Assembly: GCA_965218795.1 (NCBI GenBank)
Contig: OZ244653.1
Location: 5,024,001-5,088,000 of the forward strand
Reading direction: 5' to 3'
Length of the DNA stretch: 64,000 nucleotides
Source of the DNA: a bacterium
GTDB taxonomy: Bacteria > UBA8248 > JACPRG01 > G963555815
Shown here: one piece after another, positions 1 through 64,000 of the stretch
Position numbering within the stretch: the first letter of the stretch is position 1
Layout: each line of letters starts with the position of its first letter
Made by a program: the position numbers and the translations under genes
The notes under the pieces: model-generated
Database searches by the model: none
Seen by the model: the letters and a program-made list of their open reading frames with translations, nothing else
What the model was told of the DNA's origin: nothing

Positions 1-108
1 GTTTTCCAAGACCTCGATTGGGAGGCTCTGCCGGGTGGTCCCGGACAGAGCGGCGCTCGCTCGCTCCGTTGCCTCCACGCAGGGGTCCATTCGTGAAAGG
101 AGACAAAG

Positions 109-1164
109 ATGAGAACTCGTGCGAACTCGCTTTCTCGGACGGGCATCCTGTTGGCAGCGTTCTTACAGATGGGCCTGTTCGGCGCCTTTCCGGTTCATGC
201 GGAAATGACCGAACTGGCTTATACGGAGAACTGGGTCCTGGGGGCCGAACACATCGGCGATTTTACGGCGCTGGCCAAGGGCTTCTACGAAGCGGAAGGG
301 CTGAAGGTCAAGATCACCCGGGGCTATGGATCGGCGGACGCAGTGAAGCGTGTTGCTGCAGGGGCGACTAAGATCTCCCGCTCGGCGGCAGAATCGGTAA
401 TCTCCGGCCGGGCGGCGGGTGCCAAGATCAAGATCATTTTTGTCACCTTTCACAAGGGACCCTACGCAACTGTTTACTTGAAAGGGAAAGGGATCTTACG
501 GCCAAAGGACCTGGAAGGACGCAAGATCGCCCAAACAGCGGGGGCCTCCAGCACGAAGTTGTGGCCGGCCTACGGCAAGGTCGCTGGATTCGATGCATCG
601 AAAATCGTCAACATCTACATGGGAGGGGCCGCCTACGTCCCGAGCCTGATTGCGGGAAAAGTAGACGCCACGTCAGCTTGGCTGGTCAACCTCCCAGCCT
701 ACCAAAAAGCGGCGGCGCAGGCGGGCTTGAGCGGAAGACTGGGAACCTTCCTGTGGGCGGACTATGGACTGCAGCTCTACGGGTCGGTGGTCATCGCCTC
801 TGACCAACTCATCGAATCAGAATCCGATCTGGTCCGTCGGTACACGCGCGCCGCCATGCGGGGGTTCACATATGCCATCAATCACCCCCAGGAGGGGATT
901 GACGCCTGGATGAAGTACAACGTGGGGCGGGCGCGAGAGGTGATCGAGGGTGAGTTTCGGCTCGTGTTGAAGCTGACCTTCGACGATCTGTTCAAGAAGA
1001 ACGGCCTGGGTTACGCCGATCCGGGAAAAATGAAAAGCGCGGTCGGGCTGGTCAGGAAACACCTCGGATTGAAGGGGCCACTGAACTCGCGGGACACCTT
1101 CACGAACAAATTCATCGAGGCGACTCCCCGGGCCTGGCGGTTCCCGAAGCGGACGAAGATGTAA
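109..1164 (+). CDS. ABC transporter substrate-binding protein, NMT1/THI5/SsuA-like
   Basis: Signal peptide ending VHA; KGFYEAEGLKV, PKDLEGRKIA, SLIAGKVDA motifs; AAGGAG RBS. Confidence 0.85.
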   Translation: MRTRANSLSRTGILLAAFLQMGLFGAFPVHAEMTELAYTENWVLGAEHIGDFTALAKGFYEAEGLKVKITRGYGSADAVKRVAAGATKISRSAAESVISGRAAGAKIKIIFVTFHKGPYATVYLKGKGILRPKDLEGRKIAQTAGASSTKLWPAYGKVAGFDASKIVNIYMGGAAYVPSLIAGKVDATSAWLVNLPAYQKAAAQAGLSGRLGTFLWADYGLQLYGSVVIASDQLIESESDLVRRYTRAAMRGFTYAINHPQEGIDAWMKYNVGRAREVIEGEFRLVLKLTFDDLFKKNGLGYADPGKMKSAVGLVRKHLGLKGPLNSRDTFTNKFIEATPRAWRFPKRTKM

Positions 1165-1357
1165 CTCATCCATCGACGGGCGCGCGTTCCCGGTTCATTC
1201 GGCTTTCATTCCAGGGACTCATCTCGTCCCCAGCGGGGGGTGCGGGCCGCTCTTTTCCCGGTTGGCCCGCGCACACAGGGCATTCGCGGGGTATCGAGGC
1301 GCGGGAACGTCTTTCTTCGTCTCCCTGATCCATTCACGGCCGAGGATGTATAACGCG

Positions 1358-3127
1358 ATGAGCGCGAGTCTGTACGGCTCCGATGTGATCGTCGAACTCC
1401 TGCGACGCCTCGGAATCGAGTTTGCGGCGCTCAATCCCGGCGCTACCTTCCGGGGCCTTCAGGATTCCCTCGTCAACTTTCCTCCCGGGCTGGGAGACGG
1501 TCACCGCCCGCCGGAGCTGATCCAGTGCCTCCACGAGGAGATATCCGTCTCCCTCGCTCATGGGTACGCCAAGGCGGCGGGGAAGCCCATGGTCGCCTGC
1601 CTGCACGACATCGTGGGCCTTCAGCACGGAACCATGGCAATCTTCAACGCTTGGTGCGACCGTGCGCCCATTCTGCTGCTCGGCGGCGGCGGACCGATGG
1701 ACCTCACGCGTCGGAGGCCTTGGATCGACTGGATCCACACCGCCCTCGTCCAGGGTTCCCTGGTCCGCGATTACGTCAAGTGGGACGATCAGCCCGCGAA
1801 CCTCGCCAGTGTGCCGGAATCCCTCTTGCGGGCTTACCGGGTGATGCTCACCGACCCGCCCGGGCCCGTTTACGTCTGCTTCGATGCTGATATTCAGGAG
1901 GATGCGGTCGACGGCCTCCCCGAGCTTCCCGACACCGATCGATACGCTCCCCCGCCGGCCCCATTGCCGGAGGAGGACCGGCTGGAGGAACTGGCGGAAC
2001 GGCTGGTGCAGTCTGACTTTCCCGTCCTCGTGGCCGAGTTCCTGGGTCGTGAGCCGGAATCGGTATCCGCCCTCGTCGAGCTGGCGGAAGTCCTCGGAGC
2101 GCCGGTTCTGGATCACGGCAGCCGGTTCAACTTCCCCTCGAACCATCCCATGGATTTCACCGGCGCCGCCGGGCAGGTTCTCCCCAGAGCCGATTTCGTC
2201 CTCGCGCTCGATACCCCGGACTTGTTCCGCGCGCTGACGACCCAGGACAAAGCGACCCGGGAAACCGACTTCCGGCTCCGGGAGGGATGCCGAATTGCGC
2301 ACATCTCCATCTTCGATTTGTCGATACGCGCCTGGTCCACCGATTATCAACGTCTTCCGCCGGTCGATTTTCCGCTGGGGGGAAGCGCCGCGCGCGCCGT
2401 GGCACCGCTCGTTCGGATGGTCCGGGAAAAGCTGGAGAAGAACGCCGCCCGCAGGGAGGCCGCTAGGGATCGGTTCGGCAAGGTCCAGGCGGAGGGGGTG
2501 GAGATCCGCCGTGGATGGGTGAACGCGGCGCGGGAGGCCTGGACGGAAACGCCCATCGCTCTCCCCCGTCTGGCCGGCGAGCTCTGGCGATTCCTGAAAG
2601 AGGAGGACTGGGTCCTCACCAACGGCACCCTCTTCGGCTGGGAGCGGAGGATGTGGGACTTCAACGCCACCCACCGGACCATCGGCCACAGCGGGGGGGC
2701 CGGACTCGGATACGGAATGGGCGCCTCGATTGGCGCCGCCCTGGCGCATCGCGGGAGCGGCCGGCTTTGCGTCAACCTTCAGTCCGACGGAGACCTCCTC
2801 TACACGCCTTCCGCCCTGTGGACGGCCGTTCACCATGAGATTCCCCTTCTCACAGTTGTGGTGAACAACCGGACGTACTACAACTCCGAGGAGCACGCCC
2901 TGGCCATGGCCGGACAGCGGGACCGCCCGGCTGGGCGCGCGGGCATTGGCACGCGGATCGAGCATCCGAGCGTCAGCTTCCCCCGGCTTGCCGAATCGTT
3001 CGGCCTTGCGGCGTTTGGCCCTGTGGAGGAGCCGGACGATCTGGCCCGGACTCTCGAAAAGGCCATTGCAATCGTCAAAACGGAACAAAGACCGGCTGTT
3101 GTGGACGTTGTGACCAGAGCCCGATAG
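1358..3127 (+). CDS. Thiamine diphosphate-dependent enzyme (acetolactate synthase/benzoylformate decarboxylase-like)
   Basis: NPGATF, HEEISVSLAHGYA, GLGYGMGASIGAA, ThDP motif SDGD...VNN; start trimmed to ATG 1358 (1346 possible). Confidence 0.88.
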   Translation: MSASLYGSDVIVELLRRLGIEFAALNPGATFRGLQDSLVNFPPGLGDGHRPPELIQCLHEEISVSLAHGYAKAAGKPMVACLHDIVGLQHGTMAIFNAWCDRAPILLLGGGGPMDLTRRRPWIDWIHTALVQGSLVRDYVKWDDQPANLASVPESLLRAYRVMLTDPPGPVYVCFDADIQEDAVDGLPELPDTDRYAPPPAPLPEEDRLEELAERLVQSDFPVLVAEFLGREPESVSALVELAEVLGAPVLDHGSRFNFPSNHPMDFTGAAGQVLPRADFVLALDTPDLFRALTTQDKATRETDFRLREGCRIAHISIFDLSIRAWSTDYQRLPPVDFPLGGSAARAVAPLVRMVREKLEKNAARREAARDRFGKVQAEGVEIRRGWVNAAREAWTETPIALPRLAGELWRFLKEEDWVLTNGTLFGWERRMWDFNATHRTIGHSGGAGLGYGMGASIGAALAHRGSGRLCVNLQSDGDLLYTPSALWTAVHHEIPLLTVVVNNRTYYNSEEHALAMAGQRDRPAGRAGIGTRIEHPSVSFPRLAESFGLAAFGPVEEPDDLARTLEKAIAIVKTEQRPAVVDVVTRAR

Positions 3128-3158
3128 GCGGCTGTTTCGGCGAGAGGGGAGAGCCTGA

Positions 3159-4133
3159 ATGATTCGGACACGAATCTGTGAGCTGCTCGAAATCCAACAT
3201 CCCGTCGTGATGGGGGGCATGGGTACGGGGACCTCTGCGGAATTGGTGGCCGCGGTTTCCAACGCCGGCGGATTCGGGACGCTCGGGGCGACAAACCTGA
3301 ATGCGAAATCGATTCACGAGGCGGTCGCGGACGTTCGCGAGAGAACCGACCGGCCGTTTGGTATCAACTTCCTTCTCTTCCGGATGGACGACGAAGCCTT
3401 CGAGGCCGCCTTAAAAGCCCGGCCACCCCTGATCGCGTTCGCCTGGCCGTGGCCCGATCAGGATATTCGGCCCTACTTCGACCGCGTTCACGAATCCGGG
3501 TTGAAGGTGATGTCCATGGCGGGGGAGGTCCCGGAAGCCCTCCGGATGGCGGAATCGGGGGCCGACATCATCGTCGCTCAGGGGACGGAAGGGGGCGGCC
3601 ACGTCGGATGGATGGCCACCTCGACCCTGGCGCCTATGGTGGTGAGCGCCGTGTCGCCCCTCCCTGTGCTGGCCGCAGGGGGTATCGCGGACGGGCGTGG
3701 TCTCGCAGCCTCGCTGGCCCTCGGGGCTGAGGGTGTACTCTTAGGCACGCGATTCCTGGCCGCGGACGAGTCGCCCCTTCATGAGAACCATAAGCGGGCG
3801 ATCGTGGGAAGCGACGGGCACGACACGGTCCTCACCGAAATCCCGGACATCGCTGCGGGTCAGGTGTGGCCTGGAGCCATGGCCCGCGCCCAGCGCAATG
3901 CATTCATCGAGCGTTGGGCCGGGCGCGAGTGGACCCTGCGGCAGAATTATCATCAGGTCGGCAAGGAGGTGCTGGCCGCGCGGAAGGCCGGGGACGTGAA
4001 TCACGCGCCCCTTCTGTTCGGTCAGGATGCCGGATTGATTGACAGCGTCCTGCCCGCCGCCAAAGTCATCGATCGGATGGTGCGGGACGCGGAGGAGATC
4101 ATCACGGGCCGTCTCTCCAAGGCGATCCTCTGA
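3159..4133 (+). CDS. Nitronate monooxygenase/FabK-family FMN oxidoreductase
   Basis: VSNAGGFG, QGTEGGGH, AAGGIADGRG, GTRF motifs. Confidence 0.88.
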   Translation: MIRTRICELLEIQHPVVMGGMGTGTSAELVAAVSNAGGFGTLGATNLNAKSIHEAVADVRERTDRPFGINFLLFRMDDEAFEAALKARPPLIAFAWPWPDQDIRPYFDRVHESGLKVMSMAGEVPEALRMAESGADIIVAQGTEGGGHVGWMATSTLAPMVVSAVSPLPVLAAGGIADGRGLAASLALGAEGVLLGTRFLAADESPLHENHKRAIVGSDGHDTVLTEIPDIAAGQVWPGAMARAQRNAFIERWAGREWTLRQNYHQVGKEVLAARKAGDVNHAPLLFGQDAGLIDSVLPAAKVIDRMVRDAEEIITGRLSKAIL

Positions 4134-4332
4134 GCGGAGGTGGCTTGGGTTCAGCAAGCGCGGCAGCGATCCCCGGCCGAGACGGTCGGCGACTGAAACG
4201 GATTGTTCATTCTCGATCTCTTTGTCAAAATGTAACCTGTCGAAGTTTCCGGTTTGAATGGATGACGGAGAAGCCGGAGGCCAAGCGAGCGATGTCCCCG
4301 TTTACGCGGAGATGGTGACGAGGTTGAGGACG

Positions 4333-5331
4333 ATGCCCCCTGGAAAGGTCGAAATCGGTATCCATCTCAGCAATCGCGCCTGGTCGATGAAGGAAGGGGA
4401 ACGGGCTTCGGTCAAGAAGACCCTGTTCGAGATGGCCCGAAAAATCGAGGCGGCCGGTTACCATTCCATCTGGCTTGGCGACAGCGTTGTCGCCAAGCCC
4501 CGCTATGAAGCGTTGAGCCTTCTGGCCGCGTTGGGCGCCGTGACCGAGCAGGTCAAGCTCGGCGTCACCGTTCTGCTCCCCGTTCTCCGGCATCCCATCC
4601 ATCTCGCCCATCAGGCCGCGACCATCGACCGGATATCCGACGGGCGTCTGATTCTGGCCTTCGGAGCGGGCAATGCGGGGGAGCGGGGCTCGGTGTACGC
4701 CAATGAGTTCAAGGCCCTCGGCGTACCCGTTCATGAGCGCGGAGCGCGAATGGATGAGACGATCGATATTCTCCGAAAACTCTGGAAGGAAGAGGCAGTG
4801 ACCCATGAGGGACGCTTCTTCCGGTTCGAGGACGTGACCATCGAGCCGAAACCCGTCCGCCCGGAGGGCATCCCGATCTGGACGGTCTGCGGCCACGGCC
4901 TTCGGCCCCTGATTCCGGCCCAGGTCAGGCGGGTCGTGGACCGGGCCGACGGCTGGATGACGGCGGTGGCTTTTCCCGAAGATTGCGTGAATACCCGAAA
5001 GACGCTGGAGGAAACGGCCAAGGCGTCCGGGAGGGATCCATCCACCCTCCACTCCGCGTGCACACTGCGGGTGAACATCAATTCCAACAAGCAGCGGGCG
5101 CGGGAAGAATTCGAGAGTCATTTGCTCGAATATTACCGGAACGTCAAGTTCTGGAAGGAGGTGAACGGGCACCACATATGGGGCCCTTACGGCGACGCAG
5201 GGTACGTCCGGGAACGGATGGAGGCCTTCGTTGACGCGGGCATCAGGACCTTTGCGATCCTGTTCACGGCGCCCGATCAGATGAAGCAGTTCGACGAGTT
5301 CACGGAAAAGGTTTGGCCACACTTCAGCTAG
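4333..5331 (+). CDS. LLM-class flavin-dependent oxidoreductase
   Basis: EAAGYHSIWLGDS, RHPIHLAHQAATIDRISDGRLIL; ORF is open from 4258, ATG 4333 has GAGGA RBS. Confidence 0.85.
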   Translation: MPPGKVEIGIHLSNRAWSMKEGERASVKKTLFEMARKIEAAGYHSIWLGDSVVAKPRYEALSLLAALGAVTEQVKLGVTVLLPVLRHPIHLAHQAATIDRISDGRLILAFGAGNAGERGSVYANEFKALGVPVHERGARMDETIDILRKLWKEEAVTHEGRFFRFEDVTIEPKPVRPEGIPIWTVCGHGLRPLIPAQVRRVVDRADGWMTAVAFPEDCVNTRKTLEETAKASGRDPSTLHSACTLRVNINSNKQRAREEFESHLLEYYRNVKFWKEVNGHHIWGPYGDAGYVRERMEAFVDAGIRTFAILFTAPDQMKQFDEFTEKVWPHFS

Positions 5332-5372
5332 ATGGACGGATGGTACGCGGTTCCTGGAAGGAGGGATTGAGA

Positions 5373-7013
5373 ATGAAGCGACGAATCTCGATGTGGGGGT
5401 GGGTTCCCCGGACGGCCCTCGCAGTGTTGCTGGCGTGGGGCGGGATGTTGGCCGGCACGTCGTACGCACAGGGGAAGACGGTGACGCTCGCATCCACGAG
5501 CGATATCTTTCGCATCGCCAACCCGGCGATCTTCCGGCTTTCCTCGCTCAACTACTGGTGGTATCAGGTATTCAGCGCCCTGGTGCGGCCCGACAAAGAC
5601 TTCAATGTAGTGCCGGACCTCGCCGAGTCCTGGACTGTCAGCGACGACCGGAAGACTTACACCTTCACCCTGCGAAAGGGCGTCCGATGGCACGACGGCG
5701 AGCCCTTCACGGCGGAGGACGTGAAGTTCACCTACGAGCTGATGCTCCATCAGGACAACCGGGCGGCCTCCTCTCATTGGCCGTACTTCGGCTACGTCCA
5801 GGGCGCGGCGGAATACCGGAAGGGAAAGGCGAAATCGATCAGGGGGGTCGAGGTCCTCGGGCCCCACAAGATCCGCATCCGGCTGAATGCCCCCTACGCT
5901 GCGTTCATGATCATCTCGGCAGGCCAGCCGATCGTGCCGAAGCACGTTCTCGAAAAGGTCCCGGTCAAGACCATGATCAAGAACAAGTTCACCCATTATC
6001 CCGTGGGCACGGGCCCCTACGTCGTCGAGTCCTGGAAATCCAGGGACCGGACCGTCCTGCGGAGGAATCCGAACTATTTCGGCAAGGCGCCGAGGTTTGA
6101 GCGGATCATCTGGCGGGCCCTGCCGGATACTTCCTCCCGGCTGTCTTCTCTGCGGACGGGCAAAATCGACGTGAACGGGATGTACGCGGCCGTCCCGGTG
6201 GACGAGTTCTCAAACCTGGACAAGGATGCGTGCTGCCGGGGAGTCCGGATGCCCGGCCAATCCAACTGGTTCATGGATTTCAATCTCAAGAATCCCATGT
6301 TCCACGACGCTCGGGTCCGGAAGGCCGTCAGCTACGCCATGGACCGGAAGGCGATACTGAAGCATGTCTTCAACGGTTGGGGGGTTATCAACAACACGCC
6401 GTTCCATTCCTTGTCCTGGGCCCACAAGAAAGACGTGACGATCTACGACGGCGATCTCGCGAAGGCGAAACAACTCCTCGAAGAGGCCGGCTGGAAGGTT
6501 GGGTCCGACGGTATTCGCGTCAAGGATGGAAAGCGCCTGAGCTTTACCTGGCGGGTCGGTATCGGGCGAGCGGCCGCCATCATGGCCGAGGCCGCCGCGC
6601 CGATGCTGCGCAAGGCGGGGATCGAGGCCAAGGTGGAGCGCCTTGATTTCATCACTCTTTGGTTCAAACACTACGTCAAGAAAAAATACGACGCCCTTTC
6701 CCACCTCCATCCCAGCAGCATCTACGCGGACCCGGATTACGACCTGTTGCGGTGGTACGATCGCCGGATCAACAAGACCGGGTACAACAACCCGAAGGTC
6801 GAGGAGATGATCAAGAGGGCGGCGGTGACAGTGGGTCGGGAGAAGCGGAAGGCCATCTATCACGAACTGCAGGAAATCCTCGCGAAGGACGCCGTGCGGC
6901 TCTGGCTGATCCAGACGGATGAGCTTTGGGGCGTGAGCAAGGACTTGAAGATGGCCGACGCTCCCACCGGTTACCGCAAGATCCTGGCCATCGAGACCTG
7001 GGATAAGAACTAA
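5373..7013 (+). CDS. Peptide/nickel ABC transporter substrate-binding protein (family 5)
   Basis: PDLAESWTVSDDRKTYTFTLRKGVRWHDG, PVGTGPY; signal peptide; GGAGG RBS. Confidence 0.9.
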   Translation: MKRRISMWGWVPRTALAVLLAWGGMLAGTSYAQGKTVTLASTSDIFRIANPAIFRLSSLNYWWYQVFSALVRPDKDFNVVPDLAESWTVSDDRKTYTFTLRKGVRWHDGEPFTAEDVKFTYELMLHQDNRAASSHWPYFGYVQGAAEYRKGKAKSIRGVEVLGPHKIRIRLNAPYAAFMIISAGQPIVPKHVLEKVPVKTMIKNKFTHYPVGTGPYVVESWKSRDRTVLRRNPNYFGKAPRFERIIWRALPDTSSRLSSLRTGKIDVNGMYAAVPVDEFSNLDKDACCRGVRMPGQSNWFMDFNLKNPMFHDARVRKAVSYAMDRKAILKHVFNGWGVINNTPFHSLSWAHKKDVTIYDGDLAKAKQLLEEAGWKVGSDGIRVKDGKRLSFTWRVGIGRAAAIMAEAAAPMLRKAGIEAKVERLDFITLWFKHYVKKKYDALSHLHPSSIYADPDYDLLRWYDRRINKTGYNNPKVEEMIKRAAVTVGREKRKAIYHELQEILAKDAVRLWLIQTDELWGVSKDLKMADAPTGYRKILAIETWDKN

Positions 7014-7031
7014 CCCGACTCGAGTCTGCCC

Positions 7032-7065
7032 GAAGGCCGGGGCGCGAAAGCGTCCCGGCCTTTTC
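7032..7065 (+). terminator. Stem-loop with GAAA tetraloop and short U-tract after the SBP gene
   Basis: GAAGGCCGGGGCGC-GAAA-GCGTCCCGGCCTTTTC. Confidence 0.6.
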
Positions 7066-7123
7066 ACCCGGCAGCGGACTTCTCTCAACCATTCTTCCTC
7101 TTCAGGAAGGCCGCCGAGCGAAC

Positions 7124-8077
7124 GTGGGCAAATACCTCTGCAAACGTCTCCTCCAATTCATCCCCATCCTGTTTGGAATCTCGGTTGTTTCATTTCTGAT
7201 CATTTATCTGGCCCCCGGGGACCCGACCAACCTTCTCGTCAACGTGGAGATCCTGACGGACGAGGAGTTGCTCGAAGTCCGCAGGAGTCTCGGACTGGAA
7301 CAGCCCATGCCGGTTCAGTACGTCAAGATGATGGTCGCGCTGTTATCCGGGAAGCTTTATTCGTTCGAGACCGCGCAGCCGACCTGGGTCATGATCCTCG
7401 AAGGGTTGCCCACCACGCTCGCACTCATCGCCGGCAGCATCCTGTTCGCTTTGGTCTTCGGGGTGCCGTGCGGCGTCATTTCGGCCCTTCGGCCGTATAC
7501 CCGAATGGATAACGCGCTCACGGTTCTGTCGTTGTTCGGCGTCTCCATTCCCCAGTTCTGGTTCGCATTGATGATGATCTATCTGTTCGCGGAATCCTTG
7601 GGGTGGATGCCCGCAACGGGTATGTTCTCTGAAGGGCCGAGGGTCTTTCCCGTCCTGGACGTCTTGCGCCACCTGGTCATGCCGGTCGTGGTGATGGGGA
7701 CGGTTTCCCTTCCGCCCATTGTTCGTTACACCCGGAACGCCATGATGGAGACGCTCGGGCAGGACTATGTCCGTACGGCCCAGAGCAAAGGCTTGCCCCG
7801 GTTCACCGTGGTCTACCGCCACGCCCTGAAGAATTCCCTCCTCCCCGTGGTGACCGTGCTGGGACTGCTCGTTCCCCTTCTTTTGGGGACTGCGGTCGTC
7901 GTCGAGTACGTATTCGCCCTGCCCGGCATCGGGAGCCTGGCCATCAGCGCCGCCCTGTTGAGGGATTATCCCGTCGTGATCACGGTGAATTTCCTGGCCG
8001 CGGTCCTGGCCTTGACCGTCGGCCTGTTCGTGGACATCACGTACAGCTTCTTGGATCCGCGGATCCGGTACGTCTGA
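7124..8077 (+). CDS. Peptide ABC transporter permease (DppB/OppB-like)
   Basis: LAPGDP, EAA-like loop DYVRTAQSKGL, C-terminal LDPRIRY. Confidence 0.9.
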   Translation: MGKYLCKRLLQFIPILFGISVVSFLIIYLAPGDPTNLLVNVEILTDEELLEVRRSLGLEQPMPVQYVKMMVALLSGKLYSFETAQPTWVMILEGLPTTLALIAGSILFALVFGVPCGVISALRPYTRMDNALTVLSLFGVSIPQFWFALMMIYLFAESLGWMPATGMFSEGPRVFPVLDVLRHLVMPVVVMGTVSLPPIVRYTRNAMMETLGQDYVRTAQSKGLPRFTVVYRHALKNSLLPVVTVLGLLVPLLLGTAVVVEYVFALPGIGSLAISAALLRDYPVVITVNFLAAVLALTVGLFVDITYSFLDPRIRYV

Positions 8078-8091
8078 TCGGAGGAACCCTT

Positions 8092-9039
8092 GTGGCCACC
8101 GGCATTCCTGCGGCGAAGACCCACGAGATCGAATCGGCGGGGCCCGGCCTGACGGGCGCACCGGTGGCGGCCGGTTTGCCTCCTGCGGCGGGGTTCTGGA
8201 GGCGGTTTCTTCGAAACCGGCGGGCCGCGATCGGTCTCGGGTTGCTGATGCTGTTCTACCTTCTGGCGATCCTGGCGCCCGTCCTGGCGCCTCATGGGGT
8301 GGACGAGCAGAGTCTGGCAACACGGCTGAAGCCACCGGGCTTCTCGCACTGGATGGGAACGGACCGATTCGGCCGGGACATCCTCAGCCGCGTATTGTGG
8401 GCGGGTCAGATCTCCCAGTCAGTTGGGCTGCTGTCGATGACGCTCAGTATTCTGGTGGGCATTCTGGTGGGCGCGGTGGCGGGCTTCCATGGGCGGTGGG
8501 CGGACCATCTGTTGTCCAGGCTGACCGAGACCTTCATTACGTTTCCTACCTACTTCATCATGATTGCCGTTGTCGCCCTGTTCGGGACGAGCTTTCTGAA
8601 TCTGATTCTGGTGATCGGGCTGACTTCGTGGCCGATCACGGCGCGCGTCGTCCGCGCGGAGTTCCTCTCCTTGAAGGCCCGGCCGTTCGTGGAGTCCGCG
8701 CTTGCGACGGGGGCTGGGAAGATCCGCGTCATGCTGTGGCACATCCTGCCGAACGTCGTGCCGGTCATCGTGGTCGCGGCGACGCTTCGGGTGGCTTACG
8801 TGATCCTGGCCGAGGCGGGGTTGAGCTATTTGGGGTTCGGCATCCAGCCGCCCACGCCCAGTTGGGGGAACATGGTGGCCGAAGGACGAACATACCTGAG
8901 AACGGCGTGGTGGATCACGCTGTTCCCGGGGCTGTTCATTTTCTTCTCGGTGATGGCCTACAACCTGATCGGGGACGGCCTGCGGGACGCGTTCGACCCG
9001 AGAATGGGGGCGGGAGGCCGTGCGTCGGAAAAACATTGA
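8092..9039 (+). CDS. Peptide ABC transporter permease (DppC/OppC-like)
   Basis: HWMGTDRFGRD, EAGLSYLGFG, PSWG, GDGLRDAFDP. Confidence 0.9.
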   Translation: MATGIPAAKTHEIESAGPGLTGAPVAAGLPPAAGFWRRFLRNRRAAIGLGLLMLFYLLAILAPVLAPHGVDEQSLATRLKPPGFSHWMGTDRFGRDILSRVLWAGQISQSVGLLSMTLSILVGILVGAVAGFHGRWADHLLSRLTETFITFPTYFIMIAVVALFGTSFLNLILVIGLTSWPITARVVRAEFLSLKARPFVESALATGAGKIRVMLWHILPNVVPVIVVAATLRVAYVILAEAGLSYLGFGIQPPTPSWGNMVAEGRTYLRTAWWITLFPGLFIFFSVMAYNLIGDGLRDAFDPRMGAGGRASEKH

Positions 9040-9147
9040 CGCAAAAACGGCCCGGTACGGTCATTCATAGGCCGAAGGCCGGCCCGGGAAGCCCTGGGAC
9101 TGTCGAGCGCAACGCGGCAGAAAGGAGGGGGTATTTCTCCAGCTCTC

Positions 9148-9540
9148 TCAGGACTCTTTCCGTTCTGCCAACTCGATGCTGATGCTGTCCGGTCCTTTGA
9201 TGAAGGCGACCTTGACGCCCGGCCGGAGCTCCCAGGGCTCGCAAATGAACTCGGCCCCCTTCGCCCGGAGGTCTGCCGCCGCCCCGTCCATATCGTCCAC
9301 CAGCAGACCCAAGTGGTCGAGTCCGTAGCGCGGCTCGGTCCCCGTGCGAATCGGGTCTTCTCCCTCTGCACGGCCCGAGACCTGGAAAATCATCCCGTTC
9401 AGGTCAAAGGTGAACGAGGGCGCGCCGCCCAGTTCCCGCTCCCGGATGACCTCTGCGCCGAAAAACTCTTCCCAAAACTTGCGCGCCCCATGGGGGTCTT
9501 CGCTCCGAAAGTGAATATGGTCATATTGGTACGTCGCCAT
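9148..9540 (-). CDS. VOC/glyoxalase family protein
   Basis: DHIH...DHLGLLVDD...AFIKGPDSISIEL metal-binding pattern. Confidence 0.85.
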   Translation of the reverse strand: MATYQYDHIHFRSEDPHGARKFWEEFFGAEVIRERELGGAPSFTFDLNGMIFQVSGRAEGEDPIRTGTEPRYGLDHLGLLVDDMDGAAADLRAKGAEFICEPWELRPGVKVAFIKGPDSISIELAERKES

Positions 9541-9556
9541 GTTTTCCCCTCTGTTC

Positions 9557-10438
9557 TCAAACGGGAACGTGGATGCTGAGCTCTTCGTAGTCCGTCTCTT
9601 TCATCTCATCCCGAAGCCCCCAGCTTTCCAGCCAGGCGTGCGTTTCTTCGAAGAAGCCTTGACCGTACGGCTCGAAAACCATCAATTCTCCCAGGCAGAA
9701 TCGGGAGTAATCATAATCGCCGCGCATTTCTGTCGGGATGTTTCTTTCCCACAGGGGGAGATACGGCGCCGGGTTGGCTCGAAGTTCCTCATCGGCTCGC
9801 CTGAGCACGCGGAAGTATGCCTTGAGGGCCTCCGGGTCCAAGTCCTCGCTCACCCAGAAGAGGATTCGGAACTGGCCCATCGCCAATCGGCGATGGCCCC
9901 GCTGCAAGGCCATGTCGATCACCGGGTCCACGAGGTTGATCGCATCGATCTCTCCCGCCTCCAGAGCCTGAAGCCGTTTTCCCGGCCCGCCCAGGTCGTT
10001 GAGGACGATTTTTCCCCGCGGATGGATCATCTCCATCGCCTTCAGGGTTGTGTAATGGGTTCCCGCGCGAGCTCCGATACCGATGGGCACGTTCGCCAGA
10101 TCGAGAAGGGATCGGAAAGGCGAGTCCGCCCGGACGAAAAACGAATAGTTCGCCACGCCATAGAGGTCGGGGACGAATTTCCCCATGCCGGCTCCGGCGT
10201 TGGATGCGGAGCCCCAGTGGCATGCCGCGTTGACCACCGTGATCCCCTCGATGAAGGGGCGGTCCTGCGGTCTATCGTAGTACGCCTTGTCCTGGTGGCT
10301 GAGCAAGCCGTGGGTGACGTGATCCAGATGCTCAGGGGTCAATCCTTCGTCCTGATAATAGCCGTACTCCAGCGCCATCCACTCATGGAGCCTCATGAAA
10401 TGCGGTACGACCTTGATGGGTGTCAGATCCCGCGTCAT
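9557..10438 (-). CDS. Type II periplasmic-binding-fold protein (SsuA/THI5-like) lacking a signal peptide
   Basis: GYYQDEGL, VRADSPFRSLLDLANVPI, RLQALEAGEIDA; start trimmed to MTRDL. Confidence 0.65.
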   Translation of the reverse strand: MTRDLTPIKVVPHFMRLHEWMALEYGYYQDEGLTPEHLDHVTHGLLSHQDKAYYDRPQDRPFIEGITVVNAACHWGSASNAGAGMGKFVPDLYGVANYSFFVRADSPFRSLLDLANVPIGIGARAGTHYTTLKAMEMIHPRGKIVLNDLGGPGKRLQALEAGEIDAINLVDPVIDMALQRGHRRLAMGQFRILFWVSEDLDPEALKAYFRVLRRADEELRANPAPYLPLWERNIPTEMRGDYDYSRFCLGELMVFEPYGQGFFEETHAWLESWGLRDEMKETDYEELSIHVPV

Positions 10439-10650
10439 CTTCGCCTTCTCCTTATCTTGTACGGCAAATCTCTTGGCCGCCGTTTCCCCCTGTTTCGATT
10501 GACGAGACTCGTTTCGCAGCGGCGCCGCCTTCAATAGAGATCGAAACAAGGATTGCGTAAAGAATACGCCGGGGAACCATTCCTCAGGGCATGTGCCATG
10601 TCTTCATTCCGCATTTTCGCGGGGCGGTGGATTTGCACCCCTATGATTCC

Positions 10651-11673
10651 CTACGGAGCCTTGACCCCGAGGGCCGGCAGAACCTCGTTCACGTAGATGG
10701 CAAACTGTCTTTCCTGATCGCTTGCGGTCAGGCGGATCGTGATATGGTCGAACCCCGCACCGATATAGCTTTGGAGGGTGTCGACGCACTGTTCGATCGA
10801 ACCGTGGGCGGTCCAGAGCTTCACCATGTCCTCCGGCCAGTCGCGGTCGTAGTAGGCGTCTAAATATTGCTTGCTCTCCCGATAGGCGGCATCCCGGTCG
10901 GGGTTGACATTCATGTTGTAGTAAAGAGAGGTCTTGAAGGTTGACTTGTCGAGGCCCTCTTCTTCTCTCGTGGCGTGAATGCGCGCCAGGAAATCCTTGA
11001 ACATTTCGGGTGTGAGCAGCGTGGTCTGCCAACCGTCGGCGTTCAGGGCAATGCGCCGAAGCGCCCTGTCCACCCCCTCCTCCCCGACCAGCGCCGCTCG
11101 CGGGGTGGCCGCGATCCAGATGGGGCAGGGTTGCTGAACGGGTTTGGGGAGCAGGTTCACGTCCTCGAATGAATAATGCTTTCCGTGATAGGAGGCCCGC
11201 TCGCTCGACCAGAGCTCACGCAGCGCGGCGATGATCTCGACCATACGGCGCGGCCGCTCCTGGCTCGGGATGCCCATGACCTCGAGCTCCTTGGCCGCGG
11301 CCGGGGTCTGGCTGGCGGGGTATCCCATACAGGCCACGAGCAAGGCCCGGCCTTGGGAGAGCACGTCCAGGCTCGCCCATTGGAGCCCGAAAACTACGGG
11401 GTTCCGCTGGACGATGGTCGCCATGCAGGCCACACCCAGCTTGACGCGAGAGGTCCGCCCGGCGATGGCCCCCAGAAGCGGGATGCATTCCAGCCTCGGT
11501 TTACTGAGGATGCTGTCTCCCGCCCAGACGTCGGTCAGAATCCCGGTTTCCTCCGCCTTCACGGCCATTTCCACCAGCTCTCCGGCATCGACAATCCCGA
11601 CGATGACTCCCCGGTTCGGGAGCGTCAGCCCGAAATCGACCTTTTTCTCCGGCAAATTGCTTCTCCTTTGCAT
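10651..11673 (-). CDS. LLM-class flavin-dependent oxidoreductase
   Basis: DVWAGDSILSKPR, RVKLGVAC, SLDVLSQGR, PKPVQQPCPIW. Confidence 0.85.
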   Translation of the reverse strand: MQRRSNLPEKKVDFGLTLPNRGVIVGIVDAGELVEMAVKAEETGILTDVWAGDSILSKPRLECIPLLGAIAGRTSRVKLGVACMATIVQRNPVVFGLQWASLDVLSQGRALLVACMGYPASQTPAAAKELEVMGIPSQERPRRMVEIIAALRELWSSERASYHGKHYSFEDVNLLPKPVQQPCPIWIAATPRAALVGEEGVDRALRRIALNADGWQTTLLTPEMFKDFLARIHATREEEGLDKSTFKTSLYYNMNVNPDRDAAYRESKQYLDAYYDRDWPEDMVKLWTAHGSIEQCVDTLQSYIGAGFDHITIRLTASDQERQFAIYVNEVLPALGVKAP

Positions 11674-11691
11674 CCGCGTGTTCTTGTCGGT

Positions 11692-12909
11692 TCATGAACA
11701 TGATCGGCCCCCGTTTCGCCAGGGACGCACGGGAGCGTGCGTGATCAGCTCCGGCCCGTCGGCCCGGACGATCATTTCCTCTTCGATACAGGCCCCGGCC
11801 ACTTCAGGCACGGAGATTCCCGGTTCGATGCACAGCACCATGCCTTCCTCGAGTCTATCCTGGACGCCCTTTTGAATAAGAGGCGACTCCAGCGTTTCCA
11901 GCCCGATGCCGTGTCCCATGAATGCCCGGCTGTGCGCCCCGTAGCCTTCCCGCTCGAAAACGGCCTGGGAAGCCTGGTAGACGTCGTCGCTCTTCATGCC
12001 CGGCATGCACGCAGCCACCGCGACCTCCGTTGCCTCGGCGCACAGGTCGAGAATCTTCAATACCTCGCCGGCGGGCTCGCCGATGAAGGTCGTTCGGAGG
12101 ACATCGTACTGATAGCCTTCGAAGGCCCCGATGACGTCCATCCGGACAACGTCGCCTTCCTCGAGGACCCGCTTCGTCGCCTGGGGCCAGCGGATTCCCC
12201 ACGTGGACCAGGGGCCGGAATGAACCCGGACATACCGGACGAAGTCCGCCCCTTGCCGTATTCCTTCGGCGATGGCCGCCGCGCAGACGTCGGCCTCGGT
12301 GTTGCCCGGAATACACGCGGCCATGGCGGCCGTTTGTGAGGCGTCCGCGATCCTCGCCGCCTCCTTCAGAAGCTCGATCTCGGCCTCGGTCTTGAGCCCT
12401 CGGAGGCCGCGGACGATTTCGTCGGCCGGCTCCCACTTCACCCCCGGAAGGGCGGCGGTGAGATCCCGGTACAACGCAAGCGGCATGATGTCCTCACCGA
12501 CAATACCGGCCCGGGCCTCCGTCAACCCGCGTTCCGCCAGCGCCTCCCGTACCGTGGGCGCAATGATGGAGGTGATCCTCACGTCCTGAATGGGGACCAG
12601 GTCCTTGCGGTAACCCGTCCGGTCCGCCAGAAGAATCGGTTCTCCCTCCGCCGGAAGAAGGAGGACGCCGTGCCCCGCGCCCCGGCTTTCCTTGGAGAAG
12701 GCGCCGGCGGGGAAGGGGGGAAAGTGGTTGGTGAGGAAAGTCAGGTCGCCCATTCGGTCGTAAAAGGAGCGGCCGATGACGAGGAGGAGGTCCAGTTTCC
12801 GCTCCGTCATGGCCTTCCGGGCCCGATCAAGCCGATCGGGGATTTCCGACTGGGGCGTCCCCGCCCCTTCCATGCGAACCATTTGGAATCCACCTCCAGG
12901 AAGGATCAT
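11692..12909 (-). CDS. M24 Xaa-Pro peptidase family protein
   Basis: KTEAEIELL, D...D, GHGIGL, IEPG, IEE metal ligands; start may be 12882. Confidence 0.85.
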   Translation of the reverse strand: MILPGGGFQMVRMEGAGTPQSEIPDRLDRARKAMTERKLDLLLVIGRSFYDRMGDLTFLTNHFPPFPAGAFSKESRGAGHGVLLLPAEGEPILLADRTGYRKDLVPIQDVRITSIIAPTVREALAERGLTEARAGIVGEDIMPLALYRDLTAALPGVKWEPADEIVRGLRGLKTEAEIELLKEAARIADASQTAAMAACIPGNTEADVCAAAIAEGIRQGADFVRYVRVHSGPWSTWGIRWPQATKRVLEEGDVVRMDVIGAFEGYQYDVLRTTFIGEPAGEVLKILDLCAEATEVAVAACMPGMKSDDVYQASQAVFEREGYGAHSRAFMGHGIGLETLESPLIQKGVQDRLEEGMVLCIEPGISVPEVAGACIEEEMIVRADGPELITHAPVRPWRNGGRSCS

Positions 12910-12933
12910 GAGGCGAGACGCACGACCGCGCGC

Positions 12934-14181
12934 TCAGCCGGTCTGGGCCCGCCTCAGGTATTCACGGATCAAGCAGGAGAAAACGGCGACGCCGAACGGC
13001 AGGACGTCCTCATCGATGTCGAAACGCGGATGGTGAACGCTCTGTATGATGCCCCGCTCCTCGTTGCCGCATCCAAGACGGAAAAAGGCGCCCGGCACCT
13101 GTTCCAGGAAATAGGAGAAGTCCTCGGAGGCCATGATGGGAGGGATTTCCTGCACGGCTTCTTCATCCATGTCCGCCCCGAGGGTTTCTGCGAGGAAGGC
13201 CGTGCAGTCCGGATCGTTGATCATGACGGGATAACCTTCCTGGAGCTCGACCTCGGCCGTTGCGCCGAACCCGGCGGCCACCTGAACGGCCATGTCATGG
13301 ATGCGCGTCTTGGTGAGGTCGCGGATCTTCTGATCCAGCGTTCTCAAGGTTCCGATCATCCGCGCCGATCCCGGAATCACGTTGAAGGTATTCCCGGCCG
13401 TGAGGCTTCCGAAGCTCAAAACCGCGCTTTCCATCGGGTTGACGTTTCGGCTCACGATGGTCTGAAGCGCGGTGAGTACGTAGGACGCCGTCACAATCGG
13501 ATCGATGACCGTATCGGGACGCGCCGCGTGTCCCCCCTTGCCGATGATGGTGATCTCGACCCGGTCGAAGGCGGCCATGGCGTGCCCCGGTGTCAGCCCA
13601 ACGGTCCCGACCGGGAGAGAATGGACCATGTGCGCGCCGAAGATGGCGTCCACGGACGGGTCGGAAAGCGCGCCGTCTCGGATCATGGCCGCGGCGCCCG
13701 CCCGCCCCTCCTCCGCGGGCTGGAAGATGAACTTGACCTGGCCGGACAGGTCGCCGAGAAACTCGGGGTGCTCGGCCAGGAAACGGGCGGTTCCCAGAAT
13801 GATCGTCGTATGGGCGTCATGTCCGCAGGCGTGCATGACGCCCGGCCGCGTCGAAGCGTACGGGACGTCATTCTCTTCGTGAATGGGCAGGGCATCCATG
13901 TCGCCGCGGATGGCGACGGTGGGTCCCTTCGTATCGTCCCGAAGGAGGCCGACCACGCCGGTCTGACCCACCCCCGTACGATGGGGAAGGCCGAAGGATC
14001 GAAGATTTTGCGCCATCATCCCGGCCGTCCGGGTTTCCTCGAAGGCCAGCTCGGGGTGCATGTGCAGGTCTCGCCGGATTTCGACCAGCCAGGGCTTATA
14101 GGATTCGGTGATTTCGGAGAGGAGTTCTTTCATCGATTGTTCCGATGACCAACCGAGAGAAGGGACCGAATGGACCTTCAT
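12934..14181 (-). CDS. M20 amidohydrolase (hippurate hydrolase-like)
   Basis: HMHPELAFEE, RGDMDALP, MHACGHD, FQPAEEG, SEDF, HHPRF. Confidence 0.9.
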   Translation of the reverse strand: MKVHSVPSLGWSSEQSMKELLSEITESYKPWLVEIRRDLHMHPELAFEETRTAGMMAQNLRSFGLPHRTGVGQTGVVGLLRDDTKGPTVAIRGDMDALPIHEENDVPYASTRPGVMHACGHDAHTTIILGTARFLAEHPEFLGDLSGQVKFIFQPAEEGRAGAAAMIRDGALSDPSVDAIFGAHMVHSLPVGTVGLTPGHAMAAFDRVEITIIGKGGHAARPDTVIDPIVTASYVLTALQTIVSRNVNPMESAVLSFGSLTAGNTFNVIPGSARMIGTLRTLDQKIRDLTKTRIHDMAVQVAAGFGATAEVELQEGYPVMINDPDCTAFLAETLGADMDEEAVQEIPPIMASEDFSYFLEQVPGAFFRLGCGNEERGIIQSVHHPRFDIDEDVLPFGVAVFSCLIREYLRRAQTG

Positions 14182-14258
14182 GTCCGGCAGGACCTGACCG
14201 GCAACGGCGATGTCAGGGCATGATTCATGCCGGCCCGATCCGCCTTTCGGGGTTCGCC

Positions 14259-15113
14259 CTAACCCGCGCCGGTTGCCGCCAGGATGGCCCGTCGGCAGTG
14301 AACCCGGGCCAATTGTGCGCGGAATTCCCTTGAAGCAAACAGGTCTTCCAGGGGCTCGACGCCCTTGTCGACTTGATCCGCGGCGGCCCTCGCCCGATCT
14401 TCGTCAATCGCCCCGTCCTTCAGAGAATCCTCGACGCCCGAAGCTCGGTACGCCCGCCCGCTCAGGCCCGTGACGCCGACGCCCGCATCGATACACTGCC
14501 CGTTTTCCATTGCCAGCTGGACGGCGACGCCGACCACGGCAAACCCGGAGGCCCGCTGGGCGGCCTTGTGGTAGGCGCTGGCGTCGCTTGCGCAAGGGAT
14601 CCGGACTTCTTTCAGAATTTCATCCAGACCCAGCGAGGTCGCGTATGCATCCGAGAAGAACTCGTCGATTGGGATTTCCCGCTCGCCGCTGGGGCTCACC
14701 GCCGCGACCGTGGCCCCAAGCGCGATGACCGCAGCCGGGTAGTCCGCGGCCGGGTCCGCATGGGCCAGGCTTCCGCCGATCGTTCCCTTGTTCCTGACCT
14801 GGACGTCCCCGATTTGGGATGCGACCTCGGAGATCAACGGACAGCACCCCTTCAAGACGTCCGATGACTCGATGGCGTAGTGGGTCGTGCAGGCTCCGAT
14901 ACGGCAGACGTCTCCATCCTTTTGGATGTAGGCGAGGTCTTCGATACGGCCGATATCGATCAGAAACCCGGGCCGCGCAATTCGCGTTTTGAGAAGAGGG
15001 ATCAAGCTGTGCCCCCCCGACATGATCTTGGCTTCTTCGCCATGCTGGATAAGGAGTCCGATGGCCTCATCGATTGTTGCAGGAGCGTGGTATTCGAACT
15101 CGTTCGGGATCAT
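14259..15113 (-). CDS. Molybdenum hydroxylase FAD-binding medium subunit (CoxM-like)
   Basis: FEYHAP, SGGHSLIPLLKTR, QVRNKGTIGGSLAHADPAAD; ATGA overlap with the large subunit stop. Confidence 0.9.
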   Translation of the reverse strand: MIPNEFEYHAPATIDEAIGLLIQHGEEAKIMSGGHSLIPLLKTRIARPGFLIDIGRIEDLAYIQKDGDVCRIGACTTHYAIESSDVLKGCCPLISEVASQIGDVQVRNKGTIGGSLAHADPAADYPAAVIALGATVAAVSPSGEREIPIDEFFSDAYATSLGLDEILKEVRIPCASDASAYHKAAQRASGFAVVGVAVQLAMENGQCIDAGVGVTGLSGRAYRASGVEDSLKDGAIDEDRARAAADQVDKGVEPLEDLFASREFRAQLARVHCRRAILAATGAG

Positions 15114-17458
15114 GGTCGCTCTCCTCTTGTCATCTGCCAGATCTTCTCGGCCCGAAGCGGCATGTCGATGTGCGTGACTCCCCACGGCGCCAGGGCATCG
15201 ACGACGGCGTTGACCAGAGCGGGGGTCGAGCCGATGGTTCCGGCTTCGCCGACCCCCTTGGCTCCGAGCGGATTCACGGGTGTCGGGGTCGTCGTCCGAG
15301 CCAGCTCGAACCACGGCATCTCCGTAGCCTTGGGAAGGGCGTAATACATGAACGACGTGTTGCGCGGCTGCCCGTCCTTGTCGTACACGAGCTCCTCATC
15401 GAGCGCCTGCCCCAGTCCCTGGGCGATCCCGCCATGGATCTGCCCGTCCACCAGCAGCGGGTTGATGACGTTTCCGACGTCGTCGACGGCGACGTAGCGG
15501 AGAATATGAACGTCCCCGGTCTCCGGATCGACCTCTACGACGCAAATGTGCGTACCGAACGGAAAGGTAAAGTTTTCCGGCTCAAAGTAATAGGTGGCCT
15601 CCAGCCCGGGCGTCTCCCCTTCAGGAAATTCGAATCCTCCAATGAGGGCGGGATGATACGCGCCGAGGGACACCGTCAAGAGGTCGACGCGCTTGTCCGG
15701 TGCGCCCTTGACGTAAAATCCCCCCCCTTCGAGGACCACGTCGGAGGGATCGCACTCCAGGTGGACGGCGGCGAACTTGCTGGCTTTTTCAATCACCTGA
15801 TCGCGGGCCACGAGAACGGCCGCGCCTCCGACGGCCGTGGCGCGGCTGCCGAACGTCCCGATCCCGTAATGAAGGACGTCGGTGTCTCCGTGAAGCACGA
15901 TGACATCGTCGATCGGTACTCCGAAGCCTTCAGCCACAATCTGGGCGAAGCTGGTCTCCTGTCCCTGTCCGTGCGGAGAAGTGCCGGTGATGACGGTGAT
16001 TGTACCCGTCGGCTGTATGCGGACCGTCGCGCACTCCCACCCACCCGCCGCCAATGCCGAGGAAGGGCCCATCCCGCAGATTTCGACGTAGGTGGATAGA
16101 CCGATGCCGATGTACCGGCCCTGCTTGCGGGCTTCCTCCTGTTCCTTCCGAAGCTCCGCATAGCCGACCTTCTCGATCGCATTGTCCAGGGCGAGGGCGT
16201 ATTTTCCGCTGTCGTAGACCATTGCGCTGGCTGATGTGAAAGGGAATTCATCCGGATTCGGGAAGTTCTTCCTGCGAATTTCGACGGGGTCCATTCCCAG
16301 CTCGCGGGCGGCGATATCCACAATTCGCTCGACGCAGAAGGTCGCTTCAGGTCGGCCCGCGCCCCGATACGCATCCGTTGCGATCTTGTTGGTGAAGGCC
16401 GCTCTCACCTGCACGTCCATGCTCGAAATTTTGTACGGCCCGGGCATCATGCCCCCGGTGAGACCGACGATGGCGGGGGTCAGCAATTGATGGTACGCCC
16501 CGATGTCCTGGATGACGTTGTATCGAATGGCCGTCATCGTCCCGTCGTTCATGAGGCCGAGCTCCACTTCGCCCACCTGACCCCGGCCGTGTATGGTCGC
16601 CAAGAAGTTTTCCGAACGGCTCTCGATCCACTTGACCGGCTTCCCGAGGGCCCGGCTGGCGAAGCCGACAAGCGCCTCTTCGCGGTAGACGTTCAGCTTG
16701 CATCCAAAGCCGCCGCCCACCTCGGGCGCGATGACACGGACCAAATGCTCGGGGATGCCCAACTGAAGCCCGATTTGGGTTTTCAGAATGTGGGGAATCT
16801 GGGTGGACGACCAGAGTGTGAGTTTCCCGGTTCCCTGGTCGAATTCCGCCAGGGCGCCCCGAGTCTCCATGGGGTTGGGAACGACCCGTCCGTGCACCAT
16901 CCTCTGGCGGACGATACGGTCGGCCTTCTTCATCGCCTCTTCAACCCCTTCCCCCATGGATTGGGTGAAAGCCACATTGTCCTCATACTCATCGTGGACC
17001 TTGGTACTCCCTGGCTCCAGGGCCTGTTCCGGGTCCACAACCGCCGGCAAGGGATCGTATTCAACGTGAATCCTGTCAGCCCCGTCCTGGGCGACGTACC
17101 GGTCCGCGGCCGCCACGGCGGCGATGGGTTCGCCCACGTACCGCACCGTGCCCTGCGCCAGGATTGGGTGATGGGGGATCTTCGCGCCTTCCGGAGCGCC
17201 TGCCGTCGGAACCGGACCGATGTCCCGGGTATCCTCGCCGGTCCAAACCGTCGCCACCCCCGAGAGCTCCAACGCGGCGCTCGTATCGACGGATTCCAGG
17301 CGGGCATGGGCGTGCGCGCTGCGGACGATGGCGATATGCAAACAACCCCGCGGTTCGAGATCATCGACGTAGCGGGCCAACCCCTGGATAAGACGGGGGT
17401 CCTCCCGGCGTTTGACTGGCTCGCCCACGAGCTTCGGAGGTTTCAGGGTTTCGGCCAT
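15110..17458 (-). CDS. Molybdenum hydroxylase large subunit (form II CoxL-like)
   Basis: RREDPRL, VGGGFG, AYRGAGRPE, GQGQET, KGVGEAG. Confidence 0.92.
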   Translation of the reverse strand: MAETLKPPKLVGEPVKRREDPRLIQGLARYVDDLEPRGCLHIAIVRSAHAHARLESVDTSAALELSGVATVWTGEDTRDIGPVPTAGAPEGAKIPHHPILAQGTVRYVGEPIAAVAAADRYVAQDGADRIHVEYDPLPAVVDPEQALEPGSTKVHDEYEDNVAFTQSMGEGVEEAMKKADRIVRQRMVHGRVVPNPMETRGALAEFDQGTGKLTLWSSTQIPHILKTQIGLQLGIPEHLVRVIAPEVGGGFGCKLNVYREEALVGFASRALGKPVKWIESRSENFLATIHGRGQVGEVELGLMNDGTMTAIRYNVIQDIGAYHQLLTPAIVGLTGGMMPGPYKISSMDVQVRAAFTNKIATDAYRGAGRPEATFCVERIVDIAARELGMDPVEIRRKNFPNPDEFPFTSASAMVYDSGKYALALDNAIEKVGYAELRKEQEEARKQGRYIGIGLSTYVEICGMGPSSALAAGGWECATVRIQPTGTITVITGTSPHGQGQETSFAQIVAEGFGVPIDDVIVLHGDTDVLHYGIGTFGSRATAVGGAAVLVARDQVIEKASKFAAVHLECDPSDVVLEGGGFYVKGAPDKRVDLLTVSLGAYHPALIGGFEFPEGETPGLEATYYFEPENFTFPFGTHICVVEVDPETGDVHILRYVAVDDVGNVINPLLVDGQIHGGIAQGLGQALDEELVYDKDGQPRNTSFMYYALPKATEMPWFELARTTTPTPVNPLGAKGVGEAGTIGSTPALVNAVVDALAPWGVTHIDMPLRAEKIWQMTRGERP

Positions 17459-17507
17459 GTGTCAACTCCTCCGTTATGGTGTGGAGGGGATCCGCGATTG
17501 AATTGAG

Positions 17508-17975
17508 TCAGTCCCCAGCCTTGGCCGCACCGCGGATGGCCTCGATGATGTGCTGATATCCGGTGCAGCGGCAGAGGTTTCCTTCAATTCCCCGCCGAAT
17601 CTCGTCGTCCGATGGACTGGGATTTCGGGACAGGAGTTGTTTTGCCGCCATCAGCATTCCGGGCGTGCAGTATCCGCATTGTAACCCGTGATGTTCCCAG
17701 AAGTTCTCCTGGACGGGATCCAGCGTCCCGTTGTCCGCCAATCCTTCGACGGTCGTAATCTCGGAGCCGTCGGCCTGGACGGCCAGCATGGTACACGATT
17801 TGACCGCCATTCCGTTTTGGAGAATGGTGCAGGCGCCGCAGATGCTGGTTTCGCACCCTACGTGGGTGCCGGTCAGTCCCAAGACGCCCCTCAGGTAGTG
17901 GACCAACAGGAGCCTGGGTTCGACCTCATGGCAGTGGGTTGTGCCGTTCACGGTCATTTGAACGGGTTGCTTCAT
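17508..17975 (-). CDS. Molybdenum hydroxylase 2Fe-2S small subunit (CoxS-like)
   Basis: GCETSICGACT, QCGYCTPG, GNLCRCTGY. Confidence 0.92.
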   Translation of the reverse strand: MKQPVQMTVNGTTHCHEVEPRLLLVHYLRGVLGLTGTHVGCETSICGACTILQNGMAVKSCTMLAVQADGSEITTVEGLADNGTLDPVQENFWEHHGLQCGYCTPGMLMAAKQLLSRNPSPSDDEIRRGIEGNLCRCTGYQHIIEAIRGAAKAGD

Positions 17976-18221
17976 TTCTTTTCACCCCCAGGGCGAGTGA
18001 CGATGGTCGGGATGGCCGCCGCAGTCAAAGGGTCCGGCCAACCAACGGGCTGAGGCATGACAAGATTTGATGTCGAGAAGTATACCACACGGTTTTTGGG
18101 GATTCGCAGACAGGCTGCGTCTCCCGAAGAATGTGGAAAAGCGAATGGACCTGCAAGGCGCCATTTTCTCTTTCAGGTCGAGTCAGGGGAGATTCGGAAC
18201 GGATTCCGAGCCGGCGGGTGA

Positions 18222-18878
18222 TCAGGATTTCACCTGATACAGGCTTTCCCAGGCGGGGATCTGACGATCCGCCTTCCCGGTCGCTACTTCAATCACGATG
18301 TCCTGAAGTGTTCGGGTGGTTGCGTACTTTTCAATGACCAAGCGGTTCAGGTTCACGTGGAATGTCTCGTCCCGCCCGAAAACGGCATACATGTCCGCCA
18401 CCCTGCCGTACCCGAACTTGCGGCAGCCCTCTATCAGGACGTCATTGACGGCCAGGGCCGCGGACTCGCCGATGTAAGAACCCGAAAACCCGGCGAGAAA
18501 GTGCTTCCTCAGGTTCTCCAGCGTGACCTCGTGCCAGTTCTTCTCCTCTGGAAGCTGGGTGCCGGGTCCTCCGCTTTCGGGGTATTCCGCGCGAAGCCTT
18601 TCGATGGTGCGGGTGAAATCACGGAAATGCCGAACCTCGTCGTGAATGAATTTCCCTATGGCCACAAAGATGTCTCTGGGGATTTCCGGGCCCATCTGAA
18701 TAAAGGCCGAGGACATCAACTGGGCAATCTGAAGCTCGCGCAGATTCCTCTGGTCCATCCACCGCAGCATATTGTTGACGCCGGGCTCCTGCCGGAAAAA
18801 CGTCTGGACGCAATCCAGGGCGCCTCTGTTGAGCCGGTCCCTCTGTCGATTCAACTCTTCCAAAAAGGCTCGTGACAT
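18222..18878 (-). CDS. Ferritin-like diiron four-helix-bundle protein
   Basis: Two E...DExxH pairs: RE...DEVRH and GE...DETFH. Confidence 0.65.
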   Translation of the reverse strand: MSRAFLEELNRQRDRLNRGALDCVQTFFRQEPGVNNMLRWMDQRNLRELQIAQLMSSAFIQMGPEIPRDIFVAIGKFIHDEVRHFRDFTRTIERLRAEYPESGGPGTQLPEEKNWHEVTLENLRKHFLAGFSGSYIGESAALAVNDVLIEGCRKFGYGRVADMYAVFGRDETFHVNLNRLVIEKYATTRTLQDIVIEVATGKADRQIPAWESLYQVKS

Positions 18879-19006
18879 CGCCTGGAAATTCCTTCGGATA
18901 ACAACCCGTCATTCCTGCGCAGGCCGGGGCAGGCTTTCCGCCGGAACGACGGGGTTCGGCCGGCTGGCGGCGCGAATCGGCGGATCTGCAGCCCTGCCCC
19001 AAACCA

Positions 19007-19810
19007 TCAGATCATCCATACCGCGATCGTGAGGCCGGAGAGAATCAACTGGAGTAGGATGAGTCCCACCAGTTTCGGCCGTTCTTCCCGAACGTAACGC
19101 TTCAGTGCGGCGTAAACCCCCTGCTTAACGGATTGTTGCAAAACCCTTGGCGATCGCTGGTATCGGGCGATCCATTTTCGTGCTCGGTGAAGCCCTGCAA
19201 AGAGTGTCCCGATGGCGGCGCACAACAGGAGAATCCGGTACACCGCCAACAGGTCGGTCTCGGTAAAACTCATAGGGAGCCGCAGAACCAGGGAAAGGCC
19301 CGTAATAATAATCGCGCCGATTACGGATGCCCATACCTTTTTGTAGTGGTTATTGAGCCCTGCCTGGGTCCACTTTTTCGTGACGTATTGAATGATCGGG
19401 CCGACGGGTGCCCATACGTTTTTGGAGTGGTTTTTGCTTTCTGCCGGGACCTTGGCTTCCGCGCGATCAACGACATATTGCTTGAGCGAGTCGGCCAGCA
19501 TCCGGACAGTAAAAAGAATGACGGCCACATCGTCGAGCAGGCCGCCCACTGGTATGACATCCGGTACCGCGTCCAACGGGGAAATGAGATACACGAGGGC
19601 ACCAATGGCTGCCGCCTTTTTCACCCATGGCACGTTCGGGTCCAAGGCGAATCGCCACAGCAATTGTACCTTGTCCCATATTTCCGTGATGGGACCCCTT
19701 TGCATGGAGCCGAGTTTCTTGTCAATCTTCTCGATGTCTTTTTGATCGGCCCGTTTCGTGTACTTCTCAAGTAACCGTTGGCGTAGTCGGCTTCTGCGCT
19801 CTTGATTCAA
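19007..19810 (-). CDS. YkvA/DUF1232-domain membrane protein
   Basis: ALVYLISPLDAVPDVIPVGGLLDD signature plus C-terminal TM helices; TTG start after AAGGAG. Confidence 0.75.
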   Translation of the reverse strand: MNQERRSRLRQRLLEKYTKRADQKDIEKIDKKLGSMQRGPITEIWDKVQLLWRFALDPNVPWVKKAAAIGALVYLISPLDAVPDVIPVGGLLDDVAVILFTVRMLADSLKQYVVDRAEAKVPAESKNHSKNVWAPVGPIIQYVTKKWTQAGLNNHYKKVWASVIGAIIITGLSLVLRLPMSFTETDLLAVYRILLLCAAIGTLFAGLHRARKWIARYQRSPRVLQQSVKQGVYAALKRYVREERPKLVGLILLQLILSGLTIAVWMI

Positions 19811-20313
19811 GATTGGCGCTCCTTCCGTACCCCCCGTACCCCTCGCTGTCTGCCCGTTCAGGTCGTTTCCTCACTTCCGCCACGATGGGATCGTCCTTCA
19901 TATATCACCCTCCAAAAGTTCCTCCGCATGCAGATGATCGCCGGCTCATAACCTGAATCGTACCCGCGTTCGTGCTGATCAGGAATTTCCCATCCTCCCG
20001 AGGTAACAAATGTGACGGATCAATTGGCCTCCGTTTTTCCGGGTGACCGAAAATCGGCGCATGCGGGGCTCCGCCAGAAAGCTGTCGATGAACGCTTTGT
20101 CTCCCAATGGTTTCCCCTTCACTGATTGAAAATGGGTCCTTGAACGGGTCAGGGATTGATTTTCTCTCTACATGTTGCTCGATTTTTTGTACGCTTTTGA
20201 TTGACGGTGCTCTGTCCACGGACGACCTCGGCCTCCTTAAGGAGTTCCGGGGATTTCCGGAGCCGGAGGTCGAGAATCCCGGCCCGAACGCAGGTTTCGC
20301 GGAGCGCCCGGGG

Positions 20314-21468
20314 TTATGCGGAAGCCGGCGGGATCGGGTGTTTGAGCCGGGAGCGTTCGGTCATCCGCCGGACGACCTCGGCCGGGTCTTGAGTTTGATG
20401 ATAGATCTGAAGCTGCCGTTCGGCCCAGGTTGGCCGGGTGGTCATCTCAAGCACATTTTCCAGATAATTTTGACAGCCCAGCCGTTCTGCGAGGGGTCTC
20501 AGTTCCTCCACCATTGCATGAAGGGCCTCCCGGACCGGTTGGACATGGTACGTGTCGAAATCCACAAGCTGCGCGTTGAGACCGTATCTTGCCCCCCGCC
20601 ATTTGTTCTGTCCGATGATCATCGGATGACACCCATGGAGATACGTCCCATGGTCGATTTCGTCTGAGAGATACTGAACCAGACACTGGATCACGGCGGC
20701 GAGGGAGAGACAATCGGAAAAAGAGCCCGGTACATCGCAGATCCGGACTTCGACGGTGCCGAACTTGTGGTGCGGCCGGACGTCCCACCAAATCTCACGA
20801 ATCGTTTCGATGTAGCCGGTGTCTATCAGGTGGTTCACCAGCCAGACGTACTCGCTCCAGTTTCGCATGAGGGGCGGAAGACCGGCGGTCGGAAGGCCGG
20901 CCATCACCTTGGACCGCCACGAGTATAGCCCTGTGACCCGGCCCTCCCAAAAGGGACTGTTGCAGCTGATGGCCAGGAGAATCGGCAGGTGGCGGGAAAT
21001 GCGGTCGCAAATCATGACCGCCTTGTCCCCGCTGTCCACTCCCACGTGGACGTGCAGACCGGCCGTCATGAGCTGGCGGGCGGTATCCTGAAGAAGATTG
21101 ACAAGGCCTTGATACCGTTCCTGTTCTGTAATCCGTTGCTCCTGCCAGCTCGAAAACGGATGGCTTCCCGACCAGAACAGCTTCAGATTCGACTTGTCGG
21201 CGATGTCTTCCAGGGCCAAAAGCTTCTGGCGAATATCCACCTCCGCTTCCGCAACGGTGGAGCAGACGTTGGAATTGATTTCCACATAGCACTGCATCAA
21301 CTCCGGTTTGACAAAATCCTCAATGTGGGACGGGACCTGCTCCAATACCCGATCATTGGCGCTGGCGAGCGCGAGAGAATCCGTGTCGACAAGTGCCAAC
21401 TCGATCTCGACCCCAAGTGTAGGAGCCGTGCTGGAAGTGAACTCAAAGCGTCCCATGGGCTGCTTCAC
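20314..21468 (-). CDS. ybdK: YbdK-family carboxylate-amine ligase (GCS2)
   Basis: TLGVEIE, KPEL, GLHVHVG, NSPFW, IWWDVRP, TVEVRICD. Confidence 0.88.
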   Translation of the reverse strand: MKQPMGRFEFTSSTAPTLGVEIELALVDTDSLALASANDRVLEQVPSHIEDFVKPELMQCYVEINSNVCSTVAEAEVDIRQKLLALEDIADKSNLKLFWSGSHPFSSWQEQRITEQERYQGLVNLLQDTARQLMTAGLHVHVGVDSGDKAVMICDRISRHLPILLAISCNSPFWEGRVTGLYSWRSKVMAGLPTAGLPPLMRNWSEYVWLVNHLIDTGYIETIREIWWDVRPHHKFGTVEVRICDVPGSFSDCLSLAAVIQCLVQYLSDEIDHGTYLHGCHPMIIGQNKWRGARYGLNAQLVDFDTYHVQPVREALHAMVEELRPLAERLGCQNYLENVLEMTTRPTWAERQLQIYHQTQDPAEVVRRMTERSRLKHPIPPASA

Positions 21469-21742
21469 GAAATTGCATATTTCAAGCCGATCCGGTTGCG
21501 AAAGAATCTCCCTTGCAAGGAAAAGGCATGTTCTCGATTCCTTGTCGGGTCATTCCGATTTGCGAATAATTCGTTTTCCGGCAATCTCCTCATCCCAACG
21601 ATCATGGTGAGCAATCGAAGTTATCCTGATGCACGGCGCCAAGTCAAAACATTTGGAATTGATTCGGAGCGGCCGTCGCTCAGTATTGAGCGGGATCCAC
21701 CCTATAAGGCAGCTATCGAAAAAGGGCGGAAGACAGAAAAAT

Positions 21743-21839
21743 TGGCGGAAGCGCGTGGGAGTCGAACCCACCCACCGGGGTTTAGACCGGTACACTGGGT
21801 TTGAAGCCCAGGAGGGACACCGGAACCCTATGCGCTTCC
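21743..21839 (-). tRNA. selC: tRNA-Sec (anticodon UCA)
   Basis: 8-bp acceptor GGAAGCGC/GCGCTTCC + GCCA, anticodon arm CTGGG-CTTCAAA-CCCAG, long variable arm, 5-bp T stem GTGGG-TTCGACT-CCCAC; 97 nt. Confidence 0.95.
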
Positions 21840-22116
21840 TCAATGTGACGCCGGGACGCCTGAATCCAAGCACGCACGGATTCCCGTGCGGACCCGTGGA
21901 TTCGAGTTTCGGCGGTTTCATAGACAATAGCTACTTAGCACACGCCTTCGGACCTGTCGAGGAGGCCGGCCCGGATTCTGAGGAGCCCCAGTGATTTGGG
22001 CGACCGCCACCCTCTCACACCGCAAAACGGTCGAAGGTTCCCGGAAATTCCTGACAATCTGGAAATTCTTGCCCCCGGGCCTTGGCGGCCCCGTCGATTG
22101 AGTGGTTCACCGATTG

Positions 22117-22943
22117 CGGTCTGTTAACACTAGTGATGTGAGAAATGGTTGAGATCATGTTATCCTTTGCGGATGGAAATCACCCAAGCTCAGTACGAAC
22201 GCATTGCACCCTCCCTGCCGGTGCAACGCGGCAACGTCAGCCTGTCGAACCTGCAAGTGCTCAACGCCATCCTGTACGTCGCCGAGCATGGCTGCAAGTG
22301 GCGGGGGCTGCCGACCCGGTTCGGCAACTGGCACACCATCTACACCCGGATGAACCGCTGGTCCAAGAACGGGGTGCTCGACCGGGTCTTCGAGCAGTTG
22401 CAGCGGGAACGGATCGTGCGCATCAAGCTCGAAGCGGTGTCGCTGGACAGCACCCTCGTCAAGGTCCATCCCGATGGAACCGGGGCGCTACAAAAAACGG
22501 CCCCCAGTCCATCGGCAAGTCGCGGGGCGGCTGGACCACCAAGATTCATCTGGTTGCCGCGGATGCTCGAACGGCCTTGACGTTCTCGCTGTCGCCCGGA
22601 CAGGCACACGATGCGCCGGAAGGGCGCAAGCTGCTGAACCGCCTGGGTCGGCGGTCGGGCAACCCGTCCCTGGTGATGGATCGCGCATACGAGGGCAGCG
22701 AGACACGCCAACTGGCCTTGGCGCTGGGGTACACGCCCGTGGTTCCGCCTCTTAGGACCCGGCACGATCCCTGGGCATACGACCGGGAGACGTACAAGAG
22801 GCGCAACGAGATCGAGCGTCTGTTCCGGCGATTGAAGGGCTTCCGCCGGATCTTTACCCGCTTCGAGAAACTCGACGCCCTGTACCTCGGCTTCATCCTG
22901 TTCGCGCTCATCGTCGATGCACTGCGCTAGGGTTAACAGGCCC
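22117..22943 (+). mobile_element. IS5-family insertion sequence (IS427-like)
   Basis: Imperfect terminal IRs CGGTCTGTTAACACTAG / rc GGGCCTGTTAACCCTAG; two overlapping ORFs. Confidence 0.85.
22173..22930 (+). CDS. IS5 transposase, probably via -1 frameshift at CAAAAAAC (22491-22498)
   Basis: GCKWRGLP..FGNWHTIY, LDST in ORF A; IGKSRGGWTTKIH, MDRAY, YKRRNEIERLF in the -1 frame. Confidence 0.85.
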
Positions 22944-23746
22944 TAGTCGTACATGTAAAAGAACCTTTTCAATCGATCGTTTCGAATCGCCCATTTACGC
23001 TTGAGTGATAGTCTATTATAATTCCTTTGCGAATCGACGCTCAACGCTCAGAGAAGTCGCAAGCGGATTAGGCGTTCCAATTGGAGAGCTTGTGGATGGG
23101 CCTATAGAGACACAGAAGGTAGAGTTCGCAACTAAATCGAAAGCGTATAATACCTCTTGAAGGCGATGGATGAGCACCTCATCTTTGACGTGGGAACCAA
23201 GCGCGGGGCGATAGATTTCGACGAGCAAACGCCCGCCGCCGAAGCCCTTCCAAGCGAATAAAGCACCGATTAGGTATGCGATGAAGTACTTCAAGTACAT
23301 CGTTTTTTCCCTTATCCCTCTTTTTGTACTTCTCGGTATAGCTGAACTAATATCCCGGTTTGGCCCCTCAAGCCCTTTTCGCTTCGCTCAACAAACACAA
23401 AACGTCTACGCGTTCAAAGCGCAGCATCTCAAAGGGTACTTCAAAGGGGTTCCGGGACAATACATTCACGAACACATTGGGCATGACGGGGAAAAAAGGC
23501 GCATTCCTTACACTATTAACGAATTGGGATTTCGTTCAGCGGAGTTTTCTCCAAAGAAACCACGAGGCATATATCGCATCGTGGCGATGGGAGGCTCTTC
23601 TGTTATGGGGGTTGAGTCTCCATATGAGAGAACCTGGCCTGCTTTGCTCCAACAAAAGATGGGATCGAAATTCGAGGTCTGAGGTGGTCCCAGCAAATCG
23701 GACAGGTTGCTAAGGTGTATTCCACCGACTGAGGGAGGGATACGCA

Positions 23747-24028
23747 ATGACGACACGACGGCGATTCACGGGGGAGTTCAAGGCGAAGGTAGCGCTGGAA
23801 GCACTGCGCGGGGACAAGACGGTTCAAGAAATCGCGGTGCGGCACAAGGTGCATCCGAACCAGGTGAGCGCCTGGAAGCAGCGAGCGGTGGAGGGGCTGA
23901 AGGAGGTATTCTCCAAGGGGGCGGAGCGGGCACGTGGGGACCATGAGGTGGAGATCCGGGACCTGCATGCGAAGATCGGGGAGTTGACGGTGGAGCGGGA
24001 TTTTTTGTCCAAAGGGCTCAAGTGGTGA
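23747..24028 (+). CDS. IS3 OrfA (HTH)
   Basis: RRRFTGEFKAKVALEA, VHPNQVSAWK, KIGELTVERDFL; T-run at about 24001-24006 as candidate slip site. Confidence 0.9.
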   Translation: MTTRRRFTGEFKAKVALEALRGDKTVQEIAVRHKVHPNQVSAWKQRAVEGLKEVFSKGAERARGDHEVEIRDLHAKIGELTVERDFLSKGLKW

Positions 24029-24954
24029 GCCGGGAGGGACGCAGGGCCATGATCCGTCGCGACCATCCCAAACTCAGCTTGAGCCGTCAATGCCGCCTGC
24101 TTTCCATCAGCCGATCCTCGCTGTACCACACGCCCAAGGGCGAGAGTGCGCAGAACCTGGCGTTGATGCGGCGGATCGATGAGTTGTTCTTGAAATACCC
24201 GTTCTACGGCAGCCGCCAGATGGTCCGTCATTTGTGGCGCGAGGGAGTCCGTGTCGGTCGTCACCGGGTTCGGCGTCTGATGCGGCTGATGGGCCTACAG
24301 GCCATCTACCAAGCGCCGAGAACCACCAGACCACATCCCGAACACCGGGTTTATCCCTATCTTCTCAAGGGACTCGCCATCGAGCGGCCCAATCAGGTCT
24401 GGACCGCGGACATAACCTATATCCCCGTCCAGCGCGGCTTCCTGTACCTGGTAGCCGTCATGGACTGGGCCACCCGCCGTGTGCTCGCCTGGCGGCTGTC
24501 CAACACCCTGGATGCCCGCTTCTGCGTCGAGGCCCTGACCGAAGCCCTGGACCGCTACGGCCGGCCTCGGATCTTCAATACCGACCAAGGCAGCCAGTTC
24601 ACCAGCCTCGCGTTTACCGCTGTCCTCCAAGACGCCGGCGTCGCCATCTCCATGGACGGCCGGGGCCGATGCATGGACAACATCTTCATCGAGCGCCTCT
24701 GGCGTTCGCTCAAATACGAAGCGGTGTATCTGCACGAGCTCACCGACGGCTTCGCAGCCCAAAGGGCCATTGCCAAGTGGCTCGACTTCTATAACACCGA
24801 AAGACCTCATTCCGCCCTGGCTGGCTCTACCCCGGCCGAGGCCTACGAAAAAGGACTGCCGCCGCAGATGCAGGCCAAGCCCCACCGCTTGCCTGCCCCT
24901 CTGCCGGCTCAACCAGAACAGAAAGACGGGTCAAACAGGACGCTGGCGGCATGA
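24022..24954 (+). CDS. IS3 OrfB DDE integrase-core transposase
   Basis: WTADITY, NTDQGSQF, DNIFIERLWRSLKYE, YNTERPHSAL. Confidence 0.92.
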   Translation: MVSREGRRAMIRRDHPKLSLSRQCRLLSISRSSLYHTPKGESAQNLALMRRIDELFLKYPFYGSRQMVRHLWREGVRVGRHRVRRLMRLMGLQAIYQAPRTTRPHPEHRVYPYLLKGLAIERPNQVWTADITYIPVQRGFLYLVAVMDWATRRVLAWRLSNTLDARFCVEALTEALDRYGRPRIFNTDQGSQFTSLAFTAVLQDAGVAISMDGRGRCMDNIFIERLWRSLKYEAVYLHELTDGFAAQRAIAKWLDFYNTERPHSALAGSTPAEAYEKGLPPQMQAKPHRLPAPLPAQPEQKDGSNRTLAA

Positions 24955-25613
24955 TCAATGAACCGAATACACCTTCACTCAGCCGCCTAACTGTCCAAGA
25001 TAGTGGGACCACCTCATTCTACGAAAATCAAATCATTAGATATTCTACAAGAAACTCAAGAAACTGGCTTTTACGGTTGCATGGCCATCTCTATGGAAGG
25101 AGTGGTTTCTACACTCGATTGGTCGAGCGGGTATCGATCTGGAAGACGGGAAGTCCAGTCCCTTGGTTTGAGTACGTAGACCGCTATAAGGAGCGCCACC
25201 GAGAGAACATAGAAGAACTTATAGAATTATTGAAAGCGCGAGGGGTAAGGTTAGTGTTCGTTCTCCAACCACTTAGAAAAGGAGGATATCACGACGCCCG
25301 CCATCGAAATTTGCTAAAGCAACTTGAAAGCTTAGGAAAGCAGCGAGGCGTTGAGGTGTTGGACCCACGGCCTTTATTCAACAATCCTAAGTTGGACCGT
25401 CCTTCGTTTCACGATGTTGTTCATCTGACAGAGGAAGGGAACGAACTCCTAGCCCAATTTTTTGCTGAGCAGCTTCCCCAAAGATTCTCAGATCTCCGTT
25501 CGTCTCGCTGATTCCGTTGAGCTGCAACCCTGGAGTTTGGAGCTTGACCTTTCCTGGTATAGGACCAAGTGGGTTGAGAGTTTTCGGTTGTGATCATAGA
25601 GCGAAAAGTGGAT

Positions 25614-26670
25614 TTACCCCGTTTTTGTGGACAGTTTATGGCTGTCGTCCCCAGCCCTGATGTGGGCGACAGCCGGTGGACGTACAGCCTTCCCCAAGAG
25701 CGGTGGATAGGGTATCCCCGGAGGGTATGTCTTGACCACCTTTGGCTCGCTGCTCCGGGAAGCACCGGGGACGGTTCGAGCCGGACGATGAGCGTTGCGC
25801 ACTGCACGTGGCGTTTCCTTCGCCGCGGACCGCTCGAAGTCGTTGGGGCTGAGGTAACCCAGGGCCGAATGAGGACGGCGTGGGTTGTACCAGCCTTCGA
25901 TGAATTGGAAGATCGCCATGCGCGCTTCGGCCTGGGTACGGAACGAGCGCCGGTCGATGAGCTCGCACTCCAGCGTGGCAAAGAAGCTCTCGGCCATGGC
26001 GTTGTCGAAGCAATCCCCGGCCGACCCGGTCGAGGGAACCACCCCCATCTCCCGGCACCGCTTGCCGAAGGCAAGCGAAGTGTACTGCGAGCCCTGGTCG
26101 GAATGATGCACGACCCCTTCGGGCCGGCGCTGTCCCAACGCCATGTTCAGGGCCCCGAGCACCCGTTCGGTGCGAAGATGGTGGGTCATGGACCAGCCCA
26201 CCACCCGGCGGCTGAACACGTCGAGCACGACCGCCAGGTACACGAACCCCGTCCAGGTCGGCACGTAGGTGATGTCGGCCACCCAAATCCGGTCCGGCGC
26301 ATCGGCCTGGAACTGGCGTTCGACCCGGTCCGGGGCCGCACGATGGCTCTGGTCCACGCGCGTAGTGCGCGTGCCTCGGCGTCGGCTCACCCCGCCCAAG
26401 CCCGCCTCGCGCATCAGACGAGCTACCCGTTTGCGGCTCACCCGACGCCCGTTGGCCGTCAACTCGGCATGCATCCGAGGCGCCCCGTAGGTGCCGCCAG
26501 ATGCCTCGTGGATGACCCGGATCGTGCCCCCCAACGCCTCCGTCGTGCTTCGCACGATTGGAACGCCCACGGCTTCGCCACGTGTAGTACCCGCTGGAGG
26601 AGACACCCAGCACCCGGCACATCGTGGCCACCCGATGACAGGCTTGGTTCGCCTTCACGAGCCCGAAGAC
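25614..26670 (-). pseudogene. IS3 OrfB transposase with a frameshift near 26545
   Basis: MCRVLGVSSSGYY is in one frame; TYGAPR, WVADITY, HHSDQGSQY, DNAMAESFF are in another. Confidence 0.85.
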
Positions 26671-26718
26671 CTCCCCGGCACCGAGCCGGTCTCCCGTGCG
26701 AACCAGACCGCGGCTTTC

Positions 26719-28083
26719 CTAAGAAACTGCCTCCGCACCCTCCTGCAGAACATACCCCAGAGAAGCGGCCCGTCGGCGAAGATTCTTCACCACACGCTGA
26801 CGATAACGCTCTTCATAGTATGAAGCGCCGGGATCCACATACTTCTGCCCATATCGCAGCGTGTTGTATAGCAGGACCGCAATCTTTCGGGCGGTGGCAG
26901 TCACCGCCTTGGCCTTGCCGATCCGCGCCGACAATCGACGATAGAACGCTCCGAGCGCGGTCTCGGTCCTGCCCACCGCCACCGCCGCCAGACGCAGCAC
27001 CGCAGCGGCCCGATTCGACGTACGGCGCGTTCTCGAGGCCAGAACGCGTCCACCGGAGATCTTGTTCGCCGGCGCCAATGCAAGCCACGACGTGAAGTGC
27101 TTCGCGCTCGGCCATCGAGACATATCCGTCCCACATTCGGCGATGATCTTCAGCGCAAGGTAGGGGCCGACTCCGTGAATCTGGGTCAGGTCTACGCCGA
27201 GCAACGCATACAGGGCGCCTCGTACGTCGAAGTTCAATCCGTTGGGCTGACGCGCCTTGTGCCGAGGCGCGGGCAGCGCCGCCGACGGCTCATCGACGCC
27301 ATCACTGAGGCGACCCAGGACCGCCTCGATTTCCTGGTCGCAGCGAGCCACTTGTGCTTGATACACATCGTACAGCTCCAGGGCCTGTCTCAGCGCAAAG
27401 ACGTGCTCGCGTTGGTAATGCCCGACAAGCGCTTCACGGATCGTCTCGCGTGAGGATTTACAACGGCTGTCGCGCCATGCCGCGAGTAAGTCGGGGTCGA
27501 CGACCCCCGACGCGATCGCCCGAATCATCCGCAGCCCCGTCACCCCCGTGATGTCGGACACAACATGGTGAAGCTGAACATTCATCTGGGTCAGCGCCTT
27601 TTGCATGTGTTGAATGTGCGCCGCTGCATAGTCCAGGAGGCGCTCGCGCTGTCTCAGGTAAGACCGCAACTCTGCGATCCCGCGAGTGGGGCGAAAACTG
27701 GCTCGCAACAAACCGTACTGGTGCAGCTGCTGCAGCCACTGCGCATCGTTCACGTCACTCTTGCGTCCCGGAACCGTCTTCACCTCCCGAGCGTTCACCA
27801 CGATCACTTCCAATCCATGCTCTTGAAGGATCTCGAACAACGGGATCCAGTAAACGCCCGTGGACTCCATCGCGACCGTCTCGACCCCAGCCTCTTCGAA
27901 CCAGTCGGCAAGACGCTGCAGGTCGTTGGTAAAGGTCTTGAAGGTGCGTACGGGCTCGTCAGTACCCTTCGATCCCACCGCGGCCACATGGATTCGCGAC
28001 CCAATGTCCACCCCCGCCGCATTGGGATGGACCACCGTCATGCCTCGGGAAGAACGTTTCGTCCTGCGCTTTGTACTCGCCAT
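26719..28083 (-). CDS. IS110 DEDD (RuvC-like) recombinase/transposase
   Basis: GVDIGS, AMESTGVYW, KSDVNDA; C-terminal GVGP, SWLALAP..ISGG serine motif; AAGGAG RBS. Confidence 0.95.
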   Translation of the reverse strand: MASTKRRTKRSSRGMTVVHPNAAGVDIGSRIHVAAVGSKGTDEPVRTFKTFTNDLQRLADWFEEAGVETVAMESTGVYWIPLFEILQEHGLEVIVVNAREVKTVPGRKSDVNDAQWLQQLHQYGLLRASFRPTRGIAELRSYLRQRERLLDYAAAHIQHMQKALTQMNVQLHHVVSDITGVTGLRMIRAIASGVVDPDLLAAWRDSRCKSSRETIREALVGHYQREHVFALRQALELYDVYQAQVARCDQEIEAVLGRLSDGVDEPSAALPAPRHKARQPNGLNFDVRGALYALLGVDLTQIHGVGPYLALKIIAECGTDMSRWPSAKHFTSWLALAPANKISGGRVLASRTRRTSNRAAAVLRLAAVAVGRTETALGAFYRRLSARIGKAKAVTATARKIAVLLYNTLRYGQKYVDPGASYYEERYRQRVVKNLRRRAASLGYVLQEGAEAVS

Positions 28084-28110
28084 GGGTCCCTCTCCTTAAT
28101 CATGTTGGGA

Positions 28111-28263
28111 GATGTCCGAGAGGCGGGACGGCGGTTCCCATCATTTTCCTAATCGGGCTCGTCGATCGACGGCGCCACAGTCAAGTCCGCAGCAGTCCCT
28201 GAACCACGTTTTTTGCGGGGTCATGATCCTCCAAAAAGCTGACGGTTGCTCCCCCCGGACATC
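28111..28263 (-). ncRNA. Candidate IS110 bridge/seek RNA
   Basis: Closing helix GATGTCCGGGGGG/CCTCTCGGACATC encloses two stem-internal-loop domains; TAGAAT just upstream; segments match target and element end. Confidence 0.65.
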
Positions 28264-28322
28264 GCACATTCTACGCTGCCCACCAAGTTTCCATTCGTCC
28301 AGGAAGACGCCGTCTTGTCCCG

Positions 28323-28576
28323 TTTTTTAGGATCTCCCGCTCTTCGCGAAGCTGACGGACCTCTCGACGAAGCCGCCGCAGCTCCTCGAGCTCCGTACTT
28401 GTCAGACCGTCCTCACGACGGCCCTCGTCGCGGTCGGCCTGGCGCACCCAGTTGCGAATCACCGAAGCAGAACACTCGAACTCCCGGGCCAGCTCCCCGG
28501 GCGTACGGCCCGAGCGAACCAACTCAACCATCTGGCGCCGGTATTCCGGCGCGTAGGGTGAATGAGTTTTCGCCAT
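28323..28576 (-). pseudogene. IS3 OrfA N-terminal part (continues at 26715 beyond the IS110)
   Basis: YAPEYRRQMVELVRSGR...IRNWVRQ...LRRLRREVRQLREEREILK. Confidence 0.88.
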
Positions 28577-28630
28577 CTGAACACCTCCTGCCCACAGTCT
28601 GAAGGTGTCCACAAAAACGGGGCAAATCCA

Positions 28631-28997
28631 GCCAGCCCACGGCTTGGCGCCGTGCCGTGGGCCTCACCAGTTTTTTGACAACAGCTCCTTCAGCGCCGCG
28701 TTGTCCAGTTGTGCCTCCGCCAGAAGTCGCTTCCCATTCTCCGCCTCCAGCTCGCGCAGACGACGGGTGCCGGATATCTCCATCCCCCCGTCCTTCGACT
28801 TCCAGCGGTACAACGTCTGCTCCGATATGCCATGGTGACGGCAGTTCTCGCGTGCCGTGGCGCCGGCCTCATGCTCGCGCAGCACCCCGACAATCTGCTC
28901 TTCGGTAAACCGTTTGCGTTTCATATCGAGTTCTCCTGTACTCAGCCTCTCCAGGAAAACTCCACATGCAATGGCCTGAATTACGGGGGGAAGGTCA
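28631..28997 (-). mobile_element. Truncated IS3-family (IS407-like) remnant: left IR plus OrfA (28664-28924)
   Basis: MKRKRFTEEQIVGVLRE...TLYRWK...LKELLSKNW; end TGACCTTCCCCCCG; OrfB cut off by the adjacent IS3. Confidence 0.8.
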
Positions 28998-29339
28998 AAT
29001 CGACCGCAGGTCTTTCATCCCGCCGGACTACACGATCATAGAAACTCCGTTGCCGCAGGGTGCCCTGAATCCCGAATTTCCAGGCCGCCCGCGGGGTGGC
29101 GAAATCGGGGCGGCACGTTGCCGTCGGGCCTCGGATTCTCAACCCGGTTCAGAACACCATCATTCCAGAGACTGGACGACCGGACCGCGCATTGGATTCA
29201 GGCCGGTAGCCTCTCCGAATCCGGATGTCTTCAGCTTCCGCGACATGCAGGGGTATGCGTATTCCGTGACGACGCTGGTAAGATAACGGGTTTCGGGTCG
29301 ACAACCGACTCTCATGGGAACCCCACCTTCCTTCGCGCC

Positions 29340-30542
29340 ATGACATCCACTCCAGACATGACCCGCTCAGGCCGCCGAGGACTGTACCACCGGAATTTTA
29401 TTCTGAACATTCTTGCGACCTTTATCTTCATGCTTAACTTCACGGCGTTTCATCTTCTCCCGCTGCTGGTGAAGGGGCTCGGAGGCACGGAAGCGGATAT
29501 CGGATTCATCGCCGCCACGGGGTGGATTGCCTCCTTTGTCTTCACCCCGATATCCGGAATGCTGGCGAGTCGGTGGGGCGGGAAGAGAATGCTTTTGTGC
29601 GGGGTAGTCTCCTTGACCCTGGGCGGGGCGGGCTTCCTGCTGGTTGGACGGATTGGACCGTTGATTTACCTTCTCCGTGTCTTCCAGGGGGTCGGCCTTG
29701 CCGTCGCATTGACGGCCGGCTATACGCTGGTCGCCGCTTTCAGCCCGGCGGCCCGCCGCGGCGAGGGCTACGGCATCCACATGGTCTTTACCCTTTTGCC
29801 GCATGCAATCGGTCCCTGGGCCGGTGAGACGGCCATCACGGCCGGGGGATTTCCGGCGCTCCTTCTGCTCGCCGCGGGTTTCGGAGTATTGTCCCTTCTG
29901 TTTGGCGCCATGCTCCGCTCCCCCGAAGGCGCTTGGGAACAAAAGTCCGCAACGTCCTATCCGGCGTTGGTGATCCGGCGTGAAATTTGGCCCGTCATGG
30001 GAACCATCCTGCTTCTGGGGTCGAGCTTCGGATCCGTCCAGACGTTCATCCCCACCTACATCAAGAGCCGAGGTTTCGAGACGGTCAGCTTCTTTTTCAT
30101 CACGTACACCATCGTCGCGGTATGCGTTCGAATTTTCCTGGGCCGACTCTCCGATCGGCTGGGCCGTCGCAGGATTATCCTTCCAAGTCTCTTGGGCATG
30201 GTGTTCGTCGTATCTCTTTTGGCCGTGGCGTCGCAGGCGGTGACATTTACGGCGGCTTCCATCCTGTTCGGTCTCAGCCAGGGACTTTCTCTTCCCACAC
30301 TGGGCGCGCTGCTCGTCGACCGGGTGGAAGAAATGGACCGGGGGCGGATTCTGGGCCTGTACACGGGGTTTTTCCATCTGGGCATATTTCTCAATACGTC
30401 TTCGATGGGGATCGTCGCTGCAAGGTTTGGATATCCACCGCTGTATGGGCTCACTGCGGCCGCGGCCGCGGCGGGCGTCATCCTCTTTGCCGTATATGAT
30501 CCGTCGCGCAGGTCCGGGCCGGCCCTGCCCGGAGGCGCTTGA
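29340..30542 (+). CDS. MFS transporter
   Basis: About 12 hydrophobic segments; GRLSDRLGRR motif A. Confidence 0.85.
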   Translation: MTSTPDMTRSGRRGLYHRNFILNILATFIFMLNFTAFHLLPLLVKGLGGTEADIGFIAATGWIASFVFTPISGMLASRWGGKRMLLCGVVSLTLGGAGFLLVGRIGPLIYLLRVFQGVGLAVALTAGYTLVAAFSPAARRGEGYGIHMVFTLLPHAIGPWAGETAITAGGFPALLLLAAGFGVLSLLFGAMLRSPEGAWEQKSATSYPALVIRREIWPVMGTILLLGSSFGSVQTFIPTYIKSRGFETVSFFFITYTIVAVCVRIFLGRLSDRLGRRRIILPSLLGMVFVVSLLAVASQAVTFTAASILFGLSQGLSLPTLGALLVDRVEEMDRGRILGLYTGFFHLGIFLNTSSMGIVAARFGYPPLYGLTAAAAAAGVILFAVYDPSRRSGPALPGGA

Positions 30543-30634
30543 CGGTCGCCCGGGTTTAGGCGGAGGATCGAATCGGGCCTGCCGGCCGACTCGTGTCCGG
30601 AATGTGCGGGAAACCATCCGGGAAGGAACGTCGC

Positions 30635-31552
30635 GTGAAGATTCTGGTTTCGGGAGGGGCGGGCTTTATCGGTTCGCATGTGACGGATGCATACGCAGGC
30701 GACGGACATGAAACCGTCGTCGTGGACAGCCTGACCCGCGGAAACGAAAGCAACCTGAACACCGCGGCGGCTTTCCACGAGGTGGATCTTTGCGATCGGT
30801 CCGCCCTGGAAGCCGTTTTCGAGAAGGAGCGGCCCGGGTACGTGAATCATCACGCCGCTCAGGTGGATGTGCGGCGGGCGGTGGAAGACCCGTCCTATGA
30901 CGCCCGTCAAAATGTTCTCGGCACAATCAATCTTCTCGAATGTTGCCGTGTGTTTTCCGTTCAGAAATTCGTCTATATCTCGAGCGGGGGGGCCGTCTAC
31001 GGAGAGCCGGCCTCGCTGCCCGTGGCCGAGGACCATCCCATCCGTCCCCTGTCGCCCTATGGCCTCTCAAAGTACATTGGGGAGGAATACGTAGAACTGT
31101 ACAGCCGGCTCCACGGCCTGGATTACACCATTCTCCGGTACCCGAATGTGTACGGTCCGCGGCAGGATCCCAAGGGAGAGGCCGGCGTCGTGGCCATTTT
31201 TGCCCAACTCCTTCGGGCAGGAGAGCGGCCGACCATCTTTGGTGACGGCTCGAAGACTCGGGATTATGTATTTGTCGGGGACCTCGTCCGAGCCAACTTG
31301 CTTGTGACGGGGAACGTCGGAAGCCGTGAGAGGTTCAATCTGGGATGGGGGGAGGAGACCACGGACCAGCAGGTTTTCGAAGCCGTCCGCGATGCGCTCG
31401 GGTCCACAGTGGAACCGATTTACGGTGAAAGGCGCCAAGGCGAGATCGAGCGGATCTGTCTGGACGCCTCCAAGGCGGGAAGGGAGCTGGATTGGCGCCC
31501 GGAAGTGTCTTTTCGGGAGGGGGTGAAGCGGACGGTGGAATCCGGTCGGTGA
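30635..31552 (+). CDS. NAD-dependent epimerase (UDP-glucose 4-epimerase-like)
   Basis: VSGGAGFIGS, SSGGAVYG, YGLSK, NVYGPRQ; GTG start. Confidence 0.9.
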   Translation: MKILVSGGAGFIGSHVTDAYAGDGHETVVVDSLTRGNESNLNTAAAFHEVDLCDRSALEAVFEKERPGYVNHHAAQVDVRRAVEDPSYDARQNVLGTINLLECCRVFSVQKFVYISSGGAVYGEPASLPVAEDHPIRPLSPYGLSKYIGEEYVELYSRLHGLDYTILRYPNVYGPRQDPKGEAGVVAIFAQLLRAGERPTIFGDGSKTRDYVFVGDLVRANLLVTGNVGSRERFNLGWGEETTDQQVFEAVRDALGSTVEPIYGERRQGEIERICLDASKAGRELDWRPEVSFREGVKRTVESGR

Positions 31553-31664
31553 CGGAGCCGCCCCGGATGATTCTGTATTCTGCACCTGCCCGCAATTTTG
31601 GGACTGGACGATAAGCGGCATTCTCAAAAGGTCGTGGAGTTCACCATGACACTCGACAAATCAC

Positions 31665-31865
31665 CTGAATCCCTTTATTTCACGATGCCCCTCTCCCTGG
31701 GTCAGCCGAATCATCGGTTTGGCCCTCGTCCTGGTGACTGCGGCGTCCTGCGCCATGACGGCGGGTGGCTTCAACCTGAGGGGATTGCCGCCTCGAACCG
31801 AGGCAATTACGATGAGCACTCCGGCTCTACCGGAAGTCCTTGGGCTTAACCCCCGATGACCGGCG
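31665..31865 (+). pseudogene. Possible decayed TPR lipoprotein
   Basis: Across frames: IIGLALVLVTAASC (lipobox-like), EGIAASNRGNYDE, ALRLYRKSLGLTPDD (TPR-like). Confidence 0.35.
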
Positions 31866-32102
31866 GTCAACGCAAATCCCGGTTGGGCGTATGACCACAC
31901 GAAGAATGATAAGGAAGCCGAGGTTTACCTTTGAGGCAAGTCCGTCTCGCCCGGAAATTCTCAGTCTCAGTCCGACCGATACGCGGCCAATGACCCCTCA
32001 AGAGATCTTCCGGGAGTTCTCCCCCCTGCGTCGTTCTCATCGAGACCCGATGAACCGTTCAGCCCACGCGGACTTCCGGCCTGTATCTTGCTTGAGGGGA
32101 TC

Positions 32103-33248
32103 CTACACGTTCAGGGTCTTGGCCATCGCCTCGGCAATGAAGCGAACCTGGTCCTGTTCCAGTTCCGGATACATCGGCAACGACAATATCTCATCGGCCG
32201 CTCGCTCGGATATCGGGAAGTCGCCTCTCCGTCCTCCCTCGTCCGCCAGCGCGGGCTGAAGGTGCAGCGGGAGGGCGTAGTGCAGCCCCGTCTCGATGCC
32301 TTCCCGGCCGAGGGCTTCCCGGACCCGGTCCCGCTCCGGCGTGCGAACCGCGTATAGGTGATAGACGGACCTCCTGCCTTCCGGCTCCGACGGCAGGGTG
32401 AGCGGCAGTCCGTCCAGCGCTTCGCGGTACCAGCGGGCGACCTGTCTGCGCTCCTCGGTCCATTGTTCGAGATGTTCCAGCTTGACCTTCAAGACCGCCG
32501 CCTGCAGGGCATCCAATCGGTCATTGCTGCCGATCTCTCCATGCAGGTATTTCTCCGTTCGGCCGTGATTGCCGGCCCTTCGAATTCGGTGGGCCAGCTC
32601 TTCATCGGCTGTCACGACGGCCCCTGCATCCCCGACGGCTCCCAGGTTCTTGCTGGGGAAAAAGCTGAAGCACCCGGCGTCACCCAATGACCCCGCCCGC
32701 CTCCCGTCCACTTCTGCCCCGTGAGCCTGGGCAGCGTCCTCTATCACCTTGAGATTGCGTTTGTCCGCCATCTCGCGGAGAGCGTTCATCTCCGCAGGCA
32801 GACCGAACAAGTGAACCGCGAGGACGGCCTTGGTGTTTTCCCTCAAGGCATTTTCCGCCTTGGCCGGGTCCAGGCAGAGGGTTTCGGCGTCGACGTCCAC
32901 GAATACAGGCTTGGCGCCGACGGACCGGACGGCTGCCGCCGTGGCGATAAAGGTAAAGACGGGAACAAGAACGGAATCCCCCGGACCGATTCCAAGGGCC
33001 CGAAGCGCATGGATGAGGGCGGCGGTGCCGGAAGAGACCCCTGTACAGAACGGAGCACGGCAAAAAGCGGCGAAACCTTCCTCGAATTCCTCCACCACAG
33101 GCCCCCCGATGTAACGGCCGGAGCGGATCACAGAGAGAACGGCTCCGTCAATTTCGTCGCGAATTCGTTCGTATTGGGCCTGGACGTCACAAAGCGGAAT
33201 GGCTTCCGTTGCTCGCACGGAGAAATGCTCCTGAAGGATGCGTTTCAT
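32103..33248 (-). CDS. DegT/DnrJ/EryC1/StrS sugar aminotransferase
   Basis: SSGTAAL, IEDAAQAHGA, FSFFPSKNLG, LSLPMYP. Confidence 0.92.
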   Translation of the reverse strand: MKRILQEHFSVRATEAIPLCDVQAQYERIRDEIDGAVLSVIRSGRYIGGPVVEEFEEGFAAFCRAPFCTGVSSGTAALIHALRALGIGPGDSVLVPVFTFIATAAAVRSVGAKPVFVDVDAETLCLDPAKAENALRENTKAVLAVHLFGLPAEMNALREMADKRNLKVIEDAAQAHGAEVDGRRAGSLGDAGCFSFFPSKNLGAVGDAGAVVTADEELAHRIRRAGNHGRTEKYLHGEIGSNDRLDALQAAVLKVKLEHLEQWTEERRQVARWYREALDGLPLTLPSEPEGRRSVYHLYAVRTPERDRVREALGREGIETGLHYALPLHLQPALADEGGRRGDFPISERAADEILSLPMYPELEQDQVRFIAEAMAKTLNV

Positions 33249-33334
33249 CGCCGGAGGGAATATCCCTGCCTGTTATGGTCTGCTTAGGATAGACGCTGAC
33301 AGGGAAATTACAAAGAGCGACGAGGGGTGAATCG

Positions 33335-34078
33335 TCAAAAAAGCAGAAGCTTGACAGACCCGGAAACGGCAATGACGAGAATGACAAAATTGAATATCCG
33401 GTTGGATACGGCCTTGTGCGCTCGATATCCCAGATAAGCTCCGAACGCCAGGATGGGAACTGTATATGCGGCGCCCAGGATGATCTGTGCGTTCGTGATT
33501 CCGGCGTAATAGTAGGTTCCCAGTTTGAACAAATTCGTGATGCCGAAGAGGCCGAAGCCGGTGGCGACGACCGCCTCTTTCTTGAGGCCTCTGGAGACAA
33601 AATAGGGCGTCGTGATGATCCCTCCGGAATGGGCGGCCGTCGTGCTGAAGCCGGCCAATATCCCGATCGAATAACCCACCATGCGGGAGGGGGGCACATA
33701 GGTGAATTCCGATTGCCGGATTTGCCTGACGATGTGATAAAGGGAATAAAAAAGGGCGAATCCGCCGATCAGGTTCCGAATCCCCACGTCGGACAAATAG
33801 GTCAATAGCGCGGTCCCCCCGATCGTGCCGATCGCCATGCTGGGGAGGATGGCCAAGACGAATTTTCCGTCCCACTTTTTCCAAAAGAAGTAGATGACCA
33901 GCAGGTCGCCCAGGACCATGAGAGGAGCGATGATCCCCATCGTCAAGCGGGCCGAGATCAAAATGGTGACAATGGGGGCGGTGACCATACCGATTCCGCC
34001 GCCGAAACTCGTCTTGAAGAAGCCGGTCATAAAGCTCGCGAGCACAAATGCCCACAGGGTGTTCGAGGTCAGATCCAT
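33335..34078 (-). CDS. TauE/SafE family membrane transporter
   Basis: GFFKTSFGGG, GFSTTAAHSGG, about 8 TM helices. Confidence 0.8.
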   Translation of the reverse strand: MDLTSNTLWAFVLASFMTGFFKTSFGGGIGMVTAPIVTILISARLTMGIIAPLMVLGDLLVIYFFWKKWDGKFVLAILPSMAIGTIGGTALLTYLSDVGIRNLIGGFALFYSLYHIVRQIRQSEFTYVPPSRMVGYSIGILAGFSTTAAHSGGIITTPYFVSRGLKKEAVVATGFGLFGITNLFKLGTYYYAGITNAQIILGAAYTVPILAFGAYLGYRAHKAVSNRIFNFVILVIAVSGSVKLLLF

Positions 34079-34108
34079 CGGGTGATCGCCCCACTCCTTT
34101 CCGAAGGC

Positions 34109-34849
34109 CTAGAAGAACAGCTTGATCGCCCCCGCGAGGGCCAGAATCAGCGCCACCCGGTTGAACGTCTCGCGGGAAACCGTCCGGTTCACCCATCGAC
34201 CGATGAATCCGCCGAGGACCGCCACGGGAAGCACAATAAGCGTCCACATGATGATCTTCCAATTCACCATGCCGACGCCGACATAGGAGCCGAGCTTAAT
34301 CCAGTTGCAGACCGCGAACAGGGCGAAGTTCGTGGCGACGATTCCCTCCTTCGATAAGCCGCTGGCCACGAAGTAAGGGACGCTGATGGCCCCCCCGGAA
34401 TGGGCGGCGGAAGAGCTGAAACCTGAAAAAAATCCAATGATGCTCCCGATGCCCTTTTTGGGGGGGACGTAGATGAGCTCCCCCTGCCGATACATGCTCA
34501 AGAGTTGATAGCCGGCAAACAGCAACACCAGGATCCCAATGGCGATTCGCGCCTCCGTATTCGACAGCCGGCTCACCAGGAGCGTGCCGGCGACCACGCC
34601 GACGGCCATGGTCGGCAGCATCACCCAGAAAAACTTGGCGTCCCATTTCCGCCAGAGGAAGTACACGACCGCCATATCGCCAATGATCATCATGGGGGAA
34701 AGGATGCCGAGGACGAAGCGGGGCGCCAGGTAGATACTCAGGACCGGGGCCAGAACCAGACCAACCCCCGTCCCGAAGCTCGTTTTGGAAAGTCCGACGG
34801 CGAAGGCCGAGATGAGATAGCCCGACAGCTCGGCCCAGGTGATGCTCAT
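34109..34849 (-). CDS. TauE/SafE family membrane transporter (tandem paralogue)
   Basis: GLSKTSFGTG, GFSSSAAHSGG. Confidence 0.8.
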   Translation of the reverse strand: MSITWAELSGYLISAFAVGLSKTSFGTGVGLVLAPVLSIYLAPRFVLGILSPMMIIGDMAVVYFLWRKWDAKFFWVMLPTMAVGVVAGTLLVSRLSNTEARIAIGILVLLFAGYQLLSMYRQGELIYVPPKKGIGSIIGFFSGFSSSAAHSGGAISVPYFVASGLSKEGIVATNFALFAVCNWIKLGSYVGVGMVNWKIIMWTLIVLPVAVLGGFIGRWVNRTVSRETFNRVALILALAGAIKLFF

Positions 34850-36219
34850 ATGCGGGATAACTCGTTCAACAGGTGGCAGGCGGTCCGAATGCCTCGGTGG
34901 ATGCAGTCCAGCGGCATCCGTTCATTGGGGGAGTGGGTTCGATCGTCGGGTCCGCCCAAGGGAACCAGCAGGCTGTCCAGGCCGAGAACGTCTTGCAGCG
35001 ACCCCACCACTGGAATGGTCCCGCCCTCCCGGACCAGGACAGGTTCGCGCCCGAACCCCTTTTCCAGCGCGGCCCGGGCGGCTTGGACGCCGGGACCTTT
35101 GGCATCCACCAGGACGGCCCGGCTTCCCCAGTAGCGCGCCACATCCACATGGACGGTCTCCGGCAACCGTTCACGAATCGCGGCCTCGACCAGATCGTTG
35201 ATGTTCTCCGGATTCTGATGCGGGACCAGACGCATGCTGATTTTGGCGGACGCCCTGGAAGGGATGATGGTCTTGGCCCCCGGCCCCTGATAGCCGCTGG
35301 AGATCCCATTGATGTCCAGGGTCGGTCGGGCCCATCGCCGTTCCAGGGTCGAGTACCCATCTTCTCCCGTCAGGATCGGGGCTCCGGTCATTTTTCGGAA
35401 CGCCTCCTCGTCGAACGGAAGGGCTGCGAACGCCTCGCGCTCCCAGTCTTCGAGTGGCGCAACGTCGTCGTAGAAACCCGGAACGTTCACCGTTCCGTCC
35501 GGATTCTGAAGGGAAGCCAGGATGCGGGTCAGGACGTTGGCCGGGTTGCCGACGGACCCGCCGTAGCCGCCCGAGTGCAGATCCTGATTCGGCCCGAATA
35601 AGGAAACCTCCAGGTAAGAGAGGCCCCGCAGTCCATACATGATGGCCGGCATGCCCTCGGAGAACATCGAGGTATCCGAAACCACTGCATAGTGCGCCTC
35701 CAACCGCTCCTCATTGGCCTTCATGAAGTCTTCCAGATTCGGGCTGCCGATCTCCTCTTCCCCCTCGATCATGAATTTCACGTTCATCGGCAGACGGCCG
35801 CGGACCTGTTGATAGATTTCCATGGCCTTGAGGTGACAGAAGTTTTGTCCCTTGTTGTCATGGGCCCCCCGCGCGTACACATAGCCGTCTCGAACGGTTG
35901 GCTCGAAGGGATCGGATTCCCACAAGTCAAGAGGATCGGGCGGCTGCACGTCGTAGTGGCCGTAAATGAGGACCGTGGGAATCGAAGGATCCTCAATGCG
36001 CTCGCCGTAGACGACCGGATGTCGAGACGTTGGATGGATCTCGCCGGTGAAGCCGGCTTCCCGCAATTTTCCCAGCACGTACTCTGCGCAGCGGCCGACT
36101 TCAGCGTTGTGCCGTGGGTCCGTACTGATGCTCTCAATGCGGAGGTAGGTCTTCAGCTCTTCGATGAAGGCGTCACGCTGCGAGTCAATGGCGTCGAGGA
36201 TGTCTTGCACGTCAAGCAA
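34846..36219 (-). CDS. M20 dipeptidase
   Basis: YGHYDVQP, ARGAHDNKG, EGEEEIGS, DLHSG, HSPNE. Confidence 0.9.
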   Translation of the reverse strand: MLDVQDILDAIDSQRDAFIEELKTYLRIESISTDPRHNAEVGRCAEYVLGKLREAGFTGEIHPTSRHPVVYGERIEDPSIPTVLIYGHYDVQPPDPLDLWESDPFEPTVRDGYVYARGAHDNKGQNFCHLKAMEIYQQVRGRLPMNVKFMIEGEEEIGSPNLEDFMKANEERLEAHYAVVSDTSMFSEGMPAIMYGLRGLSYLEVSLFGPNQDLHSGGYGGSVGNPANVLTRILASLQNPDGTVNVPGFYDDVAPLEDWEREAFAALPFDEEAFRKMTGAPILTGEDGYSTLERRWARPTLDINGISSGYQGPGAKTIIPSRASAKISMRLVPHQNPENINDLVEAAIRERLPETVHVDVARYWGSRAVLVDAKGPGVQAARAALEKGFGREPVLVREGGTIPVVGSLQDVLGLDSLLVPLGGPDDRTHSPNERMPLDCIHRGIRTACHLLNELSRI

Positions 36220-36583
36220 TCTCCGGACAGGGGTCTACTCGGTGGCTTCCAGAAGTCTGAATTATAGCCCGGATTTCAAAGGGGGCGTTACCACCCCTGC
36301 GTGATCCCCATTTCGAGAGGATGTCAGAGAGGACGTCAGAAATGATGGAGACCCTTATCCAGGGGGGCTTCTTGGGCGGCGCGTTGCCTCCGCCGGGCTG
36401 AATCGTGGAATCGAACATCATTCACCCTTGTGTCCGGCGAAAACAGTGCAGGCCCCGCCCGCCCCCCGGAGCTCTTATCGAAAAAACAGGAATCTCTGGG
36501 CCGTATCCCTGATTGACTCCCCCGAGGCGGGAAAATATCATGGCTGGAGAATTCGTGCTCTCCCTGGATCGAGGAAGGCTCAG

Positions 36584-37597
36584 ATGAAGTTCGTCCGGGA
36601 ATTGGAAGTGGAAGATCAGATTGTCGGCTTCTTCCGCGTTTCTTCCAAACAGGTGCGGGAAACCCGAAGCGGAAAGCCCTACCTCGACCTCTCTTTGTCG
36701 GATAAGACCGGTGAGATCAACGCCAAGATGTGGGAGGATCCGGAAGCCAAATGGGACGAGATCGGTCCGGGCGATGTTGTGAAGGTACAGGCCCGGGTCG
36801 ATCAGTACGACAACAAACTCCAACTCATCTTACAGCGGGTCCGGGCCGCATTGCCGGAAGACGCGGACGCCGGCTACGATGCCTCCCGCTTTGAGGAATC
36901 CTCAGAGTATGACATCGACGCGATGTGGGAGGAGCTTTGGGGTTACGCGGAAGGGCTTTCGGAACCCCTGAAGAGCCTGGCGACCGGCCTTCTCGAAGAG
37001 CGACGGGAGAATTTTTGCCGGGGTCCGGCCTCCTCCCACCTTCATCATCCCTATGTGGGCGGGTTGCTGGAGCATACGCTCAATGTCGTCCGCACCTGCG
37101 ATTATTTTTCCGGCCGGTATCCGGTCCGCCGCGATCTCCTTCTCGCCGGGGCGATCCTCCACGACATCGGAAAGTTGGAGGAGATCCGTCCGCACCCGGA
37201 GAATGAATACACCATGTCGGGGAAACTCATCGGTCATACCGTTCAGGGGTGGGGAATGATGCAGGTCAAGGCGAACGAGTTGGGGGCGTTGGATGAAAAC
37301 ATCCTGACACTGCTCGGCCATCTGATCCTGAGCCATCAGGGGCGACCCGAGTGGAATGCTCCCCGCGTCCCCCAGACGCTGGAAGCCATGGTTCTGCATT
37401 ACGCGGACGACCTCGACGCAAAGGTGGAGATCTTTCGCCGGGCCGTAGAGCGTGATCCGAATGAAGGAGAGTTTACTCCACGGCATCGAACCATGGGACG
37501 GGAGTTCTACAAGTCCACATATCAAGAAGTCCAGGAGGGATCGGAGGGCGCGCCTGCGCCTTCGAACGATCCTTCAGATTCCGGCCTGAATCCCTGA
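36584..37597 (+). CDS. YhaM-like 3'-5' exoribonuclease (OB fold + HD domain)
   Basis: DKTGEINAKMW, HHPYVGGLLEH, LHDIGK, LHYADDLDAK. Confidence 0.85.
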   Translation: MKFVRELEVEDQIVGFFRVSSKQVRETRSGKPYLDLSLSDKTGEINAKMWEDPEAKWDEIGPGDVVKVQARVDQYDNKLQLILQRVRAALPEDADAGYDASRFEESSEYDIDAMWEELWGYAEGLSEPLKSLATGLLEERRENFCRGPASSHLHHPYVGGLLEHTLNVVRTCDYFSGRYPVRRDLLLAGAILHDIGKLEEIRPHPENEYTMSGKLIGHTVQGWGMMQVKANELGALDENILTLLGHLILSHQGRPEWNAPRVPQTLEAMVLHYADDLDAKVEIFRRAVERDPNEGEFTPRHRTMGREFYKSTYQEVQEGSEGAPAPSNDPSDSGLNP

Positions 37598-37681
37598 GAT
37601 AGATTTTTCGGAGCGGCCCGCACCGGAATCCCCGCCGACGTCTGCTGAATATCCGGTGAAAAAGAGAACCCGCGTTCGGGA

Positions 37682-37906
37682 TCAGGATTCGGTAAGCAGG
37701 ACCCGGTGCTCGGCTTCTTCGATCTCGGCCCACTCTTTCGGGCCGACGGCGACGTTCGTGTTACGGGCCCGGTTAGCGACGATGACCGGATCGAGAATTT
37801 CACCGCAGCACATACAGTGCCACCCGTAAAAATGGCCGGCCAAGTCGGATCCAAATCCGTAATGCTTGAAGTTCGTCATCAATCCCCCGCATTTCGGGCA
37901 TTTCAT
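37682..37906 (-). CDS. Small zinc-ribbon protein
   Basis: MKCPKCGGLM...GWHCMCCGEILDPVIVANR; GGAGG RBS. Confidence 0.65.
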   Translation of the reverse strand: MKCPKCGGLMTNFKHYGFGSDLAGHFYGWHCMCCGEILDPVIVANRARNTNVAVGPKEWAEIEEAEHRVLLTES

Positions 37907-38146
37907 GGGCTGAGTCCCTCCTTCCTGAGCGTGGGCGAATTCTGCGCACGCAACGAGGAGAAAGATGGAGTCATCCCCTTGGAGCAGGCGGTCGGCGTCT
38001 AGCCGGGCGCGTTCGCGCCTCGTCCCGGAAGCTGTCGAGCCTTTGGAACGCCTTTCAGGGTTTCTTTGACATCCTCCTCCTGTCCTCCAAAGGGAGGCGG
38101 CAGAACCGCCCGCTTCAATGCCTTCCGTAACAGTATTCACTGAGGA

Positions 38147-38599
38147 TCAGCCCGAAAACTCCCCGAGCAGGCTTTCCTGGCTGGAGCGTTCGACCAGGGC
38201 CGCCAACTCGCCAACCGTCCGGTTGGACAAGGCATGGTCGATGGCGTCCTGGATCTCCCGCCAAATGGGGATCTGATAGCAGCAGTCCGCCCGCCCGCAA
38301 GCGCCTTCGAAGGGAATACATTCGTGTACGACTACCGGACCGTCAACGGTCTCGATAATCTCCTTAAAGGTGATCTGACCGGGGTGTCGCGCCAGCCGAT
38401 ACCCGCCGGCGCCCTCATACTCCACCTGGACATAGCCGTGATGCACCAAGGGCCGCAACAATGTCTCCAGGAAGGCACCCGGAACGCGTTCACGCTCCGC
38501 GATCTCCGCCAACGGGGCCAAACGATCTTCTTTCAATGTCGCCAGATATCCAACGACCCGCAGAGCGAAGTCCGCCTTGCGGCTGATCTGCATCTGCAT
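38147..38599 (-). CDS. Rrf2-family transcriptional regulator
   Basis: ISRKADFALR, GAGGYRLAR, Cys cluster C-x6-C-x4-CC. Confidence 0.88.
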   Translation of the reverse strand: MQMQISRKADFALRVVGYLATLKEDRLAPLAEIAERERVPGAFLETLLRPLVHHGYVQVEYEGAGGYRLARHPGQITFKEIIETVDGPVVVHECIPFEGACGRADCCYQIPIWREIQDAIDHALSNRTVGELAALVERSSQESLLGEFSG

Positions 38600-38756
38600 C
38601 GCAAACTTCCTTACCGCCTGAACCGCTTCGTGAGTGGAATTATCGGAGACCAAAACAGTCGGATATAAACTAGGCTGCCCATTCCTTCTTGTCAAGCGGT
38701 TTCAGGAAAATCCCTGAAGCAAGGTCCATCCTGCACAACCCCTTGAAATCCCTTGA

Positions 38757-39974
38757 TCAATTCGATCCTTCGATCCGTTTCGGGAAAAGCTCTCCCACCT
38801 GATAGAGGGGTGACTGAATGGCGGAAAGACCCTTGGCCTCTTCCTCACCGACTCCCTTCTCCTGGAGCAGGACCTTGAGCGTGCCGCCCAGTCCGCCGGG
38901 AAGCAGGAGATTCTTGATCGCCAGATTTCGGTAGATCCCCCCGATGTGATCTCCCTCCGCGCTCTCGGCAAGTGGAGACAGCTCGCCCGCGATGCCGAGG
39001 CCCACGAGTGCGTGATGTTGATCGGTGAAACCGGCCGTATGCAGACCCGTATCCATTCCGGCCAGGGCCAGGCTCGAAAAATCCACATGCGCGGTCATAT
39101 CCTGTTCACCCACATGGATATAAGCGTCCGCGTGGGCCCGGTGGCGATGGTAGCACATCAACATGCCGCCCCCCGCGATCCTTCTCGCAGAGAACAGATC
39201 TCCCGCCGGATAACCGTAATCGAGGGTGAGGACGAATCCGCGGTCGAGTTTCTTGCCGAGCGTTTCCATGATTGCGGCAGCGCGCAGGTTCACCTCGGCG
39301 CGGTCATCGTCCCTCCCGTCATTGAACGAGATGGCCAGACGGTCGAAGTACCTCTGCAGTTCCACGGTCGACGGATCGTCCAGCTCCTCAAAAAATTCGG
39401 CGTTCCTCGCCCGGACATACACCTCGAGAAGCCGGCCGCCGAGGGGGCAGACCCTGTGGACCGGCAGGGCATCAAAGAACTCGTTGGAATAGATCACGCC
39501 GGTGATTCCGGATGGGAGCGCCCCGACGGAGTCCAGCCATGCGATCCGGTCCCGTTGGTCAAGCCCCTCGGACTCGAGACCCCGTAGAAGGGTGTCGAGC
39601 CGCGCCGGGCTTTTCTCCACGGCGATATAGGTCGTGCGCGACATGCAGTCCGGCGCATCGGATTCCAGATGGCGGCAAACGTCCCGGCAAAGGAGTCCGC
39701 GGCCAGCACCCAGTTCAATCACGTGAAAATTCTCCGGCTCGCCCAGGACCCTCCACATTTCGGCAAATTGGCGCGCCAGGCATCGGCCAAACACCTCGCC
39801 GACGTCCGGGCTCGTGTAGTAATCGCGTTCCCGGGGTTCCGGCGGAAGCGGCCTCATGTAATAGCCGTGGTCGGGGTCGTAGAGGGCGCGCTCCATAAAG
39901 CGCGCGAACGGGATCCGCCCGTCGCCGATCTCCTCGGCGATTTGAAGCGCGAGGGGCGTCGGGTCCATTTTCAT
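38757..39974 (-). CDS. MidA/NDUFAF7-family SAM-dependent methyltransferase
   Basis: FMERALY, DYYTSP, ELGAGRG, SNEFFDALP, QDMTAHVDF. Confidence 0.88.
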   Translation of the reverse strand: MKMDPTPLALQIAEEIGDGRIPFARFMERALYDPDHGYYMRPLPPEPRERDYYTSPDVGEVFGRCLARQFAEMWRVLGEPENFHVIELGAGRGLLCRDVCRHLESDAPDCMSRTTYIAVEKSPARLDTLLRGLESEGLDQRDRIAWLDSVGALPSGITGVIYSNEFFDALPVHRVCPLGGRLLEVYVRARNAEFFEELDDPSTVELQRYFDRLAISFNDGRDDDRAEVNLRAAAIMETLGKKLDRGFVLTLDYGYPAGDLFSARRIAGGGMLMCYHRHRAHADAYIHVGEQDMTAHVDFSSLALAGMDTGLHTAGFTDQHHALVGLGIAGELSPLAESAEGDHIGGIYRNLAIKNLLLPGGLGGTLKVLLQEKGVGEEEAKGLSAIQSPLYQVGELFPKRIEGSN

Positions 39975-40004
39975 TGCGGCGGGCAGAGAGGTGGAAAGGG
40001 AGAA

Positions 40005-41177
40005 TCAGTTCTTCCAGAACATCAGGCGGTCCAGCCAGGTCTTACGGGCCACGGCATCCGCGGCAATCAAAGGGACGCTGGCCAAGACCTGATCCTTGAC
40101 AACAGCTTCGGCCTTGCCGACCACTTGCCCCTTTTTCACCGGCGCCGGGATGGAGCTTTGCTGAAGCGACACGCGCGTCTTGATCTTTCCGATGTGAATC
40201 CGCTTGACAAGGAGGGAGACGGATTTCGCGGGCTTGACGGCAACGGTCTTCTTCTTTCCGCCCTCGACGTCGACCGGCCTCCCGATGGGCTTCCCTTCAG
40301 TGAAAAAGGACATCTTCCTGTAAACGCGAAATCCCTGCTTCAGAAGCCGTCGTGTCTCGCGGGTTCGGACTTTCTGGGTGGGCGCGCCCAAGACGACCGA
40401 GATGAGCCGCAGATTGTCCCGTTTGGCAGTGGCCACAAGGTTATACTCGGCCTTTCCGTGATAGCCCGTCTTGATTCCATCCATGCCGGGAAAATGGGGC
40501 AGGAGCTTGTTGGTGTTATAAAGCTTGAATTTGCCTCTCCGGAATTCGTCCTGAACCGTGCGGCCCCATTCAAGCAATAGGGGATACTTGATGTTCTCCC
40601 GGGCGATGACCGAGATCTCGCGGGCCGTGATGTAGTCCTGCGTCTGGCCTGGCCTTGACGGAAGACCGTGAACATTGGTGAAGACAGTCTTTTCCAGCCC
40701 GAGTTCCCTGGCTCGCTCATTCATTAACTGAACCATGGCTTCAGGCGTCCCGGCAATGTGTTCGGCGATGGCGTGAGCGGAATCGTTCGCGGAGGCGATC
40801 ACCACCGTTTTCAGCAAATCGCCCAGCGTGAAGACCTCGCCCTGCTTCAGGTAGACCTGGGATCCCCCGATGCGGCTGGCCTCGCGGGTGATGTGCACTT
40901 TCTGGTCAAGGGAAAACGCTCCCTGTTTGACCAACTCCACCACGAGGAGCATCAACATCATCTTGACCAGAGAGGCCGGGACGTGAAGTCGGTCCGGGTT
41001 GTGTTCAAACAGGATCTGCCCGGTATCGCCATCCATGAGGAGCGCGGCCGCAAAGGGTTCAGGGCGCTCAGCGGCCCTGTCTTTCCCCTTTTGGGCGAGG
41101 GCGGGGCCGGCGACGGTCAGGAGAATCAGCAGGGGAGCGAAAATGGCTCGCAGGACAAAATGATTTTGAGTGCGCAT
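40005..41177 (-). CDS. D-alanyl-D-alanine carboxypeptidase (PBP5/DacA family)
   Basis: SLVK (SxxK), SAN, KTG motifs; signal peptide. Confidence 0.9.
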   Translation of the reverse strand: MRTQNHFVLRAIFAPLLILLTVAGPALAQKGKDRAAERPEPFAAALLMDGDTGQILFEHNPDRLHVPASLVKMMLMLLVVELVKQGAFSLDQKVHITREASRIGGSQVYLKQGEVFTLGDLLKTVVIASANDSAHAIAEHIAGTPEAMVQLMNERARELGLEKTVFTNVHGLPSRPGQTQDYITAREISVIARENIKYPLLLEWGRTVQDEFRRGKFKLYNTNKLLPHFPGMDGIKTGYHGKAEYNLVATAKRDNLRLISVVLGAPTQKVRTRETRRLLKQGFRVYRKMSFFTEGKPIGRPVDVEGGKKKTVAVKPAKSVSLLVKRIHIGKIKTRVSLQQSSIPAPVKKGQVVGKAEAVVKDQVLASVPLIAADAVARKTWLDRLMFWKN

Positions 41178-41432
41178 TCGGGGTCTCGCGAGAATCGTCA
41201 CACCGGCGGGAGAGGCCTGCCCGAAGAACCTCGTTCGGACTCTATTCCGACTGGGAGCGGCTGTCAAGGCTCTGTGAGTGTTCGGACGGGTTTCAGGGGC
41301 AAGCCCCTCCAGTCAGGTTGCCTTGACAGGCCTACCGCGCGAGGGAAAAATGGAACGCTTCGAGCGGGATCCCGGAGCAAGGGATAGAGCCCCTGCCTTT
41401 CGCAAGGGAACGCTCATTCGACAGGAACGGGA

Positions 41433-44366
41433 ATGCCGGACAATATTTCCATTCGAGGCGCGCGCGAACACAATCTCAAAGGGATCGATCTGGACCTCCC
41501 GCGTGGCCGGTTCATCGTCATCACGGGCCTGAGCGGTTCCGGGAAGTCATCCCTTGCCTTTGACACGCTGTATGCCGAAGGCCACCGAAGATATGTAGAA
41601 TCGCTTTCCACGTATGCCCGGCAGTTCCTGGAGCGGGTGGATAAACCCGACGTCGAGTACATCGAGGGCGTTTCGCCGGCCATCGCCATCCAACAGCACA
41701 ACCCTGTGAAGCATTCCCGCTCTACGGTCGGGACGGCGACGGAAATCTACGACTACCTTCGTCTTCTCTTTGTGAAGGCGGGAGAAACCTTTTGCCCCGA
41801 CTGTGACCGGCTTGTCCGCCCGGATACCGTGGAAGCCGCCGTCGACCGGCTCCTGACCGAACACTCGGGAGATCGGGCCTATCTGACTTTTCCGGTGGAC
41901 GCTTCCCCGCCCCGGTCGGCGCCCGGGAAAAAATCCCGGCCCGGGAAGCAAGAGCGAAAAGAACGAATTGGGAACGCCCTGAATCATCTTTTGGCCCGAG
42001 GGTTTGTGCGTGTCTGGATCGACGATGAACTGTACAACCTGTCCGAGGCGGAAGAGATGGCGGCGGCCGGACAAACCGAATCCGGCGACATGACAGCCGT
42101 CGTGGATCGTCTCCGCATTGATGAGGGAGCGCGTTCGCGTCTGGACGATTCGCTCGAAGCCGCCTTTCGGGAGGGTGCGGGAAAAGCAGAGGCGAGAATC
42201 GTCGAAGGGCCGCGAATCCCGTTCTCCCGGGGATTCGGCTGCTCTTCCTGCGGTAAGTCCTTCGAGCCCCCGACCCCGCTGTTCTTCTCGTTCAACAACC
42301 CGCGGGGAGCCTGCCCGGATTGCGGCGGGTTCGGGAATCGGCTGGACCTGGACCTGGATCTGGCCATCCCGGACCCGTCCAAGAGCCTGGCGCAGGGAGC
42401 CGTTGACCCGTGGAACCGGCCCCGATACAAGGGATACTTTCAGGGCGAGTTAAAAAAGCTGTCCCGATGTGAGGGTGTGAAGCTGAACGTCCCGTTTCGA
42501 TCGCTTCCCAAGAAGCACCAGCGGATGGTCATCGAGGGAACGGGAGACTTTCGGGGCCTCCGGCCGTTCTTCGAACGCCTCAACCGGAAAAAGTACAAGG
42601 TTTGGGTCAGAATGTTCCTCAGAAAGTACCTCGGTACGTTCCCCTGTCATCGCTGCAACGGAACCCGCCTCAGAGAGGACGCCCTTTATGTGCGGACCGG
42701 CGGATTGAACATCGCCGAGGCCGGGGCCCTCTCTGTCCGGGAGCTTCGCCTTTTTCTGGAAGGGATCGACTGGTCCCGGCAACAAGCCGGCGTGGCGCAG
42801 GATATCCTGGCCCAGCTTCACTCCCGGCTCGAATTCCTGGCCTACGTCGGCGTGGATTATCTGACGCTGGACCGCCTGACGCGTACCTTGTCGGGAGGGG
42901 AGGCGCAGCGCATCAACCTGGCCAACCAACTGGGGGCCCAGCTCGCCGGGACCCTGTATATCCTGGATGAGCCGACCATCGGACTCCACCCGAGCGACAA
43001 CGCGAAGCTGCTTGAAATCCTGAAAGGGCTGACACGGGTCGGAAACACCGTCGTCATCGTCGAGCACGACCGCGACGTGATCCGGGAAGCCGAATTCCTG
43101 GTCGACCTCGGTCCGGGCGCGGGAGAGCGCGGCGGCCAGGTGGTGTTCGCGGGCCCGTCTCCGGGGATTCTGGACTGCGAGGCGTCCATGACGGCCGACT
43201 ATCTTCGCGGAGAGCGCGAAATTCCGGTTCCGGATACCCGGCGCGCGATCGGGAAGGTTCCGACAGGAAAACGTAGGCGGAAACAGGGACGGGGGCTCCG
43301 GGAAACCGCAGACGGGAAGACAGAATTCCTTTCCCTCCTTGGAGCCTCGGAAAACAACCTCGAGAATGTCGATTTCCATATCCCCCTCAAAAGGTTCACC
43401 TGTGTGACGGGTGTTTCCGGATCCGGCAAGAGCACGCTGGTCCACGACACCCTCTATCAGGCGCTTCGACGAATCTTTCACGGGGGTTCGCATCCCCTCG
43501 GGCGATTCAGGGAAGTTCAGGGGGTGGACGAGATCCGGGACGTGGTGCTTCTGGATCAAGCCCCCATCGGGCGGACGCCGCGATCCAATCCGGTGACCTA
43601 CATCAAGGCATACGATCCAATCCGCAAGCTGTTCGCCCAGACGTCAGGGGCCCGCCTGCGGCGGTATGGGCCCGGCCATTTTTCCTTCAACGTGGCCGGG
43701 GGACGATGCGAGCGATGCAAGGGAGACGGCTGCGAAAGGATCGAGATGCACTTCATGGCCGATCTGTTCGTCCGCTGCCCGGAATGCGATGGGAAGCGTT
43801 TCCGTACGACGACCCTGGAGGTCCGGCACCGCGGAAAGAACATTCACGATGTCCTTTCCATGACGGTCAGCGAAGCATTGCGTTTCTTTGCGAGTGAGCA
43901 AGGCGTGGTCCGCCGGCTGGAGGCGCTCTCCCGTGTGGGGTTGGGGTACGTCCGCCTGGGACAGCCCGCCACGACGCTCTCCGGCGGCGAGGCGCAACGG
44001 TTGAAGATTGCAGCGCAGCTCGCGGGAAGGGATCCGGAGAACCTTCTCTATATCCTGGATGAGCCCACTACGGGTCTGCACTTTCACGACGTGGAGGTCC
44101 TGCTTCGCGCCCTTCACCGGCTGGTCGTGCTGGGGAACACCGTCCTGGTCATCGAGCACAACCTGGATGTGATCAAGACGGCGGACCATGTGGTGGATCT
44201 GGGTCCCGGTGGAGGAGATGCCGGCGGCCGAATCGTCGCGCAGGGCTCGCCCGAAGCGATTGCGGCGGACCCGGAATCCCTCACAGGTCAGTACCTGCGG
44301 CCCCTCCTTGAGCCGAAACCGAGAAAAGGGTCCATACCCGCAGGCAGCGCGGCCGCTGCTTCCTGA
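41433..44366 (+). CDS. uvrA: Excinuclease ABC subunit A
   Basis: GAREHNLK, two Walker A GxSGSGKS, LSGGEAQR x2, zinc fingers. Confidence 0.95.
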   Translation: MPDNISIRGAREHNLKGIDLDLPRGRFIVITGLSGSGKSSLAFDTLYAEGHRRYVESLSTYARQFLERVDKPDVEYIEGVSPAIAIQQHNPVKHSRSTVGTATEIYDYLRLLFVKAGETFCPDCDRLVRPDTVEAAVDRLLTEHSGDRAYLTFPVDASPPRSAPGKKSRPGKQERKERIGNALNHLLARGFVRVWIDDELYNLSEAEEMAAAGQTESGDMTAVVDRLRIDEGARSRLDDSLEAAFREGAGKAEARIVEGPRIPFSRGFGCSSCGKSFEPPTPLFFSFNNPRGACPDCGGFGNRLDLDLDLAIPDPSKSLAQGAVDPWNRPRYKGYFQGELKKLSRCEGVKLNVPFRSLPKKHQRMVIEGTGDFRGLRPFFERLNRKKYKVWVRMFLRKYLGTFPCHRCNGTRLREDALYVRTGGLNIAEAGALSVRELRLFLEGIDWSRQQAGVAQDILAQLHSRLEFLAYVGVDYLTLDRLTRTLSGGEAQRINLANQLGAQLAGTLYILDEPTIGLHPSDNAKLLEILKGLTRVGNTVVIVEHDRDVIREAEFLVDLGPGAGERGGQVVFAGPSPGILDCEASMTADYLRGEREIPVPDTRRAIGKVPTGKRRRKQGRGLRETADGKTEFLSLLGASENNLENVDFHIPLKRFTCVTGVSGSGKSTLVHDTLYQALRRIFHGGSHPLGRFREVQGVDEIRDVVLLDQAPIGRTPRSNPVTYIKAYDPIRKLFAQTSGARLRRYGPGHFSFNVAGGRCERCKGDGCERIEMHFMADLFVRCPECDGKRFRTTTLEVRHRGKNIHDVLSMTVSEALRFFASEQGVVRRLEALSRVGLGYVRLGQPATTLSGGEAQRLKIAAQLAGRDPENLLYILDEPTTGLHFHDVEVLLRALHRLVVLGNTVLVIEHNLDVIKTADHVVDLGPGGGDAGGRIVAQGSPEAIAADPESLTGQYLRPLLEPKPRKGSIPAGSAAAAS

Positions 44367-44476
44367 GCCGGCGTCCAAAATAGGGTCCGGTCCGATGTGG
44401 CGGCAAGGACGCCCCGCAGCTCGTCCGTTTCTCGCAGATGATGACCCGGGCGGGGTTGCAGGCAAAGCTGTAACCT

Positions 44477-44567
44477 GGGGGGGCTTTTTGGAAGCCGCCC
44501 CCCAGACCCCCTGGAAAACTTTTGTTTCGCGACAGAGAGGCGGCTCTTCAGAGCCGCCTCTCTGTCG
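44477..44567. repeat. REP-like palindrome plus a 17-bp-arm hairpin between convergent uvrA and mreB
   Basis: TGGGGGG..CCCCCCAGACCCCC..AAAACTTT; GACAGAGAGGCGGCTCT-TC-AGAGCCGCCTCTCTGTC. Confidence 0.6.
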
Positions 44568-44826
44568 CATGAAGCGAAGATTCAAAAGGATGACTAACGG
44601 GACGGCGGGGAAAGTCCGGAAAGGTCTGGATCAGGACTATAGAAACCATTCCATCATAGGATTTCGCTTCAAAGATGAGCAATACCCTGTGAAAACCTGG
44701 AAGGACCTTGAGCTTGACGTACCGTGACCAGATGTGTGTCAGGGTCTCTGCGAAGAAGATCAACCCATTAGGGCTGCCCTTCTTCGCGATAAGAAAGTTT
44801 TGCGGGGGTCCCCAGGGCTTTGTCGC

Positions 44827-45852
44827 CTAGCTCACGCAGACGCGGGAAAGCTCCTTCATGTTTTCCAGGACTTGGCCGGTCCCGCGGACTACCGCGGTCA
44901 GCGGCTCTTTGGCCCGAAAGATGGGAAGCCCCGTCTCTTCGTGGAGACGGCTCCCCAGGCCCTTCAGGAGCGAACCGCCTCCGGCGAGCACGACCCCGCG
45001 CTTCTGGATTTCGGCCGCCTGCTCCGGAGTCGTGCGCTCCAGGGCCCGCCGGATTGCCTCTACAATGGCCCGCACGGGGCTGTGAAGGGATTCGCGGATG
45101 ATCGCATCGTCCACGCTGACCGATTTTGGGATACCCTCCACCAGGTCGCGCCCGCGGACCACCGTCTCCAGACGGGAATTAAGCTGCGCGGCGGACCCGA
45201 CCTCGATCTTCGCCCGCTCAGCCTCGAACGGTCCAATGGCCAGGTTGAAAGCCTTTCGGATGCCGTTCTGAATAGCCTCATCCATCTCGTCGCCGGCCAC
45301 GCGAATCGATTCGCTATAGACGGTCGCGTACCGGCTGATGACGGCCACTTCCGTGGTTCCTCCGCCGATATCCACAATCATGTTGTTGGCGACCTCGCTG
45401 ATGGGCAGCTTGGCGCCGATGGCCGCGGCCATCGGCTCTTCAATCAGGTGGACCTTGGAAGCCCCCGCGGCCAGGGCGGATTCCCGGACGGCTTTCTTTT
45501 CCACCTGGGTGATGCCTGAGGGGATGCAGACGATCATCCGGGGCTGCAGAAATCTCCTTTTCTTGTACACCTTGCGAATGAAATACCGAATCATCGCCTT
45601 CGTGACTTCGTAGTCGGCAATGACTCCGTCTTTCATCGGGCGAATGATGGCGATGGATTCCGGCGTCCTCCCCCACATCTTTTTGGCCTCATGGCCGACG
45701 GCCAGGATTTTTCCATTGCTCTGGTCGATGGCCACAACGGAAGGCTCATCCAGAATGATGCCCCGGCTGCGAACGAAAATAAGGCTGTTGGCGGTGCCCA
45801 GATCCATCGCAATGTCGGTGGGGAGCCAGCGGGATAGTAGAAAAGCGAACAT
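44827..45852 (-). CDS. mreB: Rod shape-determining actin-like protein
   Basis: DLGTAN, RPMKDGVIAD, EEPMAAAIGA, DIGGGTTE, AGGGSLL. Confidence 0.92.
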   Translation of the reverse strand: MFAFLLSRWLPTDIAMDLGTANSLIFVRSRGIILDEPSVVAIDQSNGKILAVGHEAKKMWGRTPESIAIIRPMKDGVIADYEVTKAMIRYFIRKVYKKRRFLQPRMIVCIPSGITQVEKKAVRESALAAGASKVHLIEEPMAAAIGAKLPISEVANNMIVDIGGGTTEVAVISRYATVYSESIRVAGDEMDEAIQNGIRKAFNLAIGPFEAERAKIEVGSAAQLNSRLETVVRGRDLVEGIPKSVSVDDAIIRESLHSPVRAIVEAIRRALERTTPEQAAEIQKRGVVLAGGGSLLKGLGSRLHEETGLPIFRAKEPLTAVVRGTGQVLENMKELSRVCVS

Positions 45853-45855
45853 GTT

Positions 45856-47316
45856 TCAGTCTTTGACCTCCGCACTCGCGCAGATAGGTTCCTGACCGCG
45901 GGTCTTGGCCCATTCCAAGGCTCGAAGGCCCTGGGCGATAAGCTGCCCTTCCGTGACGCCGTCCCGCGGAAATACCGCCAATCCAACGTGTAACGAGAGC
46001 CGGACTTCCCCGGACCTGGCTCGGAAGTAGGAGTGCTCCAGCGTATCCTGGAGCCTGCGGGCCACTTCCCTGGCGGCTTCCAAGTCTTTTCCGGGTAGGC
46101 CCATGACAAACCGGTGACCGAGGAATCGGCACAGCAGGTCCGGTTCCTCCAGGAAGCGTTGGTAAAACGCGCCCAATTCTCCCATGAGGTGATCGCCCGC
46201 CTGACGGCCGCGTTCGGCATAGACCGCACCAATGGCTTCCGCATCGGCAATCAGGATGGATAGCGGCCGAAGCGTATCCGATGCCACCGCCAGGGATTCC
46301 CGTAAATGACTGGAGAACTTGGCATATTGGGAAAGCCCCGTGACCTCGTCTCGATCTCTCATGCCTTCTGAATGCGCGCGCATCATCGCGGCCGCCAACG
46401 GGCCGGAGACGAGCCCTTGGAGGATTTCGGCAGCCGCCAGCTCGCGGTCGTCGTATCCACCCGGCTCCGTGCGGGCGAAGGCCAGCATGCCCAGGATCTC
46501 CTCACCGATTTTCAAAGGAACGCCCAGAAATGCGCCGAGCGGCGCGTGGGGTTCATCGGGATGGAAGAGGCACGTCTTTCGGAGTTCATCTTTGATGGTG
46601 GGGAGATGAAAGGTTTCACCATTCGTGAGGACCCACCCGGCCAGACTGCGATCGGGCGCAACCGGATGGCCGATGGGTGAGGCGTGCGCGTGCGTCAGGC
46701 TCCGTGCGACCGTGAATTGATTCTCACCGGGGGTCCGCATCACGAGGGCCGCCAAATCGTAATCCAAAAGGCGCTTGGGAATGTTACAGGCGGCGTCGAG
46801 GACGGCCTCCACATCCTGGCAGTCCGCGAGGGGCGCGGCGTAATCCCGAAGTGCTTCCAGGGTGACTCCCTGCCTGCCGATCTGCCGGTAGACATCCGTT
46901 TTCTCCAGTTTTCGCGTTATCTGGTCTGCGAAGCCGCTCAGTATCTTCTGCACCTTCGGGGTAAAGACGTATTGCCGTTTGCTGTCGATGCTGAGCACAC
47001 CGGTCCCCTCGGGGGTTGCCACGGGAACGGCCATGAAGGATTTGATTCCTTCCTCGGTGCGATAGATTCCGAGGGCCGATAGGTCGTGCGGGAATTCAGT
47101 CGAGTGGATGGGATCCCCCCGCTCGGCGACCCACCCGATCAGGCCTTGCCCGACTTGGATTGCCAAATCTTGACGAAGATGGTCGCTGAGCGTGTGAGCG
47201 GCTCGAAGCTGCAGGACCCCCTCGGATTCCAGTGGCAGGAACAGGACCGCCGTATAGGCGTCGGTGACGTTGCTCACCAGTTCTACAAGGCTGTGGAGAT
47301 CCTGGTCGAGTCTCAT
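45856..47316 (-). CDS. GAF-GAF-GGDEF-like protein (degenerate active site)
   Basis: GQGLIGWVAE and SLAGWV GAF motifs; DEVTGL, GDHL, RFLGHRF in place of RxGGDEF, GLAVFPRDG. Confidence 0.75.
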   Translation of the reverse strand: MRLDQDLHSLVELVSNVTDAYTAVLFLPLESEGVLQLRAAHTLSDHLRQDLAIQVGQGLIGWVAERGDPIHSTEFPHDLSALGIYRTEEGIKSFMAVPVATPEGTGVLSIDSKRQYVFTPKVQKILSGFADQITRKLEKTDVYRQIGRQGVTLEALRDYAAPLADCQDVEAVLDAACNIPKRLLDYDLAALVMRTPGENQFTVARSLTHAHASPIGHPVAPDRSLAGWVLTNGETFHLPTIKDELRKTCLFHPDEPHAPLGAFLGVPLKIGEEILGMLAFARTEPGGYDDRELAAAEILQGLVSGPLAAAMMRAHSEGMRDRDEVTGLSQYAKFSSHLRESLAVASDTLRPLSILIADAEAIGAVYAERGRQAGDHLMGELGAFYQRFLEEPDLLCRFLGHRFVMGLPGKDLEAAREVARRLQDTLEHSYFRARSGEVRLSLHVGLAVFPRDGVTEGQLIAQGLRALEWAKTRGQEPICASAEVKD

Positions 47317-47396
47317 CGGGACAGGGGGTAATACGCGGCAATCATCATTGTCCAGGAGCGTAGCATGATTTCAAGACCCCTGCAACGTTTTGTTTC

Positions 47397-47649
47397 TCAA
47401 ATGGTTCTCGGGATAACGCGAAGCGGTGAATGCAATTCAGGCCGGCACGCAGGGATGGAAGGCACCGTTGCCGGGCAGGCAGCCTGCTGAGGCTCGACCC
47501 ATGAGGGCATTGGAAGAAAGATTGGCTCCAGTAAGGTCCGGAAGTCGGCTCCTGACGCGGGCTTGTTCCCGCCCGATTTGGTCGAGAGGTTCCACGCCAT
47601 GTGTGATACCCGCCGCGCCGAGGACCAGAAGCAGAGCCAGGGGATTCAC
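47397..47649 (-). pseudogene. Frameshifted, truncated EamA paralogue
   Basis: VNPLALLLVLGAAG / HMAWNLSTKSGGNKPA aligns to the N-terminus of the neighbouring EamA (MTPLALGLVFVAGVFHVLWNYLAKASENKTA). Confidence 0.6.
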
Positions 47650-47819
47650 GGGGATGCCTTTCGGGTTGCGGCGAGGAGGGTGACCGGGGACGCGTTCCGC
47701 GATTTCAAGCGGCCCAAACCCCGATTCAAATCCGTGACAACAACGAGACAAGCGGCGCCGTTAAACGGAGCCTATCATATATACCCGATATCACAACCGG
47801 AATCGGTCCGGCATCCAAA

Positions 47820-48683
47820 TCATTTCGCGAAGGCAAGCAGGACGACGCCGAATACGATCAGCGCGGCACCGGAAATCCGCGAGAGGGCGTGCCCCTCTTT
47901 CAATGCGAACGCCCCGGCCATGGTCCCGAATACCAGGCGGATTTCCCGGCCCGCTACGACGTAGGCCACCGGGGCCATCGTGTAGGCGAACAGGATCAGG
48001 GCGTAGGCGATCGGCATCAGAAGCCCTAGTACGATCAGACGGATTGCCTGGCCCCGCCATGTCTCCCGGATGGGTTTCATGCCATTCATCAACGCCAGGG
48101 GCGTGAAGAACACCGCGGTCATGAAGAAAACAAGGTACGTATAGAGGACCGGATCCACGATCCCCACCCCGACCTTGTCGACCAGAGAAAAAAGAGTGAT
48201 CGCCCCCCCTGAGAGCAAGGCCCACATCGATCCTGGCGCGCGCGACGACGACCCGGGATCCTTCCGGGAACCCGACTTCATGTGGAGGACAAAAATTCCC
48301 AATAGAACCAGGGTGATCGCCGCCCCCCCCATCGCGGAGATTCGCTCCGCCAGGAACGGAACGGAGAGGACAGGGACCAGAAACACGCTGCTTCCCCGCG
48401 CCAGGGGGTAGACCAGGGAGAGATCGCCGGCTTCATAGGCCTTGCCCAGCGACCCGAAATACACGGCGTGGCTCAACCCGGATACGAGCACCATCGTCCA
48501 ACCCTTTGCGGGCAGGTCGATCGGATCGCCCAAGGCGAAGAAGACGGGCAGATAGGTGATGATGAAAACGGTGTTGATGATCCACAGAAAGGCCGTCTTG
48601 TTCTCGCTGGCCTTGGCCAGGTAGTTCCAGAGCACGTGGAAAACGCCGGCCACGAAAACCAACCCGAGAGCGAGAGGTGTCAT
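47820..48683 (-). CDS. EamA/DMT family transporter
   Basis: About 10 TM helices; GDLSLVYPLARG. Confidence 0.85.
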   Translation of the reverse strand: MTPLALGLVFVAGVFHVLWNYLAKASENKTAFLWIINTVFIITYLPVFFALGDPIDLPAKGWTMVLVSGLSHAVYFGSLGKAYEAGDLSLVYPLARGSSVFLVPVLSVPFLAERISAMGGAAITLVLLGIFVLHMKSGSRKDPGSSSRAPGSMWALLSGGAITLFSLVDKVGVGIVDPVLYTYLVFFMTAVFFTPLALMNGMKPIRETWRGQAIRLIVLGLLMPIAYALILFAYTMAPVAYVVAGREIRLVFGTMAGAFALKEGHALSRISGAALIVFGVVLLAFAK

Positions 48684-48932
48684 CGGTCAATCCCTGGAGG
48701 GATGAATCCTGCCGGGAAGAGCGGGAATCCAGTCTTCCGGTCGGCGAGATGATACACGCCGAGGTCGTATTTGCAACCTCAGTCCGTTCCGCATTGCAAG
48801 GTTCTTCCGCTTCTCCTAATATCGGCGTACTCGAAACGGGCTTACATGGACGTCTCGACCGGCGCCCGAAAACCGGCGCGCTTTCGGCGACTGTGCCAAT
48901 CGCCCGTTGAATCATCGTACGCGGCAGGGTCG

Positions 48933-50036
48933 ATGGGTTCAAAAATATTCACTCCCGGTCCCGTTTACGTCCGTCCGGAGATACTGGCCGAGATGGGGCG
49001 ACATCCCATCGGGCACCGGGGCGACGAGATGCACATGTTGCTCGCGGGCATCCTGCCGGGGCTCCGCGAAGCGTTCGGATCCGCGAAGGGGGGCGCTGTC
49101 TTCACGGCGGCATGTTCCGGAACGGGTCTCATGGAGACGGCCATCGCCAATGCCGTCCCGCGGAAGGGGAGGGTTCTGAACCTGATCGTGGGGACGTTCG
49201 GCGAGCGATGGCACGCAATCACGAGGGCCGCGGGCAGGGAGGGCCATCCCCTGAGGGTCGATTGGGGCCGGCCCGTTACGCCTGAGGCTGTGGAGGAAGC
49301 GCTCCGGAGCCAACGCTACGACGCCGTTACGTTGACGCACAACGAAACAGCCACCGGCGTTCTCAATCCACTGGCCGATACCGCCTCGGTCGTAAAGCGG
49401 TTCGAAGGAGTCCTGCTCCTCGTGGACGCGGTGAGCAGCCTGGGGGGCGTTCCGGTCGAGGTCGACCGCAACGCGATCGATTTCGCTTTGTCGGCATCCC
49501 AAAAGTGCCTTGCGTTGCCGGCGGGGCTGGCCGTGGCGTTTGCCTCGGGTCGATGCATCGACCGGGCGCGGAGCAATCCGGACCGGGGCTTCTATTTCGA
49601 CCTGTTACGGTTCGCATCGACTTCGGAAGACCTCGAGCCCGCGTTCACGCCCCCCACGTCGAACCTTTTCGCCCTTCGGCGCCAATTGGAGGACATCGCC
49701 CGGGAAACCCTTTCTTCCCGTTATGAGCGCCACCGGGCCATGATGAAGACCGTTCACGCCTGGGCCGGGGGAGGTGCCGCGCAGCGGGCGGGATTCTCTA
49801 TCTTGGCCGACCCGGCGCATCGGTCTCCGACCGTGACAGTCGTTCGCGCCCCGGAGGCCTTCAAGCTCGGCCCTTTCCTGTCCTCCCTCCAGCGGCGGGG
49901 ATACGTTGTGGGGGGTGGCGTCGGGCAGGTCGCGCGGACGTCGTTCCGTATCGGCCACATGGGGGATCTCTCCGTGGAGGACGTTCAGGGGCTCGCGGGG
50001 GCTCTCACAGACTGCCTGGGAGAGATGGAGAACTGA
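48933..50036 (+). CDS. Class V PLP aminotransferase (alanine-glyoxylate/serine-pyruvate type)
   Basis: FTPGP, HNETATG, VDAVSS, SQKCL, FRIGHMG. Confidence 0.9.
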   Translation: MGSKIFTPGPVYVRPEILAEMGRHPIGHRGDEMHMLLAGILPGLREAFGSAKGGAVFTAACSGTGLMETAIANAVPRKGRVLNLIVGTFGERWHAITRAAGREGHPLRVDWGRPVTPEAVEEALRSQRYDAVTLTHNETATGVLNPLADTASVVKRFEGVLLLVDAVSSLGGVPVEVDRNAIDFALSASQKCLALPAGLAVAFASGRCIDRARSNPDRGFYFDLLRFASTSEDLEPAFTPPTSNLFALRRQLEDIARETLSSRYERHRAMMKTVHAWAGGGAAQRAGFSILADPAHRSPTVTVVRAPEAFKLGPFLSSLQRRGYVVGGGVGQVARTSFRIGHMGDLSVEDVQGLAGALTDCLGEMEN

Positions 50037-50097
50037 ACAGGACGAGGAAAAAACTCCGATGGCCCGGCGTTTTGACCGGAATGAGAACCTCGCGAAT

Positions 50098-50207
50098 TGT
50101 CGTTCCGAGCGCAGCGGGGAATCTGCTCAAGCGCAAAACTTGTTGTTTTTGAACGGGTTGATAAAAAGCTCCCTGATTTTGAAGAAGATTCCTCGCTCAG
50201 GATGACA
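50098..50207. repeat. REP-like inverted pair
   Basis: TGTCGTTCCGAGCG..GGAATCT and AGATTCCTCGCTCAGGATGACA. Confidence 0.55.
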
Positions 50208-50283
50208 CGGAGGGCATCGTCTCGGGCCTCGAAACCGTTTTTCCGCAGTCTGCTCATGGATGTGCGGATTGGAAGGGCAAAGT

Positions 50284-50988
50284 ATGAAGGGTGAGAAAAT
50301 CGCCGTGGTCACGGGCGGGAACCGGGGGATTGGGTTTTTCATCTGCCGGGGGCTGGCCGAAAAAGGCGTTCAGGTGGTGCTCACTGCGAGGGGCAAGAAG
50401 GCCGGGGAGGCGGCCCGCGCCAAATTGCGCAAGGAAGGTTTGGATGTTCACTTCATGCGGCTGGACGTGACGGACGAATGGAGCATCCGCAACTTCACGG
50501 GCGATCTGAAGAAGGAATTCGGAGGGCTGGACATTCTCATCAACAACGCCGCGGTCAACATCGATAAGGGCGTTCGCGGACTGGACGCGGACATCGAAAT
50601 CCTTCAAAGGTCGATTGAAACGAACGTCTATGGGCCCCTCGGTCTGTGCCAGGCCCTGATTCCGGTGATGAAGAAGAGGGGAGGGGGGCGAATCGTCAAT
50701 GTGTCCAGCCAGATGGGGACGATGAGCCACATCCGCGGAGGCAATCCGGGCTACCGGATCTCGAAGGCGGCCTTGAACGCCCTGACCCTCATACTGGCAG
50801 ACGAAGTTCGGGACTCGAGCATCCTCGTGAACGCCATGACCCCCGGCTGGGTCCGGACGGAGATGGGCGGCCAATCCGCGCCCCGCTCTCCGGAGGAAGG
50901 CGCGGACACGGCAGTCTGGCTTGCCCTTCAGCCGGATACGGGCCTAACGGGCAAGTTTTTCATGGACCGAAAGGTCGTTTCCTGGTGA
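50284..50988 (+). CDS. SDR oxidoreductase (carbonyl reductase-like)
   Basis: TGGNRGIG, NNAA, YRISK, PGWVRTEMGG. Confidence 0.9.
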   Translation: MKGEKIAVVTGGNRGIGFFICRGLAEKGVQVVLTARGKKAGEAARAKLRKEGLDVHFMRLDVTDEWSIRNFTGDLKKEFGGLDILINNAAVNIDKGVRGLDADIEILQRSIETNVYGPLGLCQALIPVMKKRGGGRIVNVSSQMGTMSHIRGGNPGYRISKAALNALTLILADEVRDSSILVNAMTPGWVRTEMGGQSAPRSPEEGADTAVWLALQPDTGLTGKFFMDRKVVSW

Positions 50989-51033
50989 GCGGTTTCGCAG
51001 CGGACAATCGAAATTCTGGAGGACGGGAAAGAC

Positions 51034-52146
51034 ATGTTCAAATTCTGGCCGGAGAATGAAGACTGGTCCTGGCATCTTTTGCGGACGATTGCCGAGGGGA
51101 ACTACGGGGGCGGAGAGGCGCAGGAGTGCCTGCGGACGGCCGCCCGTATCACGGCGGGCGACAAGGAGAGCTGGCACGTCGAGTGGAAGGCGCAGGCGGA
51201 CCACGTGGCCAATCTGGGCGAGGAAGCCCTGAAACAGGGACGCACGGTGACCGCCCGGGACCATCTCCTGCGGGCCTGCAGCTACTACCGCTGGGCGGAG
51301 TTCTTTCTCCCCGCCGCCGACCCCCGCAGGCTGCCCACCTACCAGCGGTGCATCGACACCTTCCGCCAGGCGGGCCCCTACATCGACCCGCCCCTGGAGC
51401 GGGTGGAGATCCCCTACGGGGACACGGCCCTGCAGGGATACTTCTATGCGGCCAAAGGGGCGTCGGCCGAGAACCCCTCGCCCGGCGCGATTTATATCGC
51501 CGGGGCGGACGTCCTGAAGGAGGAGCTCTACTTCCTGGCGGGACGCGCGCTCATCGAGCGGGGATTCTCTCTTCTTGTGATGGACGGTCCCGGGCAGGGC
51601 GAGACGCTCCGGTTCCAGGAGATCGTCAGTCGTCCCGATTACGAGGTGCCCGCGGCCGCGGCGTTTGACGTTCTGGCCGCTCGGCCCGAGGTGGATGAGA
51701 ACCGGTTGGGCCTGGTCGGCCGCAGCTTCGGCGGGTATTATGCCACCCGCGCGGCGGCCTTCGAAAAGCGGGTCAAGGGGCTGGTGGTGTTCGGGGCCTT
51801 GTTCGAAGCGGTGGAGCTCTACGACGACTATCCGACCATTCGGTTTCAGCTCCAGTGGCTGACGGGTGGAACATCGCCGGAAGACACCCGCGAGCGGTTG
51901 ACGCAATTTTCGCTGCGGCCGGTCATCGGGCAGGTGAGTTGCCCGGTCCTGGTGATCCACGGAGAAGGGGACCACCTGACGCCCGCATCACACGCCCACC
52001 GGACCTTCGACGGTCTGACCGTCGAGGATAAAGGGTTGATCCTGTACGGCAAGGACGAGCCGGGCTCCGTCCACTGCCAGTACAACAGCTTTCCGACGAC
52101 CATTCCGGATTTCTGCGACTGGCTGCTCGAGCGGGTGAACCGCTGA
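51034..52146 (+). CDS. Alpha/beta hydrolase (2,6-dihydroxypseudooxynicotine hydrolase/FrsA-like)
   Basis: DGPGQGE, GRSFGG nucleophile elbow, HGEGD, HC. Confidence 0.8.
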   Translation: MFKFWPENEDWSWHLLRTIAEGNYGGGEAQECLRTAARITAGDKESWHVEWKAQADHVANLGEEALKQGRTVTARDHLLRACSYYRWAEFFLPAADPRRLPTYQRCIDTFRQAGPYIDPPLERVEIPYGDTALQGYFYAAKGASAENPSPGAIYIAGADVLKEELYFLAGRALIERGFSLLVMDGPGQGETLRFQEIVSRPDYEVPAAAAFDVLAARPEVDENRLGLVGRSFGGYYATRAAAFEKRVKGLVVFGALFEAVELYDDYPTIRFQLQWLTGGTSPEDTRERLTQFSLRPVIGQVSCPVLVIHGEGDHLTPASHAHRTFDGLTVEDKGLILYGKDEPGSVHCQYNSFPTTIPDFCDWLLERVNR

Positions 52147-52238
52147 GCGATTTCCAACCCGCTTGAACCTCCTCTTCCGGCTTGACTACGGCAGAGAAGT
52201 TATATTCTGGGAATGGAATCCGTCTCGAGAGCGTGAGC

Positions 52239-53492
52239 ATGAAAACGCGACACATCCTCCACGTGGATCTGGACGCATTCTATGCCTCTGTCGAGCGCCG
52301 GGAGAATCCCGACCTGAGGGGCAAGCCCGTCATCGTCGGGGCCGACCCCAAAGGGGGAAAAGGCCGGGGTGTGATCGCCGCATGCTCCTATGAGGCCAGA
52401 GAATTCGGGCTGCATTCGGCTATGCCCATCGGCCGCGCCTACGCTTTGTGCCCTCACGGGACCTATCTGCCCGTTCGGATGGGATACTACGCCGAGGTGT
52501 CCGCTCAGATCCGAAAAATCTTTCGTGACTATACGGATCTCGTTGAGCCCATCAGCATCGATGAGGCTTTTTTGGACGTCACGGCCAGCCGAAGCCTGTT
52601 CGGCGAGGCCCGCCAAATCGCCATTGCGATCAAGGACCAGATTCGCAGGAAGCAGGAGCTCACTGCTTCGGTGGGGGTCGCCGCGAACAAATTCATCGCC
52701 AAGATTGCCTCGGACCTCGAGAAACCCGACGGCCTGGTGGAGGTCGCGGCTGGACAGGAGCTGGATTTCCTCGCCCCGCTTCCCATCTCCAGGCTTTGGG
52801 GGGTGGGACGGAAGACCGAGCCGAGACTTCGCGCCCTCGGCGTGAAGACCATCGGAGATCTCCGGGCCGTCCCGCCGGGAACGCTGAAAGCGAACTTCGG
52901 GGTCATCGGAGAGCACCTGTACGAGCTGTCGTTCGGCCGGGACGACAGGGAGGTCACGCCCGAGTCCAAGCCGAAGTCCATCGGGAGCGAAACCACGTAT
53001 TCCGAGGACGAGGCGAACCCGAACGTTCTGCGCAAGACCCTTCTTGGACTCTCCGAGGAAGTCGGCTCACGCCTCCGGGCCGACGAATTTCGTGGAAAGA
53101 CGGTGACGCTCAAGTTCCGCTACGAGGATTTCTCCACCCACACCCGCTCGCACACCCTCGCCGAATCCACGGACGTGGAAGGGGAGATCTATGAGACGGC
53201 CGTGATGCTTTTGGAGGATTTCCTGCCGCTGGATGGGAGGATGGTGCGTCTGCTCGGGGTCTCGGTCTCCAACCTGGAGAGCGAGACCGCGCCCTCTCAG
53301 CTCTCGCTGTTTGCCGGAAGGCCCAAAGAGACGACCCGGCGAAGCGCCCCGTCCAGCGAGGCCCGCCGGAAGGCCGCCGAGGCCGTGGACCGCCTGCGGG
53401 GGAAGTTCGGCCGGCAGTCCGTGACGCTGGGAACCCTGGTCGAAAAGCCCCGGGAGGACGAAGACCGAATGCCGCTGGATGAAGATCGCTGA
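52239..53492 (+). CDS. dinB: DNA polymerase IV
   Basis: HVDLDAFYASVE, SYEAR, SIDEAFLD, AKIASD, KSIGSE. Confidence 0.93.
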   Translation: MKTRHILHVDLDAFYASVERRENPDLRGKPVIVGADPKGGKGRGVIAACSYEAREFGLHSAMPIGRAYALCPHGTYLPVRMGYYAEVSAQIRKIFRDYTDLVEPISIDEAFLDVTASRSLFGEARQIAIAIKDQIRRKQELTASVGVAANKFIAKIASDLEKPDGLVEVAAGQELDFLAPLPISRLWGVGRKTEPRLRALGVKTIGDLRAVPPGTLKANFGVIGEHLYELSFGRDDREVTPESKPKSIGSETTYSEDEANPNVLRKTLLGLSEEVGSRLRADEFRGKTVTLKFRYEDFSTHTRSHTLAESTDVEGEIYETAVMLLEDFLPLDGRMVRLLGVSVSNLESETAPSQLSLFAGRPKETTRRSAPSSEARRKAAEAVDRLRGKFGRQSVTLGTLVEKPREDEDRMPLDEDR

Positions 53493-53647
53493 GGAGGAAG
53501 CGTGGAGACTTTCCTCGGAAGGTGTTTCACATGCCGGCCCAATCGCCATTCCGGGGTGAAGAGGGCGCGACCTCTCATTTCAGCGTTGACGGGTCTTGGG
53601 TCGATGACTCTTGGGTCGATGGCCCTCTCCCCGGGTTCGAGAAATCG

Positions 53648-54427
53648 TCAGTCCCACTTCCTTCCAGGCATGTGATTGAAGATGCTCTTGGTCAGTCCCC
53701 CGTCGATGTCCAGCCGGGTCGCCGTGACGTAGTCGGCCTCGTCCGAGAGCAGGTACAGGATCCCGTGAGCGATGTCCTCGGGCTGCCCGACGCGGCCCCA
53801 GGGGGTTGCCTCCTCGCGGCCCTTGCGGATTTCGGGAACCTGGAGGTAGGCGGTCAGCGGCGTCTCGGTGTGACCGGGACACACGACGTTCACCCGGATC
53901 TTCTTGCGGGCCCACTCCAGGGCGAGCTGCTCGGACAGCATGATGATCCCCGCCTTGACCGTGCTGTACGCCCCCGACATGGAGTACGGCGCGATGCCGG
54001 CATTGGAGGACAGGTTGACGATGGCGCCGGGCCGCCCGTGTTCGATCATCCACCGTCCCGAGGCTTGGCACATGAGGAACATCCCGGTGAGCCCGATGTC
54101 CACGACCAGCTTCCAGCTTTCGAGTGGCAAATCGAGGAGCGGCCCAGGGTCCATTTTGATGGCGCAGTTGACCAGAGCGTCCAGGCCGCCGAATTCCGAG
54201 GCCGACCGGTCCACCGCGGCCCGGCAGTCTTCGGGATTCGTAACGTCCAGGCTCTGAAAAACGGCCGTTCCGGCCCCGAGCCTCCCCGCCAACTCCTGTC
54301 CGAGATCCTGATTCACGTCGCCGATGACGACGCGCCCCCCCTCCGCCGCGAACATCTCCGCGGTCTTGACGCCGATCCCGCGCGCCCCCCCCGCGATCAG
54401 GCAGACCTTGCCGTCAAACCGGCCCAT
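53648..54427 (-). CDS. SDR oxidoreductase
   Basis: GGARGIG, YSTVK, VNVVCPG, DGG. Confidence 0.88.
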   Translation of the reverse strand: MGRFDGKVCLIAGGARGIGVKTAEMFAAEGGRVVIGDVNQDLGQELAGRLGAGTAVFQSLDVTNPEDCRAAVDRSASEFGGLDALVNCAIKMDPGPLLDLPLESWKLVVDIGLTGMFLMCQASGRWMIEHGRPGAIVNLSSNAGIAPYSMSGAYSTVKAGIIMLSEQLALEWARKKIRVNVVCPGHTETPLTAYLQVPEIRKGREEATPWGRVGQPEDIAHGILYLLSDEADYVTATRLDIDGGLTKSIFNHMPGRKWD

Positions 54428-54621
54428 GGCTTTTTCTCCCTTTCTTCATCTGTTACAAGTTTGAATTCCGCGGCGTGGGACCGGCCACCAGCGGGCTCCC
54501 ATACCGCCCGCGGGCAGGGCGAGCTCCGGTCGGCCGTGAAGAGTTTTTCACAGGGTGATGGTCGGCGCGCAAGCGCCCAGAAAAGTCCCCCTGCATGGAG
54601 GGATTGCTCTCTCTTTTCCCG

Positions 54622-55038
54622 TTACGAACCGCCCTCTTGATATTCAATGGATTTGCCGCCCCACTTCCTTCCCGGTGTGTGGATCATCTTGCTTTCCACT
54701 TGACCGCCGTCCACGGGCAGGTTGGCCGCCGTGATGAATCGGGCTCGGTCCGACAGGAGAAAGACGCAGACCTCGGCGATCTCCTCGGGTTTTCCGACGC
54801 GCCCCATCGGGACGACCGCCGCCCGGCCCGCGGCGATCTCCAGGTCCTGGAACATGGCCTCGGTCATGGGAGTGCGAACCTGACCGGGCGATACGGTGTT
54901 CGCCCGTACGCCCCGGTCTCCGGATCGATGTCCGCAACGGCCACGTCCGCGCCCTCGCGGGCGGCCAGGACGCATGTTGCGCGGCCGATGCCGCTGCCCC
55001 CACCGGTGACGATGATTTTCTTGCCATCGAGCATCATG
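54622..55038 (-). pseudogene. SDR with a large internal deletion and frameshift at about 54912
   Basis: N-terminal TGGGSGIG...VADID is joined out of frame to C-terminal GVRANTVSPG...VDGG; YxxxK core absent. Confidence 0.75.
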
Positions 55039-55361
55039 CGGCTTCTCCTCTGCCGGCCGAGGAACCGGATCGATCGGGGCAATGTCCCGATGGAAACAAT
55101 CCGAGAGATTCAAATACGAACCGGCCGTCGGGTCAACCGTTCTTCATCCTCGGTGATCCTCGGTTTTGGGGATAGCGCTCTGGAGGAACATTTTGGAGGC
55201 AACGCGCTTCTGCGATTTGGCGGCGCCCGGAGGCGCCGCACCCGCGCTCAGCAAGAGCATCGGATATTGACAACTCATATGCGCGGCGAAAACGGAGCAG
55301 GCCGTGCCTGCCCCCGGACCCTCCTCTCACCTTTACGATTCTCTTGATGAGAAATCCGGGG

Positions 55362-56492
55362 TCAAGGCGAATCGTCGCGCTCGATCCATCCGCCGCCCAG
55401 AATCTCGTCGTCCCGGTAGAAGACGGCGGCTTGACCGGGCGCGATGCCGCGCTCGGGCTCGGCGAACGCGACGCGGGCGCGGGCGCCGTCAAGGGGATCA
55501 ATCCGCGCTGGACGGGGATTGTGGCGATGGCGGATCCGGACGTCGGCGGAGATTCCGGAGGTCTTCGCGTCTTCCGGGAGAGGGACGATCCAGTTGGTCT
55601 CTCCGGTCATGAACTCCGTCCGACCCAACTCCTCCTCGTGACCGACGACCACCCGGTTGCCGGGCGGATCCACCTGTAGGACGTAGTACGGTTTCGGCGC
55701 GGCAATGCCCAGGCCCCGCCGCTGGCCCACGGTGTACTTGGGGAGGCCGGCGTGCTCCCCCAGCACCCGGCCCGAGGTGTCGACGATCTCACCAGGCGTG
55801 AACGCTTCGCCGGTCTGTCTCTGGATGAAGTCGGAGTAGGTCTCGCCGGAGACGAAGCAGATGTCCTGGCTTTCGGGCTTGTCCGCCGTCTTCAGGCCGA
55901 GGCCGCGCGCGCGCTTCCGCACCTCGTCCTTGGTGAGGTCACCGACCGGGAAGAGCGCCTTCGCCAACTGGTCCTGGGTCAGGCTGAAAAGGAAATAGCT
56001 TTGGTCCTTGGCGCTGTCCCGCCCGCGGTAGAGGGCGTAGCGGTTCTCCTCTTCCAGCCATTCGACGCGCGCATAATGGCCGGTCGCGACCTTTTCCGCC
56101 TTCAGCTCTTCGGCCCGTCGCAGGAGGTGATCGAACTTGAACCGTTGATTGCACAGGACGCAGGGGCTTGGAGTCCTGCCGGACTGGTATTCCCGAATGA
56201 AGACGTCGACGACTTCGTCCTGGAACTGATCCTGGAAATTCTGAAGGTAGTAGGGAATGCCCAGCCTGGAAGCCACGGACCGGGCGTCCATCACGTCGAA
56301 CGGGGAGCAGCAGGAGTCGAAGCTCTCCTTGGCCTCCGAATAGTCCCAGAGCTGCATCCCGACGCCGATGGCGTCCCAGCCCTCCTCGGCCAGGATGGCC
56401 GCGGCAACGGAGCTGTCCACACCGCCGCTCATCGCGATGACGACGCGTGTGCCTCTGACGGTCTCGATTTTGGCTGATTCTGTCATGCTCAT
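55362..56492 (-). CDS. mnmA: tRNA-specific 2-thiouridylase
   Basis: AMSGGVDSSV, PCVLCN, ATGHYA, KDQSYF, SQDICF, PGQAAVFY. Confidence 0.95.
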   Translation of the reverse strand: MSMTESAKIETVRGTRVVIAMSGGVDSSVAAAILAEEGWDAIGVGMQLWDYSEAKESFDSCCSPFDVMDARSVASRLGIPYYLQNFQDQFQDEVVDVFIREYQSGRTPSPCVLCNQRFKFDHLLRRAEELKAEKVATGHYARVEWLEEENRYALYRGRDSAKDQSYFLFSLTQDQLAKALFPVGDLTKDEVRKRARGLGLKTADKPESQDICFVSGETYSDFIQRQTGEAFTPGEIVDTSGRVLGEHAGLPKYTVGQRRGLGIAAPKPYYVLQVDPPGNRVVVGHEEELGRTEFMTGETNWIVPLPEDAKTSGISADVRIRHRHNPRPARIDPLDGARARVAFAEPERGIAPGQAAVFYRDDEILGGGWIERDDSP

Positions 56493-56508
56493 GACCGGGT
56501 CATCAATC

Positions 56509-56670
56509 TGTATGACCAGGCTTCTTTCCTCACAGGTCGGATAAACTTCCTGACCGTGTCGATGGGTCGGCCGCCCATGTTGCCACAGCCCCGATGTGGA
56601 CGCTCGGTGTTGTAGAACTCGACGAGGCGTCTCGACGAGGCGTCTTCAGGTACGCGTTCAGGTCCTTCTC
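56509..56670 (-). mobile_element. IS481-like transposase 3' remnant
   Basis: KDLNAYL / EFYNTERPHRGCGNMGGRPIDTV; ends in ACA; 13-bp tandem duplication at 56618-56643. Confidence 0.55.
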
Positions 56671-56691
56671 TCGCGGCCCGTCCCGTGCTGC

Positions 56692-56888
56692 CTGGATTCC
56701 TGCTGGAGCCTGTCCTCGAAGGCTTTTATCAGGGGCGGGAATGACGAAACAGCGTCACGCAACCCCACCCATCCGTCATTCCCGCTGGCCTGCCCCGAAT
56801 TTCTTAAGTCGGGGGCGGGAATCCACCTTCTCTGCCGTTGCCACGGCTCCTCCCCTCTGTCCCCCGACGAAGACATTCGAGGGCAGGC
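56692..56888. repeat. REP-like GTCATTCCCG...GGGAATCC palindrome cluster
   Basis: Inverted copies at 56692-56746 and 56774-56825; related copies at 18907, 62651, 62704, 63011. Confidence 0.7.
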
Positions 56889-57029
56889 ATCCGGGGGGAC
56901 TCGTTTCCCCTTTGCAAGACATCATTTATTCGGGAAGATGCCTGGTCGTACAATATAATGGGTTGTACAAGAGCGCAAACGCTCCCCGCAACATCTTGAC
57001 ATCTTTGACGTTATCGGGCGTCGTCCGAG

Positions 57030-57216
57030 TTCTCCACCAATTTTGTGGAAAACTTGCGGAAAAAGCCGTGTGTAGTTTTCCTCAAGGGTTGTTGTTCGTT
57101 GGTTCCGGCGAATTGCACAATTATTGTTCAATGTAGTAAAGATTTAAAAACCAAAGAGTTATAAAATTACCCCAAAATTCCGATTTTGTGACGGCTGCGT
57201 GAACCGTTTTTCCACA
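57030..57216. promoter_or_regulatory. DnaA-box cluster around an AT-rich tract (oriC-like or DnaA-binding locus)
   Basis: TTTTCCACA at 57044-57052 (-) and 57208-57216 (+); one-mismatch boxes at 57055-57063 and 57076-57084; AT-rich 57110-57190. Confidence 0.45.
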
Positions 57217-57221
57217 GTTTA

Positions 57222-57257
57222 TGGGGCTTGACGGCGACGGTCCGCCGTCAAGCCCCA
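57222..57257. terminator. 15-bp perfect hairpin downstream of leuA
   Basis: TGGGGCTTGACGGCG-ACGGTC-CGCCGTCAAGCCCCA; no strong U-tract. Confidence 0.5.
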
Positions 57258-57320
57258 TTCTGCGAGGGTTTCCAGACCTTTCCTTTTTGATCGATGCAAG
57301 GTCAGGCTGTGGACGCCCCA

Positions 57321-58835
57321 TCACACCGAGGCGAGGTGCTTGTTCAGGGCGTTCAGATAGGCCTTGGCGCTGGCCTCGATGATGTCCGTGCTGGCGCCCT
57401 TTCCCGCGATCACTTTGCCCCCGACGTCCAGTTTCACGAAGGCCTCGCCCAGGGCTTCCTTTCCTCGGGTGACTGACTGGACCTGATAATCCGAGATGGA
57501 CACGGGCACCTGCGTGATCCTGCCAATGGCGTTGAAAACGGCGTCTACAGGTCCATCTCCATTGCCTGATTCCATCAGCTCCCGTTCACCGTCGAGCAGC
57601 TTCACCGTGGCGGTTGGAATCGTCTGGCTTCCGCTTGTGACATGCAGGTACTTCAGGCGGAAGCGCTCCGCGTGGACCCTCAGCTCGTCATCCAGGATCG
57701 CCACGAGGTCTTCGTCGAAGACCTCCTTCTTCTTGTCGGCGACCTTCAGAAAGCGCGGATAAATCTCGCCGAGTTGTTCCTTGGAGAGGTTGTACCCCAG
57801 CTCCTGGTAGCGCTTGCCGATGCCGTGCCGCCCGGAGTGCTTCCCCAGCACCAGGGTGCTGTCGTGCCGGCCGACGGACTCGGGCGTCATGATCTCGTAC
57901 GTCAAGGCCTGCTGGATGACGCCGTGCTGGTGGATGCCGGCCTCATGGGCGAAGGCGTTTTTCCCTACAACCGCCTTGTTCCGGGGGATGCCGAGGCCCG
58001 TGATGCTGCTCAGCAGGCGGCTTGTCTTGTAGAGCTCCTGCGAATGGATCCTCGTGTAATAGGGGAGGAAATCCGAGCGGGTCTGGATGGCCATGACGAA
58101 CTCCTCCAGGGAGGCGTTGCCGGCCCGCTCGCCGATGCCGTTGATCGTGCATTCCACCTGCCGTACGCCCGCCTGGACGGACGCCAGGCTGTTGGCCACG
58201 GCCAGGCCCAGATCGTTGTGGCAGTGCGCGCTGAAGATGACCCCGTCCCGGTGGGGCACCCGCTCCATCATGTACCGCCAACGCTGGGTGGTCTCCTCCG
58301 GGATGGAATACCCCGTCGTGTCCGGCACGTTGACCACCTGGGCGCCGGCGTCCACGACGGCCCGGATGACTTCGCAAAGGAAGTCCAGCTCCGAACGCGA
58401 GGCGTCCTCCGGCGAGAACTCGAGCGTCGCCCGGGGACATTCCTTGAGGATGTACTTGACCGCGCTCACCGCTTCTTCGAGGACTTCCTCCCGGGTCATC
58501 TTGAGCTTGTGCTCCAGGTGGATGTCGGAGGTTGCGATAAAGGTGTGGATGCGGGGATCGGCCGCGTCCTTGATGGCGTCCCACGCCCGGTCGATGTCGG
58601 CCTTCTTGGTCCGGGTCAGGGCGCACACCTGGCAGCCCTTGACGTGACGCGCCACCTCGCGGACGGCCTCGAACTCGCCCTCGGAGGCGATGGGGAACCC
58701 GGCCTCGATGACATCCACCCCGAGCCTTTCGAGCTGGAGAGCGAGCTCGAACTTCTCGTTCAAGTCCATGCTTGCGCCCGGTGACTGCTCTCCGTCTCGC
58801 AGGGTGGTGTCGAAGATGAAGACCTGGTCTGCCAT
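57321..58835 (-). CDS. leuA: 2-isopropylmalate synthase
   Basis: FDTTLRDGEQ, HCHNDLG, GIGERAGN, HEAGIHQ, GDGPVDA; GGAGG RBS. Confidence 0.95.
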   Translation of the reverse strand: MADQVFIFDTTLRDGEQSPGASMDLNEKFELALQLERLGVDVIEAGFPIASEGEFEAVREVARHVKGCQVCALTRTKKADIDRAWDAIKDAADPRIHTFIATSDIHLEHKLKMTREEVLEEAVSAVKYILKECPRATLEFSPEDASRSELDFLCEVIRAVVDAGAQVVNVPDTTGYSIPEETTQRWRYMMERVPHRDGVIFSAHCHNDLGLAVANSLASVQAGVRQVECTINGIGERAGNASLEEFVMAIQTRSDFLPYYTRIHSQELYKTSRLLSSITGLGIPRNKAVVGKNAFAHEAGIHQHGVIQQALTYEIMTPESVGRHDSTLVLGKHSGRHGIGKRYQELGYNLSKEQLGEIYPRFLKVADKKKEVFDEDLVAILDDELRVHAERFRLKYLHVTSGSQTIPTATVKLLDGERELMESGNGDGPVDAVFNAIGRITQVPVSISDYQVQSVTRGKEALGEAFVKLDVGGKVIAGKGASTDIIEASAKAYLNALNKHLASV

Positions 58836-58913
58836 GACCTCCTCCCGGGGCGAACGGAATCGCCCGCTGGGGCCCGCCCTGGCGATGCCGGCCGTGCAAG
58901 AGCCTTGCACGGC

Positions 58914-58946
58914 CCCTCACCCCGGCCCTCTCTCCGAGGGAGAGGG
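58914..58946 (+). repeat. CCCTCACCCC..CTCTCC..GGGAGAGGG REP-like unit
   Basis: Second copy inverted at 63120-63152. Confidence 0.6.
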
Positions 58947-59000
58947 AGCAAGATGCGGGCCCGTGAACCAAAACAACCTGTTTTGCAACAGGTTGGGAGT

Positions 59001-59029
59001 TATATAACGGCGCCCCCAAGGCTTGTCAA
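59001..59029 (-). promoter_or_regulatory. Sigma70-type promoter upstream of leuA
   Basis: TTGACA-17 nt-TATATA on the minus strand. Confidence 0.6.
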
Positions 59030-59277
59030 TTCTACAGTGTTCGGAAGGTCCGAAGCGGCAGAACCGTTTGAAAAGGCAACTGCCATGGGCCGGCGCCGAA
59101 AGGAAAATCCGCACGAAGCATACCGGCCCATGGTGAGGCGTATCCGGGAGGAAATCCGGTGACATGAGATGATGACCTTTGGAAAGTGTAAGATGAAAGG
59201 GCGGGCTTCCAGCCCGCCTTCCGATGGCGGCCAGGATGGCCGCCCTGCCCTCTGAATGTTTCGGGGGAAGGAATCGC

Positions 59278-59721
59278 ATGAGGATTCTGGTCATTCAAGG
59301 GGCCAATATGAACCTCCTGGGCGCTCGCGATCCGGAGTTGTACGGGAGCCGGCCGGCCGAGGATATCGACGAAATGATCCGCCGGCACGCCGCGGGGCGA
59401 GACGTTGAAGTGGACATCCGCTATACGAACCGCGAGGGCGAGTGCATCGACTGGATCCAGGAGGCTTCCGAGGGCGGCTGGGACGGGCTGGTCATGAATC
59501 CGGGCGGCTTCACCCGCGCGTCCCCGGTCATCGGAGAGACGCTGGAGGCGGCGGGCATCCCCTACGTCGAGGTGCACATGAAGAATCTCGAAGCCCACGG
59601 CGGAAGGTCGGTCCTGGCCGAACACGCGGTCGGCGTGGTGATGGGGTTCCGGGCGAAGGGATACGGCTACGCCCTGGACGCGCTCTGCGACTGGCTGGAG
59701 GAGAACCGGAGGGGAGATTGA
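59278..59721 (+). CDS. aroQ: Type II 3-dehydroquinate dehydratase (divergent)
   Basis: GANMNLLGARDPELYG, NREG, NPGGFT, EVHMKN, GY. Confidence 0.8.
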   Translation: MRILVIQGANMNLLGARDPELYGSRPAEDIDEMIRRHAAGRDVEVDIRYTNREGECIDWIQEASEGGWDGLVMNPGGFTRASPVIGETLEAAGIPYVEVHMKNLEAHGGRSVLAEHAVGVVMGFRAKGYGYALDALCDWLEENRRGD

Positions 59722-59792
59722 CTCGGCTGTCCCTTCACTGAATGGGCGCACGGCCGGGCGACATCGCGGAGACCAAGCGGTCCTTCCGCTTT

Positions 59793-60683
59793 CTACGGAT
59801 CATTTCGGGAAAGGCTCCGGTGGACGGTGGCGATCCACCGCTCCGTTGAGATGTATCCCCGGCTCCAGGCGTCGTATCTTGCCGGCAACCCTTCCTGCTG
59901 AATCGCCTGGAGCGGTTTCCCCGCCTGCATCCCCTTGCGGACGATCTCCGTCGTCTCGGACAAAGCGCGATGATACGCCTTCAGGTCCTTCAGGGTCGAC
60001 AGAGACCCGTGGCCCGGGATGATCTTCGCGTCCTTCGGGATGCGCCGGATCATCCGTCCGATGTTCGCGATCACCCCCTCCACGTCCCCGCCGTTGTCCA
60101 GGTCGACGAGGGGGTACCGGCCCGCCCAGAAGAGGTCCCCGAGGTGGACGACGTTGGACCCGGTGAAGAAGACGACGGTGTCGCCGTCGGTGTGGCCGTT
60201 GGGCAGATGCAGGGCCTTGATCTCCTCGCCGTTGAAGTGAATGGACAGGGACCGGTCGAACGTCACCACCGGCTAGGCCTCCTTCGGCATGGGGGGGATC
60301 TCGCGGCCAAGGAAGAACTGTTTCGTGGTCAGTCGCTTTCTGACGTTGGCGTGGGCGATGATGGGCGCTTCTCGCCCGAATATTTTGTTGCCGCCCGTGT
60401 GGTCACCGTGCCAGTGCGTATTGAGGATGAACCTCAGCGGCCCCCTGGAGAGGGACCGCAATGACTTGCGGACGTCCTCCGCCATGGGGGCGAACTTGTC
60501 GTCGATGAGCAGGATGCCGTCCGGTCCGACGGAGATCCCCATGTTTCCCCCCCGCCCGTTCAGCATGTAGACCTTGCCGGCGACGGGGACCGGTTCCCCC
60601 TGCGCGTGCGTGGCGTCGGGAACCGCGGCGTGCAGCGTCATGGCCGCGAAAAGGATCGGCGCGATGTGCGGAAATCTCTGCAT
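59793..60683 (-). pseudogene. Secreted MBL-fold metallo-hydrolase with one in-frame TAG (60273-60275)
   Basis: THWHGDHTGGN before the stop and GHTDGD, HLGD, IPGHG after it, all in the same frame. Confidence 0.8.
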
Positions 60684-60708
60684 GATGGGCCCCTCCGATC
60701 AAATGGAT

Positions 60709-61116
60709 TCAGTCTTTGGCCCAGAACGAGTACCCTGCATAGAACCGCTCGACGCGGTTCAGGGCGGCATCGGAGAGGCGGACGCCATCGACCTCCACCT
60801 CCCGGACCCCGGGCAGCTCGCGCAGCCGATGTCGGACGGCCAGGGCATAGGTGACCGACTTCAGCGCGCACCCGCGGCAGGCCCCCTGGAATTCCAGCCG
60901 GACGTCGCCGTCGGGCGACACGTCCAGGAGATCGATCCCTCCGCCGTGGATCTTCAGCAAGGGCCGGATCTGGTTTTCCAGGATGATCTCCACGTCCCGG
61001 CATAGCCGGGCGCAGCTCTTCCCCGGAAGCGTATCATGACCGGATTCTCCGGCCGGCCGGGCCGCCGCCTCGAGGGTACCCTCCCGTTCCGTCTGGCTGC
61101 CGGACCCCATCGTCAC
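60709..61116 (-). CDS. NifU C-terminal/NfuA-like domain protein
   Basis: IRPLLKIHGGGIDL, GACRGC CxxC. Confidence 0.8.
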   Translation of the reverse strand: MTMGSGSQTEREGTLEAAARPAGESGHDTLPGKSCARLCRDVEIILENQIRPLLKIHGGGIDLLDVSPDGDVRLEFQGACRGCALKSVTYALAVRHRLRELPGVREVEVDGVRLSDAALNRVERFYAGYSFWAKD

Positions 61117-62135
61117 GCCGCCGGCCCCAGTTCCTTCTTCTTGGCCTCGATGTCCACGCCGAACAGCCTGGCCTGGTTCTCTCCGAGGATTTTCCGCTTG
61201 TCCGCTTCGGTGATCCGGGGATAGCCGTACCGCTCCTGAAGCTCGTCGTCGATCTCCATTTTCCAGAACCAGTCGATCATGGGTTGGGGGTTCCCCAGCA
61301 GCGGGGCCTCCGAGCCCCAGAGGAGCCGGTCCGGGCCGACGTCCCGCAGCAGACGGCCCATGTACTCCTTGAATTGGTAGGGTGCAATCATGGGGAGGTG
61401 CATCGTTCCGGACAGAACCAGAACCACATTGGGAAAACGCGCGGCAATGTAGACCGTCTCTTCGAAATAGGGAAGGGCCAGGTGGTGGATGGCGAACGTC
61501 AGGTCGGGAAAGTCCATGGCGGCCTGTTGGATGTCGAGGGGGGTCAGGTCCTCCAGACGCGCCCGCGTGATGGGGAAACCCTTATGATATTGAAAGACGC
61601 TGACGCCCAGATCGCGGCCTTTCTCGTAAAGAGGATAGGCCAATTCCGGGTCGTCGCACCGCCATGAGCGGCCGTCGATGTGGGCGTTGTAGAATTTGAA
61701 GGAGCGCGCGCCCATCTCCTTCACCTGTTTCTCCATTTCATCCAGCGCTCCTTGCAGGCTGGGATACATGGGATCCACCCCGCCGCAAAAGAGCACCCTG
61801 TCGGGAAAGGCCCGGCTCATCTCGTACTGGGCCGTCACCGGCGAGAACCCTTCTTTATACACGTCATAGAGCACGACCGCCTGGGCCATGGCCATGTCGG
61901 TGCAGGATTCCTCGAAGACCAGCCGGCCGAGCGCCTCGACGTTCCATTTTTTGGCGAAACCGCCGATGGGGTCTCCACCGCCGTACCGGTCCGCCTGCCA
62001 CGGTTCCCTGCGGGCCTGACCGATCTTCAGGTGCCAGAGGCGATCCAGTCCGCTGTCTTCCCGGGCCAGATTGTCATCGGACAGGTCGTACATGTGCACG
62101 ACGTTATCAAAGACGAAAACATCATCCTTGAGCAT
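61113..62135 (-). CDS. Amidohydrolase_2 family protein
   Basis: DNVVH, FKFYNA, YHKG, FPDLTFAIHH, LLWGSE, KILGENQARLF; GAGGA RBS. Confidence 0.85.
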   Translation of the reverse strand: MLKDDVFVFDNVVHMYDLSDDNLAREDSGLDRLWHLKIGQARREPWQADRYGGGDPIGGFAKKWNVEALGRLVFEESCTDMAMAQAVVLYDVYKEGFSPVTAQYEMSRAFPDRVLFCGGVDPMYPSLQGALDEMEKQVKEMGARSFKFYNAHIDGRSWRCDDPELAYPLYEKGRDLGVSVFQYHKGFPITRARLEDLTPLDIQQAAMDFPDLTFAIHHLALPYFEETVYIAARFPNVVLVLSGTMHLPMIAPYQFKEYMGRLLRDVGPDRLLWGSEAPLLGNPQPMIDWFWKMEIDDELQERYGYPRITEADKRKILGENQARLFGVDIEAKKKELGPAA

Positions 62136-62650
62136 GATCGTTTCCTCGAGAGCGGATGGATTGGGTCTTCCCTCGTGATTCGAAACCGTCCCGGATATTC
62201 CCGGGGTTCTCGACCGGTTCGCATGGATCCGATGTGCTTTCGATCCAACCCGATAGTAGCACAACCGCCCCGGCTGCCAGCCGGTTGCCAGGAGGAGCGC
62301 CGCGGTTTTCCATGCGGTCCAGGCTCCCGAAACCAAACCACCGCGAGGACGGCCGGGAGGACGAAGCTCAGCCGGGTTGACGGGAACGACGCCCCCCGCC
62401 TCGCCCCGGAACAGGGCCCCGATCAGAAGCACTATGGCTGTGGAGATGATGAGGCCGGCCGCCAGTCCGTGAGCCGCCAAGCCTGTATGGATAGGCGGGG
62501 CGAAAAGCCCATGTGGAGAATGAGGTGCGGATCGGCAGATTCCATCAGGGCCAGCAGGCAAAAGACCTGCGCAAACAGGCCGGATATAGAACTGCAACCT
62601 GATTGTCCGGAAACACCCAATCGTCCCTCGCAAACCGGGGACCCGCCCTA

Positions 62651-62758
62651 TGGATCCCTGCCTGCGCAGGAATGACGGACATGCGCTCTCGAACCTCCCC
62701 ACCCGTCATTCCCGCCCCCGACGAAGACATTCGAGGGCAGGCCGCAGCGGGAATCCAG
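62651..62758. repeat. REP-like palindrome pair
   Basis: TGGATCCCTGCCTGCGCAGGAATGACG plus an inverted copy with a 28-bp insert identical to 56861-56888. Confidence 0.7.
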
Positions 62759-62777
62759 CAAAGGTCATGCTCTTGCC

Positions 62778-62818
62778 AAAACAAAAAGCCCCGGCGGAAC
62801 TTCCCCTCCACCGGGGCC
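62778..62818 (-). terminator. Intrinsic terminator
   Basis: GCCCCGGTGGA..TCCGCCGGGGC followed by TTTTTGTTTT. Confidence 0.7.
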
Positions 62819-62896
62819 TTCGGTTCAGGCCATGGACCGGGGACAGCCGTTTCTCTCGTGTTCCCGGCCCACATACTTTTGCTCGACTTACGCAAT

Positions 62897-62925
62897 AATA
62901 TGGACCATCTGCTACAGCCTGTCAA
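62897..62925 (-). promoter_or_regulatory. Sigma70-type promoter
   Basis: TTGACA-17 nt-CATATT on the minus strand. Confidence 0.55.
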
Positions 62926-63228
62926 GGAGATGTTTCGTTTTTATTTTGTTTTCCAAGGTTTCGGGCGATCAAAAAATCCGCCGGGGTGTACCAAACCGGG
63001 GACCCACCCCCTGGATTCCTGCCTGTGCAGGAATGACGGGCGGGTTGTCGGCCGGCAACACCGTGCAAGGCGTGTGCACGGGCGGTGCATTGGCCGTGCT
63101 GACGTTCCCGGGATCCGCTCCCTCTCCCCTGGGGAGAGGGTTGAGGTGAGGGGGGATATTGGCCGTGCATCTTCGACTGCCCCCCCCGGCTCGGCTGCGG
63201 GCTTCGTCCTTGTCTTGCCGACTCTCCC

Positions 63229-64000
63229 TCAAGGGGGGAGGGATGGGCGGCGTGGCGTTCGAGGGCAGGCCCCGATACGTTGCCCAGGGCCTCGGTCGGT
63301 TGCAGGTGGAAAGTACTTCAAGAAAAGATCGGCGAGGTCGTTACCCTCGATCAAGCGTACCTGCCGGCGCGGCTCTTCCTTATTATGTTTGAGTAACGCT
63401 GCCTTGGCTGCCTCGCTACAGCGTCCCGTCGTAAGCAGGACACCGTAGTCGAGGGAGTTTTCCTCCCAGCCCTGAAGCAATTGTTCCAGCTTGGACTGGA
63501 GATCCAATTCCTCGACGGTTCCTTGGAAAGCGAATGCCTGCACACCGATCCGTAACCCGTCCTCGGGCAAGAGGGGGTTGTCTACCGTGACAACGACATC
63601 CGAGCCAGCTTCACTGGGGCCTTCCTGCACCTCTGAGGAGTAGCCCATGCGATCGAAGAGGTCGGAACAGAACTGCCTAGACAGATCGGCCCTACTGAAC
63701 TCCCTGTGGAGCGCGTCGGGAAGGTTTCCTCGAAGCTCATTGTGAATCCTCCGCACGCTCGCCCGATTCGAGCCGTCTTGCCGGCGTCCTGCTTCTGGGA
63801 GATCCTCTAAGAATGTGAAAAATGAGATGGTATCGTATACTTTTGAGAACCGTCCCGGACGCCCCAGACGATAGCGGAGCTGAGCTGGAACGATCTCGTC
63901 GTACATGTCAACCGGCTCCGGTGTCTTAAGCGAGCAAGGTCTGAATGACCGGAAGTCCCCGCTGAGGCCGTCCTGATTCGGTGGAGTAGTCGTATTCCCC
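63229..64000 (-). CDS. Mrr-like restriction endonuclease domain protein (5' end outside the window)
   Basis: DLFDRMGY, EAGSDVVV, IGVQA, GVLLTTG, VRLIEGNDLADL; frame is open to the window edge. Confidence 0.65.
   Translation of the reverse strand, partial: GNTTTPPNQDGLSGDFRSFRPCSLKTPEPVDMYDEIVPAQLRYRLGRPGRFSKVYDTISFFTFLEDLPEAGRRQDGSNRASVRRIHNELRGNLPDALHREFSRADLSRQFCSDLFDRMGYSSEVQEGPSEAGSDVVVTVDNPLLPEDGLRIGVQAFAFQGTVEELDLQSKLEQLLQGWEENSLDYGVLLTTGRCSEAAKAALLKHNKEEPRRQVRLIEGNDLADLFLKYFPPATDRGPGQRIGACPRTPRRPSLPP

Follow-up and report, generated by a model that had tools for sequence, protein, structure and literature searches.

Homing to conserved sequences within other mobile elements, as seen for the element described here, is known from IS110/IS1111-family elements. 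Those of the IS1111 group carry a downstream non-coding region and subterminal inverted repeats, and they home to transposon ends or to integron attC sites rather than to frameshift sites within coding sequence. The closest published case is ISEc21, an IS110-type element in which an RNA from the upstream non-coding region is reported to pick the target, a conserved stretch within IS3-family transposase genes (Siddiquee et al. 2024, PMC11187229). The same text reports natural re-direction for ISMch6, an ISEc21 relative (PMC11187229). In the case of IS621, the bridge RNA has been described in two papers, which give REP sequences as the natural targets (Durrant et al. 2024, PMC11208160; Hiraizumi et al. 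2024, PMC11208158). Within the accessible full-text literature, including passages of 2026 preprints, no description of frameshift or slippery sites as targets of IS110-type elements was found; the supplementary target tables (Durrant et al.), ISfinder or TnPedia may hold one.

We analysed a 64,000-nucleotide stretch of bacterial DNA (the window) in which an IS110-family element is located inside an IS3-family element (Table 1). As in the published description of ISEc21, a non-coding RNA (a candidate here) encoded upstream and an IS3 transposase-gene target are combined, and natural re-direction is known on both sides, yet the IS3 site used here is a different one. The IS110 ORF contains the Pfam domains DEDD_Tnp_IS110 (PF01548, E 4.5e-23) and Transposase_20 (PF02371, E 1.2e-13) and scores 259 bits against NCBIfam NF033542 (cut-off 140). 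A DEDD (RuvC-like) N-terminal domain followed by a C-terminal Transposase_20 domain is the arrangement that defines the IS110 family. The host displays the features of an IS3-family element, with an HTH-containing OrfA and a DDE-core OrfB that follows in the -1 frame, the two separated by an A-run slippery site. Pfam domains HTH_21, rve, rve_3 and rve_2 were identified in OrfB, which scores 301 bits against NCBIfam transpos_IS3, and the inverted repeats are alike at 24 of their first 25 nt, with ends TG...CA. The uninterrupted IS3 frameshift site has the sequence ..CCTAAAAAAAGCCGCGG...

Table 1. Positions of the IS3 and IS110 features in the window.
Feature	Position	Strand	Basis or remark
Composite IS3 + IS110	25609..28630	-	IS3 own DNA ~1415 bp (~1.4 kb); inverted repeats 24/25 nt
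IS3 left inverted repeat (TGGATTTGCCCC...)	28606..28630	-	
IS3 right inverted repeat	25609..25633	-	
IS3 OrfA, ATG to ...EREIL	28329..28576	-	Pfam HTH_Tnp_1, translation
IS3 OrfB region, -1 frame	25617..26714	-	broken by copy-specific extra G
IS110-family element, 1605 bp (CGGGAC...GTTTCTTAGG)	26718..28322	-	empty-site comparison
IS110 transposase gene, 454 aa	26719..28083	-	TAG stop 1 nt from element end
Left junction, six A's of slippery run	28323..28328	-	left target + AA core
Right junction, AAA, then GCC	26715..26717	-	repeated AA core + last A of run
Element right end GTTTCTTAGG	26718..26727	-	
Left non-coding end, 239 nt	28084..28322	-	encodes candidate bridge RNA
Candidate target-binding stem-loop	28202..28249	-	compensatory stem changes, flank match and co-variation
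Target loop, 5' side UCAGCUUUUU	28233-28242	-	
Target loop, 3' side GCAAAAAAC	28208-28216	-	
Candidate donor-binding stem-loop	28125..28199	-	3' side UUAGGAAA at 28145-28152

The element boundaries were set from two uninterrupted IS3 copies of the same genome, which read GATCCTAAAAAAAGCCGCGG (GATCCTAAAAAAAGCC at the site). The junctions of the window copy read CCTAAAAAA/CGGGAC on the left and TTAGG/AAAGCC on the right, the slash here and below marking the boundary. Because 6+3 A's are present in the window against 7 in the empty site, AA is repeated at insertion. By eye, no terminal repeat is shared between the ends CGGGAC... and ...TTAGG, in keeping with the IS110 family, whose members lack terminal inverted repeats and insert site-specifically with duplication of a short core only. 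The difference between empty and filled sites is the element and AA, and nothing more, in G000, in G045 (L119 against L112) and in G046 (L122, L123 and L125 against L120, L121, L124 and L132), three genomes in all.

The original prediction had the IS110 sitting exactly in the A7 slippery run of an IS3 element, with CTA AAA AAA GCC (LKKA) near the OrfA end as target. The two empty copies bear out both statements, and OrfB carries on in the -1 frame. In IS3-family elements, A-runs of this kind serve the programmed -1 frameshift that makes OrfAB. As the IS110 element parts OrfA from OrfB, the host IS3 is left unable to make the OrfAB transposase. It retains the two inverted repeats and almost the whole of OrfA, with the interrupted OrfA running 17 codons into the IS110 end before a stop (..KNGTRRRLPGRMETWWAA). 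The proposal that the IS3 is inactivated while its inverted repeats are spared can be read directly from the sequence. The separate OrfB frameshift noted at the same time is also real, and consists of one extra G near 26540-26541 compared with the other three composites; this G is absent from the contigs of two public runs.

All four IS110 copies of this genome occupy the same IS3 site, and the element is the same at the four loci save for one 1-nt indel. Roughly 200 nt of left flank is identical among these copies and ~10% different from the two empty copies, and the 3' part of the window copy resembles another IS3 subtype. Identical near flanks together with mosaic IS3 backbones suggest that one insertion was later spread as a composite, which is the most likely origin of the four local copies. 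Four independent hits were considered and rejected on the basis of the common left flank and the mosaic backbones. A search for the 3-kb composite elsewhere, as originally advised, returned four loci in this genome that are probably not independent insertions. Spread would have proceeded via transposition of the IS3 and via recombination among its copies. Different loci are occupied by two composites whose IS3 parts are identical, one having a 3-bp CAT duplication; of the 3-4 bp target duplication typical of IS3-family elements, none is seen at the window copy or copy B, and CAT lies on both sides of copy C. As to mobilisation of the composite in trans, these arrangements are no more than suggestive. 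Public-run contigs (X1, X5, X9) join 26715 to 28323, corresponding to the empty-site form, although at a matching likeness of 90 and with sides of 22-36 nt these joins may represent empty IS3 copies and do not speak for excision or a circular form. The commonest IS3 of this genome is present as 7 identical copies, every one empty. Its run, CTGGCAAAAGC, has three substitutions in the left half-site, and a -1 shift is still required.

Relatives of the element were sought in other genomes, and at least 499 were found among 596 pattern-matching stretches. The best 80 loci were kept, not a random sample, and both junctions could be recovered in 72 copies from these best 80 of at least 499 loci. All figures that follow refer to these best loci. 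The 72 relatives share 62-92% amino acid identity and derive from several phyla. At least five A's are present at the left junction in 57/72 (six or more in 51, five in 6), GAA opens the right flank in 66/72, and the right end GTTTCTTAG is the same in 64/72, with GTTTCTCAG or GTTTCATAG in the remaining 8. The adjoining transposase-gene match is on the same strand in 52 of the 72 copies and on the opposite strand in 2. We grouped the copies as 44 lineages and 56 lineage-by-context combinations, of which 42 lie in transposase genes: 26 in IS3 (22 by tblastn and 4 more by Pfam HTH_Tnp_1), 10 in IS630-type elements (DDE_3, HTH_32/33) and 6 in others (rve+HTH_32, 3; DDE_Tnp_1_4, 2; Mu-transpos_C_2, 1). 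A further 5 contexts are IS3-like by motif only, because the contigs are short, and 7/56 have no IS assignment. The enrichment for IS3 frameshift windows that had been anticipated is supported among the best loci, and the alternative pattern of unrelated A-rich sites is not seen there. The target class is nevertheless broader than IS3, as it extends to transposase genes of the IS630 type and to a few others.

Seven lineages were found in at least two different contexts; one of these has inserted into an IS630-type element as well as into two distinct IS3 elements. At uninterrupted sites of IS3 (L119) and IS630-type (L122) elements, the downstream ORF is -1 relative to the upstream ORF, and the insertion site is the -1 frameshift run in the cases checked. 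Members of the clade also occur on plasmids of clinical Enterobacterales. All three plasmid copies (Citrobacter, Aeromonas, Agrobacterium) follow ..(E/K)(R/K)DILK codons ending in A6; these flanks were read from the sequence, as the PLSDB annotation lists no pseudogenes. A transposase search of 40 related genomes (E up to 1e-30) gave 0/40, with no close relative among them. The strict degenerate empty-site pattern matched in one of five other genomes and was too narrow for the other four; DNA queries detected empty copies in G046 and none in G044. The position of insertion, the 2-nt AA repeat and the recurrence of the site across many genomes and IS families are established by these comparisons. 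Since relatives in many bacteria occupy the same kind of site, the lineage appears to be specialised in landing inside other jumping genes.

The 239-nt 5' end of the element adopts a conserved fold with two internal loops, supported by covariation, and four helices of this left end show compensatory changes. The fold was tested on 40 left ends against 500 shuffles and slid controls. Paired cells amount to 96.2%, compared with 87.3 +/- 0.7 in the shuffles, and cells changed on both sides number 73 compared with 23 +/- 4.2, values reached by 0/500 shuffles in either case; these shuffle tests overstate significance, as related sequences are not independent. Pairing in the slid controls did not exceed 58%. 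One G-U pair occurs in 40/40 sequences and G-U at a second pair in 15/40, which assigns the RNA to the sense strand of the transposase gene.

The loop segments match both sides of the target and the right-end side of the donor, and co-vary with variant flanks. The 5' side of the first loop, GCUUUUU, is the complement of top-strand AAAAAGC, and its 3' side, CAAAAAAC, is identical to the left flank extended by one base into the element. A guide directed to AAAAAA/AGC had been predicted, and these two segments do match both target strands. The second loop carries UUAGGAAA, which equals the element right end plus core, and the loop variants UCAGG and AUAGG track TCAGG and ATAGG right ends. For the element left end, no guide was found, a mutual-information scan giving no clear signal. 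A column-by-column co-variation scan of flanks against left ends was confounded, and anchored guide segments and re-pairing tests were used. On both sides, the match of guides to their own flank was greater than in all 10000 re-pairings (4.19 versus 3.42 +/- 0.13; 4.67 versus 3.98 +/- 0.09). Natural re-targeting is observed in L038, where GCAGGGAAAC pairs with flank GCAGGGAAA/C, in L082, where CAAGAAAC pairs with CAAGAAA/C, and in the L094 lineage, where GGCAAAC pairs with GGGCAAA/C. In another genome, an IS110 lineage whose guide, GGCAAA, exactly matches the altered run CTGGCAAAAGC of the commonest IS3 here is located in an IS3 reading ..TTGGCAAA/../AAAGCAAC.

Several features are shared with IS621 as described in the two papers. 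Both systems have a recombinase with DEDD and Tnp domains, a left-end RNA (a candidate here) with target and donor loops, and a 2-nt core present at both junctions; an extra C, often CG, that follows the A-run and equals the element's first bases resembles the IS621 handshake guides. The proteins are distant (phmmer E 1.9e-5; 454 aa here versus 328 aa), and the core is AA here as opposed to the CT described for IS621. The layout of the IS621/ISEc21-type bridge RNA is not matched, the guide order being reversed when judged against the text of the papers rather than the IS621 sequence. According to that text, the guide for the flank beside the RNA-bearing end is on the 5' side of the loop in IS621, whereas it is on the 3' side here. 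With respect to its cargo, the element thus appears to use the recombination site the other way round. Similarly, ISEc21 is described as having the top-strand-complementary segment 3' of the bottom-strand one, an order that is reversed here (compared by description, PMC11187229).

Taken together, it is highly probable that the IS110 element is a member of a widespread RNA-guided clade, whose bridge RNA directs it to the A-run in the transposase genes of other ISs. A single chance insertion into an IS3, followed by passive co-propagation of the composite without real site preference, would account for the four composites of this genome, whose near flanks are identical and whose backbones are mosaic, two of them also having the same IS3 part. 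It is very unlikely to explain the wider pattern, however, as 44 lineages in hosts of several phyla use the same site, the host ISs belong to different families, seven lineages occupy two or more contexts, and single lineages have already been observed to have inserted independently into ISs that are unrelated to one another; in addition, filled and empty copies are found side by side in G045 and G046, and guides match and co-vary with their flanks. We also attach very little probability to a transposase that itself favours A-tracts, via DNA shape or protein contacts, with the RNA loops having no role in site choice. The target is indeed dominated by an A-run, and the two A/U guide segments are mutually complementary and could merely form a stem. 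Positions beyond the run nevertheless follow the loops, which read GC where the target is IS3 and CUU where it is of the IS630 type; the same holds for the variants GGCAAA, CAGGGAAA and CAAGAAA. Moreover, with 339 A7 and 1521 A6 runs and more than 1900 runs of A6 or longer in this genome, the full motif yTA6(A/G)G(C/G) fits only 8 sites.

Hard to separate from the RNA-guided explanation, with which it overlaps, is the recognition of a short generic motif, where residence in ISs would arise because GC-rich genomes hold the motif hardly anywhere else, in the absence of selection for IS living. At 60.5% GC, this genome has few motif sites outside ISs, and IS3 accounts for 2 of the 8 sites as well as all 4 occupied ones. 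Set against this, the right-side guide extends to about +8 and tells IS families apart, and re-targeted lineages are again found in transposase genes (IS21-like, DDE_Tnp_1_4 and rve+HTH_32 types), and we consider this reading very improbable.

Under the RNA-guided explanation, the bridge RNA target would comprise the A-run together with adjacent positions, some 13-15 bp in total, yT-AAAA-[AA]-(A/G)GC.., the main target being the window in which IS3-family elements undergo their programmed -1 frameshift, with the analogous A-run of IS630-type elements used too. If IS621 and ISEc21 serve as a guide, the element would leave as a circle with the junction ..TTAGG-AA-CGGG.., one RNA loop would pair with the target and the other with the circle junction, and the DEDD transposase would swap strands at the AA core. 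Strand exchange at this position would make integration conservative and fixed in orientation. Because insertion and excision would both be conservative, the IS110 element could act as a reversible off-switch of the host IS. A wider proposal, which we offer tentatively and regard as somewhat doubtful, combines such a switch with a mirrored site orientation relative to IS621 (a distinct layout with an AA core) and with a frameshift run that, being hard for the host IS3 or IS630 to change, would serve as a portable landing pad for the whole IS110 clade, carried between phyla with both sides co-evolving.

RNA-guided IS110 elements are under development for genome writing, and their natural target logic is thus of direct interest. 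The clade appears to live almost wholly within other ISs, at a short stretch that the hosts need for frameshifting, and offers a tangible example of mobile elements being parasitised by another mobile element, possibly a natural curb on IS3 and IS630 activity. Given its presence on clinical Enterobacterales plasmids, it may influence IS3-type behaviour there. The natural guide and target variants form a ready set for tests of specificity rules, with an AA core and a seemingly mirrored guide order; if true, mirrored site use would amount to a distinct bridge-RNA layout.

An Rfam search of 25000-29500 (E up to 1) returned only a sub-threshold match to Xoo2 (22.3 bits, gathering score 45), and a sigma-70 promoter scan of the integrated copy (26600-28700) gave 0 sites; in the IS110 family, the promoter is one that arises at the junction of the circular intermediate. 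A conserved TAnnnT motif, spotted by eye only, is located at 28268-28273.

The composite is an IS3-family element split by an IS110-family element. The terminal inverted repeats of the IS3 match at 24 of their first 25 nucleotides and end in TG..CA, and its OrfB region scores 301 bits against NCBIfam transpos_IS3. The insert carries a 454-aa ORF with DEDD_Tnp_IS110 and Transposase_20 domains. At 259 bits it exceeds the cut-off (140) of the NCBIfam 'IS110 family RNA-guided transposase' model; its sole solved relative, IS621, is distant (E 1.9e-5).

Features of the composite and its surroundings (window coordinates)
Feature	Position	Strand	Basis
IS3-family element	28630 to 25609	minus	terminal inverted repeats, Pfam, NCBIfam
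IS3 OrfA	ATG at 28576	minus	HTH_Tnp_1 domain
IS3 OrfB region		minus	HTH_21, rve, rve_3, rve_2
IS110-family element, 1605 bp, between OrfA and OrfB	26718-28322	minus, same as IS3	
(U)AGAAAC motif	28287-28292	minus	
Neighbouring IS3-family OrfA	28664-28924	minus	HTH_Tnp_1
A6 run of neighbouring OrfA	about 28663-28672		
Second IS3-type OrfB and SGNH/GDSL hydrolase gene fragment	24022-24954 and 24951-25511	plus	

The assembly of the genome holding the window (G000) is one 5.17-Mb contig, in which two IS3 copies without the insert read GATCCTAAAAAAAGCCGCGG. The window junctions (slash) are CCTAAAAAA/CGGGAC... on the left and ...GTTTCTTAGG/AAAGCC on the right; the filled site holds 6+3 A's versus 7 in the empty one, and therefore a repeated AA flanks the IS110. 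The empty site reads CTA AAA AAA GCC in the OrfA frame with OrfB following in the -1 frame, which places the insert inside the slippery heptamer of the IS3 and confirms the observation behind the original prediction. G000 contains 339 A7 and 1521 A6 runs, and the pattern yTA6(A/G)G(C/G) fits 8 sites only. The perfect IS3 site occurs six times, four occupied and two empty, and three IS3 relatives with one mismatch at the site all lack the insert. The commonest IS3 of the genome (7 identical copies, one of them at 176519-177929) is likewise free of IS110; its run is CTGGCAAAAGC, not A7, although going from OrfA to OrfB still takes a -1 shift.

A search for the 3-kb composite at other loci, as the original prediction had proposed, revealed four occurrences in G000, the window copy included. 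Apart from an additional C carried by two of them (4906699-4909735 and 2705675-2708215), which breaks their transposase gene, the IS110 sequences do not differ. The extra C is equivalent to about window position 27634, splits the ORF into 161-aa and 306-aa matches, and is also visible in a contig of public run X1. All four composites share ~200 nt of identical left flank, ~10% different from the two empty copies, and in one the truncation point coincides with that of both empty copies. Two composites at separate loci have identical IS3 parts, one of them with a CAT duplication; none is found at the window copy, where the 3' part of the IS3 resembles another IS3 subtype. From these sequence comparisons we read the four as a single insertion whose composite then spread, rather than four independent hits; transposition of the IS3, together with recombination between IS3 copies, would account for the spread. 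The frameshift noted in the window OrfB is an extra G near 26540-26541, absent from the other composites and from contigs of two public runs. The composite is surrounded by other IS debris, including an IS3-family OrfA that ends 7 nt from its left end.

No close relative of the IS110 was found in 40 related genomes. When one genome was scanned for each species, at least 499 of 596 pattern matches proved to be relatives; the analysis retained the best 80 loci (62-92% identity), representing Acidobacteriota, Alpha-, Beta- and Gammaproteobacteria, Myxococcota and others; the following counts refer to these best 80 of at least 499. In 72 copies the sequence was readable across the two junctions. 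The A-run closing the left flank has at least six A's in 51 of the 72 and five in 6, GAA starts the right flank in 66, and the element right end GTTTCTTAG is nearly invariant among relatives. An adjoining transposase-gene match lies on the same strand in 52/72 copies and on the opposite strand in 2/72, and the IS110 almost always points the same way as the host transposase gene. The 72 copies collapse to 44 lineages (7 found in two or more contexts) and 56 lineage-by-context combinations. Checked for the enrichment in IS3 windows, 26 of these 56 proved to be IS3 contexts (22 by tblastn, 4 by Pfam HTH_Tnp_1), and 5 on short contigs are IS3-like by the motif ..ERDILKK/AAAYFA.. alone. IS630-type elements (DDE_3, HTH_32/33) account for 10, rve+HTH_32 elements for 3, DDE_Tnp_1_4 transposase genes and tandem arrays for 2 each, and Mu-transpos_C_2 (presumably IS21-like) for 1, with 7 lacking an IS assignment.

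Uninterrupted host copies in two more genomes confirmed the AA repeat. The Hyalangium IS3 has A7 and the IS630-type A8, with the downstream ORF in the -1 frame at both sites; judging by translations of filled loci, a number of IS630-type sites seem to consist of in-frame KK codons, not shift sites. Plasmid copies of Citrobacter, Aeromonas and Agrobacterium (3/3) are preceded by ..DILK codons closing with A6.

Alignment of the 239-nt left end from 40 distinct relatives revealed two stem-loops, each with one internal loop. Across the four helices, 96.2% of cells are paired versus 87.3 ± 0.7 in shuffles, and 73 cells are changed on both sides versus 23 ± 4.2 (0/500 shuffles reaching either value), with slid controls pairing at 58% or less. 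Invariant and frequent G-U pairs put the RNA on the transposase strand. The 5' side of the first loop, ..GCUUUUU.., is complementary to top-strand AAAAAGC. The 3' side of the first loop, ..GCAAAAAAC.., is identical to the left flank extended by the element's first base, and that of the second loop, UUAGGAAA, equals the element right end plus core; the second-loop variants UCAGG and AUAGG occur exactly in relatives with TCAGG and ATAGG right ends. Differently targeted lineages have matching segments: GCAGGGAAAC with flank GCAGGGAAA/C, CAAGAAAC with CAAGAAA/C, and GGCAAAC with GGGCAAA/C. On the right side, the A's are followed by GC for IS3 targets and CUU for IS630-type AFKK/NF targets, one lineage matching its flank at 8/8 scored positions (+1 to +8). 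On neither side was the observed guide-flank match reached in 10000 re-pairings with other copies' flanks, a result inflated by relatedness. A mutual-information scan gave no clear signal of a segment reading the element's left end. The conserved (U)AGAAAC motif, ~30-45 nt into the left end, aligns in one column across all relatives and could pair with GTTTCT, which is invariant at the right end.

The seekRNA paper (PMC11187229) gives the ISEc21 target as a conserved IS3-family transposase stretch, the codons around the second D of DDE; IS110-type homing to IS3 is therefore already published. Homing of a clade to the frameshift run itself and to the analogous IS630-type run was not found in full-text searches of the literature. 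For ISEc21 the seekRNA paper describes the segment order that the IS621 papers (PMC11208160, PMC11208158) give for IS621, and for IS1111-type elements the reverse. This clade has an upstream non-coding region like the IS110 type but a segment order reverse to that of ISEc21 and IS621, in a comparison of the papers' wording with the sequences here rather than of sequence with sequence. RNA-DNA geometry is unchanged if the target is turned round, so that the site seems to be used in opposite orientation to the cargo.

The IS110 probably leaves as a circle, and its RNA probably places it at yT-AAAA-[AA]-(A/G)GC.. in a single orientation. Insertion splits OrfA from OrfB, leaving OrfA nearly whole and both inverted repeats in place; with the two ORFs separated, OrfAB transposase can no longer be produced, and with the repeats intact a related IS3 could thus move the composite in trans. 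The proposed IS-on-IS parasite is in this sense supported, though the four G000 copies do not count as independent hits, and movement in trans is consistent with the local picture without being proven by it. Within the host IS the frameshift run is under constraint, and its nucleotide sequence is conserved between phyla, which makes for a dependable target after arrival in a new cell. The seven-copy IS3 with its altered run, together with a distant IS110 whose guide matches such a run, leads us to hypothesise escape and pursuit.

The closest relative among the best 80 of at least 499 (L037, a 2153-base contig) is 92% identical, with part of an IS3 OrfB on its right and a linker 84% identical to that of the window; its left flank is unrelated and its left end partly masked as N. 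A 65%-identical member resides on clinical-source plasmids of Citrobacter, Klebsiella and Enterobacter. On the Citrobacter freundii plasmid NZ_CP017059.1 (L136), the IS110 follows an IS3 OrfA ..ERDILK run; the DNA on its right is not from an IS3, and an IS66 element lies beyond it. Head-to-tail IS110 tandems (L046 3016-5920, L050 3034-5949, L096 3046-5961) share the joint TTAGG-AAA-C, with three A's; a simple further insertion at an AA core would be expected to leave two. Two loci of one Vicinamibacterales genome (L099 and L101) have reciprocal hybrid flanks, IS3 left and DDE_Tnp_1_4 right versus the converse, as would be expected from IS110 x IS110 recombination rearranging the genome.

What the first reader, a model, noticed from the sequence alone, without database searches (positions are those of the whole stretch)
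28084..28322. Candidate bridge/seek RNA in the IS110 left end with readable target and donor guides
Seen: on the minus strand, TAGAAT is followed by a closing helix (28263-28251 pairing with 28123-28111) around two parallel domains. Domain 1 reads AACC..AGCTTT..hairpin..GACCCCG-CAAAAAA-CGTGGTT. Domain 2 reads GGGACTGC..hairpin..GAGCCCG-ATTAGGAA-AATG..GCCGTCCC. At the same position after CCCG, domain 1 carries AAAAAA (28214-28209), equal to the left target flank plus core. Domain 2 carries TTAGGAA (28152-28146), equal to the element's own right end TTAGG plus core AA. GCTTT (28239-28235) is complementary to core plus right target AAAGC. Established: IS110 recombinases such as IS621 use a structured RNA from the non-coding end, with target- and donor-binding loops. 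Inference: this is such an RNA. The fourth guide (right donor, expected CCCGTT) was not clearly found.
Basis: partly seen in the sequence, partly recalled or inferred. Interest (0 to 1): 0.85.

Follow-up and report, generated by a model that had tools for sequence, protein, structure and literature searches.

The report
Bridge RNA of an IS3-targeting IS110
The non-coding left end of a small mobile element encodes a folded guide RNA whose loops match the element's own end and its insertion site, which is the frameshift site of another mobile element; this is a known kind of system with an unusual layout.

Summary
The region is the 239-nt left end of a 1605-bp IS110-family element (window 28322..26718). 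It encodes a 454-aa DEDD/Transposase_20 recombinase and sits in the A7 frameshift run of an IS3-family element.

I aligned 55 distinct left ends taken from 80 homologous loci. All stems are kept with compensatory changes: 95.9% of cells are paired against 87.1% when shuffled, and 117 cells show changes on both sides against 34.8. The closing helix is specific to its own partner.

Three loop segments covary with DNA outside the RNA gene:
- AAAAAA covaries with the left flank. All 7 element-site pairs with a non-A6 guide match their flank at 5 or 6 of 6 positions.
- TTAGGAA covaries with the right end of the element.
- GCTTT covaries with the core plus right flank.

I found no right-donor guide.

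The guide order is the reverse of IS621 and ISEc21 and matches IS1111 seekRNAs, although the RNA gene lies upstream of the recombinase gene. No RNA data were available. My verdict is a genuine bridge RNA, a variant of a known kind.

The parts
26718..28322 (-). IS110-family insertion sequence, 1605 bp. The left end starts CGGGAC and the right end finishes GTTTCTTAGG.
   Evidence: Four copies in the genome share identical junctions, and two empty sites define the ends. Contigs join across it, skipping 1607 bases.
28323..28324 (-). Left copy of the AA core. The second copy is at 26717-26716.
   Evidence: The empty site has 7 A's. The occupied site has 6 on the left and 3 on the right.
26719..28083 (-). 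Recombinase gene, 454 aa, with DEDD RuvC-like and Transposase_20 domains.
   Evidence: PF01548 E=4.5e-23 and PF02371 E=1.2e-13. NF033542 'IS110 family RNA-guided transposase' scores 259 bits against a cut-off of 140. The only solved relative is IS621, E=1.9e-5.
28084..28322 (-). Non-coding left end, which is the whole span of the finding. The RNA proper is about 28262-28111.
28268..28273 (-). -10-like box TAGAAT. That it is the promoter of the RNA is an inference.
   Evidence: The pattern TAnnnT is kept in 94% of the homologous left ends counted. No sigma-70 pair with a -35 was found.
28251..28263 (-). Closing helix P1, 5' strand.
   Evidence: Native duplex energy averages -14.9 kcal/mol against -9.1 for foreign partners, and 0 of 2000 shuffles reach it.
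28111..28123 (-). Closing helix P1, 3' strand.
28202..28247 (-). Target-binding domain. Its basal stem pairs AACCG (28247-28243) with TGGTT (28206-28202).
   Evidence: Alignment columns 30-34 pair with 78-82. Cells are 100% paired and 3 of 5 pairs show changes on both sides.
28235..28242 (-). Right target guide on the 5' side of the loop (TCAGCTTT). GCTTT pairs with the top strand AAAGC, which is the core plus right target.
   Evidence: Right-target positions 1-5 are paired in 69-100% of 52 element-site pairs. Native mean is 6.60 of 10 against 6.00 shuffled, 0 of 10000 shuffles.
28217..28232 (-). Inner hairpin of the target domain, GG(A)GG...CCCC.
   Evidence: Columns 47-51 pair with 63-66, 96.8% paired. 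The fourth pair reads GC 39, AU 6, CG 3.
28208..28215 (-). Left target guide on the 3' side of the loop (CAAAAAA), followed by an invariant C.
   Evidence: Identity to the left flank is 0.91-1.00 at positions -6 to -1. All 7 pairs with a non-A6 guide match their flank at 5-6 of 6. 0 of 10000 shuffles.
28125..28199 (-). Donor-binding domain. Basal stem GGGAC (28199-28195) pairs with GTCCC (28129-28125). A second helix pairs GCGG (28190-28187) with CCGC (28134-28131).
   Evidence: Columns 85-90 pair with 173-177, 95.6% paired, with 3 pairs changed on both sides. Columns 97-100 pair with 165-170, 84.8% paired.
28177..28186 (-). 5' strand of the donor loop (ACTTGACTGT). This is where a right donor guide would be expected, but no partner was found.
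   Evidence: No excess complementarity to the start of the left end: native -4.75 against shuffled -5.02 kcal/mol.
28155..28176 (-). Inner hairpin of the donor domain, with an A in its 3' strand (28159) that is invariant and that I read as bulged.
   Evidence: Columns 110-116 pair with 139-145, 99.4% paired. Pair types are AU 32, GC 21, CG 2 and GC 33, AU 12, GU 7.
28145..28152 (-). Left donor guide TTAGGAA, which equals the right end TTAGG plus core AA, followed by A.
   Evidence: Of 52 pairs, 45 read TTAGG in both. Four read TCAGG in both and one reads ATAGG in both. Two mismatch at position -5. 0 of 10000 shuffles.
28287..28292 (-). Conserved GGAAAC motif (RGAAAC in relatives). It is the reverse complement of GTTTCT near the right end (26727-26722). 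Its role is unknown.
   Evidence: RGAAAC is present in 54 of 54 distinct left ends at positions 25-40. GTTTC is present in all 65 right ends tallied (locus rows, not made non-redundant).
28323..28612 (-). The 5' part of the interrupted IS3-family orfA (HTH_Tnp_1). The IS110 sits in its A AAA AAA run.
   Evidence: PF01527. The intact copy shows orfA ending 20 codons after KK, with orfB in the -1 frame.

Best explanation
The left end encodes a bridge (seek) RNA for the element's own 454-aa IS110-family recombinase.

Fold (shown by covariation): a closing helix encloses two stem-loops, and each stem-loop carries an internal loop.

[quoted passage not shown] The 3' strand (CAAAAAA) has the sequence of left target plus core, so it pairs with the bottom strand.

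Donor loop: the 3' strand (TTAGGAA) has the sequence of the element's right end plus core.

These three guide-to-DNA relations are shown by covariation across relatives.

Inferred by analogy with IS621, ISEc21 and the IS1111 elements:
- The element excises as a circle joined right end-AA-left end.
- The RNA is made from the TAnnnT box inside the left end and binds recombinase.
- One loop holds the circle junction and the other holds the A AAA AAA frameshift run of an IS3-family element.
- Strands are exchanged at the AA core, giving a scarless insertion that splits orfA from orfB.

How the right donor half (the start of the left end) is recognised is not explained. I found no guide for it.
For: Recombinase family: PF01548 plus PF02371, and NF033542 'IS110 family RNA-guided transposase' at 259 bits.

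Structure: RNAalifold finds four of the helices without guidance. For 24 named pairs, 95.9% of cells are paired against 87.1% shuffled. There are 117 cells changed on both sides against 34.8. Controls with partners slid by 1-3 columns give 38-60%. The closing helix has native energy -14.9 against -9.1 kcal/mol, 0 of 2000 shuffles.

Strand: G-U pairs occur at 34:78 in 55 of 55 sequences, 31:81 in 18, 99:166 in 11 and 116:139 in 7. These would be A-C mismatches on the other strand.

Guides: all three relations beat 10000 of 10000 partner shuffles.
- Left target guide: L006 reads CAGGGAAA in both guide and flank. L031 reads TCTCAAA, L050 CAAGAAA, and the L062 family GGCAAA at 4 sites.
- Left donor guide: TCAGG in both guide and right end in L031, L038, L061 and L065, and ATAGG in both in L050.
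- Right target guide: GCCTT with AAGGC in L036 and L071, and AAGTT with AAACT in L009, L010, L024 and L029.

Site use in this genome: 4 of 7 perfect CCTAAAAAAAGCC sites are occupied. Seven IS3 relatives reading CTGGCAAAAGC are not occupied. The IS110 copies have no substitutions between them, while their host IS3 copies differ by 3-7%, which argues for separate insertions.
Against: - There is no evidence of transcription. No RNA run holds the sequence.
- No sigma-70 promoter pair was found, because the -10-like box lacks a -35.
- No right donor guide was found. The 5' strand of the donor loop does not covary with the start of the left end.
- The right-target pairing is short (positions 1-5) and tolerant. 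The same RNA is found next to AAAGC, AAAGT and AAGGC.
- Most sites are plain A6, so the left-target signal rests on 4 lineages.
- The shuffles do not correct for shared ancestry.
- One perfect 13-nt site outside IS3 is empty.
Confidence: 0.85

Rival explanations
1. The conserved fold is a cis-acting 5' leader that controls translation or stability of the recombinase mRNA, and the short matches to flanks are incidental.
For: The fold ends 27 nt before the start codon and 13 nt before the AAGGAG ribosome-binding site. No separate terminator or RNA 3' end was found on the RNA's own (minus) strand. There are no RNA data.
Against: A leader has no reason to change its loop bases together with DNA outside the element. 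Non-A6 guides match their left flanks in 7 of 7 pairs, and all three guide relations beat every shuffle. The two roles are not exclusive.
Confidence: 0.07
2. The repeats act as DNA, not RNA. The internal copies of TTAGGAA and AAAAAA would be subterminal recombinase-binding or pseudo-target sites.
For: The left end holds same-sense copies of the right end and of the target half-site. It also holds a conserved RGAAAC that is the inverse of GTTTCT at the right end.
Against: The segments sit in loops framed by helices that keep pairing through compensatory and G-U changes, which points to selection on one transcribed strand. The right target guide is complementary to its partner, not identical.
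Confidence: 0.04
3. Chance resemblance in a G+C-rich untranslated region.
For: The single-sequence fold is no better than shuffles, z = +0.3. The guide matches are 5-7 nt and one is a run of A.
Against: Conservation and covariation in 55 distinct sequences from many phyla.
Confidence: 0.01

Closest known systems
IS621 bridge RNA (Durrant et al. 2024, PMC11208160; Hiraizumi et al. 2024, PMC11208158)
   Same: The RNA is encoded in the left end, upstream of a DEDD plus Transposase_20 recombinase. It has two stem-loops, each with an internal loop, one for the target and one for the donor. Left guides carry the top-strand sequence including a 2-nt core, and the right target guide is short and complementary. 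In my reading, each left guide follows a stem strand of the form A-N4-G-N, which resembles the flipped-out A and syn G that Hiraizumi et al. describe before each IS621 guide (inference from text passages).
   Different: [quoted passage not shown] Here the 3' side does. IS621 has a 5' stem-loop and no reported closing helix, whereas here a closing helix of up to 13 bp makes a three-way junction. IS621 has a right donor guide, and none was found here. The core is AA, not CT. The recombinase is 454 aa against 326-328 aa and only distantly related (E=1.9e-5). The -10 box lies about 50 nt inside the left end, so the right end cannot supply a -35 as it does in IS621.
ISEc21 seekRNA (Siddiquee et al. 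2024, PMC11187229)
   Same: It is an IS110-type element with an upstream non-coding region. Its RNA carries matches to both strands of the target. It also targets a conserved site inside IS3-family transposase genes.
   Different: In ISEc21 the top-strand match lies 3' of the bottom-strand match. Here it lies 5'. [quoted passage not shown] The ISEc21 transposase is 358 aa.
IS1111-type seekRNAs and bridge RNAs (ISEc11, ISPa11, ISKpn4; PMC11187229 section 9; PMC11208160 section 12)
   Same: The order of guides is the same: the segment complementary to the top strand lies 5' of the one complementary to the bottom strand. There is a possible subterminal inverted repeat, GTTTCT with RGAAAC. Donor recognition is not a simple four-guide loop.
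   Different: In those elements the non-coding region lies downstream of the gene and the transposases are 330-350 aa. Here it lies upstream and the protein is 454 aa. The left copy of the repeat is 25-40 nt from the end, not a few bases.

Membership tests
IS110-family bridge RNA (as defined for IS621) | Encoded in the long non-coding end of an element whose recombinase has PF01548 plus PF02371 | tested here: met
IS110-family bridge RNA (as defined for IS621) | Two stem-loops with internal loops, conserved with covariation | tested here: met
   (95.9% paired, 117 cells changed on both sides).
IS110-family bridge RNA (as defined for IS621) | Left target guide matches left target plus core and covaries with it | tested here: met
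   (0 of 10000 shuffles). (7 of 7 pairs with a non-A6 guide match at 5-6 of 6).
IS110-family bridge RNA (as defined for IS621) | Right target guide complementary to core plus right target | tested here: met
   right-target positions 1-5 are paired in 69-100% of pairs, 0 of 10000 shuffles. The pairing is short and tolerant.
IS110-family bridge RNA (as defined for IS621) | Left donor guide matches right end plus core | tested here: met
   (both the TCAGG and the ATAGG variants are followed by the guide).
IS110-family bridge RNA (as defined for IS621) | Right donor guide complementary to core plus the start of the left end | tested here: not met
   No consistent segment. The donor-loop 5' strand gives native -4.75 against shuffled -5.02 kcal/mol. 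The weak signal in the 5' leader (8 of 1000) is equally strong against the bottom strand (17 of 1000).
IS110-family bridge RNA (as defined for IS621) | [quoted passage not shown] | tested here: not met
   Here both same-sense guides lie on the 3' side.
IS110-family bridge RNA (as defined for IS621) | The RNA is transcribed and bound by the recombinase | not testable with these tools
   No RNA holder was listed.
IS110-family bridge RNA (as defined for IS621) | Match to a curated RNA family model | tested here: inconclusive
   No Rfam 15 family matches this region at E<=1. I do not know whether Rfam holds a bridge RNA model.
IS1111-type seekRNA | The top-strand-complementary segment lies 5' of the bottom-strand-complementary one | tested here: met
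.
IS1111-type seekRNA | Non-coding region downstream of the transposase gene, and a transposase of 330-350 aa | tested here: not met
   Upstream, and 454 aa.
IS1111-type seekRNA | Subterminal inverted repeats close to both ends | tested here: inconclusive
   GTTTCT lies 4 nt from the right end, but RGAAAC lies 25-40 nt from the left end. No covariation is available.

The most novel reading that the evidence does not exclude
This widespread clade of about 450-aa IS110 recombinases may use a distinct bridge-RNA architecture. It would be a closed three-way junction in which each loop is connected the other way round compared with IS621: the long same-sense guides follow the inner hairpin instead of the basal stem, which gives the IS1111 guide order in an upstream RNA gene. 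It would have no RNA guide for the right donor half. That half would be read some other way, for example by the recombinase binding the conserved left-end hairpin and the RGAAAC/GTTTCT repeat, or through the single invariant C that follows the left target guide. The clade as a whole would specialise in disabling IS3-family elements at their frameshift site.
Probability: 0.3. Interest if true: 0.6.

Novelty: new variant of a known kind. Interest (0 to 1): 0.5.

Why it matters
It shows that a bridge RNA can be recognised, and three of its four guides read off, in an uncharacterised and very widespread IS110 clade. Tblastn gave 499 relatives in the genome collection and 512 plasmid records.

The layout differs from the two upstream-RNA systems that have been tested at the bench. 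That bears on how the IS110 and IS1111 arrangements are related. It also bears on how many guides a working system needs, since no right donor guide is apparent here.

The natural target is the -1 frameshift heptamer of IS3-family elements. This is a clear case of one insertion sequence parasitising and inactivating another at its most conserved short motif.

As a tool the system offers only about 5-8 nt per guide, so it is unlikely to improve on IS621-type systems.

Tried and rejected
- Single-sequence folding of the 239-nt left end gave z = +0.3, and the minimum-free-energy structure is not the conserved one. It is uninformative.
- The Rfam 15 scan of 26000-29000 at E<=1 gave only a chance Xoo2 match inside the recombinase gene.
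- The sigma-70 scan of 28000-28420 gave no promoter pair.
- Mutual information between RNA columns and DNA positions was swamped by shared ancestry for the right donor region. I used it only to fix the registers of the three other guides.
- I looked for the right donor guide in three ways. Runs of 5 or more Watson-Crick pairs against core plus the start of the left end showed no consistent place. The window scan's top hit, columns 108-112, lies largely in the donor hairpin stem (columns 110-111 pair with 144-145) and does not vary. Native-versus-shuffled duplex energies for the donor-loop 5' strand, the tail after the left donor guide, and left-end positions 11-45 showed no excess. The 5' leader gave a weak excess against both DNA strands (8 and 17 of 1000), which I read as composition.
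- No RNA holder was listed by the look-up of sequencing runs. Laying contigs of four runs showed only presence and the empty-site joint.
- A circle or tandem junction was not found in this genome.
- Two extra AAAAAACGGGAC sites in the genome are chance matches of 6-7 nt.
- I did not build a covariance model, because the alignment-based counts already answered the structural question.
- Supplements and figures of the papers were not visible. I therefore cannot say whether this clade is among the six structures of Durrant Fig. 6d or the 86 models of bioRxiv 10.64898/2026.10.21.760802.

Full report
**What is there**

On the minus strand, window 28322..26718 is a 1605-bp insertion sequence. Its single gene (28083..26719) encodes a 454-aa protein with the DEDD_Tnp_IS110 and Transposase_20 domains. 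The protein reaches 259 bits on NCBIfam NF033542, which NCBI names 'IS110 family RNA-guided transposase'. The only solved relative by sequence is the IS621 recombinase, and it is distant (E=1.9e-5).

The finding's span, 28322..28084, is the whole non-coding left end.

**Ends, core and target**

The genome (one contig of 5.17 Mb) holds four copies, all at the same place in copies of an IS3-family element. The junctions are ...GATCCTAAAAAA|CGGGAC... and ...GTTTCTTAGG|AAAGCCGCGG. Two uninterrupted IS3 copies read GATCCTAAAAAAAGCCGCGG. Contigs of two public runs carry the empty form, a joint from 26715 to 28323 with 2 ambiguous letters.

In an intact copy, orfA reads ...REILKKAAVW... and stops 20 codons later, while the HTH_21/rve reading frame continues in the -1 frame from the same place. 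The A AAA AAA run is therefore at the orfA/orfB overlap. From established knowledge of IS3-family elements (recalled, not tested here), that is where the programmed -1 frameshift heptamer lies.

The four IS110 copies show no substitutions and one single-base indel. Their host IS3 copies differ by up to 3.5% on the left and 7% on the right. This points to at least three separate insertions rather than copying of one composite.

Of seven perfect CCTAAAAAAAGCC sites in the genome, four are occupied. Seven IS3 relatives that read CTGGCAAAAGC at the same place are empty.

**Relatives**

A scan of one genome per species gave 499 confirmed relatives of the recombinase, of which the best 80 were kept (62-92% identity, many phyla). 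I took the 300 nt upstream of each gene and aligned them. The RNA region was then aligned as 55 distinct sequences, alignment A1. I dropped L005, which has a run of N. I also dropped L058 and L060, which are cut by contig ends, and all rows with an identical RNA segment.

Most relatives lie in the same kind of site, with the left flank ending in AAAAAA. Where readable, the site is inside an IS3-type orfA, with left flanks encoding ...REILKK and right flanks reading AAAGC or AAGGC.

**The fold**

RNAalifold on A1 finds four helices by itself: the basal stem and inner hairpin of domain 1, and the basal stem and inner hairpin of domain 2.

I named 24 pairs, adding a second helix in domain 2 and the two G-C pairs that extend its hairpin. 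The counts are as follows:
- 95.9% of 1316 cells form standard pairs, against 87.1% after shuffling (0 of 500 shuffles reach it).
- 117 cells have changes on both sides, against 34.8 (0 of 500).
- The covariation score is 0.291 against 0.126.
- Structures slid by 1-3 columns give 38-60% paired.

The count of pairs with at least one change on both sides is less clear (10 against 8.5; 82 of 500 shuffles reach it).

The closing helix is out of register in the alignment, so I tested it sequence by sequence. The 5' and 3' segments of the same RNA give a mean duplex energy of -14.9 kcal/mol. Segments from different RNAs give -9.1 kcal/mol, and 0 of 2000 shuffles reach the native value.

Invariant or frequent G-U pairs (34:78 in 55 of 55, 31:81 in 18) would be A-C on the other strand. 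The selected molecule is therefore an RNA of the same sense as the recombinase gene.

**The guides**

I fixed the registers from the alignment and then compared native RNA-DNA pairs with shuffled partners.

| Guide relation | Pairs (n) | Native mean | Shuffled mean |
|---|---|---|---|
| 3' strand of loop 1 (columns 67-75) vs last 9 nt of left flank, identity | 65 | 6.72 | 6.09 |
| 3' strand of loop 2 (columns 145-152) vs last 8 nt of right end, identity | 52 | 5.00 | 4.82 |
| 5' strand of loop 1 vs first 10 nt after the right end, complementarity | 52 | 6.60 | 6.00 |

In each case 0 of 10000 shuffles reach the native value. These shuffles ignore relatedness, so the individual cases matter more.

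Left target guide. Of 65 element-site pairs:
- 50 are A6 in both guide and flank.
- 7 pairs have a non-A6 guide (L006 GGGAAA, L031 CTCAAA, L050 AAGAAA, and the L062 family GGCAAA at four sites). They match the flank at 6 of 6 positions in six pairs and 5 of 6 in one.
- 7 pairs have a guide that is A6 or not different from A6 (two of them, L032 and L034, carry an alignment gap at the first of the six columns). Their flanks carry one mismatch.
- One outlier, L078, has a misplaced boundary.

Left donor guide. Of 52 pairs, 45 are TTAGG in both. Four are TCAGG in both and one is ATAGG in both. Two mismatch at position -5.

Right target guide. It pairs well only with core plus three bases (69-100% at positions 1-5, then 33-60%). 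Clear changes are GCCTT with AAGGC (L036, L071) and AAGTT with AAACT (L009, L010, L024, L029). The same RNA is also found beside AAAGC, AAAGT and AAGGC.

For the window's own RNA the readings are:
- GCTTT (28239-28235) pairs with AAAGC.
- CAAAAAA (28215-28209) matches TAAAAAA with a mismatch at -7.
- TTAGGAA (28152-28146) matches the right end plus core.

**The missing guide**

The start of the left end varies a great deal between relatives (CGGGAC, CGCCCC, CTTCCT, CCGCC and others). A right donor guide should therefore show up as covariation. It does not, and searches give no consistent segment. The window and L075 share the same donor-loop 5' strand (CTTGACTGT) but have unrelated left-end starts. 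GTCCCG at 28129-28124 in the window is complementary to its left-end start. However, it is the 3' strand of a stem plus the following G, and it does not follow the left-end start in relatives. I treat the right donor guide as tested and not found.

**Comparison with what is known**

The texts of Durrant et al. (sections 5, 6, 12 and one legend read) and Hiraizumi et al. [quoted passage not shown] They place the short top-strand guides on the 3' side. Here the sides are exchanged in both loops.

Siddiquee et al. (abstract and sections 6, 9, 12, 13 read) report that this order differs between families. In IS1111 seekRNAs the top-strand match is 5' of the bottom-strand match. In the IS110-type ISEc21 it is 3'. 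The present RNA has the IS1111 order. Yet its gene lies upstream of a 454-aa recombinase, a length those authors assign to the subgroup that contains IS110 itself.

Going round each internal loop, the order here is stem, right guide, hairpin, left guide. This is the IS621 order if the roles of basal stem and hairpin are exchanged. The stem strand that leads into each left guide has the form A-N4-G-N-guide, which is like the flipped A and syn G described before the IS621 guides. This 'permuted loop' reading is my inference.

Each left guide is followed by a fixed base equal to the first base of the recombinant junction. C follows the left target guide, and every left end starts with C. A follows the left donor guide, and most right flanks continue with A. 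This resembles the handshake positions of IS621, and it is also an inference.

A 2026 preprint (passages and section 8 read) reports 86 covariance models of bridge RNAs, many of which deviate from IS621. Variants as such are therefore expected. I could not check whether this one is among them.

Two literature searches bear on prior reports of this target. The terms were IS110 family, IS3 family, bridge RNA and frameshift, and seekRNA, IS1111 and IS110. Neither listed a paper whose title or abstract start describes an IS110 that targets the IS3 frameshift site.

**Verdict**

This is a bridge/seek RNA gene with readable left-target, right-target and left-donor guides. It belongs to an unnamed and widespread IS110 clade that inserts into the frameshift run of IS3-family elements. 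Its layout departs from the tested upstream-RNA systems in guide order, in having a closing helix, and in lacking a detectable right donor guide. Transcription, recombinase binding and guide function are inferred and not shown.

Noticed in passing
window 28330-28323 with 26717-26708; G000 C1:2857749 and 225178: The insertion site is the A AAA AAA run at the orfA/orfB overlap of an IS3-family element. Where the flank can be read, most relatives from other phyla sit in the same kind of IS3 orfA '..ILKK' site.
   Followed up: partly
window 28292-28287 and 26727-26722: RGAAAC is present in 54 of 54 distinct left ends, 25-40 nt from the end. It is the reverse complement of GTTTCT, found 4 nt from the right end (GTTTC in all 65 right ends tallied). 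It may be a subterminal inverted repeat or a protein site. It is too close to the -10-like box to serve as a standard -35.
   Followed up: partly
L014/L015, L018 and L064, right flanks: Head-to-tail tandem copies are joined as right end GG-AAA-C left end in three different genomes. That is one A more than the expected circle junction. The downstream left end is 100% identical in L064, 80% in L015 and L018 and 51% in L014, by ungapped comparison.
   Followed up: partly
L003 and L004 (G000 C1:4907788-4909429 and 2706284-2707925): Two of the four genomic copies are 1606 bp long. They carry one extra base that breaks the recombinase frame after about residue 142. One public run shows an inserted G after window position 27633.
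   Followed up: partly
window 28208 and 28145: An invariant C follows the left target guide, and every left end starts with C. An A usually follows the left donor guide, and most right flanks continue with A. These positions match the recombinant junctions, like handshake positions.
   Followed up: no
G000 C1: 177628, 506085, 1637706, 1909867, 2003096, 2655885, 4373870: Seven IS3 relatives in the same genome read CTGGCAAAAGC at the equivalent site and are unoccupied. The L062 family of elements in another genome carries the guide GGCAAA and sits in sites of that type.
   Followed up: partly
G000 C1:2484029: A third perfect 13-nt match to the target (CCTAAAAAAAGCC) lies outside any IS3, next to a terminator-like hairpin. 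It is unoccupied.
   Followed up: no
G000 C1: 2704917, 2645172, 2227732, 784994, 3135470 and others: The genome holds further, different IS110-family recombinase genes (11 matches to PF01548 in all, including the four copies studied). One lies directly beside copy L004.
   Followed up: no
window 28316-28304: The first about 30 nt of the left end form a short hairpin, AAGAC-GGC-GTCTT. Relatives have a G+C-rich hairpin at the same place with a different sequence. It lies upstream of the presumed RNA start.
   Followed up: no
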